From Blastocatellia bacterium (GTDB lineage Bacteria; Acidobacteriota; Blastocatellia; RBC074): DNA of 59,550 nt. This document shows positions 1 through 59,550 of this stretch, piece by piece. Location of the stretch: positions 1 through 59,550 of the forward strand of contig JBGAPB010000004.1 of NCBI GenBank assembly GCA_044221525.1. Direction: 5' to 3'. Below the pieces are notes generated by a model. It had not been told where the DNA came from, did no database searches, and worked only from the letters and a program-made list of their open reading frames with translations. Made by a program: the position numbers and the translations under genes. Each line of letters opens with the position of its first letter. The stretch's first letter is position 1.

Positions 1-15
1 ACAGTCAAACTGAGC

Positions 16-1278
16 ATGGTTTTCGCCGCGATCATTATGGGGCTTTGTGTTTTGACGGCTCTGTTGTCCGCCGGGCTGGTACTTTTCCCGTTGCGCGAAG
101 TGATGGACAGCATTGAACAGCTTGAATCTGAAAGCATAGTTCCCGCCGACCCGCGCCCCGTTAATGCGGAGATGCAATCCATTGCTCAGCGTTTGCGTGA
201 ACTTGGTCGCCGCTTCGCTGGGAATCGCACAGAGATCGAAGCCATACGCGACCAGTTGCAGCAGGTCGTTGGCAGTTTGTCCGAACGAGTCCTGCTGCTT
301 GACCGCGAACGCAGAGTAATTATGGCCAGTCCGGAAGCAGAAAAAATGCTTAGTGGAGGCCGCTTCACTTTGCGAGGGCAACGACTGGCCGATGCGCTAA
401 GTTACAGTCACCCGCTGACGGTTATTGCCGAGCGCGCTTATACCAGCGGCCAATCGCTCCAGGAAGTAGCCAACTTCCCTGTCAACGGAACCCAGCAACC
501 GCAGACCATTGTCGCTTCGCTGCAATTGTTTGAAGATCGAGGTCAACCGGCTGGGGCTTTGCTGACACTGAGAGACTTTGAAACCTTACAACGGCTGGAA
601 ACTCAATTGGATTTCGCCACCAAGCTGGCCGCGCTCAATCGCATCACCGCCGGAGTCGCCCACGAAGTTAAAAACCCGCTGCACGCGATGGTGCTGCATC
701 TGGAACTGCTGGGCGCAAAGATGGATGCCGGGCTTGATCCGAAACCTCACGTTGACATTCTGATGAGCGAAGTCAATCGCCTGAAACGAGTCGTCCAGAC
801 TTTCCTGGATTTCACACGGCCGGTTGAAATGAAGCTGGCTCAGGTTGACGCCAACGTGCTGTTGCGCGAAGTCGTTCTGCTGGCTGCGGACGCTCGCGCT
901 CAGGGCGTTGATATGGAAGAGCATTACGGCAAAGGCCCGCTGGTCATCAAAGCCGACCCTGATCTGCTGAAACAGGCCATACTCAACATCATCATCAATG
1001 GCTGTCAGGTCATGCCGTCCGGCGGCAAACTGCACGTCGAAACTGGGCACGACGACGAAGATCATGTTTTCATCTCCATCACCGATCACGGCCCAGGCAT
1101 TCCCGAAGACGCCCGCGACAAGATTTTCAATCTCTATTACACGACCAAACCAAAAGGCAGCGGCATCGGCCTGGCTCAAGCCTTCCGCGCCGTTCAGCTA
1201 CACAACGGACGCATCAAAGTCGAATCCGAAGTCGGAGCCGGAACCTGTTTCCGCATCATCCTTCCAGTCGCCGCCTAA
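16..1278 (+). CDS. Sensor histidine kinase (PAS-like region, HisKA, HATPase_c), NtrB/AtoS-like. The frame is open back to nt 1, so it is possibly 5' partial.
   Basis: 420-aa ORF with H-box GVAHEVKNPLHAM, N-box ILNIIINGCQVM, and G-boxes ITDHGPGIPED and KGSGIGLAQA. There is no stop codon between nt 1 and the ATG at 16. Confidence 0.85.
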   Translation: MVFAAIIMGLCVLTALLSAGLVLFPLREVMDSIEQLESESIVPADPRPVNAEMQSIAQRLRELGRRFAGNRTEIEAIRDQLQQVVGSLSERVLLLDRERRVIMASPEAEKMLSGGRFTLRGQRLADALSYSHPLTVIAERAYTSGQSLQEVANFPVNGTQQPQTIVASLQLFEDRGQPAGALLTLRDFETLQRLETQLDFATKLAALNRITAGVAHEVKNPLHAMVLHLELLGAKMDAGLDPKPHVDILMSEVNRLKRVVQTFLDFTRPVEMKLAQVDANVLLREVVLLAADARAQGVDMEEHYGKGPLVIKADPDLLKQAILNIIINGCQVMPSGGKLHVETGHDDEDHVFISITDHGPGIPEDARDKIFNLYYTTKPKGSGIGLAQAFRAVQLHNGRIKVESEVGAGTCFRIILPVAA

Positions 1279-1328
1279 AGAAAAAGACAAAAACTCTTAG
1301 CAGTATATGCTTCAGGCTACTCTGGCCC

Positions 1329-2705
1329 CTAAGCCAGATAACCCAGGTGTTCGCGGTCGTTTTCGATCAGCGCGTCAATCAATTTACTGGCTGGTTGCCA
1401 TTGGCCAATCAGCGGGTAAGTCATCAACGCCAGTTTGGCCAGTTCAGCCGACTGTTCGGTTGCCGCGCGAATCGCCAGCCGCTCGTACTCTTTTACTGAT
1501 TGAACCAACCCGCGAACCGAATCGGGCAAAGCTCCAACCTGGATCGGTTGAGCGCCGTTTCGGTCAATTCGGCAAGGCACCTCAACCACATCGTCGGCTT
1601 TTAAGTCAGATATGGTCCCGTTGTTGGCGACGTTGACGACCACAGTGGATGCGTTGTCGCTGACCAGCGCAGTCATCACATCCAGTGCAATTCGGTGATA
1701 ACCGGTGGCGGCAGTGAATGGGTCTTCTTGTTGTTCAACGCCAGATTGAAAAGCGGAGCCGGCTTCAGCTTCGAGTTTCATATAAGCGCCGGAGCGCCGC
1801 TGCAGATAATTGCTGTAAATCTCAAGAGCTTCAGCAAAACGACAGGCTTCGATTTCAGTGTGTAGCTGGCCAAAAAGATTGGCGTTGAGTTTGACAATTT
1901 CTTCGCCACGACTCGCCCCGGCTTTTCGCTGGTTTGCCAGCGCGCGTTGTTGTTCGTAATAAAAGAACAGGTACTCGCTGGGAATCAACGCCATCGCACG
2001 AATCATTGCCGGGTCGAACAGGTCGGCATGATAAAGACTGCGTAACATCGCTTTATCGTTCAGTAACCTGGAAGTAACATCTTCGCCGTTCAAAGTAACT
2101 CTTTGAATCCATCCCAGGTGATTCAGCCCAAAATAATCACAGTTCACCTTGTCGGGCGGCGCTTCCAAAGCCATAGCGATACGATGAAACATTTCGCTGG
2201 GCGTGTCGCAGATGCCGATCAACTTCAGATTGGTGTGAGCCGACAATGCCTGGGTGATCAATCCTGCCGGATTGGTGAAGCTGATGAACCAGGCGTCCGG
2301 CGCAAGTTGTTCGACAACGCGGGCATGTTCCAACGTGACTGGAATCGTTCGCAAAGCCATTGCCAATCCGCCCAGACCGGTGGTTTCCTGACCAGCAATA
2401 CCGTGTTCTATCGAAAGCCGTTCGTCTCGCGCGCGAGCCGCGATGCCGCCGACGCGAATGCTGCTGATGACGAAGCTGGCCCCCGCCACGGCTTCTTCGA
2501 TTGTGCGGGGATTTGTGATTTGAACTCCGCCGTCAAGCTGGTTGGCTACCTGGCGGGAAAGCGCGGCTATCAATTCGACGCGCTGGCGGTCAATATCAAA
2601 AAGAGCGATTTCGTTGAGGCTCAGTTGCTGCTGAGCCTCAACCAATCCATGAACGAGAAGCGGAGTGCGTATTCCGCCTCCGCCAATGATGGTGACTTTG
2701 TTCAT
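1329..2705 (-). CDS. Glycoside hydrolase family 4 (NAD/Mn-dependent 6-phospho-glycosidase-like)
   Basis: 458-aa ORF with N-terminal Rossmann [14 protein letters not shown], the conserved Cys block LIGICDTP, and GLNHLGW. Confidence 0.8.
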
Positions 2706-2718
2706 CGTTTATCTGGAA

Positions 2719-3558
2719 TTACCAGTTGATCTTCGCCGGAAAGAATTCGGAAACCAGTTCTTCGTAAAAGGGGCGTAACTCAGTCAGATTCGGCTCGACT
2801 TCGCATTTTGAATACAGGTCGTAAGGATTGAATGCCCGCACCCATTTCAACGCTTCTTCATCTTGTTCGTTCAACAGGTGCTGGTAAGCGCCTTCGCGGT
2901 GAATCGGGTAACAGGAATGGTAACGAAGCATGTACAAAGCTTCTTTGGGAAGGTACGGTTTAGTTACCAGGTAAAGGTATTCATCGTGTCCCCAGGACAG
3001 GTGAATGTTTTCCAAACCGCAGCCAGGTTCGTAAATACCGTTGGGAGTTTGGTATTTCGAGTTTTGAAAATCCGGGTTGTCGGCGAATAGTTCGCTATAA
3101 ACGATTTTGTCCGAATAGGCGCAGCCGACAGGGAAAGTATCCCCCACGACAGCCCATTGCGGCTCGTCGAATAAATAAAGAACTTTGCCCAGATCGTGAA
3201 TCAATCCGGCCAGTATGAACCAGCGCGGGTGGCCGTCCTGTCGTATGGCTTCGGCGGTTTGCAGCGCGTGGATTATTTGCGGCAAAGCAAGGTCGGGATC
3301 GCTGTCGTCAACGAAACTGTTCATCTTTTCCAGGGCATCCCAGATTCCCATTTCCAGTTTGTTGAGCTGGGAATACTCGGCCTTTTTCGCCAGTACGAAA
3401 TCCAGGGTCTGTTTGGTGTGATTTTCCCGGTAAAGCTCTCTTACACAATCTCGCTGTGCCGAGGCATAGTTTCTGAAGTTATCGGTGTCGCTGATGCTGC
3501 TCAAAAATGAAGCGGAGGCATCAGCCGGAATAAAGTTTGGATGAATGGCTACAGACAT
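2719..3558 (-). CDS. myo-Inositol oxygenase (MIOX family, HD-like di-iron)
   Basis: 279-aa ORF with blocks [33 protein letters not shown] and RYHSCYPIH, which are typical of MIOX. Confidence 0.85.
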
Positions 3559-3626
3559 ATTCTTACTCCTTATGAAATTGATAATTGGCGGAGCGCAGTG
3601 ATCAATTGCGGTACGGCCAGATAATA

Positions 3627-5357
3627 CTACATCGTCCTGTAAACCACCTTGCCATCAAATATAGTCAGCACAACTTTGGTTTCGTGAATTCGCATCGGTT
3701 CGATTTTGAACAGGTCTTGCGAAAAAACGATGATGTCGGCCAGTTGCCCCGGAGCGATACGGCCTTTGATGCCTTCTTCAAATGAAGCGAAAGCTCCGGT
3801 TTGAGTGTAAGCCCGCAATGCATCAACTACGCTAATTCGTTGTTGAGGAATCCAGCCTTTTGGCGGCTGCCCGTCAATTGTTCGGCGATTCACGGCGTTG
3901 TGTATGCCGCGAATCGGATCAAGGCTGATCGAAGCAGGCCAGTCGCTGCTGTAAACCAACCGGACTCCGGCTTTCAGCATTGATTGCCAGGCAAAGGCAA
4001 ACGGCAAGCGGTCAGCTCCAACGGCTTTTGACCAAACATCGGTCGTGCCGGGGTCGGCATGTATCGGTTCCATTGAAGCCATGACGTTCAGTTTGGCAAA
4101 GCGCGGAATGTCGGTTGGCGAAACGGTTTCAATGTGTTCGATGCGGTGACGGTTGAAACCTCGATTGTTAGTTTTCAAGGCGATTTCGTAAGCGTTCAGG
4201 GCTTCGCGAACGGCGCGGTCGCCGATGGCGTGGGTGTAAATTTGAAAACCGAGCTTGTCCAGTTTCACCACCAGATTGCTGTAAATGTCTGGCGGCATTG
4301 TGGTTTCACCGAACGGATTACCAGATTCCGGCGGCAGGTCTGAATATCGTTCGATCATCGCAGCCGTATGAGATTCGATGACTCCGTCCAGGACAAACTT
4401 GACCGAAGCCGCGCGCAGCATCGGGTTCAAATCATATTTGTTTTTCAGTTCAATGAAGGCTTTGATCTGTTCGTCGGTCGTTCTTTCGCCGACTGAAAAG
4501 GCCATAGAATAACGCGAGGTCAATTCCCCGTTTTTCAGCAGTTCTTCGTAAAGCGAAAATTCATTGGGCGAACCGCTGGCATTTTGCAGGCTGGTAATAC
4601 CCAGCGAGCGGGTCAGTTTCAAACCTTGACGCAAAGCATCCAGTTGTTCCTGCCGAGTCGGTTCCGGCAACAAACGCCTGACCAGACTTTGAGCGCCTTC
4701 TTTCAATGCGCCGGTCGGTTCCCCGACGGCATTGCGGACAATTTCTCCGTAGCCGGTAAATTTTGTTTGACTGGTGATTCCAGCCAGTTCCAGAGCTTTG
4801 GAATTTGCCCAACCGCTGTGGCCGTCATAAGCGCTCAGGAAAACCGGTCGGTCTTTGATGATCGCGTCCAGATAAATCTTGGAAGGCAATCCGCCCGGGA
4901 ATGGCGTATATTCCCAACCTCGCCCGGTGATCCATTGTTTGTCAGGATATTTTTTGGCATAAACAGCTATGCGTTCGACCATCTCGGCAACTGTTTTGGC
5001 ACCGGTCAGATCAACCTGATTCAACCCCATCGCTCCGCCCAGAAAATGAATGTGAGCGTCGTTGAATCCGGGCGAAGCCAAACGTCCGGCCAAATCAATT
5101 ACCTGGGTTTTCGGACCAATCAGGGGTTTAATTTCAACCGTTGTGCCGATGCGAACAATTTGGTCGCCACGAATTGCCAGTGCTTCGACCACTGAATTGG
5201 CATCGCCGCCAGTCCAGATTCGCCCATTTGTCAGAACCAAATCGGCGATCTCCACTTGCGGAGCCTGGGCTGCCAACGAAAATTGGGAGGGGAAATAAGC
5301 GAGGATGGAAGAAAACGAGACACAAAAAGCGATTAATAGTCGGAACGAAAGTTTCAT
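3627..5357 (-). CDS. Secreted metal-dependent amidohydrolase (Amidohydro_3 / YtcJ-like)
   Basis: 576-aa ORF with an N-terminal signal peptide ([20 protein letters not shown]), the HxH motif [12 protein letters not shown] and a C-terminal SDWP block. Confidence 0.8.
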
Positions 5358-5600
5358 ATTTTGACCATTCAGGGTTTGCCCTTCTTAAAAGTTTACGGCA
5401 GGATTTTTCATCGGTTCGACTGGGATTGCAACGGGAGTAAAAAAAACATTCCTGCAACTGACTGACTCTAAACACCGTCTCCATTCTCAGTTACCCTTAT
5501 ATCAGCAAAGCCGAGTCCTGTTGGGTTCCGTCACCCTACTGGCGCTAATCGGCGATGCTTTCGGAAACCGTTACAGACTGACTTAATTCTCAAAATCTTT

Positions 5601-8600
5601 ATGCAGAAACTAGCAGAAATTTGTATTGAACGTCCTGTGTTTGCGGCAATGATCATCCTTGCATTGGTGGTCGTTGGCGCTTCGAGCTATTTCAAGCTCG
5701 GAGTTGATCGCTTCCCGGCAGTGGATATTCCAACTGTGACCGTCCGAGCCAACCTGCCAGGAGCTTCGCCTGAAGAAGCAGAAGCCGTTATAGCCCAGAC
5801 GCTTGAAGAAGCCGTCAACACGGTTGAAGGCGTCGAACAGCTTCGCTCGGTGTCCAGTCAAGGCAGAGCTTTTGTCATGGCGACATTCAATTTGAACCGC
5901 AACATTGACGACGCGGCTCAGGACATACGTGACCGCGTTCAAGGTGTGACGCGATTGTTTCCACCGGGAACCGATCCTCCAATCGTGCAAAAATTCGACA
6001 ACGAACGTCAGGGAATCATGACAATTGCGCTGTCGTCGAACCGCTCCATCCGCGAATTGTCGGAGCTGGCCGAAAACGTCGTCAAAAAACAGCTTGAACG
6101 GTCGAATGGAGTGGGTGAAATCAATGTTTCTGGTGGAACGGTTCGTTCGATCAATGTCTGGGCGGATTCCGACCGGTTGGCAGCTTATCGAATACCAATC
6201 ACTCAAATCAGAAACGCCATTGTACGGCAAAACTCCGATGTGCCAGGCGGCAACGTTGATGCCGGACGCCGCGAATTGAGTCTGCGAACCATGGGGCGCG
6301 TAGTTGACCCAGGCAGCTTCAATGATCTGGTTGTCACCACCATTAATGGTTCCCCCATTCGCATTCGTGACGTTGGTTACGCCGAAGACGGAACCAAAGA
6401 ACCGCGCTCGGCTTCGCGACTGACAGACCTCAGCAAAGTAGGCGACGATCCAAAAGCGCGCGCTCAGGTCCAGGCAATTCCTTCGGTGACAATCGGAATT
6501 CAACGCCAGACGGGTGCGAACACAATGGCGGTCATCGAAGACGTGAAGAAAAATCTGAGCGTAGTTCAGGCGCAATTGCCTCCGGATGTGAAGTTGGAGG
6601 TAATCAACGATCAATCGCGTTACATCAAAAACGCCCTTGACGAAATCAACGTCCATTTGATTCTGGGCAGTATTCTGGCTTGTCTGGTGGTTTTTCTATT
6701 CATGCGTTCCTGGCATGCGACGGTAATTGCGGGCATAGCCATTCCGACTTCTGTTATTTCGACTTTCGGAATGATGAAGGCACTGGATTTCACATTGAAC
6801 AGTGTCACAATGTTGGCGCTGGTGTTGATGGTCGGCGTGGTGATTGACGACGCGATTGTCGTGCTGGAAAACATTTTCCGATACGTCGAAGAAAAGAAAA
6901 TGCCGCCAAAGCAGGCAGCAATAGAGGCAACAAGGGAAATTGGCCTGGCAGTTTTGGCGACGACGTTGTCGCTGGTCGTCATCTTCGTGCCGGTTTCGTT
7001 TATGCGTTCGATTTCCGGGCGGTTTCTGATGCAGTTCGGAATCACCGCAGCAGTGGCTATTATGGTTTCGCTGCTGGTTTCTTTCACATTGACGCCGACG
7101 ATGAGTGCGCGACTGATCAGCGTTTCGGATGTCGGCCACCACGAAGACGTGGCAGCTTCGCGTCGAGGTTTTTACCGCTTCATTGATGCCGCTTACACCT
7201 GGATGCTGAAGCTGGTTTTGCGGCATCGCATTTTGGTATGGACATTGGCGCTGCTTGTAATTGCGTCGTCAGTGCCTCTTTACGGATTGATCAAACAGGA
7301 TTTTATTCCCAGCAACGTGGACGAAGCGGAATTCAGCGTTAGCCTGTCTGCTCCTGAAGGAACCAGCTTAAGTTCAATGAACGAAGCCTTACAGGCAGTT
7401 GAAACCGAATTGAGGCAGATGCCGGAAATTAGGTTGATGCTGGGTCAGGCTGGCAGTTCGTTTATGGGATCGGTCAACAATGCAGACATTTATCTGCGAA
7501 TACCTCCGCACGAAGAACGCACGATCAACTTCAGCAAATTCTGGGCTGGGCTGAAACGCGGCGAACCGCTGGCCGTTTTTCGTGGCAATTATTCCGCTCG
7601 CGACGTGCAGATGAAAGTCCGCCAGAGATTACGCAAATTTACTCATCTGCGACCATCCGTTCGAAATCCGCAAACGATTAACCTGGGCGGCGGCGGATTC
7701 ACCGATTTGGATTTTGCTGTGCGTGGTCCGGAACTGAACGAACTTGTTAGGTATGCCAACCTGTTGCGCGAACGTGCTCCGGAACTCGGCTTGATGGACG
7801 CCGACGTGACATTGAAAGTGGATAAGCCGGAATTGAAGGTAAACATTGACCGCGCACGTGCTGCCGATCTCGGAGTGGATTCGACCGACATTGCCACTGC
7901 GTTGCGCATCATGGTTGGAGGCGATGAACGAGTTTCGCGCTTCCACGACGAAAAGATGAATGAGGATTACGACGTTCAGGTGCGATTGCAGCAGGGCGAC
8001 CGCAACGACGCTGAAACCATTTCCAGACTATTTGTGCCATCTTCGCGTGGCGAAATGGTGAACCTGGAAAACGTAGTCAAGCTTGAGTCTTCCACCACCT
8101 CGTCCAGAATTGATCGCATGGACCGTCAACGCCAGGTTTCTTTGCGCGCCAACATTGCTCCCGGTTACGCGCTGGCCGACCGCATCGCAGTGCTGCGGGA
8201 AGAAGTGGCCAAGATGAACCTGCCTGCCGGTTACAACACGGCAATTTCAGGACGCGGACGCGAGCTTGAACGCACGTTCGTTGAATTCATCATCGCTTTC
8301 CTGCTTTCAATTGCGTTTATGTACATGATCCTGGCTTCGCAATTTGAAAGCGTCATTCACCCTATAACAATTTTGATCAGCCTGCCGCTGGCTATTCCAT
8401 TCGCACTGCTTTCGTTGTGGGCGATGAATGACACGCTTAACCTTTATTCGGCGCTTGGAATTCTGGTGCTGTTCGGCGTGGTCAAGAAAAATGCCATCTT
8501 GCAGATTGATCACATGAACGGTTTGCGAAGAAAAGGAATGGAGCGTTACGAAGCCATCATCCAAGCCAATCGTGACCGTCTGCGCCCGATTTTGATGACA

Positions 8601-8873
8601 ACCCTGGCATTGGTTGCCGGTATGTTGCCGCTGGCTGTCGGCACAGGTCCCGGAGCCGAAGAACGCCGTTCGATTGCCACGGTCGTTATCGGAGGACAAA
8701 CCTTGTCTCTGCTGCTGACGTTGTTAATGACTCCGGTGGCTTATATTGTCTTTGATGACATTGGTGAATGGTTTCGCCGCCGCTTCAAACGGAATGTCAG
8801 AACTACGTCAACGCCAACTGAAACAGGCGAGGTGATTACGGCCAGAACCGCTCATTCGGAATCTGGGGATTGA
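5601..8873 (+). CDS. RND efflux transporter permease (AcrB/AcrD/AcrF family)
   Basis: 1090-aa ORF with the typical N-terminus (CIERPVFAAMIILALVVVG). It has two large periplasmic loops alternating with TM bundles. Confidence 0.9.
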   Translation: MQKLAEICIERPVFAAMIILALVVVGASSYFKLGVDRFPAVDIPTVTVRANLPGASPEEAEAVIAQTLEEAVNTVEGVEQLRSVSSQGRAFVMATFNLNRNIDDAAQDIRDRVQGVTRLFPPGTDPPIVQKFDNERQGIMTIALSSNRSIRELSELAENVVKKQLERSNGVGEINVSGGTVRSINVWADSDRLAAYRIPITQIRNAIVRQNSDVPGGNVDAGRRELSLRTMGRVVDPGSFNDLVVTTINGSPIRIRDVGYAEDGTKEPRSASRLTDLSKVGDDPKARAQVQAIPSVTIGIQRQTGANTMAVIEDVKKNLSVVQAQLPPDVKLEVINDQSRYIKNALDEINVHLILGSILACLVVFLFMRSWHATVIAGIAIPTSVISTFGMMKALDFTLNSVTMLALVLMVGVVIDDAIVVLENIFRYVEEKKMPPKQAAIEATREIGLAVLATTLSLVVIFVPVSFMRSISGRFLMQFGITAAVAIMVSLLVSFTLTPTMSARLISVSDVGHHEDVAASRRGFYRFIDAAYTWMLKLVLRHRILVWTLALLVIASSVPLYGLIKQDFIPSNVDEAEFSVSLSAPEGTSLSSMNEALQAVETELRQMPEIRLMLGQAGSSFMGSVNNADIYLRIPPHEERTINFSKFWAGLKRGEPLAVFRGNYSARDVQMKVRQRLRKFTHLRPSVRNPQTINLGGGGFTDLDFAVRGPELNELVRYANLLRERAPELGLMDADVTLKVDKPELKVNIDRARAADLGVDSTDIATALRIMVGGDERVSRFHDEKMNEDYDVQVRLQQGDRNDAETISRLFVPSSRGEMVNLENVVKLESSTTSSRIDRMDRQRQVSLRANIAPGYALADRIAVLREEVAKMNLPAGYNTAISGRGRELERTFVEFIIAFLLSIAFMYMILASQFESVIHPITILISLPLAIPFALLSLWAMNDTLNLYSALGILVLFGVVKKNAILQIDHMNGLRRKGMERYEAIIQANRDRLRPILMTTLALVAGMLPLAVGTGPGAEERRSIATVVIGGQTLSLLLTLLMTPVAYIVFDDIGEWFRRRFKRNVRTTSTPTETGEVITARTAHSESGD

Positions 8874-8903
8874 AGCTCACCAAATTACTGTAAAAGCCGA
8901 TAG

Positions 8904-8971
8904 ACAGAAAAATGTGTGACAGAAAATAAGAGCAGAGTCGCGGCTCTTATTTTCTGTCACACATTTTCTGT
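8904..8971 (+). terminator. Long near-perfect hairpin directly after the RND gene (putative terminator or REP-like hairpin)
   Basis: The left arm acagaaaaatgtgtgacagaaaataagagc pairs with the right arm gctcttattttctgtcacacattttctgt. There is one bulged A and a 9-nt loop, and the hairpin is followed by ttt. Confidence 0.5.
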
Positions 8972-9053
8972 TTAGATCGGACTTCAATCGCTTGTAATGG
9001 AAATTCGATCATTGAACCCAATGTTTTCTACCAGCACTTCTTAACCGAAAAAA

Positions 9054-10985
9054 TCACTTCTTCAACGCAGGCCTTAAATTCAAATTGCTGATCAGCCGAT
9101 GCAGATAATTCGCCTGGACGCCTAACAGCCGTGCCGCTTCGGTGATGTTGCCGTCGGCTTGGGCGATGGCTTCCAGGATAAGATTTTTTTTCGTCTGTTT
9201 GATCGTTTCATGATAATTGGCGATTGAAGTGCTGGCTGCTGACGCTTCAACCTCGGATTCCAAAACGGCTTCCGGCAAATCTTCAGGACGGATCAGATCG
9301 GTTGAACCGAGCACGATGGCTCGTTCAATAGCGTTTTCCAGTTCACGCACATTGCCCGGCCAGTCGTAAGCCGTCAGCAAAGCTCTGGCCTCTGGCGCAA
9401 TGCCGCGCACTTGGCGTTTGCATTTGTTGGCGTACTTTGTGGTGAAGTAATTTGCCAACAACGGAATGTCTTCGCGGCGTTCGCGCAAAGGCGGCAGCTT
9501 CAACGAAACAACATTCAGCCGATAATATAAATCCTGACGGAAGCCGCCGTCTTTGATCGCAGATTCCAAATCCCGGTTGGTGGCGGCAATCAACCGCACA
9601 TCAACTTTGATCGGACGAGTTCCGCCGACTCTTTCAAATTCCTGTTCCTGCAAAACCCGCAACAGCTTGGCCTGCAACAACGGAGACATTTCGCCCAGTT
9701 CGTCCAGAAAAATTGTCCCGCCGTCTGCAACTTCAAACTTCCCTTTTTTCTGAGCTATGGCTCCGGTGAACGCGCCTTTTTCGTGCCCGAAAAGTTCACT
9801 TTCCAGCAGAGTTTCGGTCAAGGCCGCGCAGTTGATTGCTACAAAAGGTTTGCGCGCGCGCGGGCTGTTTTGGTGAATGGAACTGGCGGCGAGTTCTTTT
9901 CCGGTTCCGCTTTCGCCGCGAATCAGCACGGTCGAATCAGTCGGGGCGACTTTGGCGATGAACTGGTAAACGTCGCGCATGCGTTTGCCTTCGCCGACCA
10001 TGCTGCGTTCGATGTTTATCTCTTCGGTCAATCGCTGGTTTTCATTTTCCAGCCACTCCAACTGGCGGACATTTTCCATCGCGACAGCGGCAATTCCGGC
10101 GATAGCCGAAACCAGTTGCAGATGATCTTCATCGAATTGAACTGCCGAATCACTGGTGCTCAGATAAATCGCACCCAGCTTGCGGTTCATCAACAGAATC
10201 GGCACGGCCAGCAATGCTCGCGTATGAGAAACCATCAGACTTTCGTTTTCGCCGAAGGCTTCACTTTCCAGAATGTTGTTGCTCAAAATGGCTTCGCCTG
10301 AATTCAAAACCTGACCAATGACTGCTCGACTGATTCGCACTGTGGTTTGCGCTCCGGCCTGACGATCCCAGCCGAAGGCCGAAGCGAAATTATCAAACTT
10401 CGATTTGCCGTCGGTCAGCAGAATCGCTCCGCGCTGGGCCGGTACGACTTCAAAAATCATCTCCAGCAATTGCCCCTGCAATTCTCCCAGACTACGAATC
10501 GAATTGATGGTTTGACTGATTTTCAGCAGCGCGTTCAGATTGCCAACCAGCCGGGCGCTCGGCTGCATTGCTGAAAATTGTTTATCAGTCAGCAGCAGCA
10601 ACAAATCTTCCTGGCGGATGCGAATCGTATCTTCACTCAGGTTTTGGCCTTCATCAATCTGCACCTTGCCTGAGCCCGCCTCCGGTTCTTTATCGTGAAG
10701 CAAAAACAAAAAGTGCGAACTGCCGACGGTGATACGATCGCCGTGCTCCAACCGGCGCTCTTTAACCGGCAAACCGTTGACGACGGTTCCGTTGGAACTC
10801 TCCAGGTCGGTCAGCACAAAAGCATCGGTTTCGTATCGAACGCGGCAATGCCGCCGCGAAGTCGAAAGATCGGCAAGCGAGATGCGGCTGGAAGAATCGC
10901 GGCCAAATACAAGCTCTTCTTCAGTCAAGACGAAGACTTTGCCTTTCAGCGGCCCAGCCAAAACAATCAATCGTGGGTTTGACAT
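9054..10985 (-). CDS. Sigma-54-dependent transcriptional activator (bEBP) with FHA and GAF sensor domains
   Basis: FHA block [23 protein letters not shown]...SSNGTVVNG, followed by a central GAF-like region. The AAA+ domain has [11 protein letters not shown], the [13 protein letters not shown] loop and [12 protein letters not shown]. The C-terminal Fis-type HTH is [21 protein letters not shown]. The ATG at 10985 is preceded by GAGGTG; the ORF track starts 9 nt earlier at a GTG. Confidence 0.9.
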
Positions 10986-11028
10986 CAGGTTCACCTCGCA
11001 AAACTATACTTTCAGATAGCTTCAATCC

Positions 11029-11058
11029 ATAAACTCTATCCGCTCGGATAGAGTTTAT
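11029..11058. promoter_or_regulatory. 30-bp perfect palindrome in the divergent intergenic region (candidate enhancer/UAS or operator)
   Basis: The sequence is ATAAACTCTATCCG-CT-CGGATAGAGTTTAT. It lies 44 nt upstream of the bEBP start codon and about 115-145 nt upstream of the -24/-12 element at 11172. Confidence 0.45.
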
Positions 11059-11171
11059 TACCGACAGTAACCAATCAGGCATTGCCAATCGAACAGATCC
11101 ATAACTCTAACTCCAAGCCAGTCAGTCAGTTCAGCCAAAAAAAACCGTTGAGTTCAACAGCCGCAAAACCG

Positions 11172-11186
11172 TGGCACAACGGTTGA
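11172..11186 (+). promoter_or_regulatory. Candidate sigma-54 (-24/-12) promoter
   Basis: TGGCAC-AACGG-TTGA matches the TGGCAC-N5-TTGC consensus at 9 of the 10 specified positions. It is oriented toward the ORF at 11326 and lies next to a sigma-54 activator gene. Confidence 0.55.
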
Positions 11187-11325
11187 ATTAGCTTAGTACG
11201 CGAGCGATGAAAAGGATCATCGCACAAAAGACAGGTGTTAAAGAAGAGAGTAATCGTCAGAAACCAAGATTGAAAATTGTCCGAAGTCGAATATCGGCTT
11301 CCAGAACCAAAAAAGGAGTTTAGTC

Positions 11326-11778
11326 ATGAAAAAGCAACTTATGAACGTTGTCGCAGCTATCAGTTTCCTGTTCGTGTTGTCAGCAGTTACGGCTTTTGCC
11401 CAAGCCCCTATATTTAAGGCAAACATCCCCTTCGATTTCCAGGTCAATGGCAAGACTATGACAGCAGGCGAATACACGATTGGCGAACCGACTTCACCGC
11501 GCGGAACTGTCATTGTTCGCGGTGGTCAAAAGGCATCGACAGCGGCGGCGATTTTCAAAACCGTTGATGCAGGAAAAGCTACTGACACAACGCAATTGGT
11601 TTTCCATCGTTACGGCAACCATTACTTCCTGGCGCAGATGAAGGTCAAAAACCAAACCGCCGCCATGGAAGTGCCGACTTCAAAAGCCGAACGCGATCTG
11701 GTCAAAGAACTTAGCGGACGCAATCTGGCCAACAACAAAGTCGAGCCTGAAATCGTGACCGTCGCTCTGATTCAGTAG
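11326..11778 (+). CDS. Small secreted protein of unknown function
   Basis: 150-aa ORF with RBS AAGGAG 7 nt upstream and a signal peptide ending AFAQA. It has the motif IPFDFQVNGKTMTAGEYTI and a C-terminal LVFHRYGNHYFL block. It is followed by a terminator. Confidence 0.75.
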   Translation: MKKQLMNVVAAISFLFVLSAVTAFAQAPIFKANIPFDFQVNGKTMTAGEYTIGEPTSPRGTVIVRGGQKASTAAAIFKTVDAGKATDTTQLVFHRYGNHYFLAQMKVKNQTAAMEVPTSKAERDLVKELSGRNLANNKVEPEIVTVALIQ

Positions 11779-11826
11779 CAAACAAGTTTGATCGAATCTC
11801 CCATTGAAACGTTGAGTCTCTCATTT

Positions 11827-11867
11827 CGGCAACCTGAAGTCACAACTTCGGGTTGCCGCTTTTTTTA
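11827..11867 (+). terminator. Rho-independent terminator
   Basis: Stem cggcaacctgaagt / acttcgggttgccg with a 4-nt loop, followed by a T7 run. Confidence 0.75.
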
Positions 11868-11953
11868 TTCCGAACCGAAAAGCCGCAACACCTCGACTGA
11901 GCTATAATCCGCCTCGATTTCAATCTCACTTTAACCCGAGGTAGCTGTTCCAA

Positions 11954-12736
11954 ATGAATCACATTTACGGTTTGTCGCCCGTGCTTGAAGCTTTGCGAGC
12001 GAGACGGCGTCCAATCAGAAAAATCCTGATTGCCAGTGGAGCCAATCCCGCGCGGTTAAAAGAGCTGACAGAAACCGCCAAACGCGCAGGTGTCGGCATT
12101 GAAACACGCGACCGCCACGAACTGGATCAATTGACTCGCAACGCCAATCATCAGGGCGTGTTGGCTTTGGTAATGGAATCAGGGGCCGCCGCCCACGGCA
12201 ACAAGCAAAAACGAAATGCCGGTTACGTCGAATCCGACGCGATTCTGGATTCTTTGGGCGAATGCCCTCTGCTGGTTTTACTCGATGGAATCGAAGACCC
12301 GCACAATCTGGGGGCAATTTTGAGAAGCTGCGAAGGCGCTGGAGTTGACGGCGTTTTCATCCCGGAACATCGCGCCGCCGGATTGAATGAAACCGTGGCC
12401 AAAACTTCGGCGGGCGCAGTCGAATACGTGCGAATTGCCCGCGTCACCAACCTGGTTCGCCTGATAGAAGAGTTAAAGGAACGCGAAATCTGGGTGGTCG
12501 GTATCGAAGGCGGAACCGAAACCAGCTACACCAATTTCGATTTCAACCGTCCGCTGGCCGTGGTCATGGGCAGCGAAGGCAAAGGCGTCCGCCGTCTGGT
12601 GCGCGAAAAATGCGACGCCATAGTTTCAATTCCAATGCGTGGTCAGTTGAATTCATTGAACGTCAGCGTAGCAACGGGCGTGGTTCTGTTTGAAGCTTTG
12701 AGGCAGAGACAAACCAGCCAACACTCCGTCAGATAA
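11954..12736 (+). CDS. rlmB: 23S rRNA (guanosine-2'-O)-methyltransferase, SpoU/TrmH family (RlmB-like)
   Basis: 260-aa ORF with blocks LDGIEDPHNLGAILRS and VMGSEGKGVRRLVREKCD...IPM...SLNVSVATGVVLFE. Confidence 0.85.
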   Translation: MNHIYGLSPVLEALRARRRPIRKILIASGANPARLKELTETAKRAGVGIETRDRHELDQLTRNANHQGVLALVMESGAAAHGNKQKRNAGYVESDAILDSLGECPLLVLLDGIEDPHNLGAILRSCEGAGVDGVFIPEHRAAGLNETVAKTSAGAVEYVRIARVTNLVRLIEELKEREIWVVGIEGGTETSYTNFDFNRPLAVVMGSEGKGVRRLVREKCDAIVSIPMRGQLNSLNVSVATGVVLFEALRQRQTSQHSVR

Positions 12737-13888
12737 TCAAGAACTCAAGTGTATGCGCGGAACTCTGGCCGAAAAGCCTGTGACTACCTCATAGGAAATT
12801 GTGTCAATCTGTTCGGCCAAATCTTCGGCTGAGATTTTCAGGTCGCCTTGTTCCCCCATCAACACTGCTTCATCGCCAAGCTGTACTTCCGGCACATCGG
12901 TGACATCAATTATCGTCAAATCCATGCTGACTCGGCCAACAACCGAGGCGAACTGGCCGCGAACAATGATTCGGCCAATGTTCGACAACGCGCGTGGATA
13001 GCCATCTGCATATCCAATCGGCAAAGTCGCAATAATGCTTTCGCGCTCCGTCGTGAATGTCGAACCGTAACCAAGCGAAGTTCCGGGCGGAACCGTCTTC
13101 AACAAAACAATGCGGGATTTCAACGACATAACGGCTTTAAGCGGCAAAGCTTCCTGCCTGGGTGAAAGAACATCGCGCGTCAGCCCGTACATCGCCGCGC
13201 CTGCTCGTGCCAGATTGCCGTGAGCGTGCGGATAAGCGTGCAACCCCGCGCTGTTTGCCAGATGAAACCAGTTGGGCTGAAAACCAAGCTCGCGCAAGGC
13301 CAAAACCGACTCATCGAAAAGCCGAATTTGTCGTTCGGTGTAATCCGATTCTTCGCTGTCGGCATCGGCAAAATGAGTCATCACGCCGTCCAGTTTGATG
13401 TGATTGAAAGCCTGCAAACCGCGCGCAAATCCTGGCAGTTCGCCCAGCGGCACGCCAAGCCGTCCCATTCCAGTGTCAACTTTTAGATGAAAATTGATTA
13501 CGCGCCCGGCGGCTTTCGCGCGCTCGTTCAACTCCTCGGCCAAATCCATGCGAAACAGCGCGGGGGTCAAATCGTGTTCAAGAATCAACTGCCCCTGAGT
13601 CCGCCAGAATCCTCCCAGGCAGAAAACCGGCTGAGTAATTCCCGCTTGTCGCAACTCAACGCCTTCTTCCACCAGAGCCACTCCGAACCAGTCAGCCCCA
13701 GTAACTGCAAGAGCGCACGCGCATTCAACCGCTCCGTGGCCGTAAGCGTTGGCTTTGACCACGGCCATAAGCGGCGTGCCGGACTTGCCAGTTTTGGCCA
13801 GATGGCGTTTGAGCGTCAGGTAATTTTCCGTCAAAGCGGAAAGAGAAATTTCCGACCAGGTTGGACGATGATTGGTAAGTTGCGGCAT
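12737..13888 (-). CDS. alr: Alanine racemase
   Basis: 383-aa ORF with the PLP-lysine motif [13 protein letters not shown] and a C-terminal beta domain. It sits directly downstream of dnaB. Confidence 0.9.
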
Positions 13889-13896
13889 GAGTCCAA

Positions 13897-15288
<1,392 letters not shown>

Positions 15289-15319
15289 ATTGCCTGTTCC
15301 CTGTTTTTTTGAAGTGGTT

Positions 15320-15559
15320 TTACTGAATGTCGCTGTCCGGCGGCGCAATTTGGAATGAGCTTTCCGGCTCAGCCAGCGACACCCCTTTTATTCGGCGAAG
15401 CTTTTCCACCGACGCTTCGTCAATCGAACCGGAGATCATGCCGATGGACTTCATCTCGTGTTCGATGATCATTCCAGCTTTGCGACATCGAGTCACAACT
15501 TCAGAAAAGTCTTTTAGATGATCGTCGGCGACTGAAACAGTAAGATTTACTTTGCTCAT
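15320..15559 (-). CDS. Small hypothetical protein (79 aa), possibly an I9-propeptide-like or ACT-like alpha/beta domain
   Basis: The ATG at 15559 is preceded by GAGGTAAGG. It lies 40 nt downstream of the S8 protease gene on the same strand. The fold assignment is pattern-based only. Confidence 0.55.
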
Positions 15560-15599
15560 TGCCTTACCTCGATTTGAGCCGATGCGGTACCGCACCATT

Positions 15600-16934
15600 C
15601 TATGGAGCCTGAACTAATCCCATCCCCACATCGCGCGACGGCAAATCCAGTCGTAGAGTGCGCGAAACCAGCGCCATCCACAAAGCATTGCCGCGCAAGT
15701 TCGGATCGGATTCAGCAAACAGGGCCGCGATTCCGGCCACGTGCGGCGTAGCCATGCTGGTTCCGCTCATCTCTTTGTAAAGTTTGTTTCGTGGCACTGA
15801 GGATCTAATATCCACACCCGGCGCGGCAATGTCTACGCCTCCGCCATCCGGGTTGATGCCTCCATTCGAAAACGAGGCGATTCGCAATTTTTGGTCTATT
15901 GCGGCGACTGCCAGAATTGACGGGCAGTTGGCCGGATGACCGACTGGCGCAATGAAACCTGAACGACGGCTGTCGTTACCGGCGGCGACGACGATCAAAG
16001 AACCAGCATTCAACGCGCGAACCCCGACATTTTCATAAATCTGTGAAAAGCTTTGGCCCGCACCAACCGGAGCGCTCAGCGACATTGAAATCACTACGCA
16101 GCCATTGGTCAACGCCCAGTCAATTCCAGCCAAAATGCCTCCGTCAGAGCCAAACCCACGATTGCCGAGCACTTTTCCGGCAAAGATTTCCGCTTCATAA
16201 GCCACGCCATATCGCGGATTCTTTTTGGGCTTCAACGATCCGCAGGCTGTTCCAATGCAATGGGTTCCGTGACCATGAGCGTCGTCTACCGCCTCATTCG
16301 GAACAAATGATTGTGCAGTAATTTTGCGTCCGACGAAATCCGGGTGCCCCAAATCCAGCCCGGTGTCGAGCACTGCCACTCTTATTCCTTTGCCTGTGAA
16401 ACGCGAAATTCCTGCGTTGGTCAGTTGCAACCCGTAAGTCAGCTTAGATTGGTTAATGCCCGCCGCACTGATTTCGGCTGGCTCAGTTGAGCCAAGAATC
16501 TTGTCAGTCAAATGATTAACGGCATCTCTATAACCTCGCAGGTAATCAGTTGCCGCATCGCCAACTGCATAAACAATGCGCTCCGGCTCCATGGCCATAA
16601 TTGGATTGTCGCCGCTGATCGCAAAGCTGACAGCATCAGTTTGATCTGGCAAAGCGTCCATCACCGCCACTCCCAAGGATTCAAAAACCATGGCCTGCGC
16701 TCCGCCCAGGGTTTCCATATTCACCGCGCCCTTTTTGAAGTCCGAAGTGCTGGCCGCTTTTACACCCGCGACATTTTTTAACGCCTCGATATGGTTTTTG
16801 GCGGTTCCCGGCTGCATCAAAACCAAATAACGACCAGTGGTTTCCGCCACCTGGTTTTCGTTTTTTTGCAGTTGGTTTCTCTCGATGGCTGGTTTGGGAG
16901 CACTAGGTTTCTTTTTTGACTTGTTTTTCGGCAT
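15600..16934 (-). CDS. Subtilisin-like serine protease (peptidase S8) with an N-terminal propeptide-like region and no obvious signal peptide
   Basis: Catalytic triad blocks VAVLDTGLDLGHPDF, HGHGTHCIGTA and SGTSMATPHVAGIAAL. The N-terminus is Lys-rich and non-hydrophobic. Confidence 0.9.
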   Translation of the reverse strand: MPKNKSKKKPSAPKPAIERNQLQKNENQVAETTGRYLVLMQPGTAKNHIEALKNVAGVKAASTSDFKKGAVNMETLGGAQAMVFESLGVAVMDALPDQTDAVSFAISGDNPIMAMEPERIVYAVGDAATDYLRGYRDAVNHLTDKILGSTEPAEISAAGINQSKLTYGLQLTNAGISRFTGKGIRVAVLDTGLDLGHPDFVGRKITAQSFVPNEAVDDAHGHGTHCIGTACGSLKPKKNPRYGVAYEAEIFAGKVLGNRGFGSDGGILAGIDWALTNGCVVISMSLSAPVGAGQSFSQIYENVGVRALNAGSLIVVAAGNDSRRSGFIAPVGHPANCPSILAVAAIDQKLRIASFSNGGINPDGGGVDIAAPGVDIRSSVPRNKLYKEMSGTSMATPHVAGIAALFAESDPNLRGNALWMALVSRTLRLDLPSRDVGMGLVQAP

Positions 16935-16948
16935 ACGGAACTCCTATT

Positions 16949-17033
16949 AGAAAGTATGTAGTCCCGTTCTTTAGACGGCATGGGCGTGGTCACCAGGCCT
17001 TTTCGGCTACAGAACCGGGACTACATACTTTCT
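16949..17033. repeat. REP-like inverted-repeat doublet (GTAGTCCCG type)
   Basis: The arms agaaagtatgtagtcccgttct and agaaccgggactacatactttct are complementary apart from one extra g in the right arm. They are separated by a 40-nt spacer. The core resembles the elements at 17602 and 30328. Confidence 0.7.
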
Positions 17034-17048
17034 GGTAAATCAGAGGCT

Positions 17049-17085
17049 CAAATAACAACAGGGACGCAGTTTAGTGCGCCCCTGT
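17049..17085 (-). terminator. Putative rho-independent terminator after rplI
   Basis: On the minus strand: acaggggcgca-cuaaac-ugcgucccugu (11-bp stem including one G-U pair), followed by a U-rich uguuauuug. Confidence 0.5.
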
Positions 17086-17118
17086 ATTGTCAAAATGTTG
17101 TGATAAAGCTTAGCCGTT

Positions 17119-17586
17119 TCAGGCGGCGGCTTCGTCTTCATTTTTGACTACGATTTTAACGCTGGCCCCAACTTCACGGTGAAGTTTGACCGGCACTTCA
17201 TATTCACCCGGCTCCTTGATCGGATCTTTGAGCTGGATTTTACGGCGGTCAATCTCGAAGCCTTTGGCGGCAAATGCTTCGGCAATATCCATCGAAGTGA
17301 CCGAACCATAAAGCATCCCATGCTCGCCGACCTTGCGGGCGAATTCGAGCGTGAGTTCTTTCAGCAGTTCGGCTTGTCCGGTGGCGGCGTCGCGTTCAGT
17401 AGCTTCTTTCTTCAACAGAGCGCGGCGCTGTAATTCAATCTGTTTGACGTTGCCAGGCGTAGCCTGAACTGCCAGCCCTCGCGGCAGCAAAAAGTTGCGA
17501 CCGTATCCGGGGCGAACCTTGACCAATTCGCCGCGCACGCCAAGTTTTTCAACATCGTCTTTAAGCAATAATTGCATCAGTGGCAT
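17119..17586 (-). CDS. rplI: 50S ribosomal protein L9
   Basis: N-terminus MQLLLKDDVEKLGVRGELVKVRPGYGRNFLLPRGLA. The true start may be the MQLLL Met at 17577. Confidence 0.9.
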   Translation of the reverse strand: MPLMQLLLKDDVEKLGVRGELVKVRPGYGRNFLLPRGLAVQATPGNVKQIELQRRALLKKEATERDAATGQAELLKELTLEFARKVGEHGMLYGSVTSMDIAEAFAAKGFEIDRRKIQLKDPIKEPGEYEVPVKLHREVGASVKIVVKNEDEAAA

Positions 17587-17601
17587 AACTTCAACTCCTT
17601 C

Positions 17602-17653
17602 GTTCGTAGTTCCGACCTTTGTCGGAAACCGCCTTTAAGACGGCGCTCCAAAC
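17602..17653. repeat. REP-like element (GTAGTTCCG type, single or degenerate copy) in the rpsR-rplI spacer
   Basis: The sequence is gttcgtagttccgacctttgtcggaaaccgcctttaagacggcgctccaaac. It shares the 5' gttcgtagttccg and the 3' ...caaac ends with the element at 30328. Confidence 0.55.
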
Positions 17654-17656
17654 AAT

Positions 17657-17929
17657 CTAGTATTTCGTGTAAGGCAGCAACGCGATGTTGCGTGCGCGCT
17701 TGATGGCCTCAGTCAGTTTGCGCTGCTGCCATGCACCGACACCCGTCAAACGTCGCGGCAAAATTTTGCCGTTTTCGGCAATGAACGTTTGCAGCAGCCT
17801 CACGTCTTTGTAATCAATGTAATCAATACGTTCCGCCGTCAAACGTGAAACGCGGCGGCGGCGCGACGGACGCGAGTTGCGTTGCGTCCTGTTATTTCTA
17901 TCTCTGTCGTTATTATCCATATCAGCCAT
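17657..17929 (-). CDS. rpsR: 30S ribosomal protein S18
   Basis: Block [30 protein letters not shown]...[19 protein letters not shown]. The start is taken at MADMDNN. Confidence 0.9.
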
Positions 17930-18023
17930 AACTTTTCTCCAAATCGTCAGCGGCACATAAACGCGCCGTATTTTTGCGATTTACGCTTCCAAGCAAAGGA
18001 AAGCGTGAAAACCCTGCTTACGC

Positions 18024-18422
18024 TTATTCGTCGTAATCGTCTTCATCAATGTCAATGTCGTCATCGTCATCTATGTTTTTGACTGTCGGAACGACATTCT
18101 TCCGTTTTGCTTTCATCTTGGCAGCACGCTTCAGGTCTTCATCTGTGCGCACAGACATATAGCGAATAACGGAATCGGTGACTCGCAAACGACGTTCGAC
18201 TTCGGCAATTTCCTGGCCGGTTCCTTCAATGTGAACCAGTGTGTAAATGCCTTCTTCGAATTTCTCAATTTTGTAAGCAAGTTTGCGGCGGCCCCAAGGC
18301 TCGATCTTGGTGATCGTACCGCCACGATCGGTAACGGCGTGTTCGATTTGGGTGGTTAGCTTGTTTATATCTTCGTCGGTTGTATTTGGCGAAGATATAA
18401 ACATCAGTTCGTATGTTCTCAA
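18024..18422 (-). CDS. rpsF: 30S ribosomal protein S6 (acidic C-terminal tail)
   Basis: N-terminus MRTYELMFI... with WGRRKLAY. The start is a TTG preceded by AAGGAGG. The tail is DDDDDIDIDEDDYDE. Confidence 0.9.
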   Translation of the reverse strand: MRTYELMFISSPNTTDEDINKLTTQIEHAVTDRGGTITKIEPWGRRKLAYKIEKFEEGIYTLVHIEGTGQEIAEVERRLRVTDSVIRYMSVRTDEDLKRAAKMKAKRKNVVPTVKNIDDDDDIDIDEDDYDE

Positions 18423-18428
18423 TTCAAT

Positions 18429-18478
18429 CCTCCTTGTGGATTATAAAGCCTGTTAGCGTAAGGCCAGCAGGCAAGGAG
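18429..18478 (-). promoter_or_regulatory. Candidate rpsF 5'-leader structure that sequesters the Shine-Dalgarno
   Basis: On the minus-strand RNA, CUCCUU (18478-18473) pairs with the SD AAGGAG (18435-18430). An inner helix GCCUG/CAGGC has a 15-nt loop. Confidence 0.35.
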
Positions 18479-18515
18479 CAATGTGCTGCAATTTTGAATA
18501 TGCGGCACATCAACT

Positions 18516-19079
18516 TCAGTTATATTTCGACATCGCCTCTGCAATGCCGTTTGTCAAAATAACTTCAACGGCGTCAGCCGCCAGCGCCACCATTTCAGCC
18601 AGCGCATTTCGATCTTTTTTCGGGAATTCTGAAAGAACGAAGTCGGCAGCATTGGCAATCGGATGGTCGCCAGGTGCAATCCCCAATCTGACTCTCGGAA
18701 AATCCTGAGTACCGAGTTTGGCGATCAGAGATTTTAATCCGTTTTGCCCGCCGGCACTGCCTTTGGGGCGAATACGAATCCTACCAAATGGCAGAGCCAG
18801 ATCGTCACTTATAGCCAAAATCCTGGCGGCATCGGCGACCTGGTGCTTTTGTTTCAATGCGGCAACCGCAGAACCGCTCAGGTTCATGAAGGTTTGCGGC
18901 TTGACCAGCATGGCAGATTCGCCTCCGATCATAGCTCGCGTCGTCAAAGACTGACATTCAGGGGTGCGAACGTCGCGCCCGGCTCGTCGGGCTAATTCAT
19001 CAATGACCAGAAAGCCGCAATTGTGGCGAGTCCATTCATATTCCTTACCGGGATTGCCTAAACCGACGATCAGCCACAT
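18516..19079 (-). CDS. pth: Peptidyl-tRNA hydrolase
   Basis: N-terminus MWLIVGLGNPGKEYEWTRHNCGF, with a GGQNGLKS block. Confidence 0.9.
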   Translation of the reverse strand: MWLIVGLGNPGKEYEWTRHNCGFLVIDELARRAGRDVRTPECQSLTTRAMIGGESAMLVKPQTFMNLSGSAVAALKQKHQVADAARILAISDDLALPFGRIRIRPKGSAGGQNGLKSLIAKLGTQDFPRVRLGIAPGDHPIANAADFVLSEFPKKDRNALAEMVALAADAVEVILTNGIAEAMSKYN

Positions 19080-19144
19080 GCATTTGGGATTTCAGACAAC
19101 AGATTGCGGACAATCAACCGATGATCCGCATCCCGCAATCATTA

Positions 19145-19783
19145 CTACTTCTTCTCTTCAGGTTTGCCCTTTTTCACGACTTCCGGCTCAGCAGCTTCTG
19201 TGACTTCTGCGACTTCTTCAACGCGAGGCGAAACAACCGTAGCCAGAACCTTGTTCGGATCATCAAGCAATTCAACCTTATCGCCAAGGTTCAAATCCTT
19301 AACACTTAAATGATCGCCAAGCCCGAGGTTGGTCACATCAACTTCAATCACTGAAGGCAAATCGGCTGGCAAGCAACGAAGTTCCAGCGAATGAGTCGGA
19401 ACGTCCAGAATTCCGCCAAAATTTTTGACGCCATCGGCTTCGCCAATGATCTTTATCTTCACTTCAAATTTGGACGTTTCCGTCAGCGAAATACGCATCA
19501 GATCGGCATGCACCAAAAATCCTTTGACAGGGTCAATCTGTACATCTGCGATTTTGACCGGTCCGGCGCTGCCTTCCACATCCAAGGTGAAGATGACATT
19601 GCGTCCGTGGTGGCGAATCAATGCGGCAAATTCGCGCTTGGGCACTGTGGCGCTGGTGGATTCCCCACCTCCGCCGTAAACAGTGACAGGAACCAGATTG
19701 GCGGCGCGCAAACGGCGCGACGCATTTTTGCCAAACTCAGATCGGTTTTTAGCATTTAATGAAATGCTGTTATCGAAGCTCAT
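19145..19783 (-). CDS. ctc: 50S ribosomal protein L25 / general stress protein Ctc
   Basis: 212-aa ORF with LRAANLVPVTVYGGG and VQIDPV blocks and a Lys/Glu-rich tail. The context is prs-ctc-pth. Confidence 0.85.
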   Translation of the reverse strand: MSFDNSISLNAKNRSEFGKNASRRLRAANLVPVTVYGGGGESTSATVPKREFAALIRHHGRNVIFTLDVEGSAGPVKIADVQIDPVKGFLVHADLMRISLTETSKFEVKIKIIGEADGVKNFGGILDVPTHSLELRCLPADLPSVIEVDVTNLGLGDHLSVKDLNLGDKVELLDDPNKVLATVVSPRVEEVAEVTEAAEPEVVKKGKPEEKK

Positions 19784-19840
19784 AACTCTCCCTTTTGATG
19801 AATTCGCAAAAGCAAATTCAACTCTTCGTATTTCAAATTC

Positions 19841-20788
19841 TCAAATGAACAACCTGCTGACCGAACTTTCCTCGTGAATTGACTTGATCGCTTCAGCAAG
19901 CAACGGCGCGATACTCAAATACTCAAACCTGGACGGATCACAATTTTCTTTCGGTGGCATGGAGTTGGTCGTCATGACCTTTTCCAGAGGCGAATCGCAA
20001 ATTCGTTGAATTGCATTCCCCGATAAAACAGCGTGAACGCAACTTGTCATAATCCTCTTGGCGCCTTTTTTGTGCAGCGCATCAGCAACTTTTGTCAAAG
20101 TGCCCGCCGTGTCAACCATATCGTCAACTATCAAAACATTGCGCTCTTCAACCTGACCGACTATGTGCATAACCTCAGCTTCGGAATGGCCGGGTTGAGA
20201 TTTGTCGCGCCGTTTGTCAACGATGGCAAAATCGGCATCAAGTCGTTTTGCATAAGCCCGTGCGCGTTCGGCTCCGCCCGGATCAGGCGCAACCACAACC
20301 AAATCTTCAATCGGGTGTTCGGTGAAGTATTCAATCATCACCGGCGCGGCAAACAGATGGTCAACCGGAATATCGAAAAAACCCTGAATTTGCGGCGCGT
20401 GCAGATCAACCGTCAACACTCGATTGGCTCCGGCTGTGGTAATCAAATTCGCCACCAGCCGAGCCGAAATCGGAATTCGCGGCCTGTCTTTTTTATCGCC
20501 GCGCGCGTAACCATAATAAGGAACGACGGCCGTGATGCGATCTGCCGATGAACGCCGAAAAGCGTCAATCATAATCAACAGTTCCATCAGGTGAGCATCC
20601 ACCGGCGGACAGGTTGATTGAACTATAAAAACATCGCCGCCTCGGACATTTTCCAGAATCTGAAAGTTGAACTCTCCATCAGGAAACCGCGTTGTGTTGG
20701 CGCGGCCAAGTTCAATCCCAAGATACTGGCAAATTTCCTCAGCCAACGAACGATGGGCGTTGCCAGAAAAGATTTGCAGGCTTTTCAC
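19841..20788 (-). CDS. prs: Ribose-phosphate pyrophosphokinase
   Basis: 315-aa ORF with DLHAPQIQGFF and the PRPP-binding VLIVDDMVDTAGT. Confidence 0.9.
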   Translation of the reverse strand: MKSLQIFSGNAHRSLAEEICQYLGIELGRANTTRFPDGEFNFQILENVRGGDVFIVQSTCPPVDAHLMELLIMIDAFRRSSADRITAVVPYYGYARGDKKDRPRIPISARLVANLITTAGANRVLTVDLHAPQIQGFFDIPVDHLFAAPVMIEYFTEHPIEDLVVVAPDPGGAERARAYAKRLDADFAIVDKRRDKSQPGHSEAEVMHIVGQVEERNVLIVDDMVDTAGTLTKVADALHKKGAKRIMTSCVHAVLSGNAIQRICDSPLEKVMTTNSMPPKENCDPSRFEYLSIAPLLAEAIKSIHEESSVSRLFI

Positions 20789-20877
20789 GACTCTCTATAA
20801 ATGGCGATGAGTGCTGAACACCTAAGTGATTGATTTTTATTTCCTCACTCGGTACTCAGCACTCACCGCTGAATCTG

Positions 20878-20957
<80 letters not shown>

Positions 20958-21067
20958 CTTGTACTTTGCGATTTTAATTGCGAATTGAGTCACGCAAGAA
21001 ATCCTTGCGAAAACTCCCACGATGTCTGCTTCGGATTTTCTTCAACAAGCGGCGAGCTTTCAAAAGC

Positions 21068-21979
21068 TCAAGCCTTAACATCTGCCAACGCTTGTCGGTA
21101 AATTTTTTGGTATTCATTACGGCCAAGCGTGCGTGCCGGAGCGCACCACCAACCGTTCTGACTCAATTCGCTTTGCGCGTCGTTTCGCGCCTCGCTGCTG
21201 TCAAAGATCGCAAATATCGTCGAGCCGCTGCCCGACATCAAAACTCCACTTGCGCCTGCCTGCTTCAGCCTGTCTTTTATCTCGCTAAGCAGCCCGTGAC
21301 GAGCAAGAACTGGGGGTTCCAGGTCATTATGAAGTCGAATTTGCTCGTTTTGGGTTGTTACGGCAGCGTAAGCGGCCTCGAAAGAAGTCGGCATCTTAGT
21401 AATGGCTCTGGGGTTTGTCAACTCAGGCGGCAAAGCTCCGTAAACTTCGCGCGTCGGCACTAAAATTCCGGCATTCACCAACAGCAAATTGTCGGTTTTG
21501 ATGTCAGCCAGCGGGTAAATTTCGTCTCCGCGTCCCACTCCCAGACAGGTTCCGCCGACGAAAAAGAACGGCACATCGGCTCCAAGCCTGGCTCCAAGCG
21601 GAAACAAATCGCGCGGCTCAAGCTCTTTTTGCCAAAGTTTCTGCAAAGCCAGAAAAGTCACCGCCGCGTTGCCGCTGCCTCCACCCAACCCGGCGGCAGT
21701 CGGAATCCGTTTATTGATCGTTATCCGAATTCCTTTGCTGATTCCGGTGAAGTTGGCAAACAACATGGCCGCCCGATGAACCAGATTGGTTTCATCACAA
21801 GGCACGTCGGGATGATCGCAAACAACCTCAATTCCCTGATCCAGCAGCTCAAAGGTCAACTCATCTGCTACGCTGACCGTTTGCAGCAAGGTACGAAGTT
21901 CATGGTAACCGTCCTGGCGCTTACCCAGGATTTCCAGTGTCCAGTTGATCTTGGCAAATGATGGAAGTGTCAGTTGCAT
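21068..21979 (-). CDS. ispE: 4-diphosphocytidyl-2-C-methyl-D-erythritol kinase
   Basis: Blocks PSFAKINWTLEILGKRQDGYHEL and the GHMP motif AAGLGGGSGNAA. Confidence 0.9.
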   Translation of the reverse strand: MQLTLPSFAKINWTLEILGKRQDGYHELRTLLQTVSVADELTFELLDQGIEVVCDHPDVPCDETNLVHRAAMLFANFTGISKGIRITINKRIPTAAGLGGGSGNAAVTFLALQKLWQKELEPRDLFPLGARLGADVPFFFVGGTCLGVGRGDEIYPLADIKTDNLLLVNAGILVPTREVYGALPPELTNPRAITKMPTSFEAAYAAVTTQNEQIRLHNDLEPPVLARHGLLSEIKDRLKQAGASGVLMSGSGSTIFAIFDSSEARNDAQSELSQNGWWCAPARTLGRNEYQKIYRQALADVKA

Positions 21980-21990
21980 CGTGTTTCGAT

Positions 21991-23925
21991 TCAGGCAGCT
22001 TGTTCTGCAGCTACAGCTTCCAGCGCCACTTCCCAGCTTTTGTACAGTTCTGCGATACGGGCTTCCTGAGCCTGATATTTTTCGCTCATCTTGGACAACT
22101 TGTCTTTATCGCGAGCCACTTCTTCGGTTGAAAGCAGTGAGGCGAGTTCTTGCAGTTCGGCTTCAGCAGCGTGAAGTTCAGCTTCTATCTCAGCGGGGTT
22201 CGGAGCTTTCTGACGAGATTTGTTCGTCTTGTTTTGCTTTGGAGTCTCGGCTTTGCGAACTGCGCGCTCGGCTCTCTGCGCCTCGATTTCCGCAGCCTGC
22301 TGTTCGGCCAGAGTGCGGTGATGAGCTTCGTAAAATTCGCTATACCCGCCGTCGAAGTATTCAACGCCGTTGTCGGTAAAGGCCAGAATTTTGGTGGCAA
22401 TTCGGTCAAGAAAGTAACGGTCGTGCGAAACGGTCACGATCGTTCCGTCAAACTCATTCAGGGCAGCCTCCAGGGCTTCGCACGAAGCGATGTCCAGATG
22501 GTTGGTCGGTTCATCAAGCACCAACACATTGACACGGGAGTAAATCAACTTGGCCAGCGCCAGCCGTCCTTTTTCTCCACCTGAAAGCGCCGAAACAGGT
22601 TTGAACACGTCGTCGCCTGAAAACAAAAACCTGCCCAAAAAACCGCGCAACTCGCCATCGGTAATCGCAGAAGAAGCGATGGTTCTCAACTCCTCCATCA
22701 CAGTATTGCGGTCGTCTACCGTCAGCAATCTTTGGTCGTAATAACCCGGATTGACGCCGGTTCCCCAGCGCATTTCACCGTCAATGGGCTGCTGCTCTCC
22801 CAGAAGCGTTCGCAGCAAAGTCGTCTTGCCTGTGCCGTTGCCGCCGATGATTCCCAGACATTCGCCCCTTCGCAAAGTCAGATTTATGTCGCCGGCCAGA
22901 ACCTTGTCAGTGCGGTCAGGCAGACGGAAACCAATCGCCAGTTCATCCAGAACCAAAACCTGATCGCCGGTGCGCGCAGTCGGTTTCAGCTTGAAGCTGG
23001 CTGTGTCCAGATCGGCGACGCTTTCCAGACGCTCGACTCTCTGAAGCAGGGTGCGACGCGATTTGGCTTGTTTGGTTTTTTGCCCGGCCAGGTTGCGACG
23101 GATGAAATCCTCTGTCTTTTCAATCATTTCACGCTGCTGTTCGTAAGCGCGCTGCTGCAATTCACGGCGTTCGTCTCTTTCGACAACATATTGGCTGTAA
23201 TTTCCCTTGTAGCTTTCGACCCTTCCGAATTCCAGATCAAGAACTCTGTTGACTGTGTGATCCAGAAAGAATCGGTCGTGCGAAATAATCAGGTAAGCTG
23301 ATTTGTAGTTGGTCAGAAACTCTTCCAGCCATTCAACCGCGTCAACGTCCAGATGGTTCGTCGGTTCGTCCAGCAACAGAATATCCGGTTCCAGCAACAG
23401 GAGCTTGGCCAAACCCAACCGGTTCTTTTCTCCACCAGACAAAGTTTCGGCGCGCTTTACAAAATCATCTTTGCCGAAACCCAAACCCAGTAGCACGGCT
23501 TCGGTTCGAGCGTGATAGGTGAATCCGCCGTTGTGTTCATAATCGTGCTGAGCGTCGCTGTACTCGTGCATCGCGCTGTCGAGTTCATCGCCAGACGCTT
23601 CTGTCATAACGTGTTCAAGCTCGCGCATTCTGGTTTCCAGCGAAATCAGGTTTTGAAAAACCGAAAGCGCCGCATCCAGAATGGTTTCGGCGCCGGAAAA
23701 ATCCACATGCTGAGCCAGCACTCCGAACCGCAGGCCGCGCATTGAATCAAATTCGCCCTTGTCGGGAGTTTCGGCGCCGGTAATCAAGCGCAGAATGGTC
23801 GTTTTGCCCGCGCCGTTGCGGCCAACCAGAGCTACGTGTTCGCCGGGATTGATTTGGAACGTGACGCCGCGCAGCACTTCTTGCGCGCCGTAAGATTTGG
23901 TGACTTCAGAAAGACGGAAAAGCAT
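21991..23925 (-). CDS. ABC-F family ATPase (two ABC domains, no TM domain; Uup/YheS/EttA-like)
   Basis: Motifs GRNGAGKTT, LSGGEKNRLGLAKLL, GGNGTGKTT and LSGGEKGRLALAKL, with a coiled-coil C-terminal tail. The start is taken at MLFRLSEVTKSYG (ATG 23925). The ORF track extends to a GTG at 24000. Confidence 0.88.
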   Translation of the reverse strand: MLFRLSEVTKSYGAQEVLRGVTFQINPGEHVALVGRNGAGKTTILRLITGAETPDKGEFDSMRGLRFGVLAQHVDFSGAETILDAALSVFQNLISLETRMRELEHVMTEASGDELDSAMHEYSDAQHDYEHNGGFTYHARTEAVLLGLGFGKDDFVKRAETLSGGEKNRLGLAKLLLLEPDILLLDEPTNHLDVDAVEWLEEFLTNYKSAYLIISHDRFFLDHTVNRVLDLEFGRVESYKGNYSQYVVERDERRELQQRAYEQQREMIEKTEDFIRRNLAGQKTKQAKSRRTLLQRVERLESVADLDTASFKLKPTARTGDQVLVLDELAIGFRLPDRTDKVLAGDINLTLRRGECLGIIGGNGTGKTTLLRTLLGEQQPIDGEMRWGTGVNPGYYDQRLLTVDDRNTVMEELRTIASSAITDGELRGFLGRFLFSGDDVFKPVSALSGGEKGRLALAKLIYSRVNVLVLDEPTNHLDIASCEALEAALNEFDGTIVTVSHDRYFLDRIATKILAFTDNGVEYFDGGYSEFYEAHHRTLAEQQAAEIEAQRAERAVRKAETPKQNKTNKSRQKAPNPAEIEAELHAAEAELQELASLLSTEEVARDKDKLSKMSEKYQAQEARIAELYKSWEVALEAVAAEQAA

Positions 23926-24065
23926 TTCTTCGGCGAGGGAGAGACTGAGGGAAGGGGAGAAAGAGGGATAAAGAGAAGGCTTCAGATTACTGTTTGCCAC
24001 CGGGCAAACTCACTGACTCCGTCTCTCAGTCCCTCTGTCTCTCCATCCCTCAATCCGTCTTAACT

Positions 24066-25208
24066 CTATTTCTTCGGGCTTGCAGCCGCGGCTGGTTGCT
24101 GTGAAGCAGCCGGACTTGGTGAAGCTGAGGCCTTCGCCCCGGCTGACGGAGCCGGACGAAGCACGCCAAAGCTGTTTGGGTTTTCAAGCATTCGCTGAGC
24201 CAGGAAGTTTTCGATCTTGGCTTCGTCGCGGGCGCGAGCTTGCAAAGCGGCGTCGGCAATCTGTTTGCGCTGAGCCAAAATCGCGTCGGAAATTTCCTTG
24301 CGAACTTCATCCAGCGTGCGGTCGCGCGTTTCGGTCTGCTTGCCAGTGACTTTGAAAATGTGCCAGCGACCAGCCTGATCCTTGACCGGCTCTGTAACGT
24401 CGCCTTCCTGCATGCTCATAAACTTGTCGCCAATTGCTGCTGGAATTCCCATTGCTTGCGGCAGCCCCGCAAATTGTTCTTTGGCCAGGAATCCCAAATC
24501 TCCACTGTTCTTAAACGATTCGTGTTCTGAAAGCTGGCGGGCGATGGTGGCGAAATCCGAGCCGTTTTTCAGGCGAGTTTGAATTTCCTTGATGCGCTGT
24601 TCCGCAGCGGGTTCACCAACCGCGTCGAACTTGGTTCCGTTGGCCGCAGGATCAATGATGATGTCAGAAAGGTAAACACCTGGTTGCAGCGAAAATTGTT
24701 TCGGGTTTTCGTTGTAAACGTCGCTGACTTCCCTGTCCTGAACTTTCAACTGGGATCCCAGTTTTTCATAAAGCTTGCTGACCGCCAGTTGGCGTTTGGC
24801 CAAATCGCGGAACTGCTCTTCGGTCTGGTTTATCTCTTTAAGTTCGGCGGCAAAAGCTTCTTCGGTCAGACTGCGTTCCTGTTTGTAACGCTGAACGGCC
24901 TGACGAACTTCGTCATCAGTTGGGCTGATGCCGTCTTTTTCGGCGCGCTGGTAAAGAACTTCGTTGTTGATCATCGTATCCAGCGCCTGCAGCCTGTAAC
25001 CGGCCTGCGCCAGTTGTGAAAGCTGGGCTTCCTGTCCACGAAACTGCTGGGCAATGACGCTGTCCAGGTCTTTAATCAGAATCTTTTTTCCGTTGACGGT
25101 TGCGGCTACGTCATCCCCGCCCCCGCTGCCGCTACCGCCGCTGTTGCCGCAACCGGCGACCGCAACAGCCAAGGCAAACAATAGTGAATGCAACAAGATT
25201 TTTCGCAC
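24066..25208 (-). CDS. SurA/PpiD-like peptidyl-prolyl isomerase lipoprotein (parvulin domain)
   Basis: Lipobox LAVAVAGCG. The parvulin block is FATIARQLSEHESFKNSGDLGF...WHIFKV, with a low-complexity Ala/Ser/Pro tail. Confidence 0.8.
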   Translation of the reverse strand: MRKILLHSLLFALAVAVAGCGNSGGSGSGGGDDVAATVNGKKILIKDLDSVIAQQFRGQEAQLSQLAQAGYRLQALDTMINNEVLYQRAEKDGISPTDDEVRQAVQRYKQERSLTEEAFAAELKEINQTEEQFRDLAKRQLAVSKLYEKLGSQLKVQDREVSDVYNENPKQFSLQPGVYLSDIIIDPAANGTKFDAVGEPAAEQRIKEIQTRLKNGSDFATIARQLSEHESFKNSGDLGFLAKEQFAGLPQAMGIPAAIGDKFMSMQEGDVTEPVKDQAGRWHIFKVTGKQTETRDRTLDEVRKEISDAILAQRKQIADAALQARARDEAKIENFLAQRMLENPNSFGVLRPAPSAGAKASASPSPAASQQPAAAASPKK

Positions 25209-25328
25209 TGTAAGTTAGCTCCTAGTTTTTTTAGCCCACGAAGTCACACGAAGAAACACGAAGAATGTGCATACAATTGCTTCGCGAGCCTTCTTGTATC
25301 TTTGCGGAAGGGAATTTCTTTTCTTTGG

Positions 25329-25703
25329 CTAAGCCAAAGCCACGACTTCGATCTCAACCTTCACGTCACGCGGCAACCTGGCAGCCTGGACGGTCGAACG
25401 CGCGGGACGAGTCGCGCCGAAAAAGGTCGAGTAAACTTCGTTCATCACTGCAAAATCATTCATGTCAAACAGAAAGACCGTAGTTTTGACGACCCGATCA
25501 AGCGAAGAACCCGCGGCTTCCAGCACGGCCTGAACATTGTTCAACACGCGCTCGGTTTGAACGCGAATATCGCCTTCAACCAATTGCCCTGTCGCCGGAT
25601 CAAGCGGAATCTGCCCGGAAGCGAAGATAAAGCCATTGGCCTTAATTGCCTGCGAATAAGGACCTATCGCCTGCGGGGCGCGGTCGGTCTGGACACTTTC
25701 CAT
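25329..25703 (-). CDS. ridA: RidA/YjgF/UK114 family reactive-intermediate deaminase
   Basis: N-terminus MESVQTDRAPQAIGPYSQAI from the ATG at 25703. The upstream extension in the ORF track has no homology-like features. Confidence 0.85.
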   Translation of the reverse strand: MESVQTDRAPQAIGPYSQAIKANGFIFASGQIPLDPATGQLVEGDIRVQTERVLNNVQAVLEAAGSSLDRVVKTTVFLFDMNDFAVMNEVYSTFFGATRPARSTVQAARLPRDVKVEIEVVALA

Positions 25704-26194
25704 CTGTGTTTTCCTGTGATGATTTGGATTTGGTCGCAAATGACGGCGGATTGTAATCGAAAAGGCCGGTTTGGTGAAGCGGCGTCCAAAACTCTTTTTT
25801 AGCAAGACGGATCGCGAAATTGTGAAGCGGCTTGAAATAGATCGCCACATTCATTATTAGACGGCCTACTGACAGACCAACATCAGACGAAGGATCAAAT
25901 GGCACCTGAGAAGACGGTACCTGGCTTTCCAAACGACGCTTTCAGGAAGCAGTATGCGTTAATTGTCCGCAGCCAGACTGCCAAAGAAGGCAACCTTGCG
26001 ATGGCACTTATTAAATTTCAAAAGCGCAACATGGCGGTCGCCTTCTCCAACGATCGGCTACGGAAACAAGGTCATTCTCATAAGTCCAAGTGAAAACAGA
26101 TCATAAGGCGGCCCGGATAATCTGTTCGGCATACTGGTAAATCAACTGGCCGAAAAATTTCAGCAATCACCTAACAGCTTATCGGTCGAATTTC

Positions 26195-27055
26195 CTATGG
26201 TTTTCTTCTCCTGACAGGAGCCTTTTCCGGAGTAGGCGGCGGGGCCAAAGCTTCGGGTGCAATCTGTTGCAACTGTTGAGTCGCCAGAGTCGCTTCGTTG
26301 CTCTTTTCGTAACCTTTGACGATCACCAAAAACTGGGCAACAGCTTCTTCTTTCTTGCCTTGCTCAAGCAAAATAGTCGCGCGTTTGTATAAAGCCAAAG
26401 CCGCTTTATCACCCGCCGGATTTATCTGAGCGACCTTTTCAAGCTCAACCAAAGCCTCAGCGGTTTTCCTTTGCGCCAAAAAAATCTCTGCAATCCAGTA
26501 CTGAGCATTGTCTGCCAATTCAGAGCTTGGGAAAGTTTCGACGTATTGCCTGAATTCCGACAGTGCCAGGTCGAAGTTACCGCGCGAGTAATCGCTGTAA
26601 GCCGCTGCAAACAACTGCTCCGCATTGCCCGGCGTCAGTTGAGTGAAGGTTGGCATTTTAGGAATGTCTTCGATAACTTTCTTCAACGATGCGAACTGCT
26701 CCGACAGACGCTCCATGCGCGAATTCGTAGCCGTGATGCGCTCGCCCATGGCCGAAATTTGCCCTGAAGTGTCAGTTGTGTTGGTCGAAATCGCCGATTG
26801 CGCGCGACGAACCGCCGCAATGTTATCGCCCATCTGAACGATCAAGGTATTCAACTGTCCCATGGTCTTGTTGAAAGTATCTTGCATTGACTGGGTTTGG
26901 CGCTGCACCAAAATCAACTCGGTCTTTAACTCTTCAAGTTGTGCCGCCATTCGGTCAATCTTTTCCCTTTGGTCTTTGCTCTGCGCTAAGGCTGTCAACG
27001 GCAAAGCAAGCACGATCAAACACAACAACAATCGAATCGTAAAACTTTTGTACAT
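26195..27055 (-). CDS. ybgF: Tol-Pal system protein YbgF/CpoB (coiled coil + TPR)
   Basis: It has a signal peptide, an N-terminal coiled coil and C-terminal TPR-like repeats. It is the last gene of the tol-pal cluster. Confidence 0.75.
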   Translation of the reverse strand: MYKSFTIRLLLCLIVLALPLTALAQSKDQREKIDRMAAQLEELKTELILVQRQTQSMQDTFNKTMGQLNTLIVQMGDNIAAVRRAQSAISTNTTDTSGQISAMGERITATNSRMERLSEQFASLKKVIEDIPKMPTFTQLTPGNAEQLFAAAYSDYSRGNFDLALSEFRQYVETFPSSELADNAQYWIAEIFLAQRKTAEALVELEKVAQINPAGDKAALALYKRATILLEQGKKEEAVAQFLVIVKGYEKSNEATLATQQLQQIAPEALAPPPTPEKAPVRRRKP

Positions 27056-27157
27056 AATTCACCTTCTCAAAAAAACGCTGAGGTCAGTGCCGACCAAACT
27101 GCCGTCAGCACTGACCTCAACCTACTGTCTACCGTCCACTGACTACTGCCTGCTTGC

Positions 27158-28150
27158 TTACGGCTTTTCGCCGCCACGCAAGTAAACGAAATCGGCGCGA
27201 CGATCATTCGCCCAGCCGCCGACGATTCCAGCCTGACCTTCGTCCCTGCCAGTCGCCTTTTCAGAACCGTAACTAACGGTTTCGATGCGGTTGGGGTCAA
27301 TGCCCAAACTGACCAGGAAATCTTTCACCGCGCGAGCGCGACGGTCGCCCAGTCCCAGATTGTATTCGGCAGTTCCGCGCGGATCGCAATTGCCTTCAAC
27401 TTTGAAAACGATGGTGCGATTGGTGTCGCGATTCAACCATTCCGCCAAAGTACGAAGCTTGGATTGCTCCGAATCTCTGATGTCGGCTTTGTCCAGGTCG
27501 AAGTAAATCGGCTTCATGATATTTGCGAACAGATCAGCAATCGGGCGAACAGTCGGTTTCGGATTCTCAGCAACTGTGCGCGGACGTTCGGCAATCGGCG
27601 GCGGCGGCGGATCGGTCACAGTTACGCGAACGCTGGCTGTGGCGTTTCCTCCATCGCCCAACGCAGTTGCCGTGTATGTTGTCGAAACACGCGGACTGAC
27701 TTCGCGTTCGCCGGAGCCGGAAACTTCACCGAGGCCGGAGATCGTGACGATTTTGGAATTTGTAGTTTCCCAATGCAGCTTGGTGTTTTGGCCGCGTTCG
27801 ATGGCGCTCTGGTCGGCGGTCAGCTTGACCGTCGGAGCCACAGCACGCTTGGTGTTAACGTTGACAGTTGCGCTTTCGCGGGCTTCTTTCTTGCCGCGCT
27901 TGGCTACAACTTCATATTTGGTAGTTTCAGTTGGAATTACGCTCTTGCCGCCGATCTTGTCCACCTTCTCGCCATTGAGAGTGACCTCTTTGGCGTTCTT
28001 GGTTTCCCATTTGACGGTGACGGGTTCACCCGAATTCACATCGTTACGCGACACAGTCAGCTTGGCCGTTGGCGGCGCGCAAGCCGAAAAGAATGTGGCG
28101 ATCCCAACCACTGCTGATAGCAAAGCTAGCTGACGAAATTTGCGAGTCAT
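27158..28150 (-). CDS. pal: Peptidoglycan-associated lipoprotein (Pal/OmpA_C) with two N-terminal Ig-like repeats
   Basis: Lipobox FFSAC. It has two roughly 90-aa repeats (KLTVSRNDVNSGEPVTVKWETKNAKEVTLNG... and KLTADQSAIERGQNTKLHWETTNSKIVTISG...). The OmpA_C block is VEGNCDPRGTAEYNLGLGDRRA. Confidence 0.85.
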   Translation of the reverse strand: MTRKFRQLALLSAVVGIATFFSACAPPTAKLTVSRNDVNSGEPVTVKWETKNAKEVTLNGEKVDKIGGKSVIPTETTKYEVVAKRGKKEARESATVNVNTKRAVAPTVKLTADQSAIERGQNTKLHWETTNSKIVTISGLGEVSGSGEREVSPRVSTTYTATALGDGGNATASVRVTVTDPPPPPIAERPRTVAENPKPTVRPIADLFANIMKPIYFDLDKADIRDSEQSKLRTLAEWLNRDTNRTIVFKVEGNCDPRGTAEYNLGLGDRRARAVKDFLVSLGIDPNRIETVSYGSEKATGRDEGQAGIVGGWANDRRADFVYLRGGEKP

Positions 28151-28210
28151 TTTGATTTTCTCTCCTTGTTGATTAACCGGTCACGACTGCTCCCGGCACT
28201 TTGTACATAA

Positions 28211-29497
28211 TTACTTCGACCAGGACGGCGACCGCCCGCCTGATCGGGTTAATTGTCGTGGTTCGCTGCCGTCAATATGCATCGCCCAAATCTCCCAACG
28301 GCCTGTGCGGTTCGATTGAAACGCAATGTGGCGGCTGTCAGGCGACCAGGTTGGATTTTCATTGCGACCCTCGCGCGTCAGCTTCAGCACCTGGCCCGAA
28401 GCCACATCGGCGACATAAATATGAAAGCCGCCTCCGCCTCCGTCCCAGGTGAAGGCGATGTAACGTCCATCAGGCGACCACGATGGCGAATCCATCTGCC
28501 CTCCAAGCGAAAGCAACGGACGTTCGCTCGTGCCGTCAGCGCCGATGATGTAAATCTGCGGCGAGCCGCCTCTGTCGGAAACGAAAGCAATCTCTCGCCC
28601 GGTTTTTGGATTCCAGCGAGGCGAGATATTCACGGAACGCCCGCGCGTGATTTTCTTCGCGCCGGATCCGTCTTCGTTGGCAACGAACAATTCCATCGAA
28701 TCGCCGTCTTTGCTGGAAGAAAAAACAAGCCGACCGTCTGGCGCAACCGACGGCGAAGTCGTAGTCCCTTTGAACTGAGTCGAACCGATTATCAAACCGT
28801 CTTCGCTGCGAATGACCACGTTCGGAAATCCGCTACGATAAGAAACATAAGCCAGCCGTTTGCCGTCAACCGACAGCGAAGGAAACAACGCAATCGAACC
28901 GTCGTGCGTAAATTGTCTGGCACCGTAACCGTCGTAATCCACCATGAAAACTTCGCGGTTGGCGATGTAGGCGATCTTTGATTGAGCTATGCCGTCCTGT
29001 CCGGTCAGCAGTTTGACGATCTGATCCGCAAACTGATGGGCCATTTCACGACCATTTCCGGCCAGACTGGCGGTCAATAATTGCGTTTGGGTTTTGACAT
29101 CGTAAAGAAAACCCTGAGCGCTGTCGGCTGCTGTAACATTACCGAAAGCGACGTAATCGGATTTTACCGGATCATTCGCCCATTCGTCATACTTCAGCGA
29201 AGCCGGATCGGCGAGTTTGGTTTTAGGGTACAGGCTTTTGCCAACCAGATTGGCGACGCCTGCAAACTTCAGATCGTTCCATAGCACTTCGTTGAAAGTC
29301 GCCGTCACCGCGTCAACGCCGGAAGCGCGCGATTGAAAATCAGCCACCGCCAGCGAAGGGCCTCCACCCGGCGTAACAATGATCGTTCCTATCTGTTTGC
29401 GAAGGTCTTCTTGCTGTTCTTGTTGAGCACTCATCTTGGGCAAGCTCAACAAAACAAAAGCAACGACAACCGACAAACTCCACAACACTCTTTTCAT
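28211..29497 (-). CDS. tolB: Tol-Pal system beta-propeller protein TolB
   Basis: Repeated blocks SPSWSPDGRYIAF and NPTWSPDSRHIAF. The signal peptide starts at MKRVLWSLSVVVAF, so the start is taken at 29497. Confidence 0.88.
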   Translation of the reverse strand: MKRVLWSLSVVVAFVLLSLPKMSAQQEQQEDLRKQIGTIIVTPGGGPSLAVADFQSRASGVDAVTATFNEVLWNDLKFAGVANLVGKSLYPKTKLADPASLKYDEWANDPVKSDYVAFGNVTAADSAQGFLYDVKTQTQLLTASLAGNGREMAHQFADQIVKLLTGQDGIAQSKIAYIANREVFMVDYDGYGARQFTHDGSIALFPSLSVDGKRLAYVSYRSGFPNVVIRSEDGLIIGSTQFKGTTTSPSVAPDGRLVFSSSKDGDSMELFVANEDGSGAKKITRGRSVNISPRWNPKTGREIAFVSDRGGSPQIYIIGADGTSERPLLSLGGQMDSPSWSPDGRYIAFTWDGGGGGFHIYVADVASGQVLKLTREGRNENPTWSPDSRHIAFQSNRTGRWEIWAMHIDGSEPRQLTRSGGRSPSWSK

Positions 29498-29510
29498 TAA
29501 TTCTCCTGCT

Positions 29511-30317
29511 TTACTTCGGATAGCGGAACCAGATTTCGGCAACCGCTTCCTGCGCGCCGAGCAAAAATCCATTCGGAAATGGCGGCAGCGGATTCGACGC
29601 AATCACTGCCCGCTCAGCGGCGAAATTAACCAAGTCATTTGAACTGCGCTTTTTGATGTAGCTTGGCGACAGTCGTCCACCAGCCAGAGACAGGATGCGT
29701 CCATCACGCGCGATTCGCAACTGAACAACAACGAACTGCGGGGTCGTATCGCTGCTGGCCGGTGGGGTGTAATTGCGGCTCAAGATCATCTGAATCCGCC
29801 GACCGTATTCCGAACCGCCAGGAACTCCGCTGGCGCCAAGATTTGCGCCCGAACCGACTCCGACGCCATTTGCCATCTGTGGAGTAGACGAACCTGACGA
29901 CCTTCCAATTTCAACGTTGGTGTTCGCCGAACCGCCGCGCAACGGAGTGGGCGAAACTATCTGCGAAGTCTGATTCGCAGTCGGACGATCCGTTTTCGCG
30001 GCATTTTCTTCAGCCCGCTTCTTCAAATCCGAAGGCAACACCTCAGCATTGGCGTCCGGCTTCTTTTCAGTGTCGACAATTTCGTTGTTCGCGGCATTTG
30101 GTTCATTGCCGACGAAAGAAACGTTGCGCGGCAAGGTGAACCCAAGCTGACCCGCTTCGATTGTGCCGACTTCAATCACGCCTTCGCCGCCCTGACCTTC
30201 GCCTGCGGCGATGATCGTAGTCGTCAACGGATTGCGAAAAAAACAGACCAACGCCATCAGCACGATGACATGCAGAGAGGCGGACAAAATAGTTCCAAAG
30301 CGTTGGTCGTGTTTCAC
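29511..30317 (-). CDS. TolA/TonB-family energy transducer (TM anchor, low-complexity linker, TonB_C-like domain)
   Basis: 268 aa with an N-terminal TM anchor (ILSASLHVIVLMALVCFF) and a Gly/Ser/Ala/Pro-rich linker. The C-terminal domain ends AVAEIWFRYPK. It lies between tolR and tolB. Confidence 0.75.
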   Translation of the reverse strand: MKHDQRFGTILSASLHVIVLMALVCFFRNPLTTTIIAAGEGQGGEGVIEVGTIEAGQLGFTLPRNVSFVGNEPNAANNEIVDTEKKPDANAEVLPSDLKKRAEENAAKTDRPTANQTSQIVSPTPLRGGSANTNVEIGRSSGSSTPQMANGVGVGSGANLGASGVPGGSEYGRRIQMILSRNYTPPASSDTTPQFVVVQLRIARDGRILSLAGGRLSPSYIKKRSSNDLVNFAAERAVIASNPLPPFPNGFLLGAQEAVAEIWFRYPK

Positions 30318-30327
30318 AGTAAATCAT

Positions 30328-30417
30328 GTTCGTAGTTCCGCCTTTAGGCGGCTGCGGCTGCGAAGCAGCCCTACCGCTCGTTCCGAGCTGCTGCCGCCTA
30401 AAGGCGGAACTACAAAC
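30328..30417. repeat. REP-like inverted-repeat doublet (GTAGTTCCGCCTTTAGGCGG type) in the tolR-tolA spacer
   Basis: The 25-nt arms gttcgtagttccgcctttaggcggc and gccgcctaaaggcggaactacaaac have 1 mismatch. Each arm carries its own mini-palindrome ccgcc-ttta-ggcgg. The spacer is 40 nt and GC-rich. The element starts 3 nt after the tolR stop. Confidence 0.75.
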
Positions 30418-30419
30418 GT

Positions 30420-30884
30420 TTATTTCGATGGTTTCGCCTGCGGCTCGGTCACCAGACTAACGTTGGCCTGAGCGCGTTTTGCCTGATCCAGCACGTAAGC
30501 GATCACTCGATAAGGCGTGTCGCCGTCTCCGCGCAGATAAACCCGGCGGTCTTTTGAATCCTTCAGCCGTTCGTTCAACACCTGCGGCAAGTCGTTGATG
30601 TTGATGACCTGACGTTCGTTTTTGCCGCTCAGATAAACCGAACCTTCCTTGTCCACCGAAAGAATCAAAGCCTGCGGTGTGGCTTCATTCGATTGAGCTT
30701 CGCGGGTCTTGGGTAGATTGACTTGAATGCCGGTCTGCAAAATCGGCGCAGTGACCATGAAGATCACCAGCAACACCAGCATGACGTCCACCAGCGGAGT
30801 GACGTTGATTTCAGCCAGCGCAGTTTGAGTTCTTCCGTTTCGATTCGTGAAGGCCATAAAACTATTGCTCAGCCTCTCGCTCAA
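30420..30884 (-). CDS. tolR: Biopolymer transport protein TolR/ExbD
   Basis: Block EINVTPLVDVMLVLLVIFMV. An alternative start is at 30857. Confidence 0.88.
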   Translation of the reverse strand: MSERLSNSFMAFTNRNGRTQTALAEINVTPLVDVMLVLLVIFMVTAPILQTGIQVNLPKTREAQSNEATPQALILSVDKEGSVYLSGKNERQVININDLPQVLNERLKDSKDRRVYLRGDGDTPYRVIAYVLDQAKRAQANVSLVTEPQAKPSK

Positions 30885-31620
30885 TGAAGTTCAACAGCCG
30901 CAAAGTAAAGCTGTCCATTTCAGCGGCAATGATTTTGATCTGGTTGACGTAATGGTTGAAACCCAACACTGCCGGGACAGCGGCGGCGATACCTGCGGCG
31001 GTGGCAACCAGAGCCTCGGCAATGCCGGGAGCGACTGCCTGAATTGAAGCCGTGGTCGCAGTCGTCAACCCTTGAAACGCGATGATGATTCCAACCACCG
31101 TTCCGAACAAACCGATGAACGGAGCCGCGCTGGCCGTCGAAGCCAGCCAGCCCATGCTTTTTTCAAGCTTGGTGGTTTCGTCAACCGCTTTGCTTTGCAT
31201 AGCGCGTTGAACTGCTTCCAGATTCAAACGGGACTGTTTTTTCAGTTCAGCATCGGCGGCAAAGAAAATCTCGGCCAATGGGTTTTCGCGCAAACCGACG
31301 CCGCCCGCATGCAGGTCAGCCCAACGATTGCTGTTGTTGAACAATTGCAGGAACTGCGCCGATTGTTGCATCGCCTGTTTCGTCACGCGAGCTTTTGTAA
31401 AGATGATTGCCCAGGAAGCGATGGAAAAACCCAGAAGAACCAGAAGCACGAACTTCGCAATCGGGCTTGCGCGAAAGATCAAATCAACCAGGCTGCTGTG
31501 TTGGGTTACTTGTTCCTGCCAGAACCAGAACGCGGGTTGAAATGCAGGCAAAATCTCGGAAACGATCAACAGAATTCTCCTGAAAGCGGGTTTAAGCAAA
31601 GCCGAAATGATCGGCGACAT
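30862..31620 (-). CDS. tolQ: Proton-channel protein TolQ/ExbB (MotA/TolQ/ExbB family)
   Basis: 252 aa with three TM segments and the C-terminal block APFIGLFGTVVGII...IAEALVATAAGI. Confidence 0.88.
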   Translation of the reverse strand: MSPIISALLKPAFRRILLIVSEILPAFQPAFWFWQEQVTQHSSLVDLIFRASPIAKFVLLVLLGFSIASWAIIFTKARVTKQAMQQSAQFLQLFNNSNRWADLHAGGVGLRENPLAEIFFAADAELKKQSRLNLEAVQRAMQSKAVDETTKLEKSMGWLASTASAAPFIGLFGTVVGIIIAFQGLTTATTASIQAVAPGIAEALVATAAGIAAAVPAVLGFNHYVNQIKIIAAEMDSFTLRLLNFIEREAEQ

Positions 31621-31850
31621 CGTCTAAGTTGCTGTCATGAATGTTTTTCCAGAGCGGCGAGCTATGCTAGCATGCGCCCATAATGGGTTCAAGAAAGCCC
31701 TTCTACACAGGGGCTTCGAGCCAAAATCGCTTTAGTTCAAAGACTCGAAATTCCTGTAACTGACACTCCGCCACCACTGCTGAATGGCAATCAACCCAGT
31801 GCGATAGGGTTGATTCAAGCCTCAATTTTGTCGCAAAGGAGAACCAATTT

Positions 31851-32318
31851 ATGAACCGGATGTTGAAAGTTACTTTAGCTCTCGGCGTAATCGGCTGTTT
31901 TGTTTTCTCTGTCCAAAGCGTCGAAGCAATGCGACCCAATACTGGGTCAACCCAAGCTAAATCAGATAAAGTTTTGCGTGAATTTCATGGCGTCAAGCTG
32001 GGAATGAAACGCGAAGCCGTCCAGACGGCGATGGCCACCAAACCGGAAGCCTCTTCCGAGGATAATGAAGATTACAAACTGACCGGCGATGACACCATGA
32101 CCGTGCATTATGAAAACGGCGAGGTCAAAGCCATCCAGCTTGCTTTTCAGGATGCCAAAAATGCTCCGGCCTGGAACGACGTCGTCGGCGACGCTGAAGT
32201 CAACGAACTCCCCAACGGAGCCAAAACTGCTCGGAAGACCGTGGAGCAGGAAAAATTCTGGGTTTCGATTTATAAAAACCAGGATGGCACTATTGTTCGC
32301 ATTACCATTAGCCGCTGA
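31851..32318 (+). CDS. Hypothetical secreted protein
   Basis: 155-aa ORF with RBS AAGGAG and signal peptide LALGVIGCFVFSVQSVEA. It is followed by a strong hairpin. Confidence 0.6.
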   Translation: MNRMLKVTLALGVIGCFVFSVQSVEAMRPNTGSTQAKSDKVLREFHGVKLGMKREAVQTAMATKPEASSEDNEDYKLTGDDTMTVHYENGEVKAIQLAFQDAKNAPAWNDVVGDAEVNELPNGAKTARKTVEQEKFWVSIYKNQDGTIVRITISR

Positions 32319-32325
32319 AAACGAC

Positions 32326-32370
32326 AAAGCCGCAACAAGGAAAGCTTACCTTGTTGCGGCTTTCGGTTTT
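32326..32370. terminator. Bidirectional rho-independent terminator between convergent genes
   Basis: aaagccgcaacaagg-aaagctta-ccttgttgcggcttt forms a 15-bp stem, followed by cggttttt. Confidence 0.75.
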
Positions 32371-32393
32371 TGTAATACCAGCTTGGCTTTATC

Positions 32394-32801
32394 TTAATTC
32401 CCTTTGCCAGCCAGTTGAATACGGATCATTGCGCGCTGCATTTTCAGTTCGGCCCGGCGGAAATCAATGTCATCGCCGCCGGACTTCAGCCTTTGTTCGG
32501 CTCTTTCGCGTGCGCGTTCGGCTCGTTCCAGGTCAATTTCTTCCGGTCGTTCTGCAACATCCGAAAGAACGGCAACGCCGTCCGCCTGAACTTCGGCAAA
32601 TCCACCGCTGACGTGCAACTGCTTGCTGCCGCTGCCTTGCCTATAAGTCAGAACGCCTGTCTTCAATTGCGAAATCAGAGCCGTGTGTTCGGGCAGAATG
32701 CCCAATTCGCCGTCCAGACCGGGCAGCACGACTTCGTCAACCGATTCGCGCAGCACCAATCGTTCTGGAGTGATTACTTCAAGATTGAGTTTGTCAGCCA
32801 T
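32394..32801 (-). CDS. atpC: F0F1 ATP synthase subunit epsilon
   Basis: N-terminus MADKLNLEVITPERLV from the ATG at 32801. It lies directly downstream of atpD. Confidence 0.88.
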   Translation of the reverse strand: MADKLNLEVITPERLVLRESVDEVVLPGLDGELGILPEHTALISQLKTGVLTYRQGSGSKQLHVSGGFAEVQADGVAVLSDVAERPEEIDLERAERARERAEQRLKSGGDDIDFRRAELKMQRAMIRIQLAGKGN

Positions 32802-32878
32802 AAGTACAGTTCGCTGTTGGCAGTTCACAGTAAAAGAAAGCATCAAGTTACTGCGAACCGTGAACTGCCAACTCTCCG

Positions 32879-34354
<1,476 letters not shown>

Positions 34355-34506
34355 TTAGGCGGCTGCACAGACGGTTGGCTTCAAGAAGAAAAGGATTTCA
34401 ACCTGCACAGTTTCGCCAGTCAAGTTTATGATTGCTCGATTAAAGGCGCGGAGTATACACATCCGATTGTGGTTTGCCAAATTGAGAGCGGGTTTGAAAA
34501 TACAGT

Positions 34507-34660
34507 CGCAGATATGCAGTACGGGGAGCGTCAGCGACCTGCGTATCTCTCTGCTCAGATCATCGAGATCAATAACCGCATCGCTCCATGGTCGCTCTCA
34601 GATATAGCCGTACACTCGTTCAGCCAAGCTCAGGTCGCTAACGCTCCCCGTACCGCATCA
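34507..34660. repeat. REP doublet (REPIN-like) copy A, 3' of the RAYT gene
   Basis: The inverted arms tgcagtacggggagcgtcagcgacctgcg (34515-34543) and caggtcgctaacgctccccgtaccgca (34631-34657) have an 87-nt spacer. Copy A is roughly 93% identical to copy B. Confidence 0.85.
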
Positions 34661-35182
34661 ATCGCCTAAATCAGGAATCAAATTGTCACCTTGATGATTG
34701 AGTACGTAATCGCAGGCGCGTTCAACCTGCGGTGATCTCCACAAATACCGCCTGCTGCCATGTTCAGCCCAAGGCGACAGCTTCCCTTTCCAAACTCCGC
34801 CAGAGCGCATGGCCTTCGTCGCATAAGCCTTGAAATCGTTGAGAATCTTTTCCGGTTTGCAAAAAGCCGAAACGACAACGTGAACGTGATTGGTGCGAAC
34901 ATTGATTGCTCGCAATTTCCATCCACGATGCTCACAAACCTCTCGAACAGCTTGATCAACAATCACGCGACGGGCCTCGTTAAGTTCAACCGGAGCCTGT
35001 TTCAACCGTCGCCGCTCTTCTTGCTCGCGTTGCTTGTCCGTCGGATAAAAAGGTGTGCCGTATGTATTGTAGAGGTTGTCTACTGATCCTCTTTCGTCGC
35101 CGTGAAGCCAGGTGCCGTAACAGCGGAAAGTGATCAGGTAAGCCAAGGGAATGCGACTCAGGCTGAATTCCTCATCAAACAT
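34658..35182 (-). CDS. IS200-like Y1 HUH transposase of the REP-associated (RAYT) type
   Basis: 174 aa from the ATG at 35182 (MFDEEF...). The HUH motif is NHVHVVVSA, with candidate Tyr residues in RRYLW and CDYVLNHQG. It is flanked on both sides by REP doublets, and its stop codon lies inside copy A. Confidence 0.8.
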   Translation of the reverse strand: MFDEEFSLSRIPLAYLITFRCYGTWLHGDERGSVDNLYNTYGTPFYPTDKQREQEERRRLKQAPVELNEARRVIVDQAVREVCEHRGWKLRAINVRTNHVHVVVSAFCKPEKILNDFKAYATKAMRSGGVWKGKLSPWAEHGSRRYLWRSPQVERACDYVLNHQGDNLIPDLGD

Positions 35183-35193
35183 CACTATCTCCA

Positions 35194-35349
35194 CGCAGAT
35201 AAATGCAGTACGGGGAGCGTCAGCGACCTGCGTCTCTCTCTGCTCAGATCATCGAGATCAATAACCCCACCGCTCGATGGTCGCTCTCAGATATAGCCGT
35301 ACACTCGCTCAGCCAGGCTCAGGTCGCTTACGCTCCCCGTACCGCATCA
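35194..35349. repeat. REP doublet (REPIN-like) copy B, 5' of the RAYT gene
   Basis: Arms at 35204-35232 and 35320-35346. This is a direct copy of 34507-34660. Its distal end supplies the TGA stop of the WD40 reading frame. Confidence 0.85.
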
Positions 35350-35683
35350 AGCGGTGTATTTGGCCAGCACTTCGGCGACGGCTTCGGGCGAGTAAAATTC
35401 CTTGACCAGAGATTCCGCCGGATAGTAAGTCAGTTCTTCCATCCCCGTGTAACCCAGATAGCGCATGCCTTCGGGGCTGGCGTCAAAGCGTCCATCCGGC
35501 AGCAAATCCAGCCACGCTCCCGGCCCAAAATAATATCGAAATAAAAACGTTTGGCACGTCGCCAGGTCCCAAAATTGCAGACGACCGGCCACGCCAACGC
35601 TGACCAGAGACTTACCACCCGGCGAAAACGCGACGCTGTAAACCGCCCCCATATTTCCAGTTAACGTCGCCAGCAATTTGCCG

Positions 35684-36061
35684 GATTTGACATCCCACAG
35701 CTTGACCGAGTTGTCATAACTTCCGCTCGCTACCATCTCGCCGTCTTCCCTAAACGCGACTGAACTGACTACGCTTGAGTGGCCGCTCAGCGTTCGAATC
35801 TCTTTGCCCGATTTGACATCCCACAGCTTGACCGATTTGTCATCACTTCCGCTCGCTACCATCTCGCCGTCTTCCCTAAACGCGACTGAACTGACTACGC
35901 TTGAGTGGCCGCTCAGCGTTCGAATCTCTTTGCCCGATTTGACATCCCACAGCTTGACCGAGTTGTCAGAACTTCCGCTCGCCAGCATCTCGCCGTCTTC
36001 CCTAAACGCGACTGAATTGACATAGCTTGAGTGGCCTTCCAAAACGCGAAGCAACACGCCA
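35684..36061 (-). repeat. Three tandem 126-nt (42-aa) WD40 repeat units, nearly identical at the nucleotide level
   Basis: The units start at 35684, 35810 and 35936. Units 1 and 2 differ at only a few positions. The encoded repeat is SGHSSVVSSVAFREDGEMVASGSxDxSVKLWDVKSGKEIRTL. Confidence 0.9.
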
Positions 36062-36776
36062 TCTTCGCTTCGGTACAGGTATATGTTTCCGTCAGCTCCG
36101 CCCGCGGCAACGATTGATCCATCTGGACTGTAACTGACCGCGTAAGCGGTAAAACCTGGGGCATACTGGACGATTGGCCGCAACTGTTTTGCGTCAATCA
36201 GGCCGGGCAGTGTTAAACCACGAACGTTATCGAGTTTGGCATTGAGGAAGCTTTCAGGGCTGGCATCTTTGGCGTTTCGGAAATTGCAACCGCTCAGGTC
36301 AGACTCTTTGAATGACATTCTGGCCAAAAAGGCTTCGGTAAAATCAGCATCAACGACAGAAGCATTTTCGGCGCTGGCATCATCCAGCCCAGCGAAATAA
36401 AAACGACCTGATCCAAAGTCGAATGGTTGAGCTTGGCGGCTTTCAGCTCGGCGCCCGTAAAATCCGCGCCAGTCAAATTCGCACATTCCAAAACGACTTC
36501 CTGCAATTTTGCTGCGACCAAATCTGCTCCGGCGGGAATACGACCGGCGAGCGCCGCTTTCAGCTTGGGCACATCGGAAATCTCTTCCTCCATTCCGCAG
36601 CGAATCCGCGCCGACCAGTACAACAACTGCAAAGCATTTTCCGAAACATTGGCTTGATACTTATTCCGCAGAATCTCCTGCAACGGCTCTCGCATCGCAT
36701 CGGCTTCATCAAGCTGAGCCAGAAAGAAGATCGTCTTCTGATCGTAACGGCGCGTGTTCAACACTTCGTGCAAAAC

Positions 36777-36862
36777 TGCGGTACGGGGAGCGTCAGCGAC
36801 CTGCGCCTCGCTCGATGTAAGTGCCGCAGACGACTCAGGTCGCTCACGCTCCCCGTACTGCA
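36777..36862. repeat. REP doublet copy C (short spacer, inverted orientation) embedded in the NACHT-WD40 reading frame
   Basis: The arms are tgcggtacggggagcgtcagcgacctgcg (36777-36805) and caggtcgctcacgctccccgtactgca (36836-36862). The element translates in frame as ...LQYGERERPESSAALTSSEAQVADAPRTAV... Confidence 0.85.
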
Positions 36863-37940
36863 ATGCGGCGGCGATCTTTTTCGCCACAAAGAATTCACCG
36901 AACGACCGATGCATAAACCCAAAATTGCCGTTGTCGTCGCGCTTCAGGAAGCTGGCTCCCCGCATCGCTGGCGATGTCGGCGATTTCTTCGTCGCCGATT
37001 TCTATCTTCTGATCGGCTACCAGCTTTTCAACAAACGGAACCAGTTCGCGGTAATGGACTGACTGCTTTTTCATCTCGCCACATCCGCCAAGCCAGTTCA
37101 ATCATCAACGCAAGTTTGGTGTTTCGGTCAAGATTGAATTTGCGGCCTTTCCCTTCTTCGCGATCAATCCAGATGTTGGTGTAAACGTTGTAAAGCTTGG
37201 CCGCGTTGACCTCTTCGCCTGGCTTCAGCTTCGGCAAGGTCTTGACGACCATATCCAGCAACAGCGGGCGCGTAGCCAAATCCTTCAGGTTGTAAATCTC
37301 CTGAATCTTTCGCCAGTCAGCGGCGTGGTCTTTTCGGCCGAGCTTTCCGCAGATAGCCTTGAATCTTTTTCGTCGTCGAATTCCTGCAGGAAAACGACTT
37401 CGGCGGTAGAGCGCTGGCGGAGTTCGCGGTAAAGGTCAGTTTCGGTTTCAGACAATCGCGGGCCTTCGCCGATGACTTTGACCTGTTCGGTGCGGTCTTT
37501 GAAGTAATGAGTGCGGCAGGTGAGTATGACTTTGCCCTGCAAGTCTGCGGCGCGGAAATTGTTCTGCGTGTCCTCCCAGCGAATGCGGTCGGCCATTTCG
37601 TCAAAGGCGTCGAAAAACAAAACGACTTTACCCAGCCGCACCAGATGTTCAAAACGAGTGAAGCTGATGTCGCGCAAACCTCGGCGGGCAAAGTGATTGA
37701 TGACAATGCCTTCCAGCGAAAATTCCTTGCGGACTTCTTTCAGCGGAATCAACACCGGAGCCGGGTGCCTGAGCGGATCATCACGAAAACTGCGCGCCAG
37801 GTTGTAAGCCAGAAAACTGGCCAGCGTAGTTTTGCCCGTCCCCAAATCACCAAGAATCACCAACTGATTTCGGCGCTCTTCGCCCAGCCATTTGCTCAGG
37901 TGTTCGAGCGCGGGCAACCGTTCGTAGGTGATGTCGGTCA

Positions 37941-38870
37941 TCAGATCAGGCCGGATGAACCAATCATCTCCGCCCATTTTTCCTCGGCGTGCTTTTCGTA
38001 TTCGGCAATCAAACCATCGGCGTAATTGTCCAGCGGCACCAGTTCGCGCAGTAGTTCAGGATAGGTGACGCAATCAATGCCGACTTCTTCCAGCGCGACT
38101 CGCGTGTCGGCGGCGAAGCCTTGCGACGAAACAGCTATCCAACGATGGCGAGGCAATTTTGTTTGCGCCAAGGCTTGTTGAGCCAGAATCTGATTTCGTC
38201 CGTCGGCAGTGATGCGCGTGTCCTTGCATTCGACAATAAACTCAACGTTTGCCCCGCCAAGTTTCTGCCGAATCATCAAATCAATCTGAACTCCGCTGAG
38301 TTCGGTGTCGGCTTTGACCTCAAATCCCAACAAGCGATACAGCGCGGCGACTTCATCTTCAAAGCGTTTGCCTTTGCGATAGCTGCGAGCGCCGCGTTCG
38401 GCCTTGGTCAGTTCGTGTTCGCGGAATTCAAATTCCTCGTGGTCGCGGGTCTGAAACTCTCTGCGAGGCAGGTCAATCGCTTCGATCAACTGGCGAAAGC
38501 GAAGCTCGAAATCATCCTCGTTTTGGAAATCAATAGCTTTGGCATTAACCAGCAGGCTGGGAACTTTGCATTCTCTTCGTTTCAGCGGTATCAGCCGACG
38601 CTCGCGATTCTCCGGGTCAGTGGCAACAACCGCCGCTAACTCCGAGCGCGGCCAGGGATTGGCAAAATAATCCTGCGACATCACGATGGCGACTTTGCGG
38701 CTAACATCCAACGCATCCATAACTTGAAGTGTTATGTTTTCGGTATCTTTGATTGTTTCGTGAGCGAAGAAGACCTTTACGCCAGCACTATTCAACCGAC
38801 GATAAAGTCGCTCTGCCCAAATGCGGTCGGCTTCGGTATAGCTGATGAATAGATCAAACTGTTCAGACAT
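37941..38870 (-). CDS. TIR domain + Mrr-like PD-(D/E)xK restriction-endonuclease domain protein
   Basis: 309 aa. The TIR blocks are DLFISYTEADRIWAERLYRRL, VAIVMSQDYFANPWPRSELAAV and LIPLKRRECKVP. The nuclease block is GKRFEDEVAALYRLLGFEV...VQIDLMI...VEFIVECKD. The ORF overlaps the NACHT ORF by 37 nt. Confidence 0.8.
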   Translation of the reverse strand: MSEQFDLFISYTEADRIWAERLYRRLNSAGVKVFFAHETIKDTENITLQVMDALDVSRKVAIVMSQDYFANPWPRSELAAVVATDPENRERRLIPLKRRECKVPSLLVNAKAIDFQNEDDFELRFRQLIEAIDLPRREFQTRDHEEFEFREHELTKAERGARSYRKGKRFEDEVAALYRLLGFEVKADTELSGVQIDLMIRQKLGGANVEFIVECKDTRITADGRNQILAQQALAQTKLPRHRWIAVSSQGFAADTRVALEEVGIDCVTYPELLRELVPLDNYADGLIAEYEKHAEEKWAEMIGSSGLI

Positions 38871-38965
38871 AAGACGTGCCTTAGGAAAATTGATTGAAAC
38901 GATTAAGGGCTTTGGACTGCGAGCGGCAAATTACCATCAAGCTCCGGCTTGGCCAAGCGAACTGG

Positions 38966-39245
38966 GTACGCAGACCATGGGTTTCTGCACAAGTTTTTGC
39001 GCCGGAGGCGCAGCGGAAATTAGCCGGTGGTGAAGGCTTTGCGTAACCACCGGAAATGACGGCAAAAGACCAGCAAGCCCTGAAAGGGCGACAGACGGGG
39101 CTTGGTCCTTCGCCCTTTCAGGGCTGGCACCCCAACTTAACTTTATCCCGGTGGTTACGCTGCGCTCACCACCGGCTAATTTCCGCCATCCTTTCAGGAT
39201 GAAAACGGGTCGCCCAACTTGTGCATAAACCTATGGCGTGCGTAC
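38966..39245. repeat. 280-nt composite (nested) palindrome, MITE-like or a long rod-shaped RNA
   Basis: Four paired blocks are present. They are 38966-38995 with 39216-39245 (26/30), 39013-39033 with 39166-39186 (21/21), 39041-39053 with 39148-39160 (13/13), and 39077-39091 with 39110-39124 (15/15). The apical loop is 18 nt. Confidence 0.8.
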
Positions 39246-39335
39246 ACAGCTTTCGTGACAAGACAGAATCGGTTCATTACAATCCAAGCTTCTCATCCGC
39301 AGGACTTTTCAATTTCCCAATCAGGAGAGCAATAA

Positions 39336-40418
39336 ATGAGCAATGGTTTGCAGATAAAAGAGGGTGGCGCACTGGATTTGTTGTCGCTGGGCGCGCTGGT
39401 TCACAGGCTGGATCCGGGAGTGATTCCTTTTCGCAAGGCTACAACCTGTCAGATTCACGTCAGCGGAGGCGAATTCAACGTCGCAGCCAATCTGGCCGAC
39501 TGTTTCGGCTTAAACACCGGCGTAGCCTCTGCAATGGTTGATTACCCGATTGGCGAACTGATCGCCGAACGAGTCAAAGCCATGGGCGTCAAACCTTTTT
39601 ACAAACGATTCAAACACGACGGAGTTCGCGGGCCGAATATGGCTACGGTATTCAGCGACAGAGGGCACGGCGTTCGCGCTCCGGTGGTTTTTTATAATCG
39701 GTCGAACGAAGCTGCGGCTTTGCTGAAACCGGGCGATTTTGATTGGGACGCGATCTTTGCCGGCGGAGTCCGCTGGTTTCACAGTGGAGGCATTTTCGCC
39801 GCGCTCTCTGAAACTACGGCGGAATTGATTATCGAAGGCATGCAGGCCGCCAAAGCCGCAGGCGCAGTGACTTCGTTTGACCTGAATTTCCGCGAAAAGC
39901 TGTGGAAGATTTCAGGCGGTCAGGATCGCGCCGTGTCAGTCATTGATCGAATCGTCGAAAACGTGGACGTGCTGGTCGGTAACGAAGAAGATTTGCAAAA
40001 AGGTTTGGGTATTCCCGGCCCCGAAGTCGCCGCGAAATCGAAGCTCGATCCGGGAGCGTTTTTCAGCATGATTGACCGCGTAGTCGCTAAGCATCCAAAA
40101 ATCAAAGTCGTTGCCACGACTCTGCGCGAAGTTCACACCACCAGCCGCCATTCGTGGGGAGCGGTGGCCTGGGTCAACGGTGAGCCTCACGTTTCAATGA
40201 CCGCTGAACTGGACGTGATTGATCGCGTCGGCGGCGGAGACGGTTTTGCAGCCGGTTTCTTTTACGGCTTGCTGACCGGCGAAACTCCTGCTGAATCGTT
40301 GAAACTTGGCTGGGCGCACGGAGCTTTGCTGACTACATTTCCCGGCGATACGACAATGGCTTCGGTGGATCAGGTGCGAGCGTTTGCTCAGGGCGGTTCA
40401 GCGCGCATTCAGCGATAA
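39336..40418 (+). CDS. PfkB-family sugar kinase (2-dehydro-3-deoxygluconokinase-like)
   Basis: 360 aa with the PfkB signature DRVGGGDGFAAGFFYGLL. Confidence 0.8.
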   Translation: MSNGLQIKEGGALDLLSLGALVHRLDPGVIPFRKATTCQIHVSGGEFNVAANLADCFGLNTGVASAMVDYPIGELIAERVKAMGVKPFYKRFKHDGVRGPNMATVFSDRGHGVRAPVVFYNRSNEAAALLKPGDFDWDAIFAGGVRWFHSGGIFAALSETTAELIIEGMQAAKAAGAVTSFDLNFREKLWKISGGQDRAVSVIDRIVENVDVLVGNEEDLQKGLGIPGPEVAAKSKLDPGAFFSMIDRVVAKHPKIKVVATTLREVHTTSRHSWGAVAWVNGEPHVSMTAELDVIDRVGGGDGFAAGFFYGLLTGETPAESLKLGWAHGALLTTFPGDTTMASVDQVRAFAQGGSARIQR

Positions 40419-40452
40419 ACTGCCAGGCATTTTTTAGCTTTCAGGGGGCAAG

Positions 40453-41193
40453 ATGGCGATCACTCAGGAAGACAAGCTTCGGTACGAAGTCGAAAAGCTT
40501 GAATTGGAAATCAAAGAAAAGCGCCGCTCGTTCTTTAATCAACCAACATTCTGGATTCCGATGATCACCGTCGCAATTTCGCTGAGCGGCAATGTCTTTC
40601 AATGGAGCAATGCAAAAAACGAAAAGACTCTGGTTGAAATTCAAATTGCACAAGCCAAGCTGGATAAAGACAGGACGCAAATCCAACTGGACGCGCTGAA
40701 ACAACAGCTTCAAGATGCTCAGAGCATTTACGAATCAACCAACCAAAAAATCGCCGAAGCAGAAAGCCGGTTGAAAGAAGCAACGGAAAAGCTTTCTCAA
40801 TTTCAATCCCCTCAATTAAAGGCCGCCGCCGCCGAAGCAGGGCGGGTTTTGGCAGATGCAAGACAGATCAATCAACGCGCGATGGAAGGATTAAGAGCGA
40901 CCGAATCCATCGGCTCAGGTAAAGATGCGGCCTTGGCCAAGGCGAAAGAGCGAGAGGGTTTTGAGAAGTTAATTGCCGGCGATTACGATGGAGCCGCGCA
41001 GGCATTCCAGGCCGCAGATAACGCCAATCACAACTTTAATTCCGTTTCCGAATTGGCTCGATTGGTTAAATCAAGAAGAGCAGACCTGGATGACCCTGCG
41101 AAAAGAAAAGACGTCTTTCGGACTATTGTCACCAGATATTCGCTTGGTGCTCCTGCCGACTTGCTGAATAAGCTTGAAGAGATGTCAAAATAA
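40453..41193 (+). CDS. Hypothetical membrane-anchored coiled-coil protein
   Basis: 246 aa with one TM segment (FWIPMITVAISLSGNVF) and long heptad-like Q/E/K/A-rich stretches. Confidence 0.55.
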   Translation: MAITQEDKLRYEVEKLELEIKEKRRSFFNQPTFWIPMITVAISLSGNVFQWSNAKNEKTLVEIQIAQAKLDKDRTQIQLDALKQQLQDAQSIYESTNQKIAEAESRLKEATEKLSQFQSPQLKAAAAEAGRVLADARQINQRAMEGLRATESIGSGKDAALAKAKEREGFEKLIAGDYDGAAQAFQAADNANHNFNSVSELARLVKSRRADLDDPAKRKDVFRTIVTRYSLGAPADLLNKLEEMSK

Positions 41194-41225
41194 TTCACCT
41201 TAAATTTTAGGATAAGGAGATAGAA

Positions 41226-42392
41226 ATGAATCCGTTAGTAGAAGTAGAAAAGCTCGGCCAAAGTATTTGGTACGACAACATCCGCCGCCTGTTGATTGAC
41301 AACGGCGACATCGCCGGAAAGATCGCCAACGACGATCTGCGAGGCATCACATCCAATCCGACCATCTTTGAAAAAGCCATCGCGGGCAGCGACGATTACA
41401 ACGACGCGATGCAAAAGCTGATTGCCGAAGGCAAAGGCATACAGGAAATTTACGAAGCTCTGGCGATTGAAGACATTCAGCGGGCGTCCGATTTGTTCAC
41501 TTCGGTTTACGAACGCACAAACAAGCTGGATGGTTATGTCAGTTTGGAAGTTTCGCCGCTGCTGGCGCGCGACACCGCCGGAACCGTCGCCGAAGCCAAA
41601 CGGCTGTGGGCGGCGCTTGGTCGTCCGAATGTTTGCATTAAGATTCCGGCCACGCCCGAAGGCATTCCGGCCATTCGCCAGGTAATCGCAGCCGGAATCA
41701 ACGTCAACGTGACGATGATTTTTGCTCTGGAAAATTACGTGCAAGTCACCGACGCATACATTTCCGGTTTAGAGGATCGCGCCGCAGCCGGTCAGCCGAT
41801 TGACCACGTAGCCTCTGTCGCCAGCGTTTTCGTTTCACGTATTGACTCGGCGGTTGATGCTCAACTGGAAGCCAGGATTAAGCAATCCAGCGACGAAACC
41901 GAAAAGGCCTCGCTGACATCCCTGCTTGGCAAAGCCGCCATCGCCAACGCCAAGATGCAGTATCAACGCTTCAAGGAAATTTTCAGCAGCGAACGATTTG
42001 CCAAACTAAAGGCCAAAGGCGCTCAGGCTCAGCGCCCATTGTGGGCTTCGACAGGAACGAAAAATCCTGCTTACAGCGACGTGCTTTACGTTGACAGCCT
42101 GATTGCCGCTGACACGGTAAACACAATTCCGCCTGCAACCTACACAGCTTTCCGCGACCACGGAAACGTCGCGCTGACGATTGAAACCGGTTTGGATCAG
42201 GCCAAGTCCGATCTGGCCAAGCTGGCCGAAATCGGAATCAGTTTGGAAGCCGTTTGCCAGAAATTGCAGGACGACGGCGTCAAATCCTTTGCCGATTCCT
42301 TCGACAGCCTGATGCAAACAATCAAATCGAAACAGGCTGCAATGACCAGCGGCTTGGCGGAACGCATGGGAGCTTCCTTGGGAAAAGCCTAG
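41226..42392 (+). CDS. tal: Transaldolase (the long form that is fused to PGI in some lineages)
   Basis: 388 aa with LGQSIWYDNIRR and the active-site region VCIKIPATPEGIPA. RBS AAGGAG is upstream. Confidence 0.88.
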   Translation: MNPLVEVEKLGQSIWYDNIRRLLIDNGDIAGKIANDDLRGITSNPTIFEKAIAGSDDYNDAMQKLIAEGKGIQEIYEALAIEDIQRASDLFTSVYERTNKLDGYVSLEVSPLLARDTAGTVAEAKRLWAALGRPNVCIKIPATPEGIPAIRQVIAAGINVNVTMIFALENYVQVTDAYISGLEDRAAAGQPIDHVASVASVFVSRIDSAVDAQLEARIKQSSDETEKASLTSLLGKAAIANAKMQYQRFKEIFSSERFAKLKAKGAQAQRPLWASTGTKNPAYSDVLYVDSLIAADTVNTIPPATYTAFRDHGNVALTIETGLDQAKSDLAKLAEIGISLEAVCQKLQDDGVKSFADSFDSLMQTIKSKQAAMTSGLAERMGASLGKA

Positions 42393-42397
42393 ACGCC

Positions 42398-44098
42398 GTG
42401 TCCCAGGTCATCAGTCGCGCGGAATCCGAACAATGGGTTCGGAAAATCTGGCGCAAGGATGCGGCGTTATGGAAGTCGGATGAAGAAAACGCGAAGATCA
42501 TTCGCAACTCGCTGGGTTGGGTAACGGTCATCGAACAAGTCAGCGCAGCCGCCGAAGAACTGGCGGCTTTCAGTGCTCGAATCAGAAATGACGGCTTTAA
42601 GCACATCATGCTGCTGGGAATGGGTGGCAGCAGCTTGTGCCCTGAAGTTTTCCGGCGCACATTTGGCAAAACTCCCGGCTTCCCGGAAATGCACGTGCTG
42701 GACAGCACTGACCCGGCGACGGTCGCCGCGTTTGAAGCCAAAGTTGATCTGGCCAAGACGCTGTTCATCGTCGCCAGCAAGTCCGGCTCAACGGTCGAAC
42801 CGTTGATGTTTTACAAATACTTTTTCAACCGAGTGCGCGAACTCAAAGGCGACAAGGCTGGCGAAAACTTCATCACCATCACCGACCCCGGCACAAAGAT
42901 GGAACAGTACGCCAAAGATGATAAGTTCCGCCGCATCTTCCTGAATCCACCGGATATTGGCGGACGTTATTCGGCGCTGTCATTTTTCGGAGCAGTTCCC
43001 GCTGCATTGCAGGGTTTCGATTTCAGAACTTTGATTGACCGGGCCGAACGCGCAATGCACGCCTGCTCGCCAGTCGTTCCGGCGGCTGAAAATCCTGCGG
43101 TTCGATTGGGAGCAATCATAGGCACTCTGGCCGTCGAAGGTCGCAACAAAATGACTTTGACGACCGATCCTGAAATCGCTTCGCTGGGTTTGTGGATTGA
43201 ACAACTTGTCGCCGAAAGCACAGGCAAAGAAGGCAAAGGAATTTTGCCAGTCGCTGGCGAACCGCTTGGCTTACCTGAAATTTACGGCAACGACCGCGTC
43301 TTCGTTCACATCGCCGTTGGCACTATTGACCCCGAAACTGACAACAAGCTTCGCGTGCTGGAAGCCGCAGGCCATCCGGTCATTCGCCGAACGCTGAACG
43401 ACACACTTGATCTGGGCGAAGAGTTTTACCTGTGGGAAATGGCCACGGCAGTTGCTGGTAAAATCACAGGCATCAATCCGTTCGATCAACCCAACGTTCA
43501 GGAATCGAAAGATCACACAGTCAACCTGCTGGAAGATTTCAGAAAGCACAACAAACTGACTGATCAATCCCTGAAGCCCGAAGCCAGACAGGTGTTGGCC
43601 GTCGAAGGTCACGGGGTGAAGGTTTTCTGCACTGAATCAACGAAAAACAAACTCGGCGCTGGCCTTTCGGTGGAATCGTTCATCGGCGCTCACCTGAAAC
43701 GCGCATCAGTCAATGATTACGTCGCGCTCTGTGATTACATTCAGGAAACTGACGAACACGAAGCCTTGCTGCAAGGCATTCGCGTTCACCTGCGCGACGC
43801 CTTGCATGTGGCGACAACGACGGGTTACGGGCCGCGTTTCCTGCATTCAACCGGCCAGCTTCACAAAGGCGGAGACGACCACGGAGTCTTCATTCAAATC
43901 ACTGCTGACGACGTGAAAGACGTTCCGCTGCCCGGCGAACCGTTCGGTTTCAGCGTATTGAAGCAGGCTCAGGCGCTGGGCGATTTCGCTTCGCTGGCCA
44001 CCCGCAATCGGCGAGCGATTCGCGTCAACCTGGGCGAAGACATTGGAGCGGGATTGAAAACGCTGCTGGAAATTGTTCAAAGCCAGTTGCCGATTTGA
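42398..44098 (+). CDS. pgi: Glucose-6-phosphate isomerase. The start is uncertain: it may be the GTG at 42398, or the gene may originally have been fused to tal.
   Basis: The PGI-family ORF is open from 42254 in a frame that overlaps the tal 3' end. Homology-like sequence starts near ...VSQVISRAESEQWVRKIWRKDAALW. Other blocks are LGMGGSSLCPEV and IGGRYSALS. Confidence 0.8.
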   Translation: MSQVISRAESEQWVRKIWRKDAALWKSDEENAKIIRNSLGWVTVIEQVSAAAEELAAFSARIRNDGFKHIMLLGMGGSSLCPEVFRRTFGKTPGFPEMHVLDSTDPATVAAFEAKVDLAKTLFIVASKSGSTVEPLMFYKYFFNRVRELKGDKAGENFITITDPGTKMEQYAKDDKFRRIFLNPPDIGGRYSALSFFGAVPAALQGFDFRTLIDRAERAMHACSPVVPAAENPAVRLGAIIGTLAVEGRNKMTLTTDPEIASLGLWIEQLVAESTGKEGKGILPVAGEPLGLPEIYGNDRVFVHIAVGTIDPETDNKLRVLEAAGHPVIRRTLNDTLDLGEEFYLWEMATAVAGKITGINPFDQPNVQESKDHTVNLLEDFRKHNKLTDQSLKPEARQVLAVEGHGVKVFCTESTKNKLGAGLSVESFIGAHLKRASVNDYVALCDYIQETDEHEALLQGIRVHLRDALHVATTTGYGPRFLHSTGQLHKGGDDHGVFIQITADDVKDVPLPGEPFGFSVLKQAQALGDFASLATRNRRAIRVNLGEDIGAGLKTLLEIVQSQLPI

Positions 44099-44119
44099 AG
44101 CCTGAACTTAACGACAAAC

Positions 44120-44159
44120 ATCAACCCCGCCAACGCTTTCCAGCTTTGGCGGGGTTGAT
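44120..44159. terminator. Bidirectional terminator hairpin between the convergent pgi and acylase genes
   Basis: atcaaccccgcca-(14 nt)-tggcggggttgat forms a 13-bp perfect stem. Confidence 0.65.
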
Positions 44160-44197
44160 TGCCTTCACCGATACGTCTTGCTTCGCCCATCGGCAAA

Positions 44198-46363
44198 CTA
44201 CTTTTCCTCGCCGGGATGATAGCTGTGTTCCAGGTTTGGTTTGATTTCAGCCAGTGTGAACCGCACAGGTTTGAATTTGCCTGCGGCGTAAAGCTCGGCT
44301 TGATCCAGATGGTGTTTCGATTTGGGATCGGCGCTTTGGCCGAAAACCAAAATTGATTGCGCCCTGAACTGTTTGCCGAATTCGGCTACGGCGACAAAGG
44401 TGTTGCCTGCCGTGCCGTAACGCCGCTGCTGACCTTTTTCTGTTCGCGCAGTGAAGGTAAACGCCATTCCAGCGAAACTTGGGCCGCCCGCGACTGGCAA
44501 GCTGGGCTTTTTGTCGTCGAAGGGTTCATCGCCGCTGGTGTGGACTCGCTGCAAACGGTTGATCTCTCCCCACTCGACTTGCCGGGTTCCAAACTTCAAT
44601 TCCAGATCGGCGACTGTCTTTTCCAAAGCACGCAGAAATTTGAATTTAGCTTCACCCTTGTCGGCGTTGGCGCTTTCCAAAGTCAAAATGAACAGCGTTG
44701 TTTCCACCGAATCCAGCCGAGCAATTTGATCCCAGGATTTCAGCGCCCAGACAACAGGTTTGATCTCTTCGGCCTTGGCTTCGTTTTCGCGCTTCATCTG
44801 TTCCCATTCTTCAGCCAGAGTTTCGATGCCCTGTTTCGCTTCGCCGACTGTGGTGTCGGTCGCGGCTTTGGCCCATTCATCAAAGGTGAATTTCTTTTTG
44901 CCGGTCAAAATGCGCCGGGACATTCGCGCTCGCGGCGTGTCGTCTTCGGGAACCATGTAAGCCGGAAACTTTTCTTTCGGTGGGTTGCCCTCAGACGTAG
45001 TTAAGAAAGCCGTCGAGTTGCAGTTCTGCAAAAAGCCGGACTTGGGGTTCAGAAACAGCGGCAGTTCTTCCAGTGAGTGATAACCCTGCCATTCGGTTTC
45101 CGCAGTGCTGCCGTCAACAGGTTTTGTCCAATCGAACTTCGTCGAACGTTTAGGAACCGCGTTGCCGTGAACGTAAAAGATGTTGCCGCGATTGTCTGCG
45201 TATAAAGTGTTCGATCCCGTCAGACTGACTTTGCTCAGCGCGGCTCGAAATTCTTTCAGGTTGCGAGCGCGGTTCATGGCTATGCGCTGTTCCAGTTCGC
45301 CACCTTCTTGCAGCCGAGCGATGCGAGCGGCGACAGCTTTGCCATTGCGATAACCGATGATCGGGCCGTGGTGAGTTTTGCGAAACCGATAACGGCGAAC
45401 TTCGATTCCCTTTTCGGTTTTGACTTTGACAGTGTCCGTCCATTCGACAGCGGTTCGATGCTCGCTTCCGTATTTGTAAGCCAGCGGATTCGCCGCGTCG
45501 TCGAAGCTTTCCAGGTAAACGTCCGCCGTGTCGGCGTAATTGTTCGTGTGGCTCCAACCCAAAAACTGATTGAAGCCTGTGCGGATGTAAGCCGTCCCCA
45601 GAATTGCGAAACCGTAAGAGTTCAAACCTTCTTCGCTCTTCAACTGAGCTTCGTAACGCTGGCCGCCGCCGAAAAATCCTACATGAGGATTGATGAACAG
45701 CATCGCGTTGCCGCTGGCGCTTTTGCGCGGAGAAACCGCCCACATATTCGAACCCTCTTCCTGGCCAAGATTCGATTCGACAAACCACTGTTGCAATCCG
45801 TCCAGGTTGATCGGTAAAGCCTGAGCTTTGTCTGTCGCTTCCAATTTGCCCAACTGAATTTCGTTCGGGTTCAATCCCAGCCGATTGACGCTGCCCACTC
45901 TGCCCGCCCGCGCGAAGGCCAGTACGTTCCAGGGTTCCAAACCAGTCAACAACCTAGGTTTTGTTTCAGGATGACGGGCAATGAAGTTATTGACTCCGGC
46001 GGCAAAGGCATCACACAACGCCCGCAGGTTTGCGGGTAATTTCTCGTATTCGGCTTTAGACAGCCGCTCGATTTCAAACAGTCGAAAAGTCAGATCGCGC
46101 GCCAAACCACGTTCGCCTTCAATCTCTGCGGCTCGCCCAAGCACATTGATGTAATCGGTTTCCAGTTGCCAGAAATTGTCTTCGCATTGTGCGTAAGCCA
46201 AACCGAAAATCACCGCAGGATCGGTCTTGCCGAAGATGTGCGGAACTCCGTAAGTGTCGCGGTGAATGGTAACCTGGCTGGCCAACTCAGTTTTCGATTG
46301 GGCGTTGACAGAAACGGCCAAACAAATCGTGGCGAGTAAAGTGAACAAGTAGCGACGAGGCAT
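44198..46363 (-). CDS. Penicillin/AHL acylase family Ntn-hydrolase (peptidase S45), secreted
   Basis: Signal peptide MPRRYLFTLLATICLAVSVNAQ (ATG 46363, with AAGGAG 6 nt upstream). The beta-subunit nucleophile context is EEGSNMWAVSPRKS. Confidence 0.85.
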   Translation of the reverse strand: MPRRYLFTLLATICLAVSVNAQSKTELASQVTIHRDTYGVPHIFGKTDPAVIFGLAYAQCEDNFWQLETDYINVLGRAAEIEGERGLARDLTFRLFEIERLSKAEYEKLPANLRALCDAFAAGVNNFIARHPETKPRLLTGLEPWNVLAFARAGRVGSVNRLGLNPNEIQLGKLEATDKAQALPINLDGLQQWFVESNLGQEEGSNMWAVSPRKSASGNAMLFINPHVGFFGGGQRYEAQLKSEEGLNSYGFAILGTAYIRTGFNQFLGWSHTNNYADTADVYLESFDDAANPLAYKYGSEHRTAVEWTDTVKVKTEKGIEVRRYRFRKTHHGPIIGYRNGKAVAARIARLQEGGELEQRIAMNRARNLKEFRAALSKVSLTGSNTLYADNRGNIFYVHGNAVPKRSTKFDWTKPVDGSTAETEWQGYHSLEELPLFLNPKSGFLQNCNSTAFLTTSEGNPPKEKFPAYMVPEDDTPRARMSRRILTGKKKFTFDEWAKAATDTTVGEAKQGIETLAEEWEQMKRENEAKAEEIKPVVWALKSWDQIARLDSVETTLFILTLESANADKGEAKFKFLRALEKTVADLELKFGTRQVEWGEINRLQRVHTSGDEPFDDKKPSLPVAGGPSFAGMAFTFTARTEKGQQRRYGTAGNTFVAVAEFGKQFRAQSILVFGQSADPKSKHHLDQAELYAAGKFKPVRFTLAEIKPNLEHSYHPGEEK

Positions 46364-46374
46364 TGCCATCTCCT

Positions 46375-47723
46375 TCAATTCAAATTCGTGGTGTCGAGTT
46401 TCAACAAAGTTTGCAGCAAGACATTCGCGCCATTGGCAATGTCTTCGGGTGTGGAAAATTCACGCGGACTGTGGCTGATGCCATCGCGGCTGGGAACGAA
46501 AATCATCCCGACCGGACAGATGTTGTAAATTTCCTGAGCGTCGTGCCCTGCTCCGCTGGGCATCAGTTTCGTCGTCAACCCAAGTCCTTTCGCCGAGTCC
46601 GCAATTAAGCGCGGCGAATGCGTTCATCGGTCGGCGCGGGCGGAGTCGCGTTGACCTGCTTGAACTCGAACTTTGTTCCTGTGGATTGTTCGATCTGGCG
46701 AACTTCGGCTTGAATCTTTTCAAACAGCATTTTGACTTTGGCGGCGTCCAGATCCCGCAGCCCCAAACTGGTCAGCACTTTCCGGGGATTACGTTGTACG
46801 CACCGGAAAGGGCTGAATCTTGCCAACGTTCAACCTGACGACCTGGCATCTTGCTGAGTGACGACGCGGTTGACGACTTCGATGTATTTCGCCGCTGCCA
46901 GCAAAGCGTCTTTGCGCTGATTCATTGGCGTAGTTCCGGCGTGATTTGCGAAGCCATCAATCGTCACGTCCCACCAGTTGACGCTGACAATTCCTTCGAC
47001 CACTCCGATGTTGATTTTTTCCTGATGCAAAATGCCGCCCTGTTCGATGTGCAATTCAATGTAAGCGGCAATGTCGCCTTTGCGACGTACAACACTGGCC
47101 AGTTTGTCAGGGTCACCGCCAATGAACTTGATGCCTTCGCGGATGGTCTTTTTGCTGTTCGACACCAGATTCAGTTCGCGTTCGGTCAAACCTTTGGCCA
47201 GGGCGTGACTGCCTATCGTTCCGCCTTCTTCGTTTTGAAAGATGGCGACTTCCAGCGGATGCACGTAGCGTGACGTTGTTTTCAGCCAAAGTTTGAGCGA
47301 CTTCAATCGCCGACATTGAACCAACCTGTCCGTCGTAACTGCCGCCTTGCGGAACCGAATCAATGTGCGAACCGATCATCGCGGCTTCAGGCTGGCATCG
47401 CTTCCCGCTCGACGGCCAAGGATGTTGCCGACAGAGTCAATCGAAACCTCCAGCTTGGCCGCGCGCATCAATTTCATAGCGTAATCGCGAGCCTGCAAAT
47501 CTTCATCGGAATAAGCCACGCGATTCGTCCCGCCTTCAGGCGTTTTGCCAAAGGCTGCAAGTTCGGTCATGTGCTGATTCGGTCGTGCGCCATTGACGCG
47601 CAGCATGGCGTTTGCGGAACTGAAAACGCCAGCGTGCTGCCAGCCGCCAGCAAACTGAAATTGAATTCTCGACGGTTCATGTTTTCTCCAGTGGGTGAAT
47701 TGAATTTGCCCGGAGTTTAGCAA
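46375..47723 (-). pseudogene. M20-family amidohydrolase (allantoate amidohydrolase / N-carbamoyl-L-amino-acid hydrolase type) with multiple frameshifts
   Basis: Homology-like blocks are split over at least 5 ORF fragments or frames. These include ELAAFGKTPEGGTNRVAYS, MIGSHIDSVPQGGSYDGQVG and HPLEVAIFQNEEGG. Others are NWWDVTIDGFANHAGTTPM, GAYNVIPGK (third frame) and LMPSGAGHDAQ...GMIFVPSRDGISHSPREF. Confidence 0.8.
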
Positions 47724-47828
47724 TCGGATAAAAGATCAACAAAGACAATTTTAGGAGCGAGGGAGTTTAAGGAAGCTTCGCGCTTTTATTTTCAGCAGGC
47801 GGGGACGCCTGCGTACCCAGGAATCAAA

Positions 47829-49436
47829 ATGAACAAGATCACTCGTCGCCAAAGCCTGAAAGCAGGTCTGGCATCACTCGCCGCTCTGAGTTCGCTTGAA
47901 TCAACAGAAGCAAACGAAGTCGGTCAAGCTGTAATTGCCGCTCGCGGCGGACTCTGCCTAAACGAAGACAACAGTCATTACTTTTCCACTCGCGCCGAAA
48001 AAAAACTGGATGCTGAAACCGTTGCTTCGTGGGTGGATCAATACGCCAAAACTCAGGTGCGCGAATTGATGCTTTCACCCAACGCAATGCGAACCAGTTA
48101 CGACAGTCAGGTCTGGGAACCGATCTGGAAAGGTTACGATCCTGACGGCCCGGATGACCAACCTTTACTGGCCAGCACGGCGGCTGCTTCGCGCAGAGCA
48201 GTCAGAGATTGGATTCACACCGCCTGGCAACTAAACCAAAACGGCATTGATCCATACAAATTGTGGATTGAACGCGCGCGCAAACACGGCATTTCGCCGT
48301 GGATTTCGATGAGGATGAACGACGTGCATAACGTGGACGACGAACGCAGTTTTATGCACAGCGACCTTTGGCGACAGAATCCACAGTTTCGACGAATCAA
48401 TTACCGGCTGGATCGTTCAGCAGATCGCGCTCTGGATTACGGGCACGTCGAAGTCCGCCAGCACCATTTCAAGCTGATTCGAGAACTTGTTGAGCGATAT
48501 GATTTCGACGGCCTGGAACTGGATTGGATGCGGTTCGGCTATCACTTCAAACCCGGTCACGAAAGCGAAGGCCTAACAATTCTGACCGAATTCACTGCGG
48601 AAGTTCGTCACTTGCTAACAACCTGGGAAAAGAAACGCGGCCACAAAATCAAACTCGGCGCGCGCGTGCCTTCGCGACCGCAAACTGCGTTTGGACTTGG
48701 TTACGATCCTGTCACCTGGGCGCGCAAAGGCCTGATTGACATGCTGGTTGTCACTCCGTTTTGGGCCAGCATCGAACCGGATATGCCAATTGAGTTATGG
48801 AAAGAATTACTGCGAGGAACTCAGGTGACGCTGGCGGCAGGGCTGGAAGTGCTGATCCGAACTCATCCCGATTCCAAACAGTTTCAGAAAAACACGCTGG
48901 AAACCGTGCGCGGAGCCGCCGCCTCTTTGCTGGATCGCGGAGCGAATCGAATTTACCTGTTCAACTATATGGATTCGCAAACTGCGATGGACGATCTGGA
49001 AAATTACCAGACGCTGTTGCGCGAAGTCGGCAAGCTGGAAACTCTGAAAGGAAAATCGCGCCGCCACGTGCTGACATTTGCCGACACCTGGGCGCCCGGC
49101 GAAGCTCCGGCAATCCCTTTGCCTGCGCAATGCTCCGCCGGAAAGTGGCGAGCCTTTCGACTGCCAACCGGGGCGGTTCCGGCTGCTGGCAATGTGCGAG
49201 CGTTGCTTGGCATTGAAGGCATGACCGAAACCGACCTGGCTGCCAGCGAGTTGCGCCTCAACGGAGAGTCATGCAAGTTCAGCGGCAAAGTTGAGTTGAA
49301 AACGCCTAAACCGGAATCACCGGTTTTCAGTTTTTCGATTCCGTTGACGTTGCTGCGGCGCGAATACAACTTGATTGAGTTCGCCCCGAAAAGAGATTGC
49401 CGGGTTGATTGGGTAGAAATTTCCATCGGGTCTTAA
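47829..49436 (+). CDS. Tat-exported hypothetical protein, probably a TIM-barrel glycoside-hydrolase-like enzyme
   Basis: 535 aa with the twin-arginine signal ITRRQSLKAGLASLAAL. The blocks ISPWISMRMNDVHN and FDGLELDWMRFGYHF resemble GH-like TIM barrels, but this is pattern-level only. Confidence 0.6.
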   Translation: MNKITRRQSLKAGLASLAALSSLESTEANEVGQAVIAARGGLCLNEDNSHYFSTRAEKKLDAETVASWVDQYAKTQVRELMLSPNAMRTSYDSQVWEPIWKGYDPDGPDDQPLLASTAAASRRAVRDWIHTAWQLNQNGIDPYKLWIERARKHGISPWISMRMNDVHNVDDERSFMHSDLWRQNPQFRRINYRLDRSADRALDYGHVEVRQHHFKLIRELVERYDFDGLELDWMRFGYHFKPGHESEGLTILTEFTAEVRHLLTTWEKKRGHKIKLGARVPSRPQTAFGLGYDPVTWARKGLIDMLVVTPFWASIEPDMPIELWKELLRGTQVTLAAGLEVLIRTHPDSKQFQKNTLETVRGAAASLLDRGANRIYLFNYMDSQTAMDDLENYQTLLREVGKLETLKGKSRRHVLTFADTWAPGEAPAIPLPAQCSAGKWRAFRLPTGAVPAAGNVRALLGIEGMTETDLAASELRLNGESCKFSGKVELKTPKPESPVFSFSIPLTLLRREYNLIEFAPKRDCRVDWVEISIGS

Positions 49437-49455
49437 ACTGATATTCCGGCAAAAC

Positions 49456-50937
49456 TTATACGGCTTGACTGACTTCGCGCGCCGCACGATTGCCTGACTG
49501 CAAAGCGCCGTTCATCCAACCCGGCCACGGCGAAAGATGGTCGCCTGCGAAATGCACGCGGCCTTCGGGTTTGGCAAAGTGCGGCAGAAACGATTCCATC
49601 TGCCCAGGTTTGAACCAGGCATAAGCGCCGCGCGTCCACTGTTCATCATCCCAGCAAACCGAAGCGCCGCCTTCGTAATGTTCAGCGATGTTCGGAAGAA
49701 CCAGCTTCATTTGATTGACCGTAAAACTCAGCCGTTCGTTTGCCGTCATCGCCGCCAGCTTCCGCGCTCGTTCGCCTGCGACATAAGCTTCGAGCAGGCC
49801 GCGCTTGCCGGGCAGGTAATGGGCTTTGTCGTAAGCCGTCACCATTGGCAAGTCGGTCGTCACCGAACCGGTCAACCCTTCTTCCATCCAAAACCTCTTT
49901 CGGGTTTGCATAAAAACTCGAACCACAGAAGTGTTGCCGAGTTGCTCTATGGCTTGCTGCTTGGCGATGGAAAATCCCGGCGCAACTTCCACGCGCCGCA
50001 ACACTGAAAACGGAATCGCGCAAATCAGGTAATCAGCGGCGAAGGTTTGACGGGTGCCAGCCTGTGAACAAATCACTCGAACGCCACGCGAATCATGTTC
50101 GATCTTCATTACCGGCAGGCCGTAATGAATCCGCTCGCCAAGCTTTGCGGCAAAGGCTTTTGGAAAATTATCGCTGCCGCCACGGATGGAAAACGACTGC
50201 TTGACAGTAGCGCGCAAAGCGGCTTCGCGCATCAGGTTCAAAGCCGAAGTTGCATCGGCTCCATCGCCCAACTGATCAGCCAAACCAAGTTTCAGAATTT
50301 CAACTGCGCCCGGCGAAGCTCCCTGCTGCCGCAAAAATTCAGTGAACGACATTCGGTCGAATCGTTTAAGCGAAGCCGAAGGCCAATCAGCCGCTTCCAG
50401 ATCGCCCAGGTCTTTCACCACAGGCGCAACGTATTTCGCCCACAACTGGCTGCGGCTCATTCCCTTTTCATCGGCTTTCAGCTCCAGCGGCCAGTCAATC
50501 AGATTGTCTGGCGGGCTGCCGGGTTTGATGACAAGCCGTTTGCCCCGGACGTAGAAAATCGCCGCGCCCGGATCAGATTCCATAGGGTCAACGGCCACGC
50601 CCAGCAGCTTGATGTATTTATTTGTCCATTCGTGATTGTCGAAAACATTGGTGGCTCCGGCTTCGGCGTAAATGCCTTCAGGGTAATCGTCCCGCAAAGT
50701 CCAGACGCGCCCACCGCTGCGTTTTCGTGCTTCAAGCACTGTGACTTCATGACCAGCTTGCACCAGTTCATAAGCCGCCGACATTCCAGCCAAGCCTGCG
50801 CCTATGACTATGACTTTTTTCGCCGCGCCGGTTTTGGGCAATGCTAAATCGTCTGGCTTGATCTGCCAGGCAGCAATCCCTGTTGCGGCCATCAGGCTTT
50901 GGCTTAAAAATTTTCTGCGACCAAGTGAGTCAGCCAT
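49456..50937 (-). CDS. Tat-exported flavin-containing amine oxidase (monoamine / L-amino-acid oxidase family)
   Basis: Twin-arginine signal GRRKFLSQSLMAATGIAA, FAD Rossmann VIVIGAGLAGMSAAYEL, and the C-terminal block VHFAGDHLSPWPGWMNGALQSG. Confidence 0.82.
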   Translation of the reverse strand: MADSLGRRKFLSQSLMAATGIAAWQIKPDDLALPKTGAAKKVIVIGAGLAGMSAAYELVQAGHEVTVLEARKRSGGRVWTLRDDYPEGIYAEAGATNVFDNHEWTNKYIKLLGVAVDPMESDPGAAIFYVRGKRLVIKPGSPPDNLIDWPLELKADEKGMSRSQLWAKYVAPVVKDLGDLEAADWPSASLKRFDRMSFTEFLRQQGASPGAVEILKLGLADQLGDGADATSALNLMREAALRATVKQSFSIRGGSDNFPKAFAAKLGERIHYGLPVMKIEHDSRGVRVICSQAGTRQTFAADYLICAIPFSVLRRVEVAPGFSIAKQQAIEQLGNTSVVRVFMQTRKRFWMEEGLTGSVTTDLPMVTAYDKAHYLPGKRGLLEAYVAGERARKLAAMTANERLSFTVNQMKLVLPNIAEHYEGGASVCWDDEQWTRGAYAWFKPGQMESFLPHFAKPEGRVHFAGDHLSPWPGWMNGALQSGNRAAREVSQAV

Positions 50938-50944
50938 AAAAACC

Positions 50945-51874
50945 TCAAGCCAATTCGATCTTCATCTCGTTGGCAAGTTTCAGAATATGTTGCTTCCCTT
51001 CTTCATATTCCGCCGGAGTGCTCAGATGTTCCAGCATCAATGGAGCTTCAAACGGCAGCGCCGTGATGTTGGAAAGATAAGCTCTGTAATCAATGCCGCC
51101 GCGTCCGGGCACGGTTTCGATGAAATGAACATTTTTGCCTTGCAGGTCTTTGGCGTGGCAGGAACAAATCCAGCGGCCAAGTTTGCGAAAGACTTCGTTG
51201 ATGATTTCAGCGTTGCGGTAAAAGCGGTCAGGGCTGTTGATGATGTTGCAAATGTCCACGTGAACTCCGAAGCCCGGGCGAGCAACGGCTTTGAACAACT
51301 TTAGATAAGCGTCGGCGCTGTCTGGCAAACTCCACCCCATCATCTCAATAGTGAATTTCGTGCGGCGAGGGTTTACGGCGTCAATCACCTTGCGGCAGTT
51401 TTCTACTGTCGCGTCAAAAAATTCCCGCGACAGATTTCGAGCGTCCGGGCCATCCCATTGTTTGGGGTTGAGCGAACCGGCGATGTTGACACAGTTGCGA
51501 GCTCCTATGGTTTCGGCCAGCGCCAAACGCTCGGTCACATAGTTCAGGTTTTCTTTTCTCTTGGCGGCGTCGGCTTCGAGCATGTTTTTCCACGCGCCAA
51601 CTTCGGCAATGACCACATTTTCGGCGGCAAAGGCTCGCTCAATTGCCTTGATCCGTTCAGGTTCTTTCAGGCTGACTGGCGGAACGTAAGCCGCGCTGTA
51701 CCCCAGCACCCTGTGCGCGCGCGCCAACTCCACAGGGTCGTCGCTTTTGACGAAGATCGGCCCGCCCAGACGAAGCTTGCTGGGCGGCGCTGACTTCAAC
51801 GCGCCAGCCGAAATCGCCAGCCCGCTGACACCTGCTAAAAAATCGCGCCGACTTGTGTTGAGTTGCTCAATCAT
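50945..51874 (-). CDS. Tat-exported xylose-isomerase-like TIM-barrel protein (sugar phosphate isomerase/epimerase family)
   Basis: The start at ATG 51874 gives MIEQLNTSRRDFLAGVSGLAISAG. It overlaps the upstream stop as ATGA. Confidence 0.75.
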   Translation of the reverse strand: MIEQLNTSRRDFLAGVSGLAISAGALKSAPPSKLRLGGPIFVKSDDPVELARAHRVLGYSAAYVPPVSLKEPERIKAIERAFAAENVVIAEVGAWKNMLEADAAKRKENLNYVTERLALAETIGARNCVNIAGSLNPKQWDGPDARNLSREFFDATVENCRKVIDAVNPRRTKFTIEMMGWSLPDSADAYLKLFKAVARPGFGVHVDICNIINSPDRFYRNAEIINEVFRKLGRWICSCHAKDLQGKNVHFIETVPGRGGIDYRAYLSNITALPFEAPLMLEHLSTPAEYEEGKQHILKLANEMKIELA

Positions 51875-52830
51875 TTGATAGCCAATGCGTTCGGCGGAGA
51901 AGCCACGCCGCCAAGCTTGTTGAGCGGCGCGGCGGTAAAGAAACATTCGTAACGCTTATCAGCCGCGCAAGACGCCGCCAACTTATCCAGCGTGAACATC
52001 TCGCCGATAGGCATTCCCCATAACCCGATGATCGTGTCGTGAAGGGCTTCATCCGCAGGCGGAAACGGGTTGGCTTCAAAGCTGGGATTGTCACTGCACA
52101 CAGCGGCGAAGTGGTTGTCCCACAAAAACCGCAACGAATCTTCGCCCTGAGTCATACCCGCAACCTGCATTCTACCGGGTTGAGCAAGTTGCGTGCGCTC
52201 TTCTTCTGTGAGCGAGTTGTACCATTCGATCCAACCTACGCGCAGCAAAAGAATATCGCCGGTTTGAAAGCTGACTCCCTGCCAATCCGCTGCTGCCTGC
52301 ACTTGCTCCGCAGTAATCCCGTACCTGACTTCAGGCGAATACTCTATGCCGTGCGCGTCGGCAAAACGGCGAAAATCAATCAACACAGCTCGGCCGGCAA
52401 TTCCACGACGCGCCCAATTGTGGATTCCATTGCGCGGGTTTGCCTGGTCGGCAATCTGTTCCTCGGTCACGCCATTGTAAAAACCGTATTGCCGATGGCC
52501 GTAATGCCGCAAACCGTCCCATTGCGAAGAAGATTGAGTATTGAAGCTGTCGTAAATGTCATCGAAGACATTTTGTCTTCGCCGTTGAACGGTGTGACGC
52601 AAGGTCTGGCGATTGAACAGTGGAGGATGAGGTTTTTCCAGTTCCCAATTCATCGGAAAGACTTCGCCGGTTTTCACCAACCCGGCGGCAGCGGCCACAC
52701 GTTCAGGCGTCAACAAATTCAGCGTTCCGATTTCGTCATTGCCGCCAAACACTCCCCAAGCAGAACGCGGTGGGTAATCAGGTTTGATCGGCAATTCATC
52801 GAATGCAGGCAAGCGTCCAGACGAGTTCAT
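51871..52830 (-). CDS. Cyclase-family protein (kynurenine-formamidase-like fold)
   Basis: 319 aa. It is translationally coupled to the TIM-barrel gene. The block SSSQWDGLRHYGH resembles the cyclase-family metal site. The family call is pattern-level. Confidence 0.6.
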   Translation of the reverse strand: MNSSGRLPAFDELPIKPDYPPRSAWGVFGGNDEIGTLNLLTPERVAAAAGLVKTGEVFPMNWELEKPHPPLFNRQTLRHTVQRRRQNVFDDIYDSFNTQSSSQWDGLRHYGHRQYGFYNGVTEEQIADQANPRNGIHNWARRGIAGRAVLIDFRRFADAHGIEYSPEVRYGITAEQVQAAADWQGVSFQTGDILLLRVGWIEWYNSLTEEERTQLAQPGRMQVAGMTQGEDSLRFLWDNHFAAVCSDNPSFEANPFPPADEALHDTIIGLWGMPIGEMFTLDKLAASCAADKRYECFFTAAPLNKLGGVASPPNALAIK

Positions 52831-52952
52831 GAATATCTGTCCCCAATTTGAACCACGGGGATCACGGGAAAATTTTGGAAAGAGCTTTCTCCTCCCCGTA
52901 CGTCCCCGTGCTCCCCGTGGTTGAATTCTTCATACGGCATTTGAAATGCGCT

Positions 52953-54272
52953 CTAATCAGCGATGGATTGATAAGTCAGCACACGGAACTCCGAGCCGTA
53001 TTCCAATCCGGTGTGCGGCAAAATCTGGATCATAAAAATGCCGATCAACTGTTCCTGAGGATCAATCCAGAATTTGGTTCCAGCGGCTCCGCCCCAGTTG
53101 AATTCGCCGGGCGAACCCATCACCCCCGCTTCACCCGGAGCTTTGCTGACAGCGAACCCCAAACCGAATCCGGTTCCCGGCCCCATGCCAGGAATGGTTC
53201 CCAGATGATCGCTGCTCATCAATTGCACGGTCTTGCGGCTTAACAATCGTTTGCCATTGTATTGCCCGTTATCCAGCAACATCTGACAAAAGCGCAGGTA
53301 ATCGTAAGCCGTCGAAGTCAGCCCGCCTCCGCCTGATTGCATGCCCAAAGATTGAAAGGTCGAAGGCGCAGCATTCGGGAATTTCTCAATACATTCCTGC
53401 GACGTGGAGCAAATCAGCGACGGTTGAAGCTGGCCTTCTTTGGTCAGAGTGTAGAGCTTGGCCATGCGGTCTTTTTTGCTGGCGGGAACGACAAAGCCCG
53501 TGTCGTTCATTTCCAGCGGCGTGAAGATGCGCTCCTGCAAAAACTGATCAAATGGTTTGCCTGACAGAACTTCGATCAAACGGCCTTGGACATCCACTGA
53601 AACGCTGTAATGCCAGCGTGTGCCGGGTTCGTATTGCAGCGGAATTTTCGCCAGATCAGTCACGAAATCTTTCAGATTCAGTTCGCCCAAAATTTTGACT
53701 TTGCGGTATTCCCGATCCACCACAGTGTCGCCGAACACTCCATACGTCAGCCCGGCGGTGTGCCGCATCAGGTCTCGAATGGTGATCGGATTTCGCGCAG
53801 GCCGTGTCTTCATCACAGGTTGGCCGGTTTGCGGGTCTTTCTCTTCGATGGCGACCTGCATCTTGGCAAATTCGGGAAGGTATTTGGCGACCGGCTCGTT
53901 AAGCTGAAACTTGCCTTCTTCGTAAAGCATCATCAACGCGGTGGTGGTGATGGGCTTCGACATCGAATAGATGCGATGAATCGTGTCCATCTTCATCGGC
54001 AGACCTGCTTCCATATCGGCCATGCCCCAGGTTTCCTGATACGCGATTTTGCCTTGACGGGCGATCAAGCCCGAAGCTCCTGGAATCTGTTTGTTGGCAA
54101 CGTGTTTGCTCATCACCGTGCGAATGTTCGCCAAACGATTCGCAGACATCCCAACAGTTTCAGGCGCGACCACTACCGGATCGCTTTTGGGATTGCTCGC
54201 AACGGAGCTAAACAGTGGATGGACGGCCAGCGCCAGCATCAGCGCCGAAATAGAAAGCAGCAGACGTTTCAT
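52953..54272 (-). CDS. Secreted serine hydrolase of the beta-lactamase (class C / EstB-like) family
   Basis: It has a signal peptide, the SxxK motif IYSMSKPIT, and a Tyr-x-Asn-like region downstream. Confidence 0.82.
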
Positions 54273-54374
54273 GGTTCCTCCGAAGAAATAGCCGCGGCGA
54301 ACTCTGCCCGGCAGGTTGCGGTTGATTCAAATAGAAATTCTAAAAAGCTGATGGAGCCGCAATATGTCAGCAGC

Positions 54375-55484
54375 CTACTTCCCGCTGAAGTAGACGACAT
54401 TCGGCGCGTCGCTGCGCGCAGCAGCAATATCCGGGAAGCCGTCTTTGTTCAAATCGCCAAGCGCCAATCCATAAACAGCACCTCGCCCATCGCCAAAGTT
54501 TACCGGACGAAAGCTCCGCCCGTTCCCTTCATTGAAAAAGACTACACCCGGCGCATTGGCACAGCCGATTACGACATCAGCTTTGCCGTCACGGTTCAGG
54601 TCGCCAATGACAATGGCTCCTGGGACAAGCGTTTTTTCGCCCAACTGCACGCCGCTGGTGAACCCGCCTTGCCCATCGCTGAGGTAAAGAAAGACACCCT
54701 GTTTTTCATCGCCTGTAACCAGATCGTTCCAGCCGTCGCCGTTCAAATCGCCAGCCGCAGCCGTGCGTGCCGCAGAGTTGCCGGGGCCGAACGGTTTGGT
54801 TTTCGTAAACCCGGCCTTGCCGTCGTTGAAGAGAATGAAGCTCTGCCCGCCGTCACGGTGCGGAATCGCCAGGTCAATGAATCCATCTCGATTGAAATCG
54901 GCGGGCACAATGGTCGTCGCCGACTCAGAAGGAATTGCAGAGCAATCGCTGATCTTGAAATTGCCGTGACCATCATTCAGACAAACGTAACTCCTGCCTC
55001 CACGGTTGGCGGCGATCAGATCAGGTTTGCCGTCGCCGTTCAGGTCGGCCACCGCCGCGTTTCGGGTATTCCATTTCGGATCGCCCCAGGTTCCGGCTAC
55101 GCGGAAATTCGCTTTGCCGTCGTTGAAATAGACCAACTTCTTGTCGGGGTTGTCATTGCTGACGACGACATCCAAATCTCCGTCGCCGTCCAGGTCGGCC
55201 AGCAAGGCAGAATAGGTTCGATCCGGCGTTTCGCCCAGGTTGTGCGCTACGGTAAATTCGCCTTTGCCGTTGTTCAGCAGAACTCTGTCATGCAGCGGCC
55301 AATGACGCCCTTTGGCCAGAATGATGTCCAAATCACCATCGCCATCCAAATCGCCTATGCTGGCGTTAGCCGAAGTCTCAGAGGTTTGTTCAAGCAAGAC
55401 CGTCTGAGTGAATTGCCGTACGGGAACCGCAACGATGCTGCTCGCAGCAGCAATCAGGATCAGGACAGATATGAGTTTCAGCAT
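54375..55484 (-). CDS. Secreted FG-GAP/VCBS repeat protein (integrin-alpha-like beta-propeller)
   Basis: Seven Ca-binding-like repeats are present. Examples are GDLDGDGDLDI, ADLDGDGDLDV, ADLNGDGKPDL, GDLNGDGWNDL, GDLNRDGKADV and GDLNKDGFPDI. Confidence 0.85.
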   Translation of the reverse strand: MLKLISVLILIAAASSIVAVPVRQFTQTVLLEQTSETSANASIGDLDGDGDLDIILAKGRHWPLHDRVLLNNGKGEFTVAHNLGETPDRTYSALLADLDGDGDLDVVVSNDNPDKKLVYFNDGKANFRVAGTWGDPKWNTRNAAVADLNGDGKPDLIAANRGGRSYVCLNDGHGNFKISDCSAIPSESATTIVPADFNRDGFIDLAIPHRDGGQSFILFNDGKAGFTKTKPFGPGNSAARTAAAGDLNGDGWNDLVTGDEKQGVFLYLSDGQGGFTSGVQLGEKTLVPGAIVIGDLNRDGKADVVIGCANAPGVVFFNEGNGRSFRPVNFGDGRGAVYGLALGDLNKDGFPDIAAARSDAPNVVYFSGK

Positions 55485-55512
55485 AGGTTTCCCTCAAACA
55501 GACAAAGACCAA

Positions 55513-56895
55513 TTATCCAACCGCTATCAAGCTCCCGGCAGTGCGAAAATAAAGCACGCCTTGTGAAATTGCCGGAGTCGCCAGACAAGGTTCGCCCATC
55601 TGATTTTTGGCCAGCACTTCCAGCGTAGCTCCGGCTTTGAGCACATACACGATGCCTTCTTCGACAGGACAATAGATTTTGCCGTCTGCCGCCGTCAGCG
55701 AAGCCGAGCAAGCTGAATCTGTCCCCAATCGCTCTTCAAACATCTTGCGACCGGTTTTGAATTCAAAGCAGCGCAACAATCCGTTGTGATTCGCCAGATA
55801 AATATGGTCGCGATAAACCACTGGCGTCGAAATGTAAGTGCCGCCGTTCGGCACGCTCCAAACAATTGCTTCATTGCTGGTGCTGCCTTCCTGCAAAGAA
55901 ATGTCACCTTTGGCAGAAGGCCGAATGGCGAACAGCGGCGCTTTTCCGCCGTGGGCATTCGTCACCACGATCAAGCCATCGGCGACAAAAGGCGTAGGGA
56001 TTGGATTGTCGCCGCCGCCGCGCAAGCGCCAGAGTTCTTTGCCGGTTTCCAGGTCATAAGAAACAATGAACGGCCAGCCATTGGCGACGACTTGCGTCCT
56101 GACGCCGTCATTGTGAATCAGCGGCGTGCCCCAACTGCGTTCGCAATCGCCTTTGCGCGAAACACGCCAGACTTCTTTTCCATCGGCAAGGCGAAAGGCC
56201 GCGATAAAGGGATTGCCCGGATCATCGCAAAGCAGGACGATGCGATCCCGATACAACGCCGGAGAGCTGCCGTAGCCCCACCCAATGCCGTATTTGCTGA
56301 TGTTGATGACGCCCAAATCCTGACTCCAAAGCAGCTTGCCCTTGAGGTCAAAGCAATACATCCCCTCTGAGCCGATGAAGGCGATCAGATGTTTGCCATC
56401 CGTGCTGAGCGTCGTGTTCGCGTGCGTAGCCTTTTCGTGTCGAGCAGCTCTCGGCTTGCTGGTGCGCAGCGTGCGTTCCCACAATCGTTTGCCTGATTTC
56501 TTATCGAAACACAGGATCATCCAGCGTTGTTCGTCATTGTCCTCGGCCGCTTTGGTGTCGCCGTAATAACCGATGCGCAACGGAGCTTTCCCGGCGAGCC
56601 GCACCGCCGTGGCGACATAAATCCGGTTGCCCCAAATGATCGGGCTGGAATGTCCCAAGCCGGGAATTTCAGCGCGCCACAACACGCCCTCCAGCTTGCC
56701 CGCCGCCGCATCTGCGTTCCAGGCTGTTCGTGTGGGATAGCCCTCGGCCACGCCGCGTCCGCCCGCGCCGCGAAACTCCGGCCAGTTCTGTTCGGTGGCA
56801 GAAGCCAGTGTCGCGGCAGGCAGCGCCAACAATGACGCCGTCAGGAATGAACGCCGCGATAATTCATTGAGGTTCTCAAGTTGATTTTCATTCAT
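55513..56895 (-). CDS. Tat-exported PQQ-like (BamB-type) beta-propeller repeat protein
   Basis: Twin-arginine signal LSRRSFLTASLLALPAATLASA, with repeated PQQ-like beta-propeller blades. Confidence 0.75.
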   Translation of the reverse strand: MNENQLENLNELSRRSFLTASLLALPAATLASATEQNWPEFRGAGGRGVAEGYPTRTAWNADAAAGKLEGVLWRAEIPGLGHSSPIIWGNRIYVATAVRLAGKAPLRIGYYGDTKAAEDNDEQRWMILCFDKKSGKRLWERTLRTSKPRAARHEKATHANTTLSTDGKHLIAFIGSEGMYCFDLKGKLLWSQDLGVINISKYGIGWGYGSSPALYRDRIVLLCDDPGNPFIAAFRLADGKEVWRVSRKGDCERSWGTPLIHNDGVRTQVVANGWPFIVSYDLETGKELWRLRGGGDNPIPTPFVADGLIVVTNAHGGKAPLFAIRPSAKGDISLQEGSTSNEAIVWSVPNGGTYISTPVVYRDHIYLANHNGLLRCFEFKTGRKMFEERLGTDSACSASLTAADGKIYCPVEEGIVYVLKAGATLEVLAKNQMGEPCLATPAISQGVLYFRTAGSLIAVG

Positions 56896-57019
56896 CTCCT
56901 CGATCCTTTCTGTTGATTGCCGTTTTCACTTGTCTGTGACCGCCTTGCGATTCTCAGGGAGGCGAAGCGCAGTGGGGCGCGATATTTTCGTAATGATTGA
57001 AATGTGTTTGCAGGGGCCA

Positions 57020-57305
57020 TTAAGGCAGTTTTTGGACATCCAGCAATTCGGCCACGATGCAAGGCGCGCCTTCGCGCGTGCCGATCTCATAGATCATAAG
57101 AAGTTCGGATAATTGAGAGCCTAAGTCGCCGAGCTTCCCGTTCAAAGCGTTTGAGTTCACCAAGGGCGTTCGCAAAGTCAGCGAGTAAGACGTTGATCCC
57201 CTCTTCGCGATCATGCCGCGTATCGCGCGCAGGTTAAACTTCGCCCCTCCCGGCTGCGCCAAGCGGGGCTTGGATTTCATACGCGGCGAGTTTGGTTCCG
57301 GGTAT
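57020..57305 (-). pseudogene. Remnant of the N-terminal lobe of a Hanks-type Ser/Thr protein kinase (frameshifted, truncated)
   Basis: Three frames read GTKLAAYEIQAPLGAAGRGEV*, ARDTRHDREEGINVLLADFANALGELKRFEREARRL and LMIYEIGTREGAPCIVAELLD. These correspond to the Gly-loop, the beta3/alphaC region and the hinge of a kinase. There is no catalytic loop downstream. Confidence 0.6.
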
Positions 57306-57310
57306 CAAGG

Positions 57311-57562
57311 TCAAGAAGCCTTAGCGTTTTCCTTTGCTTGCAGATTGGCGATGAATCCTGCGATATCCACTTCATCGCCGTATAATCGCTCACACAAACG
57401 ACGTTTGATTTCGAGTTCAGGCAAGCCCGGCGGAAACGAAGCCAAAATCATTTGTCGGGCCATCAGAAACATCCGGCTGCCCATTTTCAGCCGCTCCTCG
57501 CCGGAACGCGTAAGCAGCCGTTCACGCACCATCTGGGCGATTTCAGGCGGGGTGTCATTCAT
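57311..57562 (-). CDS. Small hypothetical protein (83 aa) translationally coupled to the upstream nucleotidyltransferase-like gene
   Basis: It overlaps the preceding ORF by 8 nt. It looks helical, and I recognise no motif in it. Confidence 0.5.
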   Translation of the reverse strand: MNDTPPEIAQMVRERLLTRSGEERLKMGSRMFLMARQMILASFPPGLPELEIKRRLCERLYGDEVDIAGFIANLQAKENAKAS

Positions 57563-58106
57563 CTTTGGTCATCACCTCGTTGAGTAAATCCGCTACGCCG
57601 AGCCGAGCCGCACGACTCGTCACGTAATCCATTGCACACTCTGGAGTCAGCAGGTTTTTGACATCGCGCAATTGCAATTCAGATTTTGAGTCTTTGGCCC
57701 AGACCAGTTTAGAAAGAATCAAATCTTCGCGGCTGACGACCCAGGTCTGAAAATCTTCTATCATCACTTGCTTGCGCCGCGCGAACTCTTCCTGCCGGTA
57801 GGGATCATGTTTCAAGACGATAAAATCCACTTTGAAGACGCTTTCGTTGTGGATCAGATTGAACATCGAACGCCGCGAGATGGCGCGGGAAACCGCCTCC
57901 GCGGGCACATAATAATCTGGCTCGAACAGTTTCACGATGGTCGCCGCATCGCCTTCGCGCAACATCACCACAATATCAATGTCCCGCGTCATCCGCGGTT
58001 GCGCATACTGATTCATCGCCACCGACCCGGTCAGCATAAACGCGATACCGGCCGCCTCAAGGCGCAGGGAAATATCGCGTAAAATGTCGAGATCCGATTG
58101 AAGCAT
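57555..58106 (-). CDS. Minimal nucleotidyltransferase-fold protein (AbiEii/MNT-like motif)
   Basis: 183 aa with the NTase signature GSVAMNQYAQPRMTRDIDIVV (G-S-x-A...R-x-T-R-D-I-D). Confidence 0.6.
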   Translation of the reverse strand: MLQSDLDILRDISLRLEAAGIAFMLTGSVAMNQYAQPRMTRDIDIVVMLREGDAATIVKLFEPDYYVPAEAVSRAISRRSMFNLIHNESVFKVDFIVLKHDPYRQEEFARRKQVMIEDFQTWVVSREDLILSKLVWAKDSKSELQLRDVKNLLTPECAMDYVTSRAARLGVADLLNEVMTKDE

Positions 58107-58158
58107 AACTCAATTTCTCCTTACTTCTTCGGCAACGCCGTCCAGTTCTGAGGCAGGA

Positions 58159-59550
58159 CTACGGCTTCACGGTCACGGGGGTAGAGATTCCCCGGCTGCC
58201 AGTCGTCACGGTGATCTGATACACGCCCGACGACATATCTCTGCCGCTCTCATTGCGGATGTCCCACACCGCGTCATTCACACCTGCCACGCCTTTGGTT
58301 TGCAGCGTCCGAATCGTTTCGCCTTCTGCATTGCGAACGGTGAGCGTGACGTTGCCGGGTTGTTTCAGCCAGTAATAAATGCGCGCGCGGCCACGGGGCG
58401 GAAAGGGCGGGACTTCGCGTGGCGCGGCCCATTTCAGTTTGACCGGGCGTACATCGAAGACGTGCAACTCAGCCGCGCTGACTTGGTCGCTGAGCGCCTG
58501 CAAGGGGCGCACATCCATCAGAAACATGCTGCGTCCGTGCGTGGCGATGATCAGTTCGTGTTCGCGCGGATGAATTACCAAATCCTGTACGGGCGTCGTC
58601 GGCAAATCGGCGCACAGCGATTGCCAATGCGCGCCGCGATCCGATGAAACATAGACGCCCGCGTCCGTGCCGAGATAAAGCAGGTTGGCGTTTTGCGGGT
58701 CTTCGCGCACGACGTTGATGGATTCAGCGGGCAGGTTGTTGGCGATGGATGTCCACGTTGCGCCGTAATCGGTCGAGCGATAGAGATACGCAGTGAAATC
58801 GTCTTCGCGATACCCGGTCAGCGAGACATAGACCGTTGCCGCGTCGTAATCAGAGGCCACGATGCGGCTGATCCATTTCTTCGGCAAACCGGCGCTAATG
58901 TTTTTCCAGTTCTTGCCGTCATCGCGCGTCAGATAGAGCTTGCCGCTTTCGGTGCCCGCATAAAGAATGCCGGGCGCAAAGCGCGATTCGGCCAGCATCG
59001 TAATCGTGCCCGTAGGCACAACCGCGCGTTCATCACCGGCGGGATCGCTGAGGTCAGGACTGATCGCGCGCCATTGCCCGCCGCGATTTTGTGATTTGAC
59101 GACGACGTTGCCGCCCGCATACAGCGTGCGCGGTTCGTGGCGCGAAATGATGAAGGGCGTGTACCAGCCGAACCGCCACGGCGCTTCGCCACGCGGCGCG
59201 CGCGGGCGAATGTTTTCCGTCGCAGGGCCGCCCGAAAACGGATTCCCGGCGGCAAGGTTCATCCGCAGCATGTCGCCGTTCTGATGTTCGTAATACACGT
59301 AGCGCGAATCGGTCGGATCAGGCAGCGTGACAAAGGCGTCGCCGCCCGTCCAGCGATCCAGCCACACATGCCGCCAAGCGTCATTCGCGGCAGGCTCATC
59401 GTCAGGACGATAATCCGAAGGCGCATACAACGCGCCGTCATCCTGCGTGCCGCCGAAAATCGTGTAGGGTTCCTGCATGTCTACCGAGACAAAATAGAAC
59501 TGGCCGATGGGCAGGTTGTTCAAATGCAGCCATGTTTTGCCACGGTCATA
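58159..59550 (-). CDS. BNR/Asp-box repeat beta-propeller protein (sortilin/VPS10- or glycosidase-like) with a C-terminal Ig-like domain. It is 5' partial, because the frame is open to the window end.
   Basis: Asp-box repeats are SQNRGGQW, TRDDGKNW, STDYGATW and SSDRGAHW, plus DRGKTW encoded upstream of the listed start. There is no stop between 59523 and 59550. Confidence 0.8.
   Translation of the reverse strand, partial: YDRGKTWLHLNNLPIGQFYFVSVDMQEPYTIFGGTQDDGALYAPSDYRPDDEPAANDAWRHVWLDRWTGGDAFVTLPDPTDSRYVYYEHQNGDMLRMNLAAGNPFSGGPATENIRPRAPRGEAPWRFGWYTPFIISRHEPRTLYAGGNVVVKSQNRGGQWRAISPDLSDPAGDERAVVPTGTITMLAESRFAPGILYAGTESGKLYLTRDDGKNWKNISAGLPKKWISRIVASDYDAATVYVSLTGYREDDFTAYLYRSTDYGATWTSIANNLPAESINVVREDPQNANLLYLGTDAGVYVSSDRGAHWQSLCADLPTTPVQDLVIHPREHELIIATHGRSMFLMDVRPLQALSDQVSAAELHVFDVRPVKLKWAAPREVPPFPPRGRARIYYWLKQPGNVTLTVRNAEGETIRTLQTKGVAGVNDAVWDIRNESGRDMSSGVYQITVTTGSRGISTPVTVKP

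Follow-up and report, generated by a model that had tools for sequence, protein, structure and literature searches.

Probable remnant of a single NLR-like gene of TIR, REase-fold, NACHT, pentapeptide and WD40 modules, with a translated REP doublet, in a Blastocatellia bacterium

The window, i.e. the whole stretch of DNA that was analyzed, comprises 59,550 nucleotides of contig JBGAPB010000004.1 from a Blastocatellia bacterium. The locus considered here lies on its minus strand between a REP/RAYT unit and a long palindrome, two neighbors that had already been pointed out in a first-pass annotation and that are both found again here. The REP doublet inside the coding sequence had been missed. 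The features are as follows.

34519–34653 and 35208–35342, REP doublets bracketing the RAYT gene
34658–35194, minus strand, RAYT gene (IS200-like Y1 transposase; Pfam Y1_Tnp)
35347–38870, minus strand, whole locus, read here as one ancestral TIR-REase(Mrr)-NACHT-pentapeptide-WD40 gene (three-frame translation)
35350–36160, minus strand, WD40 propeller and conserved C-terminal tail (FGPGAWLDLLPDGRFD...; five Pfam WD40 matches, 1e-53)
36265–36482, minus strand, pentapeptide-repeat β-helix (Pfam Pentapeptide; window, 2.8e-8; orthologue P0001, 7.3e-16)
36781–36858, no strand assigned, REP doublet of two convergent GTACGGGGAGCGTNAGCGACCTG units within the coding sequence (REP scan)
36880–37977, minus strand, NACHT NTPase with winged helix, carrying GDLGTGKTT, FDAFDEM, TCRTHYF, RPLLLDMV and FMHRSFGEFF (motifs, Pfam, AF2)
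38046–38372, minus strand, Mrr-type PD-(D/E)xK nuclease-fold domain, residues 167–275 of the first ORF, FEDE ... QIDLMI ... VECKD (Pfam Mrr_cat, 1.2e-5, 25.9 bits)
38484–38849, minus strand, TIR domain, residues 8–129 of the first ORF; its conserved Glu lies in NPWPRSELAAV (Pfam TIR_2, 1.6e-23, 83.9 bits; TIR, 2.6e-7)
38962–39249, no strand assigned, nested hairpin of 288 nt between pfkB and the NLR gene, in the promoter region (folded as DNA, -107.7 kcal/mol, z = -11.2)

The coding sequence of the locus is now spread across three reading frames, which follow one another in the order 1, 0, 1, 2, 0, 1, 0, that is with six switches. The locus is collinear with an intact orthologue of 1136 residues, P0001, which is 84% identical and occupies the same position beside pfkB and atpD; at the DNA level the identity is 83.6%. 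Alignment of the two DNA sequences reveals six frame-breaking indels, an in-frame 12-nt deletion and one extra 126-nt WD40 unit. The seven lesions, all on the minus strand and all placed by the P0001 alignment, are listed below in the direction of translation.

37966–37970, frame break 1, -1 at about 37968, one base lost right after a conserved Trp codon (EEKW|)
37549–37553, in-frame 12-nt deletion at about 37551, ELSR lost from NFRELSRAAD
37366–37372, frame break 2, +1 at about 37370, A5 against A4 in the orthologue
37331–37337, frame break 3, +1 at about 37335, GGCCGAAAAG against GGCCAAAAG in the orthologue
37067–37073, frame break 4, +1 at about 37071, a base added within an A5 run
36963–36967, frame break 5, -2 at about 36965, GCGATGC against GCGAAATGC
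36400–36406, frame break 6, -1 at about 36404, in a T run within the pentapeptide repeats

Six single-base edits regain an ORF of 1173 residues at the locus, and putting back the base lost at break 6 lets the five-residue period hold (STLDQ VVFYF AGLDD). Four of the frame breaks and the 12-nt deletion fall inside the NACHT module, where at least 90% of the family have the Leu of the deleted ELSR. The window copy lacks the uninterrupted reading frame of a functional protein-coding gene, and the full-length protein cannot be made from the locus as written; a free 309-residue TIR-REase fragment and short pieces are all that could be translated from it.

The first-pass annotation had described this arrangement as two coupled genes, one for an effector and one for a sensor, and had held that one extra A in the A5 run at 37977–37981 would fuse everything. 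The run is there, but the first break lies instead right after the conserved Trp codon, at a junction that reads EE(R/K)W.G.DWF in the homologues and is unbroken in every near-full-length relative, and a single base does not restore a frame that switches six times and has also lost 12 nt. A module of two working genes, in which translational coupling would link a TIR+Mrr effector to a separate NACHT-pentapeptide-WD40 sensor at most one frameshift away from fusion, is nevertheless suggested at first sight by the ORFs themselves: the first (37941–38870, minus strand, 309 residues) is complete and keeps its catalytic residues, and the ATG at 37977 of a 230-residue ORF, which holds GDLGTGKTT, FDAFDEM and TCRTHYF, overlaps its end by 37 nt, an overlap already pointed out in the first-pass annotation. 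We regard such a module as highly improbable, since five further breaks fall within the supposed sensor gene, every near-full-length relative is one polypeptide, none of the loci examined has a split version, and the reading is contradicted by the DNA alignment to P0001. What had been taken for two genes is a single one with six breaks. With a probability of roughly 0.7, we read the locus as the remnant of one gene whose protein, of about 1,170 residues, resembled an NLR immune sensor; this figure is a joint one, covering the single-gene remnant, its place in a catalogued NACHT group, the mechanism proposed below and the young age of the pseudogene.

The search for relatives yielded 94 homologues, many of which are intact proteins of 1,030–1,500 residues with 95–100% query coverage. 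Blastocatellia, Deltaproteobacteria, Chloroflexi and Planctomycetes, among other groups, have many relatives in the form of an intact single polypeptide, and the order TIR, nuclease, NACHT, pentapeptide and WD40 in one polypeptide, proposed from the window alone, is indeed how they are built. From N to C terminus, the protein would thus carry a TIR domain, an Mrr-type REase fold, a NACHT NTPase with winged helix, a helical linker, a pentapeptide β-helix and a WD40 propeller. The initial assignments of TIR, PD-(D/E)xK and NACHT domains are upheld by profile, motif and structure tests, with the Pfam NACHT model itself just under its cut-off.

The sequence matches of the TIR domain in the PDB include the bacterial TIR proteins TcpB and AbTIR. 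Its Glu (PWPRSEL) lines up with the Glu of WPAREL in TcpB (PDB 4lzp), is kept in 28 of 34 family members and stands at the W-x-x-x-E position; this Glu is the catalytic residue of NADase-type TIR domains. The nuclease-fold domain exceeds the Mrr_cat cut-off of 21 bits in the window as well as in P0001 (27.6 bits), and its residues E171, D197, E214 and K216 are kept in 26, 29, 27 and 24 of the 34 family members, respectively. In the NACHT module, the Walker A motif GxxGxGK[ST] appears as GDLGTGKTT, with G341, G344, G346 and K347 invariant in 34/34 sequences, and the Walker B signature D[GAS]hDE, the defining motif of the NACHT clade (10.1101/2022.07.19.500537), appears as FDAFDEM in the window and as DAFDE or DGFDE in all 34 sequences. 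At least 90% of the family keep the winged-helix His of FMHRSFGEFF, H658, which, judging from its position in the motif, is probably the equivalent of NLRC4 H443. Pfam NACHT (PF05729) stays below its cut-off of 26.7 bits, with 22.8 for the window fragment and 25.7 for intact P0001, while the related models NPHP3_N (29.0 bits, cut-off 24.8) and nSTAND3 (31.2 bits, cut-off 27.2) pass. When the AF2 model of the module from P0067 (pLDDT 84) was submitted to Foldseek, the best PDB match was NOD2 (E 7.7e-15); ranks 1–48 are taken by NOD2, NLRC4, NLRP3, NAIP5, NLRP9, NLRP2 and NLRP7, and Avs4 comes at rank 49. The predicted fold is closest to solved NACHT modules, over other STAND clades. Further along, the pentapeptide region (residues 781–872) has a short strand at every fifth residue in the AF2 model, and the WD40 region contains a 126-nt tandem array (35677–36036, 2.9 copies, 95% identical; TRF), with one blade more than in P0001. 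The Pfam matches in both regions bear out the pentapeptide repeats and the five or so WD40 blades seen earlier.

The architecture is already catalogued. Clade 11 of the NACHT proteins is built as variable effector, REase fold, NACHT, pentapeptide and β-propeller (10.1101/2022.07.19.500537), and in Table S1 of Kibby et al. the combination NACHT+Pentapeptide+BetaPropeller fills clades 10 and 11, usually with a REase fold before NACHT, the variable N-terminal effectors including TIR and TIR_2 (10.1101/2022.07.19.500537). Since the layout is listed there, neither it nor the pentapeptide module is new, and the earlier impression that a pentapeptide module before WD40 is an unrecognized combination has to be dropped; the exact string TIR+REase+NACHT+Pentapeptide+WD40 was not found in that table. 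By architecture and by homology to cyanobacterial relatives, the sequences would belong to clade 11: they have the same domain order, with the REase fold directly before NACHT and the pentapeptide stretch between NACHT and the WD40/β-propeller, and tblastn gives 28–30% identity over about 800 residues to NNH5 + dead REase + NACHT genes of Calothrix parasitica, Nostoc, Microcoleus and other cyanobacteria, which agree with the listed entries by species (Calothrix parasitica) and architecture.

The REase-fold domain of the Kibby catalogue is a constant, usually inactive, NACHT-associated module (10.1101/2022.07.19.500537), and the clade 11 entries have it annotated as inactive, whereas the subfamily described here retains E..D..ExK. 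Because the homologous domain of the cyanobacterial relatives is catalytically dead, DNA cleavage cannot be assumed for the whole clade. The two-effector sensor originally proposed is therefore an inference, and a plausible one for this subfamily given that E..D..ExK is kept.

Among characterized systems, bNACHT25 (Mrr-like REase + NACHT) is anti-phage by experiment (10.1101/2022.07.19.500537; PMC12169576). It has in common with the present family an N-terminal Mrr-type REase on a NACHT switch as well as the Walker A motif, D[GAS]hDE and the winged-helix His, but it is enterobacterial and has no TIR, pentapeptide or WD40 module; PADLOC and NCBIfam scans gave no significant sequence-level match to it. 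Avs/AVAST proteins (e.g. Avs4, PDB 8dgf) likewise combine an N-terminal effector (Mrr, TIR or others), a STAND NTPase and a C-terminal repeat sensor, which in Avs binds phage proteins. They differ in belonging to another STAND clade, animal NACHT NLRs matching far better, and in having TPR-like sensors instead of pentapeptide and WD40 repeats, and no Avs model was matched in profile scans. No PADLOC or NCBIfam STAND defense model reaches its threshold, PADLOC matching only the TIR domain and the WD40 repeats, and the best NCBIfam NTPase match, DS8_antiphage, scores 28.6 bits against a cut-off of 790. Apaf-1, the best full-length structural match, and fungal HET-E/NWD proteins also join a STAND NTPase to a C-terminal WD40 propeller; unlike the present family, Apaf-1 is an AP-ATPase, not a NACHT protein, and uses CARD, and the fungal proteins have neither REase fold nor pentapeptide module. 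Near-identical tandem WD40 units are a hallmark of HET-E-type proteins.

The window copy is most likely a recently dead gene, a young pseudogene. Its dN/dS is 0.118, against 0.064–0.090 for neighboring genes, and branch-specific amino-acid changes are balanced (50 vs. 47, 45 vs. 50, 39 vs. 41), with no excess on the window's branch. The gene was kept by purifying selection until very recently; these two observations imply that the breakage is very recent or, less likely, that it is a local assembly error. An intact gene in the organism, with the six breaks as consensus errors, could result from a poorly polished long-read or mixed-strain consensus over a repeat-rich, paralogous NLR gene. Such an origin would fit not only the low dN/dS and the balanced changes but also the position of several breaks in or beside short homopolymers, the REP and WD40 repeats inside the gene, the co-occurrence of paralogues in single genomes of the group (L014 and L019 come from the same MAG) and the loss of no more than one conserved site, that of the 12-nt deletion. 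Moreover, seven lesions with no measurable substitution excess make an indel-to-substitution ratio that is unusually high for neutral decay, which leaves room for an error of this kind. On the other hand, all six breaks lie within 3.5 kb in one gene, with none in about 56 kb of other sequence, 10 kb of it compared codon by codon: no interruption is apparent in the window's remaining long ORFs, atpD, pfkB and TAL align codon for codon with the orthologous genes, and the flanks match conspecific short-read contigs (98% identical) with zero single-base indel noise. The 2-nt and 12-nt deletions are atypical of homopolymer errors, and the removal of family-conserved residues by the latter is atypical of sequencing error. 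A search for an independent copy of the broken region that would confirm the frameshifts found none. We consider an assembly error a serious but unlikely explanation and retain the young pseudogene.

The first-pass annotation had placed the locus in an accessory island. The G+C content of the locus is unremarkable and the gene is found at the same place in two related genomes, so that this description holds only for the RAYT gene and the hairpin, the sole lineage-specific parts of the region: the RAYT gene is missing from L001 and present in the conspecific contig L085, and the hairpin is missing from L001 and L087. The most interesting by-product of the analysis is the translated, in-frame pair of REP palindromes. 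The REP scan gave 6 hits against 0 expected, every one in this locus, and the doublet within the coding sequence is in frame, contains no stops and is translated as QYGERERPESSAALTSSEAQVADAPRTAV. The same insert is present in P0001, its arms perfectly conserved although the gene is only about 84% identical overall, and in a third genome a different palindrome occupies the site. The corresponding stretch of the model has low confidence (pLDDT around 50 at residues 680–700). Rickettsia palindromic elements (RPE) are inserted in frame within protein-coding genes. The present doublet resembles them as a short palindromic repeat that is translated in frame and tolerated inside an otherwise conserved protein; it differs in being a RAYT-associated REP doublet in an acidobacterium and in that two unrelated palindromes share the site across genomes.

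As for the function of the intact protein, the repeat region may keep it off and bind the trigger, upon which the NACHT module would oligomerize in an NTP-dependent manner and bring the N-terminal domains into proximity. As a result, the TIR domain would hydrolyze NAD+ and, in this subfamily, the REase domain would cleave DNA as well, so that the cell would be stopped or killed. No experimental test of any member of this architecture was found in the literature. The expectation of a defense neighborhood was disappointed: six loci of intact homologues were scored and no defense island was found, all six being surrounded by metabolic, transport, regulatory and housekeeping genes, with no known defense gene. 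What suggests an immune role, given these neighborhoods, is thus the architecture, the conserved catalytic residues and the analogy with other bNACHT and Avs proteins.

The same neighborhoods would suit intact members that are NLR-like switches with a main role other than anti-phage defense; they might serve kin or self/non-self discrimination, or control cell death in bacteria with a filamentous or social way of life. Whether the window copy is dead is another question. The stable syntenic position in three related genomes, not a variable island, points the same way, as do the WD40 repeats, which are highly alike as in fungal HET-E-type NACHT proteins, and the concentration of the family in Blastocatellia, filamentous cyanobacteria, Deltaproteobacteria including Ca. 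Magnetoglobus, and Chloroflexi, a distribution that agrees with the "multicellular bacteria" pattern (PMC7159879; PMC8195603). Against this, TIR and REase effectors, and NACHT proteins generally, are anti-phage in the bacteria tested (10.1101/2022.07.19.500537), and for large genes that stand alone, a missing defense-island context carries little weight as negative evidence. We think such a main role improbable and keep to the NLR-like immune sensor.

A further, more speculative and quite unlikely reading combines two elements. In the acidobacterial and deltaproteobacterial branch, TIR and REase would both be active and make the protein a two-warhead NLR, the fold of the latter having turned into a dead structural module among the cyanobacterial members of the catalogue; and a fixed linker site would accept translated REP-type palindromes, of which two unrelated families, and a tandem pair, are seen at one and the same codon position across genomes. 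If the former were true, the ancestral form of the "NACHT-associated inactive REase" would be preserved in this branch; if the latter were, RAYT/REP elements would be maintained in an immune gene or repeatedly targeted to it, perhaps acting as a regulatory hairpin at the RNA level.

The minus-strand run of open reading frames (ORFs) extending from 38870 to 35347 encodes products that carry, in this order, the following domains and regions.

38870-35347 locus, minus strand, first in order: TIR domain (Pfam TIR_2, 1.6e-23)
Minus strand, second in order: Mrr-type restriction-endonuclease (REase) fold (Mrr_cat, 25.9 bits, cut-off 21)
Minus strand, third in order: P-loop NTPase (GDLGTGKTT, FDAFDEM, TCRTHYF)
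Minus strand, fourth in order: winged-helix region (RPLLLDMV, FMHRSFGEFF)
Minus strand, fifth in order: helical stretch between the winged helix and the pentapeptide repeats
Minus strand, sixth in order: pentapeptide repeats (2.8e-8)
Minus strand, last in order, C-terminal: five WD40 repeats

The first-pass annotation had read this locus as a TIR/nuclease gene coupled to a separate NACHT gene, both of which one extra A would fuse into a single polypeptide. It described the motifs, the ORF boundaries and the A5 run (37977-37981) accurately and its domains are largely right, but its view of gene integrity does not hold, since the copy is broken. Indeed, three-frame translation reveals that the conserved protein sequence switches frame six times along the locus. 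The lesions were placed by DNA alignment to the gene of P0001, an intact orthologue that is encoded at L001:10001-13411 in a related genome, measures 1136 aa and shares 84% identity with the query.

About 37968, minus strand: frame break, -1
37551, minus strand: in-frame 12-nt deletion
37370, minus strand: frame break, +1
37335, minus strand: frame break, +1
37071, minus strand: frame break, +1
36965, minus strand: frame break, -2
36404, minus strand: frame break, -1
WD40 array, minus strand: one extra 126-nt unit

The first of these breaks is outside the A run, directly after a Trp codon that is kept in all relatives (EE(R/K)W.G.DWF). Six single-base edits give a continuous ORF of 1173 aa, collinear with the intact relatives, and as these are single polypeptides the locus is one disrupted gene. 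Read as written, it could be translated only into a TIR-REase fragment of 309 aa and some short products. Programmed frameshifting and phase variation are ruled out by the mixed signs of the six breaks, by base runs of no more than five and by the continuity of the junctions in all relatives.

Such breaks may reflect real decay of the gene or a local problem in the assembly consensus. All six are confined to this gene; the other long ORFs of the window appear uninterrupted, and atpD, pfkB and TAL agree codon for codon with their orthologues. Over 3.3 kb of flank, two conspecific short-read contigs (98% identical) display substitutions and a few intergenic indels, with no homopolymer noise. Contigs from other strains of the species, at 98% ANI, are on record (JGI 3300045319, SRR18313640). 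Moreover, the lesions include deletions of 2 and 12 nt, the latter taking out family-conserved residues. The restriction of the breaks to a single gene, the clean conspecific flanks and these two deletions argue for real decay. On the other hand, the dN/dS of the gene against its orthologue is 0.118 (0.064-0.090 for neighbouring housekeeping genes), amino-acid changes on the branch of the window's copy and on that of the intact orthologue number 50 vs. 47, 45 vs. 50 and 39 vs. 41 with three outgroups, and no substitution was found at the highly conserved positions of the window's copy. The low dN/dS, the lack of branch excess and the intact conserved positions count against decay; seven lesions beside a substitution load that is not detectably raised thus imply decay that is very recent and rich in indels, or else a problem of the local consensus. 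Exact-product look-ups for the 309-, 230- and 379-aa ORFs and for pfkB found no second copy, and two metagenome pattern scans across the second and third breaks, accepting the broken or the repaired form, gave no match. Taken together, we favour a real and recent inactivation of the window's copy over the consensus problem by about three to one.

With the first 859 aa of the repaired protein as query, 94 relatives were retrieved. Many are single polypeptides of 1,030-1,500 aa with 95-100% query coverage, and their sources are Blastocatellia, Anaerolineae, Deltaproteobacteria (including Ca. Magnetoglobus), Phycisphaerae, Verrucomicrobia and Chthonomonadaceae. The family shares a constant TIR-REase-NACHT-pentapeptide core and the number of C-terminal WD40 blades varies from about 4 to 13. 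The blades of the window's copy form a 126-nt tandem array (35677-36036, 2.9 copies, 95% identical), one blade longer than in P0001 by the DNA alignment; the near identity of the units and the one-blade difference fit a rapidly reshuffled sensor. In a few relatives (P0010, P0013 and P0026), precomputed Pfam matches place sigma-70 region 4 or an XRE-type HTH where the WD40 repeats would stand, which suggests that transcription is the output or the input of such a TIR-REase-NACHT protein. Two family paralogues occur on separate contigs (L014 and L019) of a single Blastocatellia MAG (bins.148), so that copy number varies within the group. The apparent lack of a TIR domain in P0004 was rejected, the corresponding stretch of its genome locus L087 being a run of N in a scaffold gap.

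The Pfam NACHT model falls slightly below its cut-off of 26.7 bits both for the window fragment (22.8) and for P0001 (25.7), and the related models NPHP3_N and nSTAND3 score above theirs. Nevertheless, we accept the assignment of the NTPase as NACHT. The D[GAS]hDE motif that defines the NACHT subclade (10.1101/2022.07.19.500537) occurs as DAFDE or DGFDE in every aligned family member, and the conserved winged-helix His, His658, is found in the family. For the NTPase module of the relative P0067, modelled with AlphaFold2 (pLDDT 84), the 48 best PDB matches are all animal NACHT receptors, NOD2 ranking first (7.7e-15), followed by NLRC4, NLRP3 and NAIP5, and Avs4 appears at rank 49. This NTPase-only model resolved the clade, whereas a whole-protein Foldseek search was dominated by WD40 propellers and Apaf-1 and was uninformative in this respect. 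A phmmer search of PDB sequences with the NACHT module gave no match, and no STAND or NLR model of PADLOC matched the fragments or the intact homologues.

The pentapeptide module ahead of the propeller had been noted as an unrecognised combination; it is the norm for a catalogued group, as seen both from Table S1 of Kibby et al. and from the relatives retrieved here. Clades 10 and 11 of that table combine NACHT, pentapeptide and beta-propeller/WD40 modules, and clade 11 proteins usually have a 'NACHT-associated inactive REase' (NA-iREase1/iREase) ahead of NACHT, with a variable module in front of it (NNH5, EAD4, HTH, TIR, TIR_2, caspase, PNPase, SIR2, calcineurin or trypsin) (10.1101/2022.07.19.500537). 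None of the 27 bNACHT genes assayed in the same study is of the REase-NACHT-pentapeptide-propeller type (10.1101/2022.07.19.500537). Our genome search also recovered distant relatives, 28-30% identical over about 800 aa, with NNH5 N-termini and the clade 11 layout, one of them from Calothrix parasitica, a species in the clade 11 listing. The layout is therefore already known, and the locus adds a defective member to the catalogued group.

The region N-terminal to Walker A was aligned across 29 relatives in order to compare their REase folds. In the cyanobacterial folds the catalytic positions are replaced by Ala, Glu, Arg and Ile (comparison of loci L029-L078 with L004-L028), and E..D..ExK is retained in most acidobacterial, deltaproteobacterial and other non-cyanobacterial relatives and in one from a Bathyarchaeia MAG. 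The module preceding the REase in these non-cyanobacterial relatives is TIR, a ParA/MinD-like P-loop domain or none, to which NNH5 is added family-wide; this alignment thus presents the REase fold as the constant partner of NACHT and TIR as one swappable module. In a 34-member family alignment the NTPase motifs, Walker A K347 among them, show no variation. The TIR Glu, E77, is found in 28 sequences, and the REase residues D197, E214 and K216 are retained in 29, 27 and 24, respectively; all of these residues are present in the window's copy. Since both active sites are conserved, a double output of NAD+ hydrolysis and DNA cleavage is plausible for the window's subfamily. By analogy with tested bNACHT proteins, Avs proteins and animal NLRs (10.1101/2022.07.19.500537; 10.64898/2026.01.04.697583), we infer that in intact members the pentapeptide/WD40 region would hold the protein off and bind a trigger (a phage protein or other), that the NACHT module would next exchange nucleotide and oligomerise, and that clustering would switch on the N-terminal domains, with loss of NAD+ and, in the window's subfamily, also DNA cleavage as the outcome.

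The locus had been placed in an accessory island. In L001 the orthologue is flanked by pfkB and atpD-atpC, just like the window's copy, and the whole region including the NLR gene is 78-84% identical in DNA; in a third genome (L087) the gene likewise adjoins pfkB. This shared position and the unremarkable G+C indicate a vertically inherited resident of the lineage, and recent horizontal acquisition was rejected, the divergence being like that of the flanking housekeeping genes (79-84% DNA identity). A 246-aa ORF (40453-41193), coiled-coil/TM-like, lies between pfkB and the transaldolase gene and is missing there in L001 and L087. It was rejected as island cargo, since its 67% identity with the gene at the same position in another relative, L082, points to an ancestral gene lost in some relatives. 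Between atpD and atpC, 7 nt are missing from the window at both 32820 and 32859 relative to the two conspecific contigs; the missing stretches are mutually complementary (ACTGTTC and GAACTGT), which resembles a coupled change affecting both arms of a single hairpin. The proposed defence neighbourhood was not recovered: six loci of intact homologues comprise metabolic, transport and regulatory genes with no recognisable defence genes, so that domain content is the basis for the putative defence role. An NLR-like system is a reasonable reading of the domains, but one with an architecture already on record; the gene is disrupted here, and its context gave no evidence for defence.

Three palindromic or mobile features surround or enter the gene.

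34658-35194: RAYT gene (IS200-like Y1 transposase), within 34519-35342, bracketed by two 135-nt REP doublets (pairs of convergent REP units)
36781-36858: REP doublet in the NLR coding sequence, in frame and stop-free
38962-39249: nested hairpin of 288 nt, four inverted-repeat pairs (-107.7 kcal/mol, z = -11.2)

The whole 59.5-kb window contains six REP units, that is three convergent pairs, two bracketing RAYT and one in the NLR coding sequence, all within 2.4 kb of the RAYT gene. This gene and the hairpin are specific to the window's lineage. At the RAYT position L001 has a REP-containing spacer without the gene, and a conspecific metagenome contig (L085) carries RAYT. L001 and L087 lack the hairpin, which separates pfkB from the NLR gene start, is placed in the NLR promoter region, and may represent a MITE-like element whose insertion disrupted this promoter. 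Neither hairpin nor REPs match any Rfam RNA family, the single match in the whole window being a tRNA (20881-20952, minus strand).

The coding REP doublet comes after the winged helix, which ends in GEFFVAKKI, and before LNTRRYDQ, in the linker leading to the next helical domain. The spacing between these motifs is 39 nt in uninserted relatives and 111 nt in the window and L001, where the 72-nt insert has the same REP arms (the L001:11984-12094 region in the intact orthologue). It is 108 nt in L087 (P0004), where an unrelated palindrome GTGTCAGTAGCCCG...CGGGCTACTGACAC occupies the identical position, and the relative P0050 has two tandem copies of this latter palindrome at the same site. The REP-doublet stretch has a pLDDT of about 50 in the structure model, consistent with a flexible loop. 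The window and L001 agree at every base of both 23-nt arms (36781-36803 and 36836-36858) in a gene of about 84% DNA identity, and the spacer between them has diverged, which suggests that the arms are constrained or homogenised independently of coding. As the intact L001 gene carries the same insert, the element entered before the two genomes diverged, and the gene survived it. These translated inserts provide a small, clean case of palindromic mobile repeats tolerated within a conserved protein.

For annotation, the locus should be named one disrupted NLR-like gene, as opposed to a TIR/nuclease gene and a NACHT gene, and should not be counted among the working defence systems of its genome. 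The family joins TIR to an apparently still active REase fold and is frequent in soil Acidobacteria and other bacteria of complex lifestyle. An intact P0001-like orthologue is a reasonable candidate for learning if WD40/pentapeptide bacterial NLRs sense phage, and bears as well on whether both N-terminal domains fire and on how the REase went from enzyme to scaffold.
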